From contig OZ024741.1 of the NCBI GenBank assembly GCA_964016885.1, positions 394,258,001 through 394,322,000 on the forward strand: a DNA stretch of 64,000 nt, given 5' to 3'. Below the pieces are notes generated by a model that ran no database searches, was not told where the DNA came from, and was given only the letters and a program-made list of their open reading frames with translations. Below are positions 1 through 64,000 of this stretch, piece after piece. Within the stretch, counting starts at the first letter, position 1. Each line of letters begins with the position of its first letter. The stretch comes from Eledone cirrhosa (Eukaryota). The translations under genes and the position numbers were made by a program.

Positions 1-672
1 TTTTTTATTTAATTTTATAATATTATAATATTATGAGTTGGTAGATCCAATAAGTTCTTTGTTAACTTCGGTGGGAAGAATTTTAGGGATTCCTGGTTAA
101 CTTGGGTTGGAGAACTGTCTCGCATTCGTCTGTCTGTGGCGGTTGTCAAACTGAGATCAGGTTGTGTTGAAATGTGTGACTATATATAAGAGAGATTTGG
201 ATGTGTCTGGGGTGTGGGGTGTGGTGTTAATGAGTGCTGATGTTGATGATGATGAAGGAATTAAAGCATACATACATACACATACACACGTACCCACACA
301 CACATATATATATACACTCAGAAAATGGTGAGGTTGTAAGATAGGGGTGTTTCAGAAAGTGGTTGTAAACAAACTCTCCCGCTGGTTTTATTTCATTAGC
401 TGACCTTTGATGAGTAAATAATGGCATAGCTGAATCAACTCTTCCAAAGCCATAAAGAATATCTTCTACAAATATCTATATCAAAGATGAATTTAGGTGC
501 TTGTCTGGGTTTTAATGAGGTGTAAGATACATGTCTTTTGATAAGAATGGGATGACAGGAAAAAGAGAAAAGAAGGATAGTTTGGGAACATTTGTCAAAG
601 ATGTGATGTTGATATTGGTTTGGGAGATGAAGTGTGGAGGGGGGGAGAATGCTGGCCCACATATTCACTTCC

Positions 673-712
673 CTATGTGTAAATATATCTACATTCCATA
701 TATATTACATAC

Positions 713-743
<31 letters not shown>

Positions 744-948
744 CACATACATACACATACACACCCATATATATATATATACACATATATATATACATAT
801 ATATATACACACATACACATACATATACATACATACATTCACACACATATATACACATACCATATATATACACACATATATATATACATATATACCACGT
901 ATATATACATACACCATACACATATATATATATATATCTTATACACAC

Positions 949-988
<40 letters not shown>

Positions 989-1225
989 ATACATACATAT
1001 ATACATCTCACATACACACATATATTTTTTACATACATACATATATATATATCCCATGCACACACATATATACACACACATATACATACACACATATACA
1101 CATATACATATATACATACATATCCACATATATATATTCCACACATTGTATATACACATACATATACATACACATTGTATATACACACATATATTCCATA
1201 TATACACATTTTATACCTCCTACAT
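673..1225. repeat. Compound (TA)n/(TACA)n/(CA)n microsatellite
   Basis: Alternating purine-pyrimidine low-complexity tract; explains the IYIH-rich ORFs 531-1301. Confidence 0.95.
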
Positions 1226-1560
1226 ATCATCATCATCATCATCATTTTACGTCCACTTTTCCCTGCTTGCAAGGGTGGGAGGGGAACTGATTCTGGCTTG
1301 ATTGCTACAGCTGGATGCCCTTCCTAACACCAACCTCATTTACAGTGAGTGCTGGGTGCTTTTTTGCCGTGGCACCTCCACGACCACTTTGCAATGGAAT
1401 GATATGGACCCCAGTCATCTCATTTCAACAGCTGAGTAAACTGGAGCAATGTGAAATAAAGTGTCTTGCTCAAGGAATCAACACATCACCCGGTCTGAGA
1501 ATTGAACTCACAACCTTTCGATTGCAAGCCCGATGCTCTAACCACTAAGCCATGTGCTTC
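1226..1560 (-). mobile_element. tRNA-derived CORE-SINE with RTE-derived 3' tail, copy 1
   Basis: Reverse complement has A box TGGCTTAGTGG, B-box-like GTTCAATTC, CORE-like CCTTGAGCAAGACACTTTATTTCAC..CTCAGCTG, tail shared with the RTE 3' UTR and an (ATG)n end. Near-identical to 4308 and 8878. Confidence 0.9.
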
Positions 1561-1690
1561 CATATTATAATATTATAAAATTAAATAAAAAAATGTTTAA
1601 CACTACAAGTGAAGTCATTCTTTTCCTTTTTTACAAATATATATATATATGTGTGTGTGTATGTGTGTGTAATTGTATCTATATATGTTT

Positions 1691-3331
1691 ATGAGATGCA
1701 GTTTGGGTTTGTGCCAGGAAAAAGCACCACTGATGCTCTCTTCCTTGTGAGGCAGTTACAGGAAAAGTACCTAGCTAAAAGTAAACTGTTCTACCTGGCA
1801 TTTGTCGATCTGGAAAAAGCCTTAGCCAGAGTGCCCCGTGACATAGTCTGGTGGGCTCTTAGAAAACTAGGAGTAAATGAATGGCTTGTAAAAGCTGTAC
1901 AAGCCATGTTTAGGGGAGCAGTCAGCAAAGTTCGAGTTAACAATGACTATAGCGAGGAATTTGGCATACAGGTCAGTGTCCACCAGTTAGCCCTCTCCTG
2001 TTTATTATAGTATTGCAGGCTATAACAGCGGAGTTTAAGACTGGAGGCCCATGGGAACTTCTATATGCGGATGATCTTACACATATAGCTGAATCTATGG
2101 TGGAACTAAAGAAGAAATTCCAACCATGGAAACAGGGATTAGAAAGAAGGGGTCTCAAAGTCAACCTGATAAAGACTAAGTAAGTCCTAGTAAGTAGACG
2201 AGAAAACAGAACCTAGATCCCCTCAGGGAAATGGCCTTGCTCAGTATATAGAAAAGGTGTAGGTAGGAACTCTATCCTCTGCCCCAAATGCAAACTATGG
2301 GTACACAACAGATGTAGTAGGATCTCAGGAAGTTTAGTTAAGAATGTAGACGTTACATGTAGCAGATGCACCAGGACAGTAAGCAGCAAACAGCCACAGG
2401 AAATAAGCACTACCAAATTCTGGGAGGGCTCTGTAGAAACAGTAGACAGCTTCTGCTACCTAGGTGACCGAATTAGCAGAGGTGGGTGTTCGGAAAGTAC
2501 AATAAATAGGGTAAGAACGGGATGGAAGAAGTTCAGGGAACTACTGCCACTGCTAGCTGCAAAACGCTTCTCCCTCAAAATGAAAGGCAGACTGTATGAC
2601 ACATGCATACGAACAGCGATGTTGCATGGTAGTGAGACCTGGGCGCTGTGTGTAGAAGACTTGCGTAGATTAGAAAGAAATGAAGCCTGCATGCTCCGAT
2701 GGATGTGTAATAGTAATATATCTGAACAGCAACGCATAAATGAACTGAGAGAGAGACTGAGCATAAGAGGAATCAAATGCTGTGTGCAGGAGAGGAGGAT
2801 GCGTTGGTATGGACATGTGATGCGTATGAAGGTTGACAGCTGCATAAAAAGGTGCAGAGCACTAAAAGTCGATGGAAACCGGAGAGTGGGGAGACCCAAG
2901 AAGACCTGGGATGAGGTGATAAAAGCGAACCTTGCCCAATTGCACCTCTCAAAGGCGATGACACAGGACAAAGACCTCTGGCGTTTCGCAGTAATACAGA
3001 AGACCCGACTTCCCACGGGTACAAGCCAAAGCTGAAACATATAGACAATATGCCCCCACCTCTACCACTGCAAAGTGGCCGTGGAGGTGTCACGGCAAAA
3101 AAGCACCCAGACCACACTGTAAAGTGGATGTGTAGGCGCCACGGAAAAAAAGCACCCCACACTCGCTGTAAATGAGGTTGGTGTTAGGAAGGGCATCCAG
3201 CTGTAGAAATAAAGCCAAAATCAGTTCCTGTATGAGCAAGACAAGGTCAGCCGACCGGACACTGCCAACAACAGGACAACCCGTCTAACCCATGCTAGCG
3301 TGGAAGAATCAACGTAAAACGGTGATAATGG
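1691..3331 (+). mobile_element. 5'-truncated RTE-clade LINE (RT C-terminal part + 3' UTR), frameshifted
   Basis: QFGFVPGKSTTDA, LAFVDLEKA, LLYADD, VDSFCYLG, MLHGSETW, RWYGHVMR, GRPKKTW motifs across ORFs 1609-2010 and 2580-3035. Confidence 0.92.
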
Positions 3332-3346
3332 TACATGTATTACATC

Positions 3347-3372
<26 letters not shown>

Positions 3373-3377
<5 letters not shown>

Positions 3378-3478
3378 GGAAAAAAGAAACGAAATTTCAT
3401 TTCCCACTCTTAGTACGGCTGTTACTTAAATATAAGTATGTATACGTACATACACATATGTATACAGACGTACAGTAG

Positions 3479-3544
<66 letters not shown>

Positions 3545-4272
3545 CATGCACACATATATATATGTACGTATGGATTCACCAAATATTTATTATAATGCTC
3601 GGTGTGTTTGTAAACAAACATCCCGTATTAAGCCGTAGTGTCTAGCAACCACCGTTGCTCGTTTGTTCAACACTGACAAAGGAACGTTGTACTAGTTTCA
3701 AGCTTGTTAGCTATCGTCAGCAACGTATACCTTCCTGGCAGATAGTTGAACGTCCGAAAGTATATACTTTCCTTATGCATATTAACGGCTGAGTAGCCCA
3801 ATTTGCATATCGAGTGGGTTAATCGGCCAGGTGCACCGAAAACGATAAACGGAAAAAATGAAACGAAATTTCATTTCCCACTCTTAGTATGGCTGTTACT
3901 TAAATATAAGTATGTATACGTACATACACATATGTATACAGACGTACAGTAGCATGTATATATATATACATACATGCACACACATATATATGTACGCATG
4001 GATTCACCAAACATTTATTATAATGCTCGGTGTGTTTGTAAACAAACATCCCGTATTAAGCCGTAGTGTCTAGCAACCACCGTTCCTTTGTCAGTGTTGA
4101 ACAAACGAGCAAGGGTGGTTGCTAGACACTACGGCTTAATAATAAATGAGCATTATAATAAATGTTTGGTGAATCCATACGTACATATATATATGTGTGC
4201 ATGTATGTATATATATATATACATACTACTGTACGTCTGTATACATATGTGTATGTACGTATACATACTTAT
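3373..4272. mobile_element. Penelope pLTR/retrozyme-like repeat: about 473 bp unit + partial direct copy + inverted copy
   Basis: Start of the 3373-3845 unit repeated from 3846 to about 4084, then reverse-complement copy about 4081-4272. Contains a hammerhead; (TA)n on both sides. Confidence 0.75.
3684..3726 (-). ncRNA. Minimal type-I hammerhead ribozyme
   Basis: Minus strand: ACGTTG-CTGACGA-TAGCT AACA AGCTT-GAAA-CTAG-TA|CAACGT. 6-bp stem I, palindromic stem III, GUA triplet. Confidence 0.85.
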
Positions 4273-4307
4273 ATATATATATATATATAAATACATACAC
4301 ACACATA

Positions 4308-4646
4308 GAGGCACATGGCTTAGTGGTTAGAGCATTGGCCTTGCAATCGAAAGGTTGTGAGTTCAATTCTCAGACCGGGTGATGTGTTGTTACCTTGAGC
4401 AAGACACTTTATTTCACATTGCTCCAGTTTACTCAGCTGTAAAAATGCGATGATAGGGACTGGAGTCCATATCATTCCACTGCAAAGTGGTCGTGCAGGT
4501 GCCACGGCAAAAAAGCACCCAGCACTCACTGTAAATGAGGTTGGTGTTAGGAAGGGCATCCAGCTGTAGAAATCAAGCCAGAATCAGTTCCCGTCCCACC
4601 CTTGCAAGCAGGGAAAAAGCGGACGTAAAATGAAATGATGATGATG
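4308..4646 (+). mobile_element. CORE-SINE with RTE tail, copy 2
   Basis: Full head, CORE and tail with (ATG)n end; flanked by direct repeat ACACACACATA (4297-4307 / 4647-4657), a low-complexity candidate TSD. Confidence 0.92.
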
Positions 4647-4679
4647 ACACACACATATAAATGTTATACATATGCAATA

Positions 4680-4820
4680 GCTTTCCCCACAATTTCCATC
4701 TCACAATTCACTCACTAGAAATTGGTTTGCCCAAAGCTATAATAGAAGACACTGAAGGTATCATATAGTGGGATGGAACCTGAAGCCACATGATTGTGAA
4801 ATAAATTTCTTAACAATACT
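4680..4820 (-). mobile_element. Old degenerate SINE-like fragment
   Basis: Weak tRNA-like head remnant on minus strand (GGTTCCATCCC). Confidence 0.3.
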
Positions 4821-5239
4821 CTTATATCCATATCTATTGTTGGAAAAAATAGGTTTGCTATCATTTCTAACATCACAAGTAGGTCAATGGTTGATATTAA
4901 CACACACAAATTCTCACACAGTGTGTTTCCTAAACAAGTGGAAAACAATAACATTAATTCAAAAGAAATATTCATCAGGTAGATATTGTGTTACTGTGAC
5001 ACATGGCTAATAGTGCACTATCATAGACACCAGAATGTTTGGTATTAAATGGATTTAAGAGAGAGAAAGAGAGTGTGTGCGTGTACATGTATATATTAAT
5101 TTATAAAATAATTTTTTTTAAGAAAAATTCTTTTGGGATTTTGTGAAGAAAATAAATTTGTTGAAAGCACAAGTGAAGCCATTTTTTCTTCCCCCCTATC
5201 TTAATATGTATATATATATATATGTATATATACATATAG

Positions 5240-5750
5240 TGGAATTGCAGTCAGGCTAATGGAAAAGTTAAACTTTGTATGTGGCAGATACACTGAAGAA
5301 GTAACCACTAAGAGGTCATGTGAAATAAATACCCTCATTTGTCAGGGTAGCTCCTTAGAAGTTGGAGTTTTTGTTATCTAAGGAACCTCATTAGCAGTAG
5401 GTGGGATTGCACTGAAAGTGTGATAGCCAGGAAAGTGTGATAGCCAGATCAGAACAGGCTAGAACTTATACATCTACTGACAACTAAGAGCTTCTCTCTC
5501 GGAGTGAAGGGTAGATTGTATGATGCCTGTTTGTGAAGTGCAATACTATATGCTAATGAAATGCGAGCCTTAACTGCTGAAGATTTGTGAAGGCTAGAAA
5601 GAAACAAAGCTAGTATGCTCTGATGAATATATAATGTTAATGTGCATGAACGATATAGCTTAAGGGGCCTGAGATTAAAAAAACTTGGCATTAGAGGAAT
5701 GAACATGTAATGTGTATGGAAGATAGCAGTTGCATAAAGAAATGCAGAGG
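5240..5750 (+). mobile_element. Old degenerate RTE LINE fragment
   Basis: Remnant of KGRLYDAC..AILYANE..LERNKASML homologous to the RTE at 2580; many stops. Confidence 0.75.
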
Positions 5751-6216
5751 AATCTCTGTGGCTTTTTTGTTGTTTTTATCTAAAAAACTTGAAATTTTGA
5801 CACAATGGAACCCCACATTTATACACTCACACACACACACACCACAGAACCACAAAATACCATCTCAATCTTTATTCTGAATAAAAAAGGAACTTTTTAA
5901 TTAAATCAATAGAATTTTCTAGTAAATTAATTGAATCCTGACCTGTTGTACCCTAGTTCCACCATCACCACCCCAACTTCATAAAGAACATATGTCAATA
6001 AGGAGAGATTTTGAGAAAAAAATTCACATGTCTAACTGCCCACAAAATATGAAAACAAGCATTTTAAAATATTTGATAAGATTGACATACCAATCGAAAC
6101 TGGTAATATTTAATAAAACTTACATTCATTTAATGAATAAATATAAAAATATTTATTCTGTTGGATTAAAGAAAAATCTTTAAATACATTCCTGTGCTTT
6201 TCCACTCTTACTTTTA

Positions 6217-6217
<1 letters not shown>

Positions 6218-6267
<50 letters not shown>

Positions 6268-6510
6268 AAACTATATATATATATATATATATACATAAAA
6301 CTATATATATATATATATATATATACATAAAACTATATATATATATATATATATATACATAAAACTATATATATATATATATATATATATACATAAAACT
6401 ATATATATATATATATATACATAAAACTATATATATATATATATATACATAAAACTATATATATATATATATATACATAAAACTATATATACATATATAT
6501 ATACATAAAA
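6218..6510. repeat. Minisatellite [CATAAAAC(TA)n], about 9 units
   Basis: ACATAAAACT recurs about every 30 bp separated by (TA)n. Confidence 0.9.
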
Positions 6511-7611
6511 CACCAGAGAGCCAGTATATACACATAAGATTTCAGGGATATTTGGCTGTGAATTCTATCAAAGCATCAGCACTACCACATTACAAGTGGA
6601 CTGGGTGCTTTTTATCATTGCACAAACACTACCACTTTACAATGCGGGGGTGTTTGTTGTATCCTTGGCCAGGCTGTAGGGAAGAAGATGTGAGGGGGCA
6701 AGTTATAGGGAGGTGTCATCCCTCAGTGGGAGAAGTATGGGGAGAGTAAGTGTTGGGATGTTGGGAAGGGGTCGCTATGAAAAGAATGAGTAATGCCTAG
6801 CAGTACATTTTGAGGAGCAATCATCTTTCTATGCTGGCAAGATTTGGATAAGGAAGGATAATCAATGAATGGGGGGGGGGGGGACTAGTTGGGGGAAATC
6901 AGGCCAGAAGATGTGGGGAAGAGGATAAGGGCTAAAGGTAGGGTCCTAAATATATATATTTATATTCTTTCACTAGTTTTAATCATTGCTGGAAGATCAA
7001 CTTCTAGGGTTTTGTGGATTACATTAGCTACAGAATTTACTTTATTGACATCAGGACAAAAAGCAAAGTGGAGCAGAATGGCAATTGAATTCCAAATATA
7101 AAGGTACACAACCAAATATCACCTGATATTTTATCTGACAATCTACATATTCTGCTATCCACCTACACCTATTAATGTCTTTATTTCTTTTTGTCCTTGG
7201 AAGGGTGAAAAGATAAAGTGAAACATCAACAAGAGCAGGATTTGAAATCAAAAATGGAAGACCACAGAGCTACAATTTCAGTGATTGACTAATTCCAAGT
7301 ACACTACTATCAGTTGTTATCAGAATGCAACGGTTGAGAATGAAACATTGGGGAGAAAATATATATAGTTTTGCGAGGTTTTTGATATGAAATCATGTGT
7401 CGAAACAAATATTGTTATAGTTGGGGAGGGTCATATTTGTGTAATAATATTGCCAGAATTAATAACAGAACACACTCACTGTTTGGTTGGTTTTCGCTTC
7501 TGTGTCTTTTATATCGGTTAATTTAATTTATTTGGTCCTCAATGTTACCATTGACTGACCAACGGTCAAAAATACAGATACAATATAGACACAAACACAT
7601 ATATATAGTCT

Positions 7612-7653
7612 AACAAAGTTCTTTTGTTGCACATCTGCAACATCGTCAGTGGT
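7612..7653 (-). ncRNA. Degenerate hammerhead (same family as 36074)
   Basis: Minus strand: ACCA-CTGACGA-T-GTTGCA GATG TGCAAC-AAAA-GAAC-TT|TGTT; G12 appears mutated to A. Flank 7380-7500 is homologous to 35900-36000. Confidence 0.5.
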
Positions 7654-7859
7654 ACTATTATGTTTCCTCCCGTTGTATTGTATGTTTATGCCATCTTTAT
7701 TTAGTCTGTTTATTTATTTATTTGTTTATTTTTTGTCTTCTCTGCGCATGCGTTTGCATGTGTGTATAGTGTTTTGTTTGATGTGTGTTCGTGTTTGGGT
7801 GACTGTGTATTGGTTATTGTATTCTATCTTAGTTTACTAGTGTGTATTTATATGTGTTT

Positions 7860-8280
7860 GTTTTTATTGTGCTTGTGTATGTATTTATTTATTTATTTAT
7901 TTAGTTATTTATTTTTTGGAATTTTTGGGAATTTTTTTGCATATTTTAAAATATTTTTTAAATATTTTAAAAGTATTTTTTAAAATATTTTTAAAGTATT
8001 TTTTAAAGGTTTTGAATATTTTTAAATATTTTTAAATATTTTAAGTATTTTAGAATAATTTTAAACATTTTAAATAGTTTAAGTATTTTTTAAAAAGGTT
8101 TTTTAGAGTATCTTTTGAGATTCTTAAAAATTTTTTTTTTTATTTTTTCCAGAAGTTTTTTCCAGAATTTTTCCAGAACTCTTAATATTTTTATATTATA
8201 TATATTTTTATATTTTCTAAAATTTTAATATTTTTAATATTTTTTAATATTTCTTAATATTTTTTAATATTTTTTAATAT
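7860..8280. repeat. Extremely AT-rich low-complexity tract
   Basis: Degenerate TTTTTAAAATA / TTTTTAATA repeats. Confidence 0.8.
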
Positions 8281-8877
8281 AACCAATAACTAATTCTGGC
8301 TAAATATATCTTTCAAAGCTTATATCTTCGTCAAAATGGTCTCATACTAACTAATAAATAAACAAAATTGGGATTTTCACTATCTTCCCAATTTAAAATA
8401 TTTAAAATATTAGAAACATATAAATATTCATATTAACTCAGTTAATTTAATTACTTACACTAAATATAAATATAAACCAATATCCCTCATAAATTATTAA
8501 AATAATTATCTATAACAGAATATACCCATATATCCACTCATATATCCATTCCTCTATTCATATATCTATTCTTCTATCTATATTTTTCTCTCTATTTTCT
8601 ACTTATATCTATTCACTCTCAATTTATTTTTCAATATATATTATTATATTTTCAATATATATTCTTATATATATATCTACTTTTTCTATATATTTTTTCT
8701 ATATAAATATTGTCTTTTTACCTATAAAACTTAATTTTATTTTGTATTATATTAGAATTCTAACAACAAAATAATTACTAAATATACGTAACTCTAATAC
8801 AAATTTAAGACTTATTTACGTTATATGAGTTCACCCTCTGTTAAATGTATCTCTTCCCTCTATTTCTCTATATATCT

Positions 8878-9215
8878 GGAGGCACATGGCTTAGTGGTTA
8901 GAGCATTGGCCTTGCAATAGAAAGGTTGTGAGTTCAATTCTCAGACCGGGTGATGTGTTGTTTCCTTGAGCAAGACACTTTATTTCACATTGCTCCAGTT
9001 TACTCAGCTGTAGAAATGAGATGATAGGGACTGCGGTCCCTATCATTCCACTGCAAAGTGGTCATGCAGGTGCCACGGCAAAAAGCACCCAGCATTCACT
9101 GTAAATGAGGTTGGTGTTAGGAAGGGCATCCAGCTGTAGAAATCAAGCCAGAATCAGTTCCCGTCCCACCCTTGCAAGCAGGGAAAAGTGAACGTAAAAT
9201 GATGATGATGATGAT
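8878..9215 (+). mobile_element. CORE-SINE with RTE tail, copy 3
   Basis: Near-identical to 4308-4646; ends in (ATG)n. Confidence 0.92.
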
Positions 9216-9426
9216 CTCATAACAGTAATTTTTCGCTCTCTCTATCTTCTCATCCTCCCCCAGCGTAATTTAAATAAACGGTTGTTTTTTCAATTTTTCA
9301 TAAATTCATTTGCATATCCACACATAACTTTTTTATTACCCCTAATAAGTCTCCACTATCCAGCGAATCTTCGGACCGTTAAGGTGTGATCTTCATGGGT
9401 ATGTCATTATTTATAAAACAATTTTG

Positions 9427-9491
9427 TATTTTATCTGATGAAAGCGCACCAAGATTTGCTTGGTCGCCCTTGAAATATATATAATAAAATA
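9427..9491 (+). ncRNA. Type-I hammerhead ribozyme
   Basis: TATTTTAT-CTGATGA-AAG..ACCAAG ATTTG CTTGGT..CTT-GAAA-TATATA-TA|ATAAAATA. Perfect 8-bp stem I, further extended by TTTATAAAAC/GTTTTATAAA. Confidence 0.8.
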
Positions 9492-9532
9492 AATATGGTT
9501 TTATAAATATAGTTTACATTTATTATTATCTT

Positions 9533-9581
<49 letters not shown>

Positions 9582-9626
9582 CACATAAGAAATGTAGAAT
9601 CAGTGGTGCTACGAATAAGATTTATT

Positions 9627-9723
9627 AGACATATTACAATCGTTTCTCTGGCGACCAGCTCGAGGCACGATCGATGTAATGATCAAACCTGACTCTGAAA
9701 TCACAAGATCCTCAGATTTGTCT
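9627..9723 (-). ncRNA. Type-I hammerhead with long stem II (inverted copy)
   Basis: Reverse complement of 9727-9823 with one stem I mismatch. Confidence 0.75.
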
Positions 9724-9726
9724 CTG

Positions 9727-9823
9727 AGACATATCTGAGGATCTTGTGATTTCAGAGTCAGGTTTGATCATTACATCGATCGTGCCTCGAGCTGGTCGCC
9801 AGAGAAACGATTGTAATATGTCT
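9727..9823 (+). ncRNA. Type-I hammerhead with long stem II
   Basis: AGACATAT-CTGAGGA-TCT[~56 nt]AGA-GAAA-CGATTG-TA|ATATGTCT; perfect 8-bp stem I. Confidence 0.82.
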
Positions 9824-9967
9824 AATAAATCTTATTCGTAGCACCACTGATTCTCCGTTTCTTATGTGATATTATACTCTGCTCTGTAAGATCAATGAGT
9901 GCTCAAATGGCCTACCGCTTACGGATGCTTTAAGCATCCCACACCAATTATATATATATATACATCT

Positions 9968-12020
9968 ATCATCATCATCATCATCATCATCGTTTAACAT
10001 CAATCTTCCATGCTATCATGGGTTAGACAGGTTTGTCCCACTTGAGGCAAGATTGGTAGGGTGAAAATGTATCTCACCTGTATAAAACTGTTTCTGGCTG
10101 GTTTTCTATGGTTGGATGCCCTTCCTAACACCAACCACATTTAGAGTGTGGACTGGGAGCCTTTTTACTCTGTCTTCTACATGATCACTTTACAGTGTGG
10201 ACTGGGTGCTTTTTGTCGTGTCACCTACACGACCACTTTACTGTGTGGACTGGGTGTTCTATGGTACCAACATAACTTTACAGAGAAAGGGTGGTGTGGG
10301 GAGAAGTGGTTTAAGAGGTGCCTACTGCCTGTAGGTTTAAGTTTGTACATAAGGGGAGGCAGGTCTTCTGTATTACTGCATAGTGCCAAAGATCTTGATC
10401 CAGTAACATTGTCTTAGAGAGGTGTAAGTGTGCAAGATCATTTTTTATCACCTTGTCCCAGGTTTTTCTGGGTCTAGCTACTCCATAGCTTCCATTAATT
10501 TTGATCACCCTGCACTTTTTTATACGGCTGTCATCCTTCATATGCATCACATGACCATACCAATGTAATGTCCTCTCAAGTAAACTGCATCTGATCCCTC
10601 TTATTCCTCATTTCTCACTTAGTTCGTTTACGCTTTGCCGTTCATGTATTACACATGCATCGGAGCATGCATGCTTTATTCCTTTCCAATCTGCATAGAT
10701 CCTCTGTACCCAATGCCCAAGTCTCACTGCCATGTAACATTGCTGTTTGCATACAAGCATCATACAATGTGCCTTTCATTTTTAGAGAGAAACCTTTTGT
10801 GGCCAACAGTGGTATAAGCTCTCTGAACTTTTTCCATCCCGTTCTAACTGTGACCACTGTACTTTCAGAACACCCTCCTTCACTGCTGATTTTGTCACCC
10901 AGGTAACAAAAAGTGTCCACTATTTCTATAGAACCATCTGGGCAGTTAAAGGAACTAGTATCCAGTGGGCACTTGCTACTTAAGGCACCTGAGCATCAGC
11001 CACATATAAAATCTACATTCTTGCCTGTGGTCCCACTACATCTTTTATGTACCCATAGCTTACATTTGGGACATAGAATGGAATTTCTATCTACTACTCC
11101 TTTCCTACACACTGAACAAGGCCATTTCCCAGAGGGCACCTGTGCCCTATTTTCCTTTCTACATACTATAACTTTAGTCTTAGACAAGTTAACTTTAAGG
11201 CCTTTTGATTCTAGGCCATGCTTCTATGTTTCGAATTTCTTCTCTAGTTCTGCCATAAATTCAGCGTTGGGAGTTAGATCATCTGCATATGGAAGTTCCC
11301 ATGGGCAGCCGGTCTTAAACTCTTCTGTTTTAACCTGTAGGGCAATAATAAACAGGAGGGGGCTAAGGATGGAGCCTTGATGAACTGTTCCTCTATACAT
11401 GGCTTGTATAGCTCTCACAAGCCACTCATCTACTCCTAGTTTTCTAAGAGCCCACCAGATGATGGATTGGGGGACTCTGTCAAAGGCTTTCTCCAAGTCA
11501 ACAAATGCTAAATAGAGGGGTTTACATTTAGCTAGGTACTTCTGTAGTTGCCATACAAGAAAGATAGCATCCGTGGTACTTTTACCTAGCACAAACCTAA
11601 ACTGCATTTCATCTAGATCAATTCTGTCCCTAATCAGTTGTGCAATAACTCTTTCTGTGACCTTCATGACCTGGTCAACTAACTTAATGCCGCTATAGTT
11701 TTCTCTATTTAGAGCGTCTCCTTTGCCCCCATAGCAGTTAACAATGATGCTGCTACGCCAGTCTTTTGGTATGACCCCATTCTGTATTACTTGGTTTACT
11801 ATCCAGGTGAGCATAGTATGTCCCACCATTCCAGATGCTTTCAGCATTTAAGCAACTGTCTCCGAAGGTCCAGCTGCCTTGCCTGCCTTCATATCTTTGA
11901 TTGCCTTACTAACATGCACAGCTGGTCTCTCTGTATAAATTTGGGGCAGACTATCTTTATCCCATTCATTCTCCTCATTTAGAAGTCTCTCGTAGTGACA
12001 CTTCCAAGCTACCTTCTTAC
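9968..12020 (-). mobile_element. 5'-truncated RTE LINE, copy 2
   Basis: ORFs 11224-11847 (KGDAL, DLEKAFDRV, HQGSILSP, YADD), 10996-11187, 10642-10920, 10311-10550; (ATG)n tail. Confidence 0.92.
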
Positions 12021-12071
12021 ATCACACATTGTCTTGAAATTCTGAACACCTCACGTTTTTATATATATATA

Positions 12072-12480
12072 TCATCATCATCATCATCATTATTATCATC
12101 ATTGTTTAACATCCACTTTCCCTACTAGCAAGGGTTTGATTGGACAGGTCTACACAGACCAAGTCTGTACTGATGGGGGGTTAATGCATCTCACTTATAT
12201 ATGGTCATATGTTCCAGCGAATGTACAGGGGAGGTTTTCATGTTTTGACACAACTGAAGGGTTGTCCCAAACCTTTGTTTGACAAGCATTCTACAGTTGG
12301 ATGCCCTTCCTATCACCAACCACTTTACAGCATGGACTGCATGTATTTATTGTGTAGATGTCCAACACTAGAGAGGATGTCACACTGTACAGCAGTGTGC
12401 CCTTCCTGTTGCCAACCACTTTGCCAAGTGTATTGGGTTGGTCCTTGATACAATAACTGTCTCTACTCTGTTGAGGGTGG
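12072..12480 (-). mobile_element. Degenerate RTE 3'-UTR-like / SINE-tail fragment
   Basis: (CAT)n plus two copies of the GGATGCCCTTCC..CCAACCACTTT motif. Confidence 0.6.
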
Positions 12481-12781
12481 AGGCAATAAGAGGCAGATAA
12501 GTGTGAAGTTTTGGCAATTGTGGTGTGATTTGACAGGGTGATGCAGTAGTAAGAACAGTGGTGGAGGTTTTGGACGTGGATCGTGGTCATTAGTACTGGG
12601 GTGGGCATGGCACTCATCAGTGCAGTGGGGAGAATAGCTAAAGGGTGATAGTGGAGGGGGAATGGGAGGAAAGTGAGTAGCTACTAGGTTGTCATAGTAA
12701 GGGTATCAAAGGGCATCCCTGTGTCTCTGTTGCCATTTCTTCAACTATACATATATATATATATACACAAATATATATATA

Positions 12782-15280
12782 TCATCATCATCACCGTTTT
12801 ACGTCCGTTCTTCCATGCTAGCATGGGTTAGACGGGTTGTCCTGTTGTGGGCAATGCCAGGTCAGGTGACCTTGTCTTACTCATACAGAAGTGATTTTGG
12901 CTTGATTTCTACAACTGAATGCCCTTTCTAACACCAACCTCATTTACAGTGAGTACTGGGTGCTTTTTTACCGTGGCACCTACACGATCACTTCACAGTG
13001 TGGGCTGGGTACTTTGTTGTGTTGGCACCTACACAACCACTTTACAGTGCGAGGGGGGTGGGGACATATTGTCTATATGCTTCACCTTCAGCTTGTACCC
13101 ATGGGAAGTCGGGTCTTCTGTATTACTGCTTAACACCAGAGGTGCAATTGGGCAAGATCAGCTTTTGTCACCTCATCCCAGGTCTTCTTGGGTCTCCCCA
13201 CTCCATGGCTTCCATCGACTTTTAGTGTTCTGCAATTTTTTATGCAGCTGTCATCCTTCATGCGCAAAACATAATTTCCTCTCCTGCACACAGCATTTGC
13301 TTCCTCTTATGCTTAGTCTCTCTCTCAATTCATTTATGCTTTTCTGTTCACGTATATTACTATTATACATCCATCGGAGCATGCAAGTTTAGTTTCTTTC
13401 TAATCTACACAGCGCCCAGGTCTCACTACCATGTAACATTGCTGTTCGTAAGCACGCATCATACAGTCTGCCTTTCATTTTGAGGGAAAAAGCCTTTCAC
13501 AGCTAGCAGTGGTAGTAGCTCTCTGAACTTCTTCCATCCCGTTCTTACCCTGGTTACTGTACTTTCAGAACATCACCTCCGCTGCTAATCCGGTCACCTA
13601 GGTAGCAGAAGCTGCCTACTGTTTCTACAGAGCCCTCCTAAAATTTGGTAGTGCTTGTTTCCTGTGGCCGTTTGCTGCTTATGTCACGGTGCAACTGCTA
13701 CATGTAAAACCTACATTCTTAACTAAACTTCTTGAGATCCCACTACATCTCTTGTGTACCCATTGTTTGCATTTGGGGCAGAGGATAGAATTTCTACCTA
13801 CACCTTTCTTACATACTGAGTAAGGCAATTTCCCTGAGGGGATCTGGGTTCTGTTTTCTATTTACGAGGACCTTAGTCTTTGTCAGGTTGACTTTGAGAC
13901 CCTTTCTTTCGAGTCCCTGCTTCCATGTTTGGAATTTCTTCTCTATTTCCACCATAGATTCAGCTATAAGTGTAAGATCATCTGCATACAGAAGTTCCCA
14001 TGGGTATCCGGTCTTAAACTCCTCTGTTATAGCCTGCAAAATGATAATAAACAGGAGAGGGCTAAGAACAGAACCCTGGTGGACACCGACCTGTATGCTA
14101 AATTCCTCGCTATAGTCATTGTTAACCCTAACTTTGCTGACAGTTTCCCTATACATGGCTTGTACAGCTTTCACAAGCCATTTATCTACTCCTAGTTTTC
14201 TAAGAGCCCTCCCGACTATAGCACGGGGCACTTTGTCTAAGGCTTTTTCCAGATCAACAAATGCGATGTAGAGCAGCTTACCTTTAGCTTTTCCTGTAAC
14301 TGCCTCACAAGAAAGAGAGCATCAGTGGTGCTCTTGCCTAGCATAAAGCCAAAGTGCATCTAATCTAGATTTACATGGTCCCTAATCAGCTGTGCTATAA
14401 CTCTTTCTGTTACTTTCATGACCTGGTGCATCAGCTTTATACCTCAATAGTTTCCTCTATCTAGTGCATCTCCTTTACCCTTTTAGAAGTTGACAATGAT
14501 GCTGCTGCGCCAATCCTATGGTATGATACCCTCTAGAATTACTTGGTTAACAATATGTGTGGTTATGGTGTGACCTACCAACCCAGATGCTTTCAGCATC
14601 TCGGCAGTTATACCCGATGGACCAGTTGCCTTCCCAGTCTTCATATCTTTAATTGCTTTACTTACTACGCTGTTGCTGACTTGTACTGCTGGCCCCTCTA
14701 TAGGATCCACTTGGGGAAGGGCCTCTTTCTCCCATGCATTCTCTTCATTTAGATATCTTTCATAATGGCTCTTCCACACAGCTTTCTTCTCGGCACTTGT
14801 GAGGGCAAGCTCACCTTTATCATTCCAGACACACTTCTCTCCAATGATATCATCATTTTCTCTAACACACTGCCTCACAATTCTGACTACCTCCTGTTTC
14901 TGGTCCTCACACTGCAAAACATGCTTGAATTTTCTATTCTCTGTTTCCCTTTTAGCTAAGTATTCTTGTCGCCTAATTTCCCTCCTGGTCACTATGCAAT
15001 GTACCCTGCTTCCCTTGTTCTTGTTTCCATGCTTGTCTCTTCGCCTTAATTGCCACATCTACCTTATTGTTCCACCACCAAGTCAATCTTCTTCTCCCTG
15101 AGGTCTTGTTCCAACCACAAATCTCATCTGTTGCCTTAAGTAAGTTATTGTTTAGGAACTCCCAGTGCTTTTCTATATTGAATGTCTCTATCTGTTCTTT
15201 TTTACTGTCATAGGCATCAAGTAAGATATCTTTAAATCTGTTACTGGCCCAATGTGTCTGTTAAAGTCTCCTGCAATGAT
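12782..15280 (-). mobile_element. 5'-truncated RTE LINE, copy 3
   Basis: ORFs 14516-15058 and 13809-14231 (VHQGSVLSP, LYADD); same 3' UTR as copy 1; (ATG)n tail. Confidence 0.92.
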
Positions 15281-16009
15281 TAGGAAATAAACCCGCTCTA
15301 CATTCTCCCCCTCTCTCTCTCCAATTCTCTACACATTCGAACTAATCCCAAACCCACGCCATTCTACCCCTTTCTTTCACTCATTCATTTCGGTGTTACA
15401 TACGAATATAGACAGCTTTTGACTTTCCTCTATGGATTTGTAAAGAATCTCAACTTATCGCTGCCATCCATAGATTACATCGTTTCTACAGATATTTTTC
15501 TTCCCCATTTTGAAAATGTTCTGTATATATTATCATTCGCTTATTTCCCCCATCATATATTTCAGCTACTTCTAAAATAAACCATGCTGTACAATGTATG
15601 TGTGTAGGTAATGGAAACAACAAGTACAATGAATAAATATATTAGTTTAAGGCTTGATATAGTAGGAAAAACATCTTTACGTTTCTGACATTAGTCTTTT
15701 ATCAGAAAAAAAACTGATAAATAAAACATGAAATGGAAAGATAGATAGCAAGAAGATGGTTTTGAGAAAAAGCACATGTGAATTCTGTCAGCCATTAGAA
15801 ATATATATATATATACTTGGTGTGGCAATAAATTCTCTAGAATAGTAGGCTGTGTGCTGCTGTATGTAGCAGTAAATGTAGTTAATATTAGTTGGAACTT
15901 GAATTTTGTTGTACACATGCGATATTCTGTATGAATGTTGTATTTTGTCACAGGCCCATGCATTATTGTTTTGTTGTCATTCTTGTGAGTTTATAACACA
16001 CGTATCAAA

Positions 16010-16310
16010 TGGATTTAAGTCAAGAAAATTGAGTGGAAACGAGGCAAATTAGCAACAAATATTGCACAATTGAAGGAAAGTGGAATTAACAACATTCCAG
16101 CCAATTCAACCATTCATCATTGGGTGAAACAATCCAAAGATGGCAGTAGAACATCACTTATTGATGCTCCTCATTCTGGCCATCCTTGCCCAACCACTAT
16201 TCATGCCAACATTCAACTTATTCAAAGTGTCATTGATGCAGAACCAAAACAATCATTGTGTTGCATTGCATATGTTACTGGAAGAAACAAAGAAAATTTG
16301 TTTCCACTTC
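16010..16310 (+). mobile_element. Tc1/mariner transposase N-terminal remnant
   Basis: STIHHWVKQSKDG-RTSLIDAPHSGHP resembles the mariner W..RF..G..SL.D.PRSGRP linker. Confidence 0.7.
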
Positions 16311-16340
16311 ATTAGTAGAGGTGGCAGTTGAATTGTTGCA

Positions 16341-16710
16341 ACATACATACATACATACATACATACATGGTGGCTGCCAACTCGTTTTCGAGTACGGCCA
16401 CTACTTTATATCCATGTAGGAGAACCCCTACCGATGCGCTGAGCAAGTGACTTTTTAGTCCAGCCAGCGACTTGAAAACTCTGGCACAAACACTACACTT
16501 GTGACAATTATTGACAGATAGTGCTGGGCCCATGGTACCATGTGACGAAAAAGGCAGAGAGATCTCCAGATAGACAGCAATGCCTGTGCCGTGAAGCTTT
16601 TATAGTGAGCAAAGGCACTGCACAAAGCCAGTTCCACTCTCTTAACCAAGATGATATTTACCAAAAAGAAGAACAAGTCAACATCATTGGATACCATTAG
16701 AGTTGCAGGT
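16341..16710 (-). mobile_element. 3' fragment of a LINE (RTE-like) with C-terminal C2H2-like finger and (TATG)n tail
   Basis: HKCSVCARVFKSLAGLKSH in ORF 16312-16533, followed by (TATG)n. Confidence 0.5.
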
Positions 16711-16711
16711 G

Positions 16712-16742
<31 letters not shown>

Positions 16743-16773
16743 CATACATACATACATACATACATACATACAT

Positions 16774-17947
16774 AAGGAGAGAACCAGAACTGAATACCTC
16801 AGGAGAGTCAAGAAAATATGGTCATCAGAATTATCAGTGTACAACAAATACATTGTCCACAATACTTATGCTGTGCCAATCCTAACACCAACATTTGGCC
16901 TGCTGAACTGGTCATTGCAAGAACTAAGTGAGATGAATGTAAGAACTCGCAAGCTTCTCAGTGTTACTGGGAACTTTAACATCAATGGTGATGTGAATAG
17001 GCTATACTTCTCACGCAGGGAAGGTGGCCGGGGTCTAAAATCCATATTAACATCATACAAGACTCGGATAGTAACACTGAAGCAACATCTTCAACAAGAC
17101 AAAGGTCAGCAACCAGCTTGCCCAGGTTTATAAGCATAAAGGAGCATGAATATCATTAGGATAGCCACTGGTCTGGAGGAGAGATATGGAATAAGGTCTG
17201 ATATAAATCTCTCTCCCAGGGACATAGGAAGATCCTATTCAATGCTCAAAAAAGATTTTTTAAATGGACCAATTTACAGAAAAAGTTGTGCATAGGTACC
17301 TGAGACATAAAGCACAGACCACAGAGGGGATAAATCATTCAAAAAGCCTGGTATGGAGTTCCGACAAGTTTATGACATCCCACCTTGAAGGATATCTCTA
17401 TGCAATACAGGAATGAGAAATCCATACCAAATATCTGCTACAAAAAAGAGGAGGGCCATCAGTCAACAATGAATGTAGGCTATGTAAAACAAAGATCGAA
17501 AATTTTAGCCACATCATTGCCAGCTGCGAATGAATGTCATCTCGTTACTACCTCCTGTGAGACATAGGGAGCTAGTTATAGCTAGAACCATCTGGAATGC
17601 ACTTAGGAAAAGAAAATTAAAAACAAATGAGGAGGAATAAGGAATACTGGTGGATCTACGGATCATTGATGAGAAGTTTGCTGATCCAGTATCCAAGATA
17701 CACCTTCAGCTTCATACCTATTATTATTGGAGCTACAGGTTATATACCAACCCACTTGGACCAAAGTATGACTGAACTTGGATTGGTGGACAAAGAGCAC
17801 AGCTCCCTAATTCATAGGCTACAAAATGGCTGCAAAATTTGCAAAACATTCTTGCAATTCAAAGGATAACTATTTTTTTTCTTTTACAACCTTGCCACCA
17901 GGAAGGTGGCCGGTCAAAAATGTACTCCAAATTAAGAGAAAGAGAAA
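16774..17947 (+). mobile_element. R4/Dong-type non-LTR retrotransposon, 3' part (copy A), flanked by (CATA)n
   Basis: EYLRRVKKIWSSELS..NTYAVP..RLYFSRREGGRGL, decayed CCHC region, PIIIGATG..KICKTFL and 3' UTR; (CATA)n at 16715-16773 and 17948-17970. Confidence 0.85.
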
Positions 17948-17970
17948 CATACATTCATCCATACATACAT

Positions 17971-19340
17971 GCTATTTACGAAATAGAAAGTGAATATTTA
18001 CAACAAATTAACAATTTACAACTAGAACTCTACAATATAAGCTGATCACCCTCAAACAAGAATTGAGAGCTGTCAGAGAGGAACCAGAAAAGGGTAGCTG
18101 AAAGAAAAATAATTAATAAAACATTCAGCCGAAACCAAACATCAGTCTATAGAGATATGAAGGGCAAAATAATAAATGTCACTGAGGCCCCATCCCAGAA
18201 AGACAGATTCCTTTTCGAGAAAAATATGGGGTGGAAAGAAGAATTTCAACCAAGATGCAGTGTGGCTAAAAGTTATCCAAAAGAACTACTACTGCTACAC
18301 TACAACAAAAACATACAAAATAAATGATGTTACCTTTGAGACTGTGATAGGAAAACTCCAAGATAAGAAAAGACCAGGAACAGAATTGATTGTTGGCTTA
18401 CTGGTACAAAAAATCTGACATTCTACCGATGTATCGCATCAACCTCTACCAGCAAGCTCTCAAGGCAGATACCAGAATGGCTGACATTAGCACAAACAAT
18501 ACTGGTCCCCAAGAACAAAGACACCCACTTGGATAAAAACTACCGACCTATTGCATGCCAGAACTTGATGTACAAAATGTATGCAGCCTACTTGAACCTA
18601 TTCCTCGAAGATCACAGCAACAGTAATAACATCATCACAGATGAGCAAGCAGCTGGGAGGAAAGGTGTTTGGGTGTGTGTGCTGAACAACTCCTAATTAA
18701 CAAAACCACGATGTAAGAGGTACAACAACATAGGAGGAATATGGTTACAGCCTGGCTGGACTACAGGAAAGCATTTGATTCCGTACTCCAACCTTGGATG
18801 ATAGAGGCCCTCCAACTAGCTAAAGTTCCAGAGCCTATTATTAAAGCCATAGAGAACCTATCTTCTTCTTGGGCTACTCTCCTAAAGTTAAAAACAGAGA
18901 AGGAAGACTCTATTTCCACTGATAAAATAGAATATCACAGGGGTATATTTCAAGGAGACAGTTTCTCTGTGCTGCTATTTACCCTGTCATTAAACCCCTT
19001 ATCCTTTTTGCTCAAGAAATGTGAAGGATACATCATTAGTTCACAAGGGGATAGAAATCTGAACCTAACTTCTTTGTAGATGACCTGAAACTATGGGATG
19101 AAGAAAACTCTTGACCTACTTATAACATTCTCGAAAGATATAGGAATGGAGTTTGGCTCGGATAAATGTTCATATATGATTATAAAGTGGGGACAAAATA
19201 CAACCCTATCCAGCAACATTTTTATCAATGGCGAAACTGTTTCACTGTTATCTGACGAGGACTGATACAGATACCTAGGGATAGAAGAGAATATATCCTA
19301 TAATGGTATCTGTAACAAGGAATGCGTAACCAGAGACTAC
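17971..19340 (+). mobile_element. R4/Dong-type RT fragment (copy B)
   Basis: NYRPIACQN, AWLDYRKAFDSV, RGIFQGDSFS, FVDDLK, YRYLG motifs; degraded. Confidence 0.85.
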
Positions 19341-19400
19341 TTATGTATTGAGTACATTATTTACTGTGGTTACTTCTGATTACACTCGGGATATGTGTTA

Positions 19401-19487
<87 letters not shown>

Positions 19488-19504
19488 TTATATATATATA
19501 TATA

Positions 19505-19889
19505 CGAGGGTAAAAGTAAGGTCTCCAAAGCAATGGGGACGCAGAGAAACTGTTCGTACGGCTGTTGGCAACACTGTTGTAATTGGTGCTTCCTTCATTC
19601 CCAAACAAGCATGCGCGCGCTTCACTGGGATGCTCAATCTTGGCTTGGCACCCGTTGAGAATGGAGCTCCAGTTGAACGCTACCGCCAAGTGTGAATTTC
19701 ACGCAGTTATTATATAGCGGGCAATCCCAAAAGCAAGGTCTCCTCTGAGGAAAACATGCGTAAAGATCGGCGGATCACTCTGGATGCTCTCTGCATTTTG
19801 GTTCCTGAGGTTTCCCGAAGCACTATCCACAGGATTTTAACGGAAAAGTTGCAATATCGGAAGAAGACCTTACTTTTGGGATTGCCCTC

Positions 19890-19890
<1 letters not shown>
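19505..19890 (+). mobile_element. Internally deleted mariner element with TIRs in (TA)n
   Basis: TA|CGAGGG..AAAAGTAAGGTCT ... AGACCTTACTTTTGGGATTGCCCTCG|TA. HTH peptide DRRITLDALCILVPEVSRSTIHRILTEKLQYRK; an extra internal TIR copy near 19716. Confidence 0.85.
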
Positions 19891-19920
<30 letters not shown>

Positions 19921-19928
<8 letters not shown>

Positions 19929-20413
19929 TGTAGTTCCTGTCTGTTTGATTATCTGTTTGTCTGTTTGTTTGTTGACGAACTCCTCCTATGGTTTTGGAGA
20001 TAGACCCCAATAACCATATATATTCTGAAACTACATTGCCCAGGGTACTTGTATAAGTATATTTCATTTTAATCAAAGGGTTCCCCGGGGGCACAAACCC
20101 CCGCTGAAAATGTGACAACCCAATACATTGGACAGACAGGCCGCCGTCTGGCCTACCGATTTGCCGAACACCTTGCATATATATACACACACACACAACT
20201 CCAGCCCCCACATTTACAACATCCGTATATATATATATATACCACTCCACACGTATTTATTTCTGCACACATTTAACCATCCACCCTACACTTTCGGATG
20301 CATGCACACGTATGTGCATCCACCCGCACACACTACCGATACACTTTCCTGTGCTCACATCCATGTGTGCTTGCTTCTCTTACGTGCTCATCTGATTTCG
20401 CATGGCACCTAGT
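19921..20413 (+). mobile_element. Possible non-autonomous Helitron
   Basis: Helitron-like 5' region with (GTCT/GTTT)n; possible CTAG|T end at 20413; no clear hairpin. Confidence 0.3.
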
Positions 20414-20699
20414 GCTGCAGCTGTGGCGTCATCAGTGGTAAATGTTTCCTAACATTTTCTCCATCCCCACCACCTCCCGGCTCCATCCATGCACATAATG
20501 ACCTCACACCTTGCAGCTTAGCCGTTTATTGTTAAACCACTGTATCGTTGTATGCACAATTATGCAACTTCTCTTACAAGTAACCCAGGTAACGAATATA
20601 CCGGTCACTACTATTTTCACTCCCTCCTCTTTTCTGCACACCCACTTACGTCGTTCAGCAGCCAGCTTGTCATGCTTCAAGACAGGCACGCGCGCGCGC

Positions 20700-22445
20700 A
20701 CGTATACTCGCTATACATTAGTTATCTCTCGACTCAATTCGGTGCACTTCTCATCAACCGGTATTTTTCTTGATGACGTATGCACTCGCATCAGATTGGC
20801 CCAACGCCTTAGCTTCCGCGTATGTGAGCTATATAAATGCCATTGCAGAGTGGTGCTTGACAAGTTCGGTTTGCACCCACTGTCTTTCTGCCAGAGTGCA
20901 GGCCTGTTCCCCCAATACCGCTCTCAACGACATACTGAGAAGGAGCCAGTACGCAGCTGGCTTCCCATCACAACTGGACCACCAGGCCTTGACCGCGGAG
21001 ACGGCAAGCGCCCCGATGGAATTACCCTTTTAGAAGATATTCTATTTTTTATATGTTATGACTCCATTTTTGTTACATGGTCACTCCATTTAATCCCCAG
21101 GATCTTTCGCAGACACCTGGAATCGAATGCGTCCAACTTCTTCTCTTGGCTAGTCTTAAGGTGCCATGTTTCACTTCCGTACAAGAGTATGGACAGCACG
21201 TTGCTGTTGTAGAATCTCATCTTTGTTTTGAGGGTGAACTTCCTGCTCTTCCAGATCTTGACAAGCTGGTTAAATGCTGCTGAAGCCTTTCTCATTCTAC
21301 ATTGCAATTCACTGTCCATGGCGCCCCCATTGTCAATGGAGCTTCCTAGGTAGGTGAAGTTGTCCACTATCTCCACCTCCCCCTGTTCAATGAAAACACT
21401 AGTTAGTGATGGATGTGTCCCAGATAACATGATTTTGGTCTTCTTAGCACTGATACTGATACTGTACTCTCTGCAAGTGCAACAATATCGTCCGCAAAGT
21501 CCAGGTCAGACAACTTTTGCTCTCCCACCCAAGATATACCCTGGTCTTTAGACGCTCTTCTTAGTACCCAGTCAATGGCTATGGCAAAGAGAATTGGAGA
21601 GAGCGAGCAACCCTAACGCACACCAGTAACCACCTCAAACCTGTCACTGCAACCATCCTCTATCCGTATGCAGCACTTGGAGTTTGCATAAATCTGTTTG
21701 ACAAACCAGGAAGTCAGGAACCGCACCAACCAGCAGCTAGTCTCTTCTGTCATCTGCAAGTGACGCCTGGGCTGGTTTGGGCACGCTTTGAGACTTCCCC
21801 CGGAGAGACTGGCGAACCAAGTACTTAAATGGAACCCACAGGGAAGCAGACGGAGAGGGCGACCCAAAATGAACTGGCGCCAGACAGTTGAGAGGGACCG
21901 AACGCGGTGGAACACTATGATTGCCTCATGCGTCGCAAGACGCAGGAGCTTCTGAGTCTGAGTGATGACTCCATTGAATTCACTGAAAGTTATTGGTATC
22001 AGAGTAAAAACAACAGAGCTTATCAACGTAACAAATGTTTTATCGATGGAGTAGTGTGTGCATAAATGTTAAGTCATACCTGGATGTTTAATGTCCCAAA
22101 GAATGGACTGAAGAGATTATTGCGTGAAGGTCCCATGGTGGGGATCCCATCACGTGGTTAATAGTCAGAGCGAAACTATTAACGTCTGGTTATTTCGGAC
22201 GATGCAGGCAACTCTTACTACACCCTCTTCCCATTCGAAGGAGGTAGATCCCTCATGTGGGACACCGTTGTGACATGATCTCCGCCTCCAACTTATTCGG
22301 CCACAAACCCCGGTACTCTGATCCGCAATGCAGAGAAAGGAAGATAAACAAATGCCGGGGATTGTCCGGCCGCTTCCTCTTCACACCAGTCGCAGTCGAG
22401 ACCTCGGATCTACTTGGATCCCGTACTGCCGAGTTCCTCTGCAAC
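20700..22445 (+). mobile_element. CRE-type non-LTR retrotransposon C-terminal remnant, split by an insertion at about 21030-22215
   Basis: C.C...D..GLHPL, ALNDIL, GLDRGDGKRPDGIT; resumes TLFPFEGGRSLMWDT..FTPVAVETS (restriction-like endonuclease). Confidence 0.75.
21056..21962. mobile_element. RTE-clade LINE 3' fragment with 5' inversion
   Basis: Minus part 21056-21690 (VDNFTYLGS, LLYGSETW..KWSDHVT) continues on plus from about 21700 (TNQEVR..LGWFGHALR..GRPKMNW). Confidence 0.85.
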
Positions 22446-22959
22446 AGCCCATTACTCTCTCCTCCTCCCTGTGACACTAGAGTCTTTGCTTTTCCCTCCC
22501 TTTTCCGTTTTCATAACCACAAAATACATTCAAATATTCAATATAACTCTACTTTGTGTAGTGAGTACTGTTTTTATTTCGTTATATTTGATAGGCTGAG
22601 AAAGATCACGTGATTATACATCAAATTTTTTTACGGTGGGTGTTGGTAATTTCGCACAAAAAATCAGGCGTTCATGTTTCTTTCAGTTTTTTTGCAGAAA
22701 CAATTAAAGTATAATCTGATAGGCTGAGACTCATCACGTGATTAGACACCGAGTTCGGTGGCACTCTCACACCAAAAAACGAGAGTCCCATGGTATAGTG
22801 AATAGGGACAGTAGCAATTCATGCCTGGTGTATTCAATAGACAATGGCAGTTGGTATAAACAATATAGAAAGTGTTTTGTTGATGTTAGCAACGATTGAC
22901 AAAAGGCTTGTCTAACACTTAGTAGATGAATCACTACCTCCTTACGGTCCGAACACAGG

Positions 22960-24290
22960 TCCGAACACAGAGGAGCCGAACCCCCACTGCCACGCCTCCA
23001 TCTCCATCGCTCTCCCCATCTCTCTGTATTATGAACAAATGGGGTCCCACGTGCTGGCCGCCCCAAGGCCCCGGCGGACAGAATGGAGAAGACGTTTCCT
23101 CAGAGGATGGTGAGGGAAATGCGCTGGAAGAGCCATTCCATCTCACGGCTAGCCAGCTCAGCACCTATAGTGTTAAGTAGGGAGGTAGCCCTAGGGCCAA
23201 GGACACCAGAAGTCTCCACTGATAGGGGCTCGACTGTAAACCTGTCGGAGAGCGACCGATACTTGGAGAGTTTACTCTCCTCACACCAATGAGCAGCAGT
23301 ACCTGGGTTTGTTGCAGACTGCACCAGGTTGCCGCTGGAGAATGTGTCGCTGCAAGTGGTATCCCAGACAAGGGGTTTACAACCGCGGAACGGGAAAATG
23401 GTCGTACCTTCTGGCCTTTTTCCGCCCCCTCGGTCCAGCCCCACCACCTCGAGCTGAGAGGGGAAGCCTGCAGCATCCAAGCCATGCTTTATGACCTCGT
23501 TGAGGGCAGCATGGCGTGGAAGGTGGCCGGCACTGTAGCGACAGGAAAGCGGTAGAAAAGAAGGGTAAGGCATGGAGCCAGGCACCGCTGTGGGGTTTTG
23601 AGGCCCCACGATACCTGCAAAGCGGTGCTGGTCGAACTGGCGCGCTAGCCTATCTGAGGCCAGGTCGCACTGGATGGTATCCTAAATACTCTGGGGGGAC
23701 TTGACGTCAGCAGAGGTAGAAGAGAAGGGATATCTACTGGGCTAAGTCCAAGCAGATTCCACGTCTCGCAGGCGGCCTTACGTTCCTCGATCAAAGTGGA
23801 TTCCATTATGTTTAGGAGAACCTTAGTGTTGAGGACGCGGCATGAGGTTATCGACGAAAGACATGCTGCAAAGTCAGGGAGATCGGGGACTGGAGGCCAA
23901 GGCCACCATATCTAACAGGTAAGGTAGCCTGTTGCCATCCAATGTCGTCAAACCTGGCGTTGCATATCTCCTCAGCTGCCGCTCGGATACAAGTGTCAAG
24001 GCCAGGAGAGATGCGTGGCGGTAGCACGGAGCGCTACGAAGAGTATAGAGGAGCTTCGGCATGGCCAAGTAGTTCTTCGACAAGAAGAGGGCTGGGTGGG
24101 CGTTAATCATGCTGAGTCGGGTCTTGAGTTGCTGGAGCCTAGACCTGATGAGGTAGCGGGTGGTCGGCGGGTGGATCGGTGATCTGAGGATGAGGACATC
24201 CTCTTTAGGGGTCACCTGTGTCTGGAGGAGAATGGACCGCACGTCCGAGACGGAGGTTGCAAAGCTCTCAGCATTGTGGGTTTTTGTGGC
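22960..24290 (-). mobile_element. CRE-type non-LTR retrotransposon remnant, copy 2
   Basis: PKLLYTLRSAPC, RHAALNEVI, GLDRGGGKRPEGTTIFPF..LVWDTTCSDT, PLSVETSGVLG, WLFQRISL. Confidence 0.8.
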
Positions 24291-24316
24291 AATCCACAAA
24301 ATTGAAACGTACAGGA

Positions 24317-24318
<2 letters not shown>

Positions 24319-24377
<59 letters not shown>
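24319..24377. repeat. (GT)n microsatellite
   Basis: Perfect GT run. Confidence 0.95.
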
Positions 24378-24379
<2 letters not shown>

Positions 24380-24574
24380 CTAGTTTTCTGATTCCTATTC
24401 TGCCCGAATAACAATAACAACAAAAATAGTATTAATAATAATCATCAATATCAGAATGACAACTATAATAACAATGAACCAATCAGCAAAATGAACAAGA
24501 ATTGTACGTGACTCTGTGCGTGCGTGCGTGCGTGTGTTGCAATAGAGATTTATTGCCTTCTCTGTATATGATAA

Positions 24575-24772
24575 CATAATAATAATTGTTTCTACTTTTG
24601 GCACAAGGCCAGCAATTACCCAGTGTATTACTGGTACTTTATTTTATCGACCCCATAAGGATGAAAGGCAAAGTTAACCTCGGCGGGAATTGAACTCAGA
24701 ATGGCAAGGGCCGTAACTCTATGCGTCAAAGCATGGCGTACGACCCTCCTCCGATACTGCCAATCTACCGCC
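24575..24772 (-). mobile_element. tRNA-derived MetaSINE-like element with (ATT)n tail
   Basis: Head GGCGGTAGATTGGCAGTATCGG, B box GAGTTCAATTCC, core TTTGCCTTTCATCCTTATGGGGTCGATAAAATAAAGTACC. Confidence 0.85.
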
Positions 24773-24776
24773 CTAG

Positions 24777-24997
24777 TAATAATGGTTTCTTATATAGGCA
24801 CAAGCCTGCAATTTTGGGGGAGGGGGAAGTCGATTAAATCGACCCCAGTGCGTGACTGGTACTTTATTTTATCGACCCCGTAAGGATGAAAGGCAAAGTT
24901 AACCTCGGCAGGATTTCAACTCAGATCATAAAGGCCCGTAACTCTATGCTGCAAAGCATGGCGTCCGAACCTCTACCGATACTGCCAATCCACCGCC
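24777..24997 (-). mobile_element. MetaSINE-like element, tandem second copy
   Basis: Same head and core as 24575 copy, immediately adjacent. Confidence 0.85.
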
Positions 24998-26521
24998 CTC
25001 ACCGCCCTAGTAATAATGACAGCAATAATAGCAGTAATACTGATGATAATAATTCTATTAGCAAGATGAAGTATGTTACGTGTAGGGGAGGGGGATAGTT
25101 AGAATCTATTCAGACGTGGTTTGTATTTTAGAATAAATATATTTTATTTATGTATTCGTGTACACCGGTATAATGAGGAAACCTGCAATCTGGGGGACTT
25201 GTATATTGGCATCTACGGTTTCGAAATGAATCGTGTATTGAAGCAGGGACCACTTGGGTTCTTTTAGAGGGGTTATTTTGTCTAAAAGCTCTGTCACTAT
25301 AACTTTGGTGAGTGTAGGTTTAACGTTTTGGTACTGGTTTTGTTGATCGTGATTGTGGTTTAGGAATTTTAACTTTTTTCAGAAATGGGTGATCAGTATG
25401 GTGTTCGTTTTTTTAACTTCGTAATGGCTGAACCAAACATCATGCTTTTCCTGTCGCTGAAGAGATGTAAGTTCTTCATTCTCACAACCTTTTCGTCAAG
25501 GTTTGGTGGTATGTTCGTAGAGTTGGCCTTCAGAATGTTTAGTTGTTCGTCGAAGGATTTAAAGTTTTACTCGCTGAAGTTGGCGCTTAGCCTTAATAAT
25601 TCTATCTCCATTTTGAATTTTTCTAAAGCAATTTTTTCACGAAGTTTTTGTTGGTTTTCAGGTTCATTCTAGATAGGCTTCATTTGAAGTTTTTGTGGGG
25701 CGGGTGATCGGGTTAGAAGTGAGCCACCTTTCATATATCTGCTTAGAAAATTCCAAAAGGTTAATTTGCGGGTTGTAGGATAATGAGTCAATATACGGCT
25801 CAGAGTGTTTTTCACTGAGTGGGTTTGTCATTGTAGATTTATTTCTGCTGGTTTTAAGCTTTGTTCTGACTTTTGAAGCATTGCCGTCTCGATTGTTTTG
25901 CATTAGTGTTTGAATAATGACCGTTTAATAAACACTCTCTCCTTCTTCATGGGGTTGTGTATTTCATCAATTTTGTTGGTCACGATTCAGGGTTAGGGGG
26001 ATATCTCTTTTAGTTCCTTTAGAATATCTTGCTTTAATGTGTTGTCGTGTTGGTTAGACTTTGGTGGCATATTCGGTCCTCATGTGGTAGGTGTGTATTT
26101 GAAAGTAAGGTTTTTTTAAATATATCCTACACGGGTAAAAATACAGGAAAGAGAAGTTGAAAATGCAATTTGAGTCTTTAAGAAGGTTTATTTACAATAG
26201 TATATAACTTTACCGGTTTCACAAGTTTCATGATTTTCGAAAGTTAAGAGAGGTGGAGACATGTGTGGCTATGCCGACTTGTAACTCGCATGTAACTGAT
26301 GTTGGGAATTTCTTTCAGTTTTATGCAAAATAGTGTGACTCAAATTGCTGTACGTTTGAAGTACAATTTGATAGGTTGAGGAAGATCACGTGATAAGGCA
26401 TCAACTCTTTTGTAATGTTGCGCCAAAACTCGGGAGTGCCGTGGTTCTTTCAGGTTTAAAGAAAATATATTTGTGCACCCGGCTACTTACTGAACCATAA
26501 CAAACCAACGCACACACGTAC

Positions 26522-27680
<1,159 letters not shown>

Positions 27681-27722
27681 TAATGATAGTTCGACGTGAC
27701 ATGATATATATATATATATATA

Positions 27723-28840
<1,118 letters not shown>

Positions 28841-28841
<1 letters not shown>

Positions 28842-28951
28842 ATAGGGATATTTCAACCAACCACGTGCGTAAGACCGCACTCACCTATTGACTCGTACAA
28901 GTTGTAAAAGTGATCGGTCTTACGCACGTGGTTGGTCGAAATATCCCTATT
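28841..28951. repeat. Short inverted repeat (37-bp arms) at (TA)n
   Basis: AATAGGGATATTTCAACCAACCACGTGCGTAAGACCG / CGGTCTTACGCACGTGGTTGGTCGAAATATCCCTATT. Confidence 0.85.
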
Positions 28952-29393
28952 TCGAATTCTAACCAGCGCGCTAATTCTATATCACTATAATTGCCTTTTG
29001 GCATTTAATGTCCGGAAAGGTTCTTGGCACTATCATTGTTTACTGTCACACCATATACGCCATGGTATTTGGAGACTAGAGCCGAATGCTGCCATTCTAT
29101 TTTACAGCGATTCGAGACATATTTTCTCTAATAACCGATTTTTTCACTCACTTGTTAATTTGTGTTGTCTTGAGATATGTTCGTGAGTCCTTATGGAGGG
29201 GAGGAATGAATAGAATTTCGACTCCTACCATCACGTAAATTTCTGAACCAGTGGCCAATCGATTGACGGTATTTTGAAGACTCGTAGGGATTTCAGTTAC
29301 AAATGGATTACTGTGTCGCTTGTCACATCCACGGCCATAGGCAGCACAGACTGGAATCGAATTCTGTCATCAATTGGTTATTGATTAGGCGAG

Positions 29394-29506
29394 ACTCACT
29401 GATGAAACCACATGCGCCGATTGTGCATTGTTGCACAATAAATTCAGACAATAGATGGTGTACGCTCTCTTGCTGCATTAAGTGTGGCCGAAACTCGAGT
29501 ACGGGT
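29394..29506 (+). ncRNA. Type-I hammerhead with very long stem II, slightly decayed
   Basis: ACTCA-CTGATGA-AACCACA[~70 nt]TGTGGCC-GAAA-CTCGAG-TA|CGGGT; palindromic stem III. Confidence 0.6.
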
Positions 29507-29649
29507 ATAGTTTTATTTTACCCATTTACGTGTTGAAGCAACTAACTTTGAGTCTACTCTGGGATTTTTACATAACCTTACTTATCGAGTACACTGAGAG
29601 GCAACCGGTACTAGCAGGGAAACTTATGCTAGTCCCGTCAACTTCTTAT

Positions 29650-29773
<124 letters not shown>

Positions 29774-29849
29774 CAAATAACGAAACGAAATTAAATTTCG
29801 TTTCGTTTGTAACTCAGTTTTGTATGACTGAAAGGCCGGAGGATAGGTA

Positions 29850-29894
29850 AATATTGCTGATGAGATGTAACAACATCGAAACTAGTCCACTATT
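29850..29894 (+). ncRNA. Minimal type-I hammerhead ribozyme
   Basis: AATATTG-CTGATGA-GATGT AACA ACATC-GAAA-CTAG-TC|CACTATT; same loop II (AACA) and stem III (CTAG) as 3684. Confidence 0.87.
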
Positions 29895-30108
29895 CCTGTC
29901 TGGCTTTCTGGAGAATAGAGGAAAGGTGTTTCCTCGAAAACCAGTATGACTCTAAAAACCGGTTTGTCTGTGTGTTTACATACAGAATAGCTGAACACTC
30001 ACAGTAAAGTGTCCAGTGAAAAGCTCGGTACATCTACATATGTACACGTGTGTGTATTCATATGCATACTAGTATTTCAGTATACATATGTGGATGTACA
30101 TTTTTAAC

Positions 30109-30144
<36 letters not shown>

Positions 30145-30275
30145 TCAGGTCTTATATTGATTTCCTGGGGTTATTTTAATGTTACATGATTGCATTATTT
30201 ATCGAAACGTACGCAGAAAATGATATGATTTGAAGTATCATCTTTGTTATATATATATATATATATACTACAAGA

Positions 30276-30515
30276 ATAAAGGAGCAAAGATTCAGTGTTG
30301 CATCATAACATATTTAATAACATATTACATATGTTTCACTATCGATCAGCTCGAGGAACAACCTATTATTGACCGAACCTGACTCTGTAATCGAAAGATC
30401 ATCAGATATGGTTTCGGTCAATAATAGGTTGTTCCTCTAGCTGATCGATAGTGAAACATATGTAATATGTAATTAAATATGTTATGATGCAACACTGAAT
30501 CTTTGTTCCTTTATT
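30276..30515. repeat. Inverted repeat (about 100-bp arms) of a hammerhead-bearing repeat
   Basis: 30276-30377 versus 30413-30515; family related to the 9578 palindrome. Confidence 0.88.
30321..30410 (-). ncRNA. Type-I hammerhead with long stem II (homolog of 9727)
   Basis: Minus strand: CATAT-CTGATGA-TCT..AGAGTCAGG..CCTCGAGCTGATCGATAGT-GAAA-CATATG-TA|ATATG. Confidence 0.75.
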
Positions 30516-31247
30516 GTTATCGTATTATACTTCTCTCTGCGCGAGCATCGAGTGTTCATCCGGCGTACCACCTACGGACGCAATTTTTCTTGCATCCATA
30601 CACCTATATACAACATTTAAAATCCAAGGCCAATGCTACCATTTAATCGGCACTTTACTCCCCCAGCCTAATAAGGAAGTTTTATGATTGCTTTTTTTAT
30701 GTCTCGCTCTTTCTCTCTCACACACACACATTACGGTCTCACCTCATACTGTAAACCAGACAACACATCCAATAAAGTCGTTTTCTCTTTTATCTGTCTT
30801 CTCTTAACTGTTCTGTCCTGGCGAAAAAAGAATTCTTTTTCGCCTGCTTTCTAGCTAGCCTAATTTCATACACACTCCTTAGAATTTGCTGTATAGAATT
30901 CACTTTCAACGCTTGACCGGCTCCACCAACTCCCTCATTGTTCTACAGGCAAGTTCAGCCACCCGCACCTCCCACCCACCGCCATGAAAGATTTAACTAC
31001 AATCTTCCCATAGTTCGGCTATTTATTACCAGTCTCTGTTTATTGTCATCATCTTTCTTCTTGCCTTAATATTTCTGTTTCCCGTCTCAGGTTCTGTTCA
31101 CTTTCAGAAAGTTGTGATCATCTTTCTTGTCTTATTCTTTCTGTTTTCCGTCTTATATTCTGCTGAATGTCACAATGTTGACTTGTCTCTTTATTCCCAA
31201 GTCTTTTTTTATATTGTTCGTGAGTTTCTCTTTCGCTCGAAGATTTC

Positions 31248-31286
<39 letters not shown>

Positions 31287-32177
31287 TACACACACACACA
31301 CACCCCGATAGATGAGTGGTGTTTTGATGAGATGATGAAATTAATTTTCTTGAAAAATATCGTGAAAAAAAAACAATACAAAGCAATATAAAAAAAAGAA
31401 AGAAATTCAAATAGCAGCCTTAGAGAATAGGTTGACACTCTGTCATCTGAATTAGGTCAATAATAACATGACACTATCCTCAAAAAACTAAATTAATATA
31501 CACCATAGATTAATTTCAAATAGTGTCCATTTTTTCTGTTCCGTAAAATCAAAGACTGGTGTAAAATGACTTTATAAAAGCTAACACAATATTGTTAAAC
31601 ATTCAATTGATACTTTGATCTATAGTTTAAAACGATTTTAGACTTTTGTGGGACGTCTCTCTCTCTAAATATCTAACACTTTAATAGTATCTCTCTGTAT
31701 AACGGCCTATCTCTCTCTCTCTGCCTCTCCCTCTGTGTGTCTCTCTCTCTTTTGATGTATGTATACGTGTGTGTGTGTGTGTGTGCGTGTGTGTGTGTGT
31801 AGTTTTCGTGTGATTAAACCAACCAACCAATAAACATTACTCTTTTATATTACATATATAGATTTTCTATACATACATATTTGTGTGTGTTTGTGTGCGT
31901 TATCGGATGTTGAGTAACCCGGGTCGTGTATGCAACACTTCAATCAGTACACAATGATACAGAGATGAAGCGGCTCTACCTCGAACGACTCTCTGATCTC
32001 CGAGCTACGCATCCTATTGGAGTAACGTTACTCCAAAGACCCTTCGAAGGAACCCCATTTCAGCCGCTTGTATTGGCGATCTTTCGATCATTTCCCAAGA
32101 AAGGTAACGAATTTGACTTTTACACATATCTCCCTTTTTCTGGTGACTGAGGGCTGAAGCTAAAACATTATAACACG

Positions 32178-32390
32178 CTTTGGATTGTCAGTATCGGTAG
32201 AGCGTCGGACACCATGCTTTGCAACATAAAATTATGGCCCTTTACGGTCTGAGTTCAAATCCCACCGAGGTTAGCTTTACATCCAACGGAGTCGATAAAA
32301 TAAAGTGCCACTCTTGCACTGGCGTTGATTTAATTTCCTCTCCCCCCCAAAAAAAATTGTTGGCCTTGTGCCTAAATCAGAAACCATTAT
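32178..32390 (+). mobile_element. MetaSINE-like element
   Basis: GGATTGTCAGTATCGG..GAGTTCAAATCC..GTCGATAAAATAAAGT..CCTTGTGCCTAAATCAGAAACCATTAT. Confidence 0.8.
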
Positions 32391-32391
32391 A

Positions 32392-32800
32392 ACACGCACT
32401 CCAGCAATTTTTGCATTTAATTCAGCATCCTGCAATCTATCACTCGTACAAACGGCCCCAAGATATTTGAACCTCTCCACCACTTTCAGTAGAACTCCAC
32501 TCACATTCAAAGAGCATCGAGCAAACTTTCTCGAGAGAACAAATATCTCAGTCCTAACAACAGTGATTTTCATTCCTGGCATGCAGCACTCCGCAGAAAA
32601 TCTATCCAATGCATGTTGTAGATCAACCTCCGATGAGTTAAGTAGTACCATTCCTTCTGCAAATATCATACGATTGATCCTACACCAGCTCGTTTTGATA
32701 CTACTTCCAGCCCGCTCACGCATGATAATCCTGCTCATAAAGGTTATGAAGAGATGAAGTGAAAATATGCACCTTTGGTGAAGTCTGACACAAATATTGA
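32392..32800 (-). mobile_element. Old RTE-like RT remnant
   Basis: IFAEGMVLL..LQHALDRF..GMKI..VERFKYLG in ORF 32277-32738. Confidence 0.7.
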
Positions 32801-33495
32801 TTAATTTCTATTTAGCACCAAAGAAACTCATCTGAATATAACATCATGAATATAGCAAACTGTCATATTTCCCTTTAAACCAGCAAATAATTTATTCTGG
32901 CAAACCACCCACCGAATTTTAAAATAGTCACCGTCCACATATGCTATCGGGAACTCGCCTGGAGTTCTGTCTAAAGAGAGATGGGTCCTTGCAATGTGGA
33001 GAGAATACCCTGCTGAGCTAAATAAGGTTACAACATGTACATGAGGAGTATCAAGGGCGAAGACAAACCTCTCGGAGGTTGTGGTCACCAAAGTAATTAA
33101 AACGTTCAAATGTGACAAGCAACGGGGGAGGATGAAGTTCGACCTGAAATGTTAAAAGCCTTATAGAGAGAATATGCTCTCACTGACTCCTGTATGCCAG
33201 GTGCCTGGATCACAGGAAAGGCAGCAAAGCAATCTGGAGTGATAATCTTAATTTTCACTTAATCCTGTGTTTTTAATTAATAATTCACATGAATTAAATT
33301 GATAATATATAATTGTGAATTATACTATTCACATTAAGTGCATATGTGTTGCAAAGTGCACGAGACTCTGGACTGGTATTATTCAAGAGAAATGTTATAT
33401 TGTATCTTCATTAAGGACAGTTCTTCTACATCTACTACATCTACAATTACTTTCCGATCGGCGCAACGCAGAATATTCTGGTAGTTTGATATATA

Positions 33496-33565
<70 letters not shown>

Positions 33566-33568
<3 letters not shown>

Positions 33569-35860
33569 AGTGCTTGGTTACAGAACTCCAGGATGATTTC
33601 ATCAAAATCACACCTCTTCATCGCCTCTGATGCCACTCCATCTTCTCCATCGGCCTTGCCCTCCTTGATCTTCTTGGCTTTCTGAAGCTCCTCTCTGGCA
33701 AAAGACCCTGTCTCAATATCCAGTTTCTGAAACAACTGCCTGATCTCCCCAGTGTTCTGGGCTGTGGGGGGCTGCTCTCCTAGTAGGGTCCTAAAATGGT
33801 CTAGCCATTTCCTCTTCCTATCCTCGGGCCCTGTTCCCTGGATCTGACTCTAACCCTTTCTCTTCCTCTCTGTGATCTCGTTGATGATCATCCAGCTCTC
33901 TTTACACCTAGACCTGTCAACAGCTCTCTCTACACTTCTGATCTTCTCCATCAGTGCCTCCTCTCTGGCCTCAGTATAAGTGGTACAGAGTTCTTCCCTC
34001 ATCACCTCCACATTCTCCTTCCTCTCCTCCGTAGGATCAGCATAGAATTGGTCCTTGGCAGCTTTCAGGTGTTCTCTGGCTGCACACATTTTTGGGTCTG
34101 CAGAGCTGAAGTTCTTCCTCTTCTTCCCTCTCCTCGGCACCAGGGTCGGACTTGCTTCTGCCACTGCATTGGTGAAGTACCCGTACCTCCTCGTCTCACT
34201 CTCCTCAGTCCCTCCAATCTCTCTCTCCTCTGACTCTCCACACAGAGCACTGAACCTGTTCATCACTTCTACTGTGAACCTCTCCTGTAGCTTATCATCT
34301 TCCTTGAAAGCACCCCAGTCATAGATTGCTCTCCGGGGCTGAACCTTGCTCTTTCTTAAGCTCACCCGGACCTCACTCATAACAAGCCGGTGGTCACTAC
34401 CCATTGTACTGAAATAATTGTATGGTTCTGTGCTCAGAACACTATTCCACCACTTCTGCTTCACCAGAATAAAATCAATCTGGGACTTGGACAGGTGCAT
34501 ATCATAGATATAGGTTCACATCTTACCCGGATTCTCCCTAAACCTTAGGTTGGTTGCCATCAAGTTCGTCTCTTGCAGGGTGTCCCTCAATAGTCTCCCA
34601 TTTCGGTTGGAAGTTATGGAAGTACCAGCAAGGATCTTCACTGCTCTCCTTACTTAGATGTGCATTGAAGTCACCCAGAACAAGCAGGATGTTATGAGCT
34701 GGTGTGGTGTTGACAGCTCTACACACCTCCTCATTGAACTCCTCTGCACTCACATCACTGTCTCCCTTGGTTGGACTATAGGCTGAGATGACTGCCAGCC
34801 TTAGGGTTCCATTGAAGGTCACTCCAACACTCGCGAGGAGACAGGTATTATTACAGAACGGCTTCAGAGAGGGAAGATCAACCATCAGTCACATCCTGAT
34901 GCTGAGGAGGATAAAGAGCCTTCCTGCTGTCATTGTTTTCATCGACTTTAGGAAGGACTTTGATTCTGTGGACTGACAGTACCTGATGAAGATCTTATAG
35001 GCTTATGGACCAAGAAAATAGTGGACCTGATATCACTGCTCTACACCAACACCAGAGCCCAAGACATTACACCTGACGGGATGACGGAGTTCTTTGAGAT
35101 ACATACTGGCTGGAGTGCTCCAGGGAGATACATTGGCTCCCTACCTTTTTATCATCGCAGTGGACTATTGTATGTGCCTTGAGCTGGGGAAACACCAGGA
35201 CTCTGGCTTTACTGTAACACCGGCTCAGAGCAGGAGAGTTAAGATTAAAAAGATATCAGATGCTGAATTTGCTGACAATATACTTCTAGTGACAAACACA
35301 GTGAATGGTGCAGTGGAGTTGATGCAGCAGGGGAAGACTGAGTCGATGAATGTGGGGCTAAGAAAGAATAAAATTAAGATGAAATATCTGGTAGAGAACA
35401 TTAAGAAGCCAGAGAAGATTATGAATGTAGGCAGGAAGCCGCTAGAGTCGCTTGAGGACTTCCTGTGTCCGGGAGCAAAGATTGGGAACACAGAGGATGA
35501 TGTGGTTGAGAGGGAGAGCAAAGCCTGGGCGGCGTGCCATAGATTGAGATCAGTGTGGAAGTCGAACCTTCGTAAAGACCTGAAGATCCGTACGGGAGCA
35601 TCCCAAAAGACAGCTCGAAAGTAACACAGAGGAGATTGAGGTTAGCTGGACATGCTCACCGACATTCAGAGTTGACACTGCATTCAGTGCTCCTTTGGAA
35701 GGCCCTACACGGACACACTAGAAGAGGCAGACTGAAGTTGACATATGTTGATGCCCTAAAGATAGACACTGGTCTCTGGGAGACGCAGGGCATGGCGGCC
35801 ATGATGAAGAACAGAGACCACTGGAGAGAACTCGTCCATGGATCTCGGAGATTTTACCCA
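33566..35860. mobile_element. RTE-type LINE with inverted 5' part (APE on minus 33566-34810; RT to 3' end on plus 34830-35860)
   Basis: ISAYSPT, LGDFNAH, QIDFIL, GSDHRL on minus; QNGFREGRST, FIDFRKDFDSV, GVLQGDTLAP, FADNI, RLAGH on plus; (TA)n flanks. Confidence 0.88.
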
Positions 35861-35879
35861 GATATATATATATATATGT

Positions 35880-36430
35880 CGTTTCTGAATTTGTTTAGCA
35901 AGATTCTTTATCTGAAATCGTGTGTTGAAACCGATATTGTTATACTTTGGGAGGGTCATGTTGCCAATAAGAAACACACGCACCAGTTGCTTTCACTCCA
36001 ATTTATTATAAATTAAATTTATAAATTTCCGGTTGGTTGGTTGATTCCATAACCGGACGGTTGTTCATATATTGTCAAAGTTCTTTCGTCACACATTCTG
36101 TGACCTCTTCAGTGACTTGGGATTCTTTTCTTTGTTTTGTGCCTCTCCTTTGTTCTGTCCTATGCCATCTTGTTTTTGTGTGTGTTGTGTACTTAGTTTG
36201 CGCATGTCTTACATCCGGGTGTCTGTGTGTGTTTTTATATATATATGGTACCAGGAAAAAGCTAGGCAGGAAGATGTGGATAGATGAAGAATGTATTGTC
36301 ATTTATCTTTAACATATCTTTCTGTACAATTACGTAACTGTCTACACCCGCTGATTATATTATAGTAAGTTCATTCGTATGCATTACATGTCTGTGATTG
36401 CACTTCATCTGAAAAAGAATTAACATGGAA
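35880..36430 (-). mobile_element. Penelope pLTR-like non-coding repeat (other copies near 7380-7800 and 38051-38271)
   Basis: 35881-36020 nearly identical to 38051-38185; carries the hammerhead at 36074. Confidence 0.6.
36074..36116 (-). ncRNA. Type-I hammerhead variant with an extra nucleotide before stem II
   Basis: Minus strand: GTCA-CTGAAGA-G-GTCACA GAATG TGTGAC-GAAA-GAAC-TT|TGAC. Confidence 0.68.
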
Positions 36431-36538
36431 AATCATACACACACACTCACATTTATAAACATACAGTATTTCTTTAGAAATACGAAATTCCAATCCCCAT
36501 ATCTGTTACTGCTACGCTCGAAGCTAAATTCTAATTCT

Positions 36539-36581
<43 letters not shown>

Positions 36582-36649
36582 ATATATACACAAGCGCGCG
36601 CACATACACACACACATATATATATATATATGTAATAGAATTAGAATTT

Positions 36650-36980
<331 letters not shown>

Positions 36981-37528
36981 TGATATATATATATGTGTGT
37001 GTGTGTGTATATATGCATATGCGTATGTATATATGTATGTGTATGTATATATGTATGCATATATGTGCATGTATATATGTATGTATATATGTGCATGTAT
37101 ATATATATATATCGATACGCTATAACTTATTATATTCTATTTGTTCCTCGGTTACTCACTTGCATGTTCCCTTGTCCTGTGTCCCCCCACTATCTGGTCT
37201 GTTTATCTGTTTCTTTCTCTTTCTTCCTCTCTCCTCACTACCTTTCTCCCTTTTTTCTTCTTTTATCTTTTCTTTCCCTCCTGGCCTTTTGATTGAGAAA
37301 AGGCCTTGGGCGCGCCGTTGATCGCTTTTAGATGTCTTATATTAAGCGCCGAAAGATCTTGATCTCGGTTTTACAGCTGATGAAGGATTTCTTTTCTTCT
37401 CTTGTTTCGTCCATACTATTATCTTAAACTATATATATATAGGTAAGTTATTCCGGGTTGAATCGGAAGTAACCACAGTAAGTAAGGTACTCAATACATA
37501 GCAGAGTATAAAAGTTTTAATATAGATG

Positions 37529-37579
37529 AGATTCTACAGGACTAGAACTGTTTCATTCTTTAGAAATCATCAGGAATCT
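37529..37579 (-). ncRNA. Type-I hammerhead ribozyme (inverted copy)
   Basis: Reverse complement of 37963-38013. Confidence 0.85.
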
Positions 37580-37962
37580 GGCTTTCCAAAAGTAAATGTA
37601 GTGGTATTTATATCTTTTCAGGTGGTAGGAGAGGGTGGGGAGTGGGATGGGTGGAGGTCATTAGTTGAAAGAAAAGGGAATTCATTAAAAGCTAATTCTT
37701 TAAGTCTATAGTTTATATTTAGAGTGACAAAGGCAGAAAGGATTCTATAAACAGGTTCAGAATGGGGTGCCACTCCTTATTTTTAAGTTTCTCTTAAGCT
37801 AACAATGCCTATATTTCACTCAAAATATAAACTATAGACTTAAAGAATTAGCTTTTAATGAATTCCCTTTCTTTCAACCAATGACCTCCACCCATCCCAC
37901 TCCCCACCCTCTCCTACCACCTGAAAAGATATAACTACCACTACATTTATTTTTGGAAAGCC

Positions 37963-38013
37963 AGATTCCTGATGATTTCTAAAGAATGAAACAGTTCTAG
38001 TCCTGTAGAATCT
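37963..38013 (+). ncRNA. Type-I hammerhead ribozyme
   Basis: AGATTC-CTGATGA-TTTCT AA AGAAT-GAAA-CAG TTCTAGTC CTG-TA|GAATCT; all three stems, GUA triplet. Confidence 0.87.
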
Positions 38014-38015
38014 CA

Positions 38016-38047
<32 letters not shown>

Positions 38048-38103
38048 TTAGTTTCTGAATTTGTTTAGCAAGATTCTTTATCTGAAAACGTGTGTTGAAA
38101 CCG

Positions 38104-38271
38104 ATATTGTTATACTTTGGGAGGGTCATGTTGCCAATAAGAAACACACGCACCAGTTGCTTTCACTCCAATTTCTTAAATTTATAATTTGATTTATAAT
38201 AAATTGGAGTGAAACCAACTGGTGCCTGTGTTTCTTATTGGCAACATGACCCTCCCAAAGTATAACAATAT
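38104..38271. repeat. Inverted repeat (about 70-bp arms) of the 35880 family
   Basis: ATATTGTTATACTTTGGGAGGGTCATGTTGCC... / ...GGCAACATGACCCTCCCAAAGTATAACAATAT. Confidence 0.88.
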
Positions 38272-38394
38272 ATATATGTATATATATATATATATATATA
38301 TACATTATATATATTGGACGGATAGGTGTCCTCATCTTGTTTTGTTGTTAACACAACGTTTCGGCTGATGTACTCTCCAGCCTCAAAAATATAG

Positions 38395-38444
<50 letters not shown>

Positions 38445-38671
38445 GTGCATGTGTATGTATCTGGGCGGCGACATAGAAATAATCGGGCTGGATACCCGAT
38501 CGCGCAGTTAAACCACTGTGAATGAAGGACCCCTAGCCTTCGTTAAGCCATTCTTCTAGGACAAAGGCTCTCAACCCATTTTACTCCTTGAAATCACGAA
38601 ACGCCCCCTATCGTATTTTTCCATTTTTCAATATACTACTGATTTTGATATCAGTAGATTACTGGGCCAAA

Positions 38672-39438
38672 TCAAGTTATGTTTTTGCCAAATGGGTGTA
38701 TTTGTTCTTGGGGACCAGTAATGTTTGTGCTAATGTCAACCATTCTGGTATAAGTGTATCTCCCTTAAGAACTTGTTGGTAGAGGTCGGTAAGATACCTC
38801 CGATATAATATCAGTTTTTTGTACCAGTAGCCGACAATCATGTCTCTTCCTGGTGTTTTCTTATCTTGGAGTTTTCCTATCACAGACACAAGGGTACCCT
38901 CAGTTATTTCATATGTTTCTGTTGTAGTGTAGGAACAATAGTTCTTTTGGATTTCTTTAGCCACACTGCATCTTGGTTGAAATTCTTCTTTTCACCCCAT
39001 ATTTTTTCTCCAATGTCTTTCTGGGATGGGGCCTCAGTGACACTTATTATTTTGCCCTTCATATCTCTATAGACTGATGTTTGGTTTCGTTTGAATCATT
39101 TATTAAGTCCTTTTCTTTCTTCTACCTTCTTAAGGTATCGGCGTTTTTCGCTGACAGCTCTCAATATCGTCTCTATTTTATTTTTCACTCTTTGTTGGTG
39201 AGGAGTGAAGTTTTTTGTGTTGGTTTGCATGTAAGGAGCATTGTCACATATCCTATCGTTTTTCGTAGGTCACCAATCTTTTTTTTCTATTTTAGTTATA
39301 TACTAGCAGAATGGCCCGGCGTTGCTCGGGATTTGCTCTAGGGTTCTTATATATTTGATATATATTTATCCTTATCGAGCCTCGTGAAACAAATTTATTT
39401 TGTTATTGTCTATACAAAAATATCTGTACACGAATATA

Positions 39439-39500
<62 letters not shown>

Positions 39501-39617
39501 TAATAGATTAAAGTTTAAGCAAAGAATCGCTGCTTTCACCCTTAACCGGATCTTCTGAAACTAAAAAAAAAATCAATCTGTGAACGCAGAAGTAAATATT
39601 TCGAAAAACGTTACACA

Positions 39618-39674
<57 letters not shown>

Positions 39675-39811
39675 AATATATTGTATATTTACTCCACTAA
39701 ACTGTTGAGTGCTTTATATCAGTTATAAAACTGTTTAAGCTTGTTGAATCCCAACAAATTAAATATAACCTCTGCATATATATATATATATATACACACA
39801 CACTATATATA

Positions 39812-39875
<64 letters not shown>

Positions 39876-64000: not shown

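What the first reader, a model, noticed from the sequence alone, without database searches (positions are those of the whole stretch)
3373..4272. Inverted copy starts almost exactly at the hammerhead cleavage site
Seen: the minus-strand ribozyme would cut GUA|CAACGTTCCTTTGTCAG. The inverted copy at about 4081 begins CGTTCCTTTGTCAG, 3 nt past the cut, joined through CGTT microhomology to a tandem (1 + partial) array of a 473-bp unit. Inference: the integrated cDNA came from a self-cleaved RNA, and the tandem arrangement fits template jumping or copying of a circular RNA of about 470 nt.
Basis: partly seen in the sequence, partly recalled or inferred. Interest (0 to 1): 0.75.

Follow-up and report, generated by a model that had tools for sequence, protein, structure and literature searches.

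The report
Retrozyme junction near cut is chance
This is one of thousands of copies of a small non-coding jumping repeat that carries a predicted self-cutting RNA motif and is likely pasted in by Penelope-type retrotransposon enzymes; its inverted arm starts next to the predicted cut, but other copies start all along the repeat, so that match is likely chance.

Summary
The anatomy is real: a minus-strand type I hammerhead motif (predicted cut 3690|3689), one full plus one partial unit, and an inverted arm that starts at 4081, 3 nt past the cut, joined by a 4-nt overlap. The unit belongs to a young family (6,388 exact 28-mer hits; unit about 420-430 nt, 473 here only through a TA expansion). 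In 157 arms, 2 start within 5 nt of the cut against 3.4 expected. Among 90 junctions chosen for lying at the cut, none starts at +1 and at most 13 could. What is fixed is the other end: arms stop at +273 or +219, mostly in (TA)n, and 49 of 52 head-to-head pairs use one of each, the Penelope 'tail' footprint. Best reading: a non-autonomous retrozyme that is likely copied from both strands of a nicked (TA)n target, on a template that runs through the cut site (probably a circle). No autonomous partner was matched by sequence, and no RNA data were available. The scan found this architecture before on other DNA of this genome. Known kind, modest interest.

The parts
3347..3373 (.). (TA)n target, left flank
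   Evidence: sequence
3374..3846 (-). Full retrozyme unit (473 bp; family unit about 420-430 nt, inner TA run expanded); ends at the long 3' end (+273 in family coordinates) at 3374
3374..3427 (-). 54-nt 'tail' between the short (+219) and long (+273) fixed 3' ends; likely the two reverse-transcription start sites
   Evidence: 3' ends: +273 in 68 and +219 in 67 arms; role inferred from PMC11167929
3680..3736 (-). Predicted type I hammerhead: 6-bp helix I, helix II closed by U.U, 2-bp helix III with palindromic loop, possible outer helix; predicted cut between 3690 and 3689
   Evidence: motif, alignment and pair counts with sister family; activity untested
3801..3808 (-). Octamer-like motif kept in the sister family; candidate internal promoter element (label recalled, untested)
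   Evidence: family 1 vs family 2 alignment
3847..4084 (-). 5'-truncated upstream unit of the same arm; arm starts at cut+34
4081..4084 (.). 4-nt overlap (microhomology) that joins the two arms head to head
   Evidence: overlaps of 2 nt or more at 33 of 46 overlap-type junctions vs 18% for random joins
4081..4275 (+). Inverted 5'-truncated arm: starts at cut+4, has a small internal replacement near 4143, ends at the short 3' end (+219)
4276..4290 (.). (TA)n target, right flank (boundary ambiguous by a few bases)
   Evidence: sequence

Best explanation
This is one head-to-head insertion of an abundant 420-430-nt non-coding repeat with a predicted hammerhead (a retrozyme), likely pasted in by the enzyme of a Penelope-like retrotransposon, and the start of its inverted arm 3 nt past the predicted cut is likely chance. 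Shown: the two arms of an insertion point outward, end at two fixed sites 54 nt apart (one arm at each in 49 of 52 pairs), lie mostly in (TA)n, start at scattered places, and often meet by short overlaps. Inferred mechanism: a Penelope-type endonuclease nicks both strands of a (TA)n tract; each 3' end primes reverse transcription, one at +273 and one at +219 of the RNA; each cDNA runs a variable distance, usually straight through the hammerhead site and round the unit; the two cDNA ends are then joined by microhomology or short fill-ins. The template must be continuous across the cut site. I favour a cut-and-religated monomer circle (about 0.5) over an uncut multimer (about 0.35): a palindromic helix III is reported to cut as a dimer in multimers and to stay quiet in a monomer circle. 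Here the two cDNAs happened to stop at +34 and +4, where they share four bases.
For: Family size: 6,388 exact hits. 5' ends: 2 of 134 within 5 nt of the cut vs 3.1 expected; among 157 arms, 2 vs 3.4 at the cut, 20 vs 13.0 in the 37 nt before it, 11 vs 12.5 in the 40 nt after it. Cut-chosen junctions: -2:6, -1:7, +1:0, +2:9, +3:2, +4:9, +5:5, +6:14, +7:11. Genome-wide rate at the cut about 2.2% per 10 nt per unit vs background 1.5-2.5% or 2.7-3.8%. 3' ends: 49 long/short, 3 long/long, 0 short/short of 52 classifiable among 88 pairs (P=5e-12); 188 of 216 such ends run into TA. Sister family: 12 of 12 readable pairs long/short (read by eye). 99 of 119 arms pass the cut; L111 has a private allele in 9 of 9 units over both arms; divergence 2.0% within an arm, 3.1% between arms, 4.8% between loci. 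The genome holds RT + GIY-YIG Penelope-type ORFs of 938 and 1,096 aa. Literature: inverted truncated copy and one-sided tail (PMC8557442); both strands extended, internal start sites, hammerhead cleavage not needed in vitro (PMC11167929); dimer-only cleavage (PMC4209133).
Against: No autonomous element shares sequence with this family: none among 20+12+30+20 Penelope-type loci; a tail likeness to one family did not beat shuffles. The 99 of 119 figure is inflated, because many loci were chosen for covering the cut region. Long arrays can also grow at DNA level (L110 has a two-unit period), and only 8 of 91 private alleles at columns covered by both arms are shared by both arms, so identical units do not prove a circle. 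5 of 33 loci mix two subfamilies between arms. 41 of 88 junctions have extra bases rather than overlap. The background rate rests on tens of events, so an excess at the cut below about two-fold is not excluded. PMC11167929 saw no difference in start site between the two strands in vitro, so the one-of-each rule is not explained by it.
Confidence: 0.75

Rival explanations
1. One reading: this inverted arm is a cDNA that ran off the 5' end of a self-cleaved RNA and lost 3 nt when it was joined.
For: The arm starts at cut+4. Up to 13 of 63 junctions in -2..+7 could be true +1 starts hidden by shared A or TA. Unreviewed scan notes report an excess at the cut in other families of this genome. R2 ribozymes do set 5' ends (PMC3774820, abstract start).
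Against: No excess at the cut in this family by three measures; 0 apparent starts at +1; more starts just before the cut than just after it (20 in 4,541 nt vs 11 in 4,117 nt at risk). The other arm of this very insertion runs through the site.
Confidence: 0.15
2. Same enzymes, but the template is an uncut read-through transcript of a tandem locus (or linear RNA with template jumps); no circle is involved and the hammerhead plays no part in insertion.
For: PMC11167929 found unprocessed RNA to be the main substrate and no reads ending at the cut. Helix II here is closed by U.U, which may weaken cleavage (recalled). Some arms mix subfamilies.
Against: Compensatory changes keep the stems across two families. 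L111 has nine identical units in both arms, and no unit boundary scar is seen. Similar mollusc repeats are expressed mostly as circles (PMC7229834).
Confidence: 0.35
3. The inversion arises by fold-back (snap-back) of one cDNA or by later DNA rearrangement, not by priming from both strands.
For: The unit is rich in hairpins (z = -7). Several junctions lie in the tail hairpin: 19 vs 9.8 expected at +241..+273.
Against: A fold-back copy would end where the first arm ends or at random, not at the other fixed site in 49 of 52 pairs. Arms often cover parts of the unit that the partner lacks.
Confidence: 0.08

Closest known systems
Metazoan non-LTR retrozymes (Cervera and de la Pena 2020, PMC7229834, passages read; Li, Clavereau and Pollet 2026, bioRxiv 10.64898/2026.07.22.740005, part 1 of 5 and passages read)
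   Same: Non-coding tandem unit with one type I hammerhead per unit, low GC, thousands of copies, highly self-paired RNA, proposed dependence on Penelope-like elements.
   Different: Unit slightly longer than the 170-400 nt reported. Circular RNA is not shown here. The passages I saw do not describe head-to-head arms or two fixed 3' ends for retrozymes ('tail' 0 hits and 'inverted' 1 unrelated hit in the 2026 preprint).
Endonuclease-bearing Penelope-like elements: pLTR, inverted 5'-truncated copy and tail (Craig et al. 2021, PMC8557442, passages read; Frangieh et al. 2024, PMC11167929, parts 1-2 of 4 read)
   Same: Partial tandem, inverted 5'-truncated copy at the 5' side, tail on one side only, microsatellite targets, hammerhead upstream of the internal start sites.
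   Different: No ORF; tail 54 nt rather than 30-40; the whole element is the repeat unit. The one-long-one-short rule is counted here (49 of 52).
R2 elements with a 5' ribozyme (PMC3774820; search listing and abstract start only)
   Different: Here 5' ends do not gather at the cut.

Membership tests
Metazoan non-LTR retrozyme | Type I hammerhead in each unit | tested here: met
   Core motif; core intact in 206 of 263 units that cover it; 93.8% of stem cells paired, 4 pairs with two-sided changes. Rfam models do not score it.
Metazoan non-LTR retrozyme | Short non-coding tandem repeat, dimers to multimers, high copy | tested here: met
   419-432-nt units, arrays from 1 to about 40 units; 6,388 hits; no ORF of 150 aa over 3374-4275.
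Metazoan non-LTR retrozyme | Self-cleavage in vitro | not testable with these tools
   Needs an assay; helix III is 2 bp and palindromic, so dimers would be needed.
Metazoan non-LTR retrozyme | Expressed as circular RNA | not testable with these tools
   No RNA holder was listed.
Non-autonomous Penelope-like element | Partial tandem with inverted 5'-truncated copy | tested here: met
   88 head-to-head junctions in the loci examined; the window copy is one.
Non-autonomous Penelope-like element | Optional 3' tail (two fixed 3' ends) | tested here: met
   +273 in 68 and +219 in 67 arms; one of each in 49 of 52 pairs.
Non-autonomous Penelope-like element | Microsatellite target | tested here: met
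   188 of 216 fixed 3' ends run into TA-rich sequence.
Non-autonomous Penelope-like element | Sequence shared with the pLTR of an autonomous partner | tested here: inconclusive
   No match among 82 Penelope-type loci; only 150 of 10,596 GIY-YIG candidates were scored.
Autonomous Penelope-like element | RT + GIY-YIG ORF | tested here: not met
   No such ORF in the unit or between units.
Elements whose 5' end is set by ribozyme cleavage (R2-like) | Genomic 5' ends gather at the cut | tested here: not met
   2 vs 3.4 expected within 5 nt; 0 apparent starts at +1.

The most novel reading that the evidence does not exclude
A Penelope-type reverse transcriptase copies a ribozyme-made RNA circle by rolling circle from both strands of one DNA break, starting at two different fixed sites. 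The lack of any stop at the cut, the one-long-one-short rule, identical units in both arms and extra stops in the tail are the genomic record of that route.
Probability: 0.4. Interest if true: 0.6.

Novelty: new member of a known kind. Interest (0 to 1): 0.3.

Why it matters
The specific claim (a genomic footprint of ribozyme cleavage in vivo) would have mattered, but it does not hold for this family. What remains bears on an open point: how retrozymes get into genomes and how Penelope-like elements make inverted arms and one-sided tails. This family gives a sharp, testable rule (each insertion uses both start sites, one per strand) and shows that the copied RNA is continuous across the cut. 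If other families in the same genome do stop at the cut, as unreviewed scan notes say, the contrast between families would be a natural test of ribozyme activity in the germ line.

Tried and rejected
Rfam scan: no hammerhead family at gathering score. The repeat finder was swamped by TA runs. Minimum-energy folding of the single motif does not show the active fold (z -1.46). First pair count used a mis-indexed structure and was redone. Sequencing runs: no RNA holder listed, so expression was not tested. Contigs of coded runs hold the family; no loose end at the cut is among the rows shown, but those tables are cut, so inconclusive. A matched genome-wide control count away from the cut was not obtained; the background comes from fetched loci instead. 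Autonomous partner: a recalled Pfam accession did not exist; Penelope-type loci found through an RT fragment in L199 and through GIY-YIG gave no sequence link. Hammerhead core conservation among copies (2.8% vs 4.6% mismatches) was not used as evidence, since subfamily variants inflate the comparison. Rows dropped before counts: the window's own copy; merged overlapping loci; one duplicated insertion; L110, L118 and L119 (long arrays); 24 of 90 cut-chosen places that were indels or inner deletions; 36 of 88 pairs with a worn or cut-off 3' end. Paper searches listed no paper on this family or on breakpoints against the cut in retrozymes; supplements were not read.

Full report
Observation. On the minus strand a hammerhead core starts at 3720, and the predicted cut falls between 3690 and 3689. 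The minus-strand arm is one full unit (3374-3846) plus a partial one (3847-4084) and starts at cut+34. The plus-strand arm starts at 4081, cut+4, and the two share four bases at 4081-4084. Both outer ends lie in (TA)n. The 473-bp length is private to this copy: an inner TA run grew, and family units are 419-432 nt. Rfam does not score the motif. A sister family at window 29770-30110 (465-nt unit, 67-76% alike in patches) keeps the stems through two-sided changes at 4 of 13 pairs, with 93.8% of cells paired against 22-45% for slid controls (five rows, two families). Helix III is 2 bp with a palindromic loop, the form reported to cut only as a dimer (PMC4209133, part 1 of 4 and passages). Helix II is closed by U.U in this family and by G-C in the sister. 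Cleavage is untested.

The family. The 3.0-Gb animal genome holds 6,388 exact matches to a 28-mer just after the cut. I mapped arms on a natural 430-nt unit (L018), numbered from the cut, in loci.

Of 134 distinct arms not chosen for their junction, 2 start within 5 nt of the cut (3.1 expected if uniform), 3 within 10 (6.2) and 12 within 20 (12.5). A hazard analysis that allows for how loci were chosen (157 arms, 52,231 nt at risk; window copy and three long arrays left out) gives 2 against 3.4 within 5 nt, 20 against 13.0 in the 37 nt before the cut and 11 against 12.5 in the 40 nt after it. A genome-wide pattern found 111 places where the post-cut sequence lacks the family's upstream letters. 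I fetched 90 of them; 66 are true arm starts near the cut and 24 are indels or inner deletions. The starts fall at -2:6, -1:7, +1:0, +2:9, +3:2, +4:9, +5:5, +6:14, +7:11. The -2 and -1 cases could be +1 starts that share A or TA with the flank, so at most 13 are exact; +6 and +7 are inflated by the edge of the pattern. Scaled up, about 125 starts lie in this window, 2.2% per 10 nt per unit, against a background of 1.5-2.5% (arrays included) or 2.7-3.8%. There is no excess. One below about two-fold cannot be excluded, because a matched genome-wide control count was not obtained. About nine of the 90 start at +4 exactly as this copy does; with thousands of arms such cases are expected.

What is fixed: 3' ends. 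Arms end at +273 (68) or +219 (67), 54 nt apart, and 188 of 216 such ends run into TA-rich sequence. Among 88 head-to-head junctions, 52 have both outer ends readable: 49 pair a long with a short end, 3 are long/long and none is short/short (P = 5e-12 against one half). Solo arms split 24 long and 19 short of 49. The window copy follows the rule. The sister family does too, in 12 of 12 readable pairs (read by eye). Of the 88 junctions, 46 overlap by 0-8 nt (33 by 2 nt or more, against 18% for random joins), 41 carry extra bases and one overlaps by 34.

Comparison with print. Craig et al. describe for Penelope-like elements a partial tandem, an inverted 5'-truncated copy and a 30-40-bp tail at one end, with a bias for microsatellites (PMC8557442, passages). 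Frangieh et al. show that a Penelope-like protein cuts and extends both target strands, starts at internal RNA sites that match the tail, does not need hammerhead cleavage in vitro, and leaves no reads ending at the cut (PMC11167929, parts 1-2 of 4). Retrozymes are tandem type I hammerhead repeats expressed as circles, also in a mussel (PMC7229834, passages), and are argued to derive from Penelope-like elements (bioRxiv 10.64898/2026.07.22.740005, part 1 of 5 and passages).

Template. 99 of 119 arms with a fixed 3' end run more than 10 nt past the cut (inflated by how loci were chosen), so the copied RNA was mostly continuous there: a religated circle or an uncut multimer. Units differ by 2.0% within an arm, 3.1% between arms of a locus and 4.8% between loci; 28 of 33 loci keep one subfamily in both arms; L111 has nine identical units with a private allele over both arms. 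That fits one monomer template. Against reading too much into it: L110 has a two-unit period that points to DNA-level growth, only 8 of 91 private alleles are shared by both arms, and inverted arms can be homogenised later. 5' ends are about twice as common in the tail hairpin (+241..+273: 19 against 9.8, P = 0.006 before correction for ten bins), in long and short arms alike, as if the enzyme stalls on coming round to the start region. This is a lead only.

Enzyme. The genome has Penelope-type elements with RT, a CxxxxCxxC linker and GIY-YIG (the linker's link to the Neptune clade is from PMC8557442), with open frames of 938 and 1,096 aa. Several show the same inverted layout, and one family has two 3' ends 68 nt apart with one of each in two readable pairs. 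None of 82 such loci shares sequence with this family beyond separate insertions nearby. The partner is therefore inferred from the footprint, not identified.

Earlier notes. The scan reported this two-armed architecture before on other DNA of this genome, probably including this family. My reading was set before I looked. Three notes claim an excess of starts at the cut, apparently in other families. I tested that only for this family and did not find it.

Verdict. New member of a known kind; interest 0.3.

Noticed in passing
window 29770-30110: Sister retrozyme family (465-nt unit, 1,073 first-look candidates), also a head-to-head insertion in a microsatellite with two fixed 3' ends (about +226 and +300); hammerhead with G-C at the base of helix II.
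   Followed up: partly
window 3801-3808 (minus) and the same place in the sister family: An octamer-like motif is kept in both families about 45 nt upstream of a TATA-like run and about 70 nt upstream of the hammerhead's outer helix; candidate internal promoter (labels recalled).
   Followed up: no
family positions +241..+273 (window 3374-3406): Arm 5' ends are about twice as common in the tail hairpin (19 vs 9.8), in long and short arms alike.
   Followed up: partly
L110:17-4327; L118-L119: An array with alternating 420/422-nt units that differ at about ten sites (two-unit period), and an array of about 40 units: signs of DNA-level expansion after insertion.
   Followed up: partly
L273:2880-5693 and L275:2775-6062 (oriented coordinates): Open frames of 938 and 1,096 aa with RT and GIY-YIG motifs: candidate intact Penelope-type elements; the L273 family has two 3' ends 68 nt apart.
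   Followed up: partly
window 37573 (minus) and 37969 (plus); also 9435, 20435, 36112: Further hammerhead-like cores, the first two identical and pointing outward; probably other retrozyme or Penelope-type families.
   Followed up: no
window 2217-3330 and 4305-4650: The insertion sits between the 3' part of a LINE-like element and a tRNA-like SINE (likeness recalled; a related tRNA-like match at 36773).
   Followed up: no
window 9578-9872 and 30290-30520: Near-perfect long palindromes (147-nt arms at 9578-9872; another visible), possibly more fold-back insertions.
   Followed up: no
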